A stretch of DNA of 5,595 nucleotides from a virus, in the IMG/VR virus record IMGVR_UViG_3300045988_056721, positions 1 through 5,595 of that record. One strand, written 5' to 3'. Below are positions 1-5,595 of this stretch, in pieces; within the stretch, counting starts at the first letter, position 1; each line of letters opens with the position of its first letter. The position numbers and the translations under genes were made by a program. The notes under the pieces are model-generated. The model worked only from the letters and a program-made list of their open reading frames with translations. It was not told the DNA's origin and ran no database searches.

Positions 1-119
1 AAAAAACGTATTTTAGAATTATCATGATAATCTAAATAGCGACGAAGCCGCTTAAAAAAAAGCTGCAAATGGTCACGATGCAGCGAACAGTCAGCTGGAA
101 GGCAATCATCGTTATAGGT
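1..119. repeat. Terminal direct repeat, left copy, identical to 5477..5595; assembly overlap of a circular genome
   Basis: Base-by-base comparison: 1..119 (aaaaaacgtattttagaatt...atcatcgttataggt) equals 5477..5595 at a constant offset of 5476. The VP4 reading frame runs without interruption across the junction. Confidence 0.95.
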
Positions 120-380
120 TAGCGTGATGAAGCAGTTATGAAGATGTAGTTTTGCTTCGTGGACGCAGCGAATAGCCCAGTCATTAGCTTTATCCAAACG
201 GCAGCCAAGACATTGGCCACAAGGAACAACAACAGCATAATTATTAGCCAGCTCACTTTTAGCAATTTCCAAAGATTGTCCATAAAGATCACGATAAGAT
301 ACAAAATTAGATAGCTCAAATTTGCCGTTAGAATTAGGAACGGCAGATCTTTTTGCAAACATAGGATTAAGGCAAGTCAT
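1..380 (-). CDS. VP4: VP4 replication initiation protein (HUH rolling-circle endonuclease), N-terminal part; the gene continues at 5476 on the circle, and 1..119 duplicates 5477..5595
   Basis: Manual minus-strand translation from ATG 380..378 gives MTCLNPMFAKRSAVPNSNGKFELSNFVSYRDLYGQSLEIAKSELANNYAVVVPCGQCLGCRLDKANDWAIRCVHEAKLHLHNCFITLTYNDD.... It is open to the window edge and in frame with 4912..5595. It contains CGQCLGCR (CxxCxxC) and RCR motif I FITLTY (114..131), both typical of gokushovirus VP4. An in-frame TAG at 396..398 bounds the ORF upstream. The track missed this part because it runs off the window edge. Confidence 0.92.
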   Translation of the reverse strand, partial: MTCLNPMFAKRSAVPNSNGKFELSNFVSYRDLYGQSLEIAKSELANNYAVVVPCGQCLGCRLDKANDWAIRCVHEAKLHLHNCFITLTYNDDCLPADCSLHRDHLQLFFKRLRRYLDYHDNSKIRF

Positions 381-395
381 AATACACACAGCTTT

Positions 396-509
396 CTACA
401 TGCGGATACCACCGCGCATGTTGCGAGATTTAAGATTTTTGAGCCGCGGAACGGCATGATTGCGAAAGTTCCGGCGAGAGCTTCCGCGCGAAATTCTACT
501 TCTTTTCAT
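396..509 (-). CDS. Small arginine-rich DNA-binding/packaging protein (phiX174 J-like, gokushovirus ORF8-like), 37 aa
   Basis: ATG at 509..507 is preceded by AAGGAG with an 8-nt spacer (tttaAGGAGtaaacgccATG). Translation: MKRSRISRGSSRRNFRNHAVPRLKNLKSRNMRGGIRM, stop TAG at 398..396. It has 10 Arg and 3 Lys in 37 aa. The C-terminal MRGGIRx matches my recollection of the chlamydiaphage ORF8 C-terminus. It is too short for the ORF track. Confidence 0.8.
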   Translation of the reverse strand: MKRSRISRGSSRRNFRNHAVPRLKNLKSRNMRGGIRM

Positions 510-547
510 GGCGTTTACTCCTTAAATAAATACCAAGGGTTAAAAGA

Positions 548-817
548 TTAATTATTTTTTCCCAAAAAGCGGGAGTAGCTTTTTTCTTCAGTCTGCGCTG
601 CGACTGCGTGACGAAAGCCATTTACGTCGTCTTGACCTCTTTTCTGCATATTAACAAGGTCATCCTGCACAGCAAGTGAGATAGCTTTAAGACTTGAAGA
701 GCCTTCACGGTTATACTTACCGGTACGAAACATGTCAATAAAATCAACAACTTCCTGAATAAAAGGAATAACGGTAGAAACGAGAAATGTCAGAATAGCA
801 GTAGTTTTGTTGGACAT
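548..817 (-). CDS. Hypothetical 89-aa protein with an N-terminal hydrophobic (putative transmembrane) helix; ORFan
   Basis: ATG at 817 is preceded by GAGGTGA with a 6-nt spacer, 11 nt after the VP2 stop. Residues about 5-24 (TTAILTFLVSTVIPFIQEVV) are hydrophobic, and the rest is charged and hydrophilic. I recognised no family motif. Confidence 0.7.
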   Translation of the reverse strand: MSNKTTAILTFLVSTVIPFIQEVVDFIDMFRTGKYNREGSSSLKAISLAVQDDLVNMQKRGQDDVNGFRHAVAAQTEEKSYSRFLGKNN

Positions 818-828
818 AATTAATCACC

Positions 829-1626
829 TCATTTAGAAAAATAACTAGCAATACCGGAAAACAAACGATTAGCTGCACGGCCAACAGTATTCCAAGGCAG
901 GCCGTCATCAGAAAGGCCAAGATCTTTATAATCCTTATTACGAGAAGTCTTATAATCATAATCAGCCTTAGCAACATAAGATAATTGATTATTATAAGCG
1001 GCGGAACTATTAGCGGCATTTCCTTGAGCAATCATCATATTAGCTTGAGCCGGCATAACAACATTGCGCTGATAAAGAGCATTTTGAGTTTGCTCATCAA
1101 TTAACTGACCTTGTTTTTCAGCATTGCGTAAATTCTGTTTATACAAAGCAACATTGTCAGCATAAGTATCAGTAGCTAATTTATTAGCAATAGTTTTTCC
1201 AGCAGCTTCAGCTTCGAAATTTTTAGCAGTAGCAGCATTCAAAAGCACATCAGAATCTAACTTTTTAACAGTGCCTTCACCGACACGTTGAGCAGTATCA
1301 GCCTGCTTTTGAGCAGCCTTAGCAGAGCTACCAGCAGCCTGGGAAGACATACCAGCAGTAACTCCTTCACCTAGATTATACTGACTAGCAAGGGCGGATG
1401 CACCATTAACGGAACCACCAATACCAGAAGTAGCAGCAAGCATAGGGTTTAACCCGGCCTTTTGCATATCTTCCATGGACCACTGATAACGATGCTGATA
1501 ATTATATTGATTACGTTGATTGGCTACCGTTGCAGCATGACGATCAGCAGAGTTAGATAAAGCACCACCAATGATAGACGCAATGCCACCAGTAACAGCT
1601 CCAAGAGCAGATCCAAGAAATGACAT
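829..1626 (-). CDS. VP2: VP2 minor capsid / DNA pilot protein (265 aa)
   Basis: ATG at 1626 is preceded by AAGGAG (aaaAAGGAGtgattttctATG), 17 nt after the VP1 stop. It has a Gly/Ala/Ser-rich N-terminus, then ...YQWSMEDMQKAGLNPMLAA..., a signature I recognise from Microviridae VP2/H-like pilot proteins, followed by an Ala/Gln-rich probable coiled-coil region. Confidence 0.88.
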   Translation of the reverse strand: MSFLGSALGAVTGGIASIIGGALSNSADRHAATVANQRNQYNYQHRYQWSMEDMQKAGLNPMLAATSGIGGSVNGASALASQYNLGEGVTAGMSSQAAGSSAKAAQKQADTAQRVGEGTVKKLDSDVLLNAATAKNFEAEAAGKTIANKLATDTYADNVALYKQNLRNAEKQGQLIDEQTQNALYQRNVVMPAQANMMIAQGNAANSSAAYNNQLSYVAKADYDYKTSRNKDYKDLGLSDDGLPWNTVGRAANRLFSGIASYFSK

Positions 1627-1643
1627 AGAAAATCACTCCTTTT

Positions 1644-3284
1644 TTAGAAATGTCCCATCATACCGGGTATACCATACATAGGCATTGGACGAATACACTT
1701 AAGGTTAAATTTAACATCTAACAAAAAGTGAGGATAACTAGGAACAGCAACTACACGGCTAATGGGCGGATGGTCTTGAATAAACTCATCAGAAAGCGTA
1801 GGAAGCGTAGCAAACTTTTGAGAAAGATGCCAAACATCAAGAGGTTCTTTATAGGTCGAACGGAATTGACCGGTAATCAAAGACGGCTTGTAACGATATT
1901 CTGCGTAACGTTCTTGATAACCGAAAACTTTCTTGTCAGCGTCATTTCCTTGACAATAAATTTCAATGTTTTGAATAGCCTGTTCGCCGAGATGAGCAAA
2001 AGACGGCCAATAAAAATCAAGCACATCAGAGCGCAGCCACATTTTATTAATACCTTGCTGGTAAGTCAAATCAGCACGAACATTAATAAGGCCGATAACA
2101 TAACCAAATTCGCTAAAAGATTTAGTAAAGGCATGATACCTTTGAGCGTTAAGGCCATATGCAGCTAAATTACCTTGTGGAGTAGTAGAATCAGTAGAGC
2201 TAGTTTGAGTAACCGGATTAATATTCATCATGCTAGAATGAGAGCCGAGAAACTCCGGACGTTGCAAACGGGCGTCGGGATTGGTAACGCCGAAGTGAGC
2301 TTGCAGTTTTTCCGTATAACGTGTACCACCTCTAGCATCAATCTCGTAGTAGCGTTGCAGCATAAACGCTTGACGAAGTGAATTAATAGTAACCATGGAA
2401 ACACCAGAAAGATCAGCATAAACACCAGAATCATTTTTTAAATCAAGTTTATGAGTAAAATTTGCATTATAGGAGCCAAAAGTAATCATATTGTTAGGCC
2501 AATCAGCATTAACAGCACCGGAAAGAAAAGCAGATTGACCGGTAGAAGAATCAGTAAGTTTAATACCGGAATCCGACAAAACCGGAGCAGAACCGCCTAA
2601 AGGCAAATCAACAGCCGGGCCTTTTTGGGGCCACGGAAGAGCACCGGTAAAATAATCATATCTTTTTCCACGCGGGGCCGTGTCATACCAATTATTTACG
2701 CCGGAAGGTAAACCATAACCAGGATTGGCAGTAGATTGGCCCATAGGTTCGAGAACTGTATTATTTTCACCTTTAGACACCTTAACAGATTTTTGTAAGT
2801 TCTCATCTCTGAACCATTCGTTCCAAATAAGCCAATACGAGCGGAACGGCAAACAGTTAACGGAAACATTATTGAACGTACCGGAAGAGCAAGCGATACC
2901 CATATAATCGGGTAACTTATTCGTCATATCGCCGGTCAAAGAAACAGTAGGAACAAGGTAGTCCGTCGAATCTTCAGGATTCTCTTGCTCACCGCAAAGA
3001 TTAACCCATTTGTCATATACAAGACGGGACGGCACGAAAAAGAAGAAACTCTCAATATAAATGTTATCCATGAACGGAACAACCGGAGTAGCCAAACGAC
3101 AAAATTCAACCGGATTCAATGTAAACGTATCGCCTGGAATTACTTCGTCGACAAAGTAAGGAATAAGCTGGCCTTCATTAAAGGTTGTCTTATAAACATG
3201 ACTACGATCGAAAACAGAGCGGCGAATATTAGCTTGTGGAACCATCGCAAAATGCGACTGATTTACACGAATGTTACGAGCCAT
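1644..3284 (-). CDS. VP1: VP1 major capsid protein (Phage_F family, 546 aa)
   Basis: ATG at 3284 is preceded by AAGGAG (ttAAGGAGtttttaaaATG). The N-terminus ...HFAMVPQANIRRSVFDRSHVYKTTFNEGQLIPYFVDEVIPGDTF...ATPVVPFMDNIYIESFFFFVPSRLVYDKW... is the classic Microviridae F/VP1 jelly-roll signature. The size is typical of gokushovirus VP1. Confidence 0.97.
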   Translation of the reverse strand: MARNIRVNQSHFAMVPQANIRRSVFDRSHVYKTTFNEGQLIPYFVDEVIPGDTFTLNPVEFCRLATPVVPFMDNIYIESFFFFVPSRLVYDKWVNLCGEQENPEDSTDYLVPTVSLTGDMTNKLPDYMGIACSSGTFNNVSVNCLPFRSYWLIWNEWFRDENLQKSVKVSKGENNTVLEPMGQSTANPGYGLPSGVNNWYDTAPRGKRYDYFTGALPWPQKGPAVDLPLGGSAPVLSDSGIKLTDSSTGQSAFLSGAVNADWPNNMITFGSYNANFTHKLDLKNDSGVYADLSGVSMVTINSLRQAFMLQRYYEIDARGGTRYTEKLQAHFGVTNPDARLQRPEFLGSHSSMMNINPVTQTSSTDSTTPQGNLAAYGLNAQRYHAFTKSFSEFGYVIGLINVRADLTYQQGINKMWLRSDVLDFYWPSFAHLGEQAIQNIEIYCQGNDADKKVFGYQERYAEYRYKPSLITGQFRSTYKEPLDVWHLSQKFATLPTLSDEFIQDHPPISRVVAVPSYPHFLLDVKFNLKCIRPMPMYGIPGMMGHF

Positions 3285-3360
3285 TTTAAAAACTCCTTAA
3301 TTTTAATAAACGACCGAAAAGCACGAGAACGGCATTTTCGTTATCAAATACGAAATTAAT

Positions 3361-3390
3361 AAAAAATAAATAAAAGCCTTTTTTTAAAGG
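3361..3390 (-). terminator. Weak hairpin plus T-rich tract; possible leaky intrinsic terminator between VP3 and VP1
   Basis: The minus strand reads CCTTTaaaaAAAGGcttttatttatttttt. This is a 5-bp stem (3386..3390 pairing with 3377..3381), a 4-nt loop and a long T-rich tail. The stem is short and AT-rich, so any termination would be inefficient. Confidence 0.3.
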
Positions 3391-3405
3391 GTTTTTCGTA
3401 TTTTG

Positions 3406-3453
3406 TGTCACCTTGACCAGTTACTATCAAGTAAGTAACTGGTCAAGGTGACA
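3406..3453. repeat. Perfect 20-bp inverted repeat with an 8-nt loop (stem-loop) in the VP3-VP1 intergenic region; candidate replication origin or structural element
   Basis: 3406..3425 (tgtcaccttgaccagttact) is the exact reverse complement of 3434..3453 (agtaactggtcaaggtgaca), and the loop is 3426..3433. On the coding strand the loop region reads tACTTGATa. This is the longest perfect palindrome I found in the window. Confidence 0.9.
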
Positions 3454-3491
3454 GGGTTATTATTCTACATAAGTGAATATTAGCATATAAG

Positions 3492-3935
3492 TTATTTTTG
3501 CTCTAAATTACTCTCTACTGCTACCGGAGTAACAGGTTCTACCGAAGTATCTACAATAGCTTTAGGTTTAAGGCCTAACTCTTCAAGCCTAGAAACAACT
3601 TTGGCGTCAGTAGATGTTAGAGCATCAAGCAGCATTCGTGGGTCATTGCCAAATTCGGCACGAACGCTAGAAGGCAAATCTGCAAATTCTGCATTAACAT
3701 TAGCAACAAGGTTACAAGCCGTTTCATAATCCGGAAGAAGCGTTGTATCTCCATACTGTAAAGTAGCCGGGTCATGCGCTCCGACAGAATCAACAATGCC
3801 GGTAGTATTAAAATTAGCGATAATATGATGAATATCGCATTCTTCGGCAAATGTTTGGTCAGCAAGCGAAGGCTGTGTAATTTCTACGTGCGGTTTTGGC
3901 GGTTGCTCATCGTATAACGTAAAAAACTTAGCCAT
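3492..3935 (-). CDS. VP3: VP3 internal scaffolding protein (147 aa)
   Basis: ATG at 3935 is preceded by AAGGAG (gaAAGGAGatttttacgcATG). ...SLADQTFAEECDIHHIIANFNTTG... and ...FADLPSSVRAEFGNDPRMLLDAL... match the conserved blocks I recall for gokushovirus VP3 (Q-S/T-F-x-x-E-C-D-I-N-x-I and LP-x-x-I/V-R-x-x-F-x-N-D-P). Confidence 0.85.
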   Translation of the reverse strand: MAKFFTLYDEQPPKPHVEITQPSLADQTFAEECDIHHIIANFNTTGIVDSVGAHDPATLQYGDTTLLPDYETACNLVANVNAEFADLPSSVRAEFGNDPRMLLDALTSTDAKVVSRLEELGLKPKAIVDTSVEPVTPVAVESNLEQK

Positions 3936-4062
3936 GCGTAAAAATCTCCTTTCTTAACCTAACAAGGCGCGCAGGTCAGTTTTGCGTAAGGCTCAATTCT
4001 CGTCCGCGGTTGTTACGAAGATGTGAAGCGATTGTTTCAGCTACGAGCAGCAAAGTACAGTC

Positions 4063-4081
4063 ATACCGGCATAGCCGGTAT
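4063..4081. repeat. Short perfect hairpin (8-bp stem, 3-nt loop) in the 5' leader of VP3
   Basis: ataccggc-ata-gccggtat: 4063..4070 pairs with 4074..4081. The core is GC-rich. No adjacent U-tract is present on either strand. Confidence 0.6.
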
Positions 4082-4089
4082 ATAAATAC

Positions 4090-4122
4090 AAAAAAGACGT
4101 CTAACATTACGCCAGACGCCTT
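4090..4122 (-). terminator. Intrinsic (rho-independent) terminator-like hairpin, minus-strand orientation
   Basis: The minus strand reads AAGGCGTCT-ggcgtaatgtt-AGACGTCTT-tttt-g. This is a 9-bp stem (4114..4122 pairing with 4094..4102, with one G.U pair) and an 11-nt loop. Six consecutive T (4095..4090) lie at the 3' side and AA at the 5' side. On the plus strand the tail is only ttaatt, so the polarity fits the minus-strand genes. The loop is larger than in canonical terminators. Confidence 0.5.
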
Positions 4123-4157
4123 AATTGCGTTGTGATATTACAACTTGCCTTGTTAGA

Positions 4158-4186
4158 ATTATACCACAACATTGGAAAGCGGGCAA
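4158..4186 (-). promoter_or_regulatory. Sigma70-type promoter P2 with extended -10 (TTGCCC-17-TGgTATAAT)
   Basis: On the minus strand the -35 is TTGCCC (4186..4181), the spacer is 17 nt, and TGg plus a perfect TATAAT lies at 4163..4158. It begins 14 nt after the VP5 stop. The predicted TSS is near 4151. Confidence 0.6.
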
Positions 4187-4199
4187 GCGTACCTTATAA

Positions 4200-4481
4200 C
4201 TACATTTTAACATTCTCCGGGGGGAGGGTCAACAGTTCCGTAGCGGTAGACAAGAGCAAAGTGGGATTTTGTGGGGAAAATTCGCAGGTTTTATCGTCGA
4301 ACTCACCAAGATACATAAGAACGAAGTCCTCATGATAGTCATGAATAATATTGCTACGCTCCGAAGTAGACGGCTGATTTACCATAATTTGGAACTGACG
4401 AATAGCCATAGCATTATTTTGTTGAACGAAGGGCGGGTTCATCAGCTCGCCCTTACGGTCATAAATACAATAAAGTTTCAT
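4200..4481 (-). CDS. VP5: VP5-like nonstructural protein (93 aa)
   Basis: ATG at 4481 is preceded by GAGGTGA with a 5-nt spacer. It overlaps the upstream ORF stop as ATGA (4481..4478), which suggests translational coupling. The pattern MKLYCIYDRKGELMNPPF...AIRQF...VN...HEDFVLMYLGEFDDKT... matches the gokushovirus VP5/ORF5 pattern I recall (M-K-h-h-x-h-x-D-x-K...PF...A-x-R-x-F...V-N...P-E-D-a-x-L...G-x-F-D-D). Not verified by search. Confidence 0.62.
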   Translation of the reverse strand: MKLYCIYDRKGELMNPPFVQQNNAMAIRQFQIMVNQPSTSERSNIIHDYHEDFVLMYLGEFDDKTCEFSPQNPTLLLSTATELLTLPPENVKM

Positions 4482-4831
4482 TTTTTCACCTCGTCAAATA
4501 ATTTTTCAGGAACTTTGACACCGTCACAAGCAAGCTCATTGGACGTATAATCAATATAAGCTTTAAAATGAATATCGTCATTAAAAGAACGAAAATCAGA
4601 TTTTATAAGACACAAAAGCTTATCTTTACATTCATCAGTAACCTCATGATAAAGACCATGCCAAAGAAAACATTTACCAGAAGACTGAACACGTCTACAA
4701 TAAGAGCGATAACGACCATAAGTAGAGAAACAAGCCTGCATGGAAAGAATATCATTAATAGCCTTAATAGTAGAAGACTGAAGAATACATTTAGTTCCAA
4801 CAAATGAAGAATAATAATAATCTTTTAACAT
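4478..4831 (-). CDS. Hypothetical 117-aa Cys/Tyr-rich protein; ORFan, first gene downstream of promoter P1
   Basis: The track ORF 4478..4885 starts at a TTG that is itself the -35 hexamer of P1 and has no SD. The internal ATG at 4831 has GAGGT with a 7-nt spacer (gtGAGGTaagcgatATG) and lies downstream of the predicted TSS, so I take it as the real start. The protein MLKDYYYSSFVGTKC... has 7 Cys and 3 His, including C54-x3-H58-x3-H62-x5-C68-x5-C74. I recognised no family. Confidence 0.68.
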   Translation of the reverse strand: MLKDYYYSSFVGTKCILQSSTIKAINDILSMQACFSTYGRYRSYCRRVQSSGKCFLWHGLYHEVTDECKDKLLCLIKSDFRSFNDDIHFKAYIDYTSNELACDGVKVPEKLFDEVKK

Positions 4832-4856
4832 ATCGCTTACCTCACTTTCTGATATT

Positions 4857-4885
4857 ATTATACCAAGAGAGATAGCAACTGTCAA
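4857..4885 (-). promoter_or_regulatory. Consensus sigma70 promoter P1 (TTGACA-17-TGgTATAAT)
   Basis: On the minus strand TTGACA lies at 4885..4880, followed by the 17-nt spacer gttgctatctctcttgg, whose last three bases tgg form the extended -10 TGn. TATAAT lies at 4862..4857. Both hexamers are 6/6 matches at optimal spacing. An A-tract-rich upstream region resembles an UP element. The predicted TSS is near 4850, upstream of the SD and ATG of the 117-aa ORF. Confidence 0.8.
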
Positions 4886-4886
4886 A

Positions 4887-4915
4887 AACTTTTTGCAACT
4901 TTTTGCAACTTTTAC
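4887..4915. repeat. Tandem 10-bp direct repeats (about 2.9 copies; minus strand GTTGCAAAAA) abutting the -35 of P1 and the VP4 stop codon
   Basis: The plus strand reads aactttttgc aactttttgc aacttttac. The minus strand reads gtaaaaGTTGCaaaaaGTTGCaaaaaGTTtttgacaGTTGCtatc. The GTTGC motif and the A5 tracts recur with 10-bp (helical) phasing across 4920..4871. Confidence 0.85.
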
Positions 4916-5595
4916 AAACCTAAATTATCAAAATCACGTTCAAATTGTTCCTGCCGGTGCTTCATAATTTTTTCGCGAGCCGCAAGCCTATTAGTATCAA
5001 TGGTAGCAGCCTTAGCATTATCAGCCTTATTTTGCTTATATATACTATACCAAACGGGGTTACTGCGCTCAAAAAGTGTTTGATAATAACGAGGTATTTT
5101 ATATTTAGCTCCATTAATAGTTACAAAGCCAAGATTAAAAATATACTCAGAATAACGGCTGAAATAGTCTGCTCCTATACCAGGCTTAAGCGAACTGCCA
5201 ACAAACTCCGGACTAATACCGAGAGCATCATACATGCAGGCGTTCTTGCCGGTCTGCTTTTTGAGTGAATATTTAGCAACATAGCGGGCAGATTCAAAAG
5301 TAATAGCTCCAACAGTATTAAACCCATACGGCCAAAGTCGCTCCAACGTGGGAGAACGGAAAAGATTATAACCAGCTGTCAACGCCGAAATCTTCCGAAC
5401 GTCAGAAGGAAACCAACCAAAGCAAAGAATATGATAATGCGGCCTGCGGTTAAGGTTGCCATACTCACCGCAGCACAAAAAACGTATTTTAGAATTATCA
5501 TGATAATCTAAATAGCGACGAAGCCGCTTAAAAAAAAGCTGCAAATGGTCACGATGCAGCGAACAGTCAGCTGGAAGGCAATCATCGTTATAGGT
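4912..5595 (-). CDS. VP4: VP4 replication initiation protein, C-terminal 227 aa; the true start is at 380 across the circular junction
   Basis: The frame is open from the window end (5595) to TAA at 4914..4912. The track's 'M' at 5544 is an internal TTG (Leu) in ...HRDHLQLFFKRLRR.... HUH motif II is RPHYHILCFG (HYH at 5431..5439). Motif III with paired catalytic tyrosines is ARYVAKYSLKK (YVAKY at 5269..5283). The joined product is 314 aa. Confidence 0.95.
   Translation of the reverse strand, partial: TYNDDCLPADCSLHRDHLQLFFKRLRRYLDYHDNSKIRFLCCGEYGNLNRRPHYHILCFGWFPSDVRKISALTAGYNLFRSPTLERLWPYGFNTVGAITFESARYVAKYSLKKQTGKNACMYDALGISPEFVGSSLKPGIGADYFSRYSEYIFNLGFVTINGAKYKIPRYYQTLFERSNPVWYSIYKQNKADNAKAATIDTNRLAAREKIMKHRQEQFERDFDNLGL
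5477..5595. repeat. Terminal direct repeat, right copy, identical to 1..119
   Basis: See the left copy. The 119-nt identity at offset 5476 lies inside the VP4 coding sequence. Confidence 0.95.

Follow-up and report, generated by a model that had tools for sequence, protein, structure and literature searches.

phiX174 E, the single-gene lysis protein of the Bullavirinae, is an inhibitor of MraY that depends on the host protein SlyD, and its TM domain is the active part of the molecule. Among ssRNA phages, the MurJ-blocking single-gene lysis proteins (LysM, SglPP7) are small and carry a single membrane helix. They have many independent origins and are lineage-specific, and their helix makes sequence-specific membrane-enzyme contacts (PMC10229422, PMC12506998, PMC13712586). 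Gokushoviruses rank with the most abundant small DNA phages, both in animal guts and in the environment, yet they have no recognised lysis gene, as an earlier sequence-only reading of the locus studied here had correctly stated, and their mechanism of host lysis is unexplained (PMC7062461). Six-gene enterogokushoviruses lyse E. coli (PMC7062461), and some gokushoviruses have acquired an M15 peptidase (PMC3394797).

We analysed one gokushovirus genome, contained in a DNA stretch of 5,595 nt (hereafter the window), with the focus on ORF89, the one accessory gene that a large gut gokushovirus clade has retained throughout. As the gene comprises 270 nt and is easy to synthesise and express, the question of its role in lysis is directly testable. 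A lytic ORF89 would reveal, through its target, a new point of weakness in the synthesis of the cell wall, and its invariant helix would be a compact inhibitor. Should ORF89 not be lytic, a two-ended membrane-tethered protein made together with the pilot and packaging proteins would point to an unrecognised step of entry, assembly or takeover. The new contributions are a tree showing a single origin of the gene, a ranking of its conservation across the genome, and a two-ended architecture of the protein with a 16-residue core of fixed length; in addition, the constraint at the 3' end is explained, and overprinting and an endolysin are explicitly rejected as rival readings.

Genomic context and history of ORF89

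The window represents a gokushovirus genome that is circular, complete and 5476 nt long, with a 119-nt direct repeat joining its ends; terminal repeats are also given in its IMG/VR record. The minus strand carries all the genes, in the order VP4 (replication), ORF135, VP5, VP3, VP1, VP2, ORF89 and a 37-aa J-like gene, which leads back to VP4. ORF89 (548..817, minus strand; ATG at 817..815, TAA at 550..548) encodes 89 aa. Immediately upstream lies the gene of the DNA-pilot protein VP2 (829..1626, minus strand; PHROG pilot protein, E=2.5e-45), and immediately downstream that of the 37-aa J/VP8-like DNA-binding protein (396..509, minus strand), which has its own AAGGAG at 523..518. The Shine-Dalgarno (SD) sequence of ORF89, GAGGTGA (824..830, minus strand), overlaps the TGA stop of VP2 (831..829) and is separated from the ATG by a 6-nt spacer. 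Both the strong SD (read from 830 to 824) and the free-standing, non-overprinted position between VP2 and J agree with the sequence-only reading, with an overlap of at most 8 nt with VP2 in some relatives.

This organisation is shared. An SD stands upstream of the ORF89 homologue in all relatives examined, and the VP2-ORF89-J slot is constant across carriers, the most divergent member included, with the homologue starting between 8 nt inside VP2 and 12 nt past it. In the 79-aa sublineage, the SD (GGAGG) and the ATG of J even fall within the last codons of the ORF89 homologue, whose 3' end, holding the J ribosome site, reads …GGAGGgatgctaaATGA. No promoter or terminator above shuffle expectation was found between VP2, ORF89 and J, and a search of the ORF89 3' end for promoters, terminators and RNA structure gave nothing above shuffles. 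Natural VP2-ORF89 fusions, which GenBank 'VP2' labels seemed to indicate, proved to be merely the 8-nt overlap of the two genes. ORF89 is translationally coupled to VP2 and J, and this arrangement, together with the strong SD, suits an abundant structural or assembly factor and a lysis protein equally well. With the conserved C-terminal motif added, these features are no less compatible with a function in assembly, entry or host takeover than with lysis.

The same context raises an alternative that we consider unlikely, namely that ORF89 is a virion-associated protein or an assembly/entry accessory working with VP2 or with the packaged J-like protein. Its hydrophobic helix would then dock a viral partner or aid DNA delivery through the membrane, and the basic motif at its C-terminus would touch capsid or DNA. 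The position within the structural block speaks for such a role, as do the coupling to both neighbours through an ATG that overlaps or closely trails the VP2 stop, the J start signals inside the last codons of the 79-aa form, the strong SD, and the lack of an above-chance promoter or terminator among the three genes. However, the classical gokushoviruses Chp2 and phiMH2K and the nearest relatives lacking ORF89 assemble and infect without it, and we know of no extra small protein reported in solved gokushovirus capsids, which counts further against it.

The sequence-only reading had taken the protein for an ORFan, which it is not. ORF89 matches PHROG 23638 (E=4.3e-16, 60 bits, residues 1-86 on profile positions 1-73 of 79), a family of phage proteins with no assigned function; the Pfam, NCBIfam and PADLOC profiles gave no match. 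A search of 5.8 billion proteins returned 89 homologous protein clusters, nearly all on contigs of ~5.5 kb, and the family is narrow: of 1.84 billion representatives clustered at 50% identity, it accounts for only 28 clusters. Relatives of ORF89 are encoded at 239 IMG/VR loci and in 20 GenBank gut gokushoviruses from human, pig, monkey, dog and mink. Half of these GenBank records (10/20) lack an annotation of the homologue. One annotated homologue, ARQ16029.1 ('hypothetical protein' of Human gut gokushovirus SH-CHD9), occupies the same VP2-to-J slot, and this 79-aa form is 43% identical to the 89-aa sublineage of the window. In 3 further GenBank records, the feature listed under the ORF89 match is the neighbouring VP2 gene.

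All 9 nearest GenBank capsid relatives carry ORF89. In a capsid tree of 25 genomes, from which one genome with a truncated capsid (L034) was excluded, the 9 carriers form a single clade (99/96 support), and one change accounts for the distribution of the gene. Outside this clade, VP2 runs straight into J or VP4, Chp2 and phiMH2K included. Since the non-carriers proceed from VP2 directly to J or VP4 and the carriers are monophyletic, ORF89 is a lineage-specific addition that has been kept since.

Anatomy and conservation of the protein

The N-terminus MSNK is as previously described, followed by TTAILTFLVSTVIPFIQEVV with Pro18. Within this region, an uncharged hydrophobic core of 16 residues (residues 5-20, TTAILTFLVSTVIPFI; 758..805, minus strand) contains an invariant Pro18-Phe19 and is a candidate membrane helix. 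The earlier estimate of about 19 hydrophobic residues needs qualification: the core is followed by Q21 and E22, and its length is 16 residues in every family member. Next comes an acidic amphipathic juxtamembrane helix (residues 21-32, QEVVDFIDMFRT; 722..757, minus strand) with a conserved [QR][ED]xxD pattern, and a Gly/Lys turn common to the members leads from this stretch into a variable linker (residues 33-80; 578..721, minus strand), whose length and sequence vary by sublineage (dN/dS ~0.22). The protein ends with the motif YSRFLGK (residues 81-87; 557..577, minus strand), conserved in the family as [WYF]SRF[LF] followed by basic residues. The tail, which had been called charged, is indeed so, with a mixed charge of 11 K/R and 10 D/E. 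Residues K4, I8, L9, F11, P18, F19 and D25 are invariant family-wide, and the shared anatomy persists among members down to 30% overall identity. A likeness of the C-terminal motif to the FtsZ C-terminal peptide was dropped because the conserved Asp-Ile-Pro is absent.

The best 19-residue Kyte-Doolittle (KD) mean of ORF89 is 1.78, just above the classical threshold of 1.6 and within the family range of 1.58-2.06, and on the Eisenberg scale the core has a hydrophobicity of 0.70-0.85, its moment being low. The 15 residues past the core hold 2 K/R and 3 D/E. With a short core and a net acidic flank, insertion is not assured and the topology is uncertain; the predicted membrane helix is plausible, short and marginal. 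Such a core, short for a bilayer, would also suit a protein-protein interface, in keeping with the virion or assembly role described above. Using the family alignment, AF2 predicted one continuous helix over residues 3-32 that comprises the core and the acidic stretch (pLDDT 77-88), then a second helix (37-60) and a disordered tail, at an overall pLDDT of only 66, indicative of moderate confidence.

Neither sequence nor fold searches linked the protein to a known one. A PDB sequence search with ORF89 gave insignificant matches only; the best of them, the Geobacter pilin PilA-N (E=0.67), resembles ORF89 in the helix past the hydrophobic part, and we treated it as chance. Foldseek with the ORF89 model returned 0 PDB matches and nothing below E=1.6 in BFVD. 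ORF89 therefore shows no likeness in sequence or fold to any structural protein in these searches (PDB sequence search, Foldseek against PDB and BFVD), a result that weighs against a virion or assembly function.

We examined selection with codon alignments of 83 distinct genes of the ORF89 family. The whole gene has a dN/dS of 0.16 and its middle part 0.22. In sharp contrast to the middle part stands the segment of residues 2-33, where the 89-aa lineage yields a dN/dS of 0.036 at a dS of 0.87; the low ratio despite such a dS means that conservation acts at the protein level. ORF89 is a real gene under purifying selection, which is very strong over residues 2-33. Constraint is found on every face of the N-terminal helix, which argues for a specific partner rather than a generic anchor.

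At the other end of the gene, dS is low over the last nine codons. In the 79-aa lineage this is because the GGAGG and ATG of J sit within those codons. The SRF[LF] motif, on the other hand, is written with differing codons in different sublineages and is therefore selected as protein. Two conserved ends with a linker between them that is variable in length and sequence and partly disordered speak for a non-lytic host takeover. Here, a membrane-tethered short linear motif, [WYF]SRF[LF]-basic, presented by the flexible linker, would bind a host division or envelope factor, delaying division and raising the burst size. The codon differences in the motif fit this idea, and division-blocking small membrane proteins occur in phages, SPO1 gp56 being one. 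The motif matches no known family, however, and in one lineage the overlapping ribosome site of J accounts for part of the conservation at the 3' end; we judge the takeover distinctly unlikely.

We also ranked the conservation of the N-terminus against the whole proteome of the genome. The N-terminal 27 residues are 81% identical to those of the 79-aa lineage, which matches the best capsid segments, and only 10 of 1309 windows score above them in this comparison. The conserved segment of VP2 reaches the same 81%. This equality is in line with an assembly role alongside VP2, and it would also be in line with superinfection exclusion or another membrane-level defence, in which ORF89 would keep incoming related phages from delivering their DNA, for instance through binding to the conserved part of their pilot protein. 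Lineage-specific accessory membrane proteins, the type of gene to which ORF89 belongs, often serve exclusion, as the Sie proteins of tailed phages do. Such genes usually evolve fast and come and go, whereas ORF89 is kept in every sampled member of the clade, with a dN/dS of 0.04 in its key segment, and a PADLOC search found 0 families at E<=1. An exclusion function thus seems distinctly improbable for ORF89.

The fast-evolving slot of ORF135, the genome's only other accessory gene, fits exclusion better. ORF135 (4478-4885, minus strand; 117 aa from the ATG at 4831) lies between VP4 and VP5, and its family begins with MLKDY. It is only 30-76% identical among genomes whose ORF89 is ~90% identical, and it is absent from the 79-aa lineage. 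ORF135 looks like a hypervariable, possibly host-interaction gene. Unrelated ORFs occupy the same slot in mink, monkey and human lineages.

Host lysis and the accessory genes of other lineages

We tentatively propose ORF89 as a candidate single-gene lysis protein in the functional sense, which is its most likely single role but one that we regard as possible and still short of probable. The small accessory protein would be translated late in infection, and its message would be the one that also encodes VP1, VP2 and the J-like protein. The helix at its N-terminus would insert in the host cytoplasmic membrane and continue into the acidic amphipathic helix, and the extreme constraint on it suggests that it docks one specific conserved partner instead of serving as a mere anchor. 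The helix would bind and block a conserved membrane protein that makes or exports cell-wall precursors, and the growing cell would burst as a result; the variable linker, along with the basic motif conserved at the C-terminus, would lend stability or make a second contact. We infer membrane insertion as well as the partner and the role in lysis. As is typical of the single-gene lysis class, ORF89 is small, has no muralytic domain and resides in a phage without an endolysin or a co-conserved partner.

A search of the window genome proteins against Pfam, PHROG and NCBIfam found no peptidase, lysozyme or amidase. This absence of an enzyme partner bears directly on whether ORF89 might be the holin of a two-component lysis system, acting together with a phage endolysin. 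In favour of this, ORF89 is small and has a single hydrophobic helix, and an M15 peptidase is present in some gokushoviruses (PMC3394797). In two GenBank genomes from mink and pig faeces, MG945867.1 (1961-2356) and MG945383.1 (1777-2166), a gene annotated 'similar to peptidase' is present between VP4 and VP5; in both, VP2 leads directly into VP4, with no small ORF after VP2. Both peptidase-bearing genomes examined (2/2) thus lack ORF89. In addition, ORF135 has no enzyme signature and is not co-conserved with ORF89, and the 79-aa lineage has merely an unrelated 80-aa ORF in its slot. On this evidence, a holin is highly improbable.

The case for lysis by ORF89 is weakened by close relatives that do without it, and gokushoviruses in general do not need the gene. 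The nearest relatives lacking it, in which VP2 leads to J, and the lytic enterogokushoviruses together indicate that an ORF89-independent mechanism of lysis exists in the subfamily. The non-carrier KT264806.1 has a 31-aa strongly hydrophobic ORF (2287-2382) directly after VP2 with an ATGA overlap, and KT264828.1 has a 38-aa strongly hydrophobic ORF (4244-4360) with an SD before VP3; both are unrelated to ORF89 and may be positional analogues or compositional noise. In KT264829.1, from human gut and without ORF89, an unannotated 20-aa all-hydrophobic ORF (1612-1674; MALVIWLAAVGTIVIFALGC) with an AAGGAG site lies between VP1 and VP2, where ORF89 carriers have no room for such a small ORF. Several close non-carriers have no small hydrophobic ORF at all. 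Together with the absence of ORF89 from the peptidase-bearing genomes, the small hydrophobic ORFs of non-carriers would fit the repeated invention of lineage-specific small membrane proteins for lysis known from ssRNA phages (PMC10229422), in a comparison among lineages whose sample is small and confounded by phylogeny.

Taken further, the lysis reading would make the PHROG 23638 proteins the first lysis proteins of the Gokushovirinae and a new, free-standing 'protein antibiotic' class unrelated to E, a generalisation that we hold to be doubtful. Their helix, near-invariant over 27 residues, would act in a gut bacterium by blocking one conserved membrane step in the synthesis of the cell wall, and the tiny hydrophobic VP2-adjacent ORFs of other lineages would be independent inventions with the same function. 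With respect to the host, the strong SD before every gene argues against the Bacteroidota. The sole bacterial-genome match is a separate 5.5-kb contig that had been binned with a Clostridiales MAG. When 400 genomes of this order were searched for the host, six matches 29-36 nt long were obtained, and none lay in a repeat array.

We also considered whether a lysis gene is hidden in another reading frame. Third codon positions in the window genome are 44-62% T, and for this reason the +1 frame is stop-poor and hydrophobic. Overprinted candidates were rejected as compositional artefacts, including a 95-aa hydrophobic ORF (1031..744) over the VP2/ORF89 junction. The +1 open run in VP2 spans 67 codons, against 68 +/- 14 in the synonymous-shuffle null, and synonymous diversity does not drop in the region of the 95-aa ORF (0.49, compared with 0.45 outside it). 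A +1 ORF in VP3 reached P=0.03, yet it is open in just 4 of 12 relatives.

Two further +1 ORFs were observed. Synonymous diversity is depressed over the first 34 codons of VP2 (codons 4-34; 1524-1616, minus strand), at 0.29 vs 0.49 elsewhere, within the lowest 1% of windows. A 30-aa hydrophobic +1 ORF at 1524-1616 has a TTG start and no usable SD and is open in 11/11 relatives; the dip may instead reflect constraints on translation initiation or glycine codons. In VP4, a 40-aa hydrophobic +1 ORF (5501..5379), at about the position of phiMH2K orfN, is open in 14/14 relatives, and its synonymous diversity (0.45 vs 0.55, 12th percentile) is not significantly reduced.

Comparison with known lysis proteins

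Small accessory proteins of other microviruses offer a first comparison. phiMH2K orfN and phiX174 K resemble ORF89 in being small, non-essential-looking accessories with hydrophobic segments, and in the phiMH2K record (NC_002643.1, 3997-4326) the annotation of orfN reads 'similar to phiX174 E and K'. Unlike ORF89, however, orfN is overprinted in the replication gene and K in A/C; their sequences are unrelated, and they have no demonstrated lysis role. The LysM/SglPP7-type proteins come from another virus realm, share no sequence similarity with ORF89, and are mostly overprinted and shorter.

The sequence-only reading compared ORF89 with phiX174 E by architecture and saw no sequence similarity, and on the latter point our searches agree. 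ORF89 has no match to Microvir_lysis or any other Pfam family at E<=0.1, and homology to E was rejected, as hhalign with the family profile gave a probability of 0.2% over 8 aligned columns. The architecture described in that reading holds and is strengthened, yet three defining features of E are lacking in ORF89 (sequence homology, overprinting and a strongly basic flank). E is overprinted in the +1 frame of the scaffolding gene, whereas ORF89 is free-standing. Set against the E-type TM of at least 20 hydrophobic residues with an internal proline, ORF89 has an invariant Pro18 in a 16-residue core with a KD mean of 1.78; the core of E has 24 residues and a KD mean of 2.79. The flank after the helix is net acidic in ORF89, while that of E has 5 K/R and 0 D/E (+5). 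ORF89 also has a strong SD and a conserved C-terminal motif; the latter points to a second specific contact, which the E model does not explain. In other respects, the two proteins are alike. They are of similar size (89 vs 91 aa) and lack an enzymatic domain, and their genes are expressed in the late region, from a position directly before J. In both, the N-terminal hydrophobic helix with its conserved proline is the constrained part of the protein, and the hydrophilic remainder is variable.
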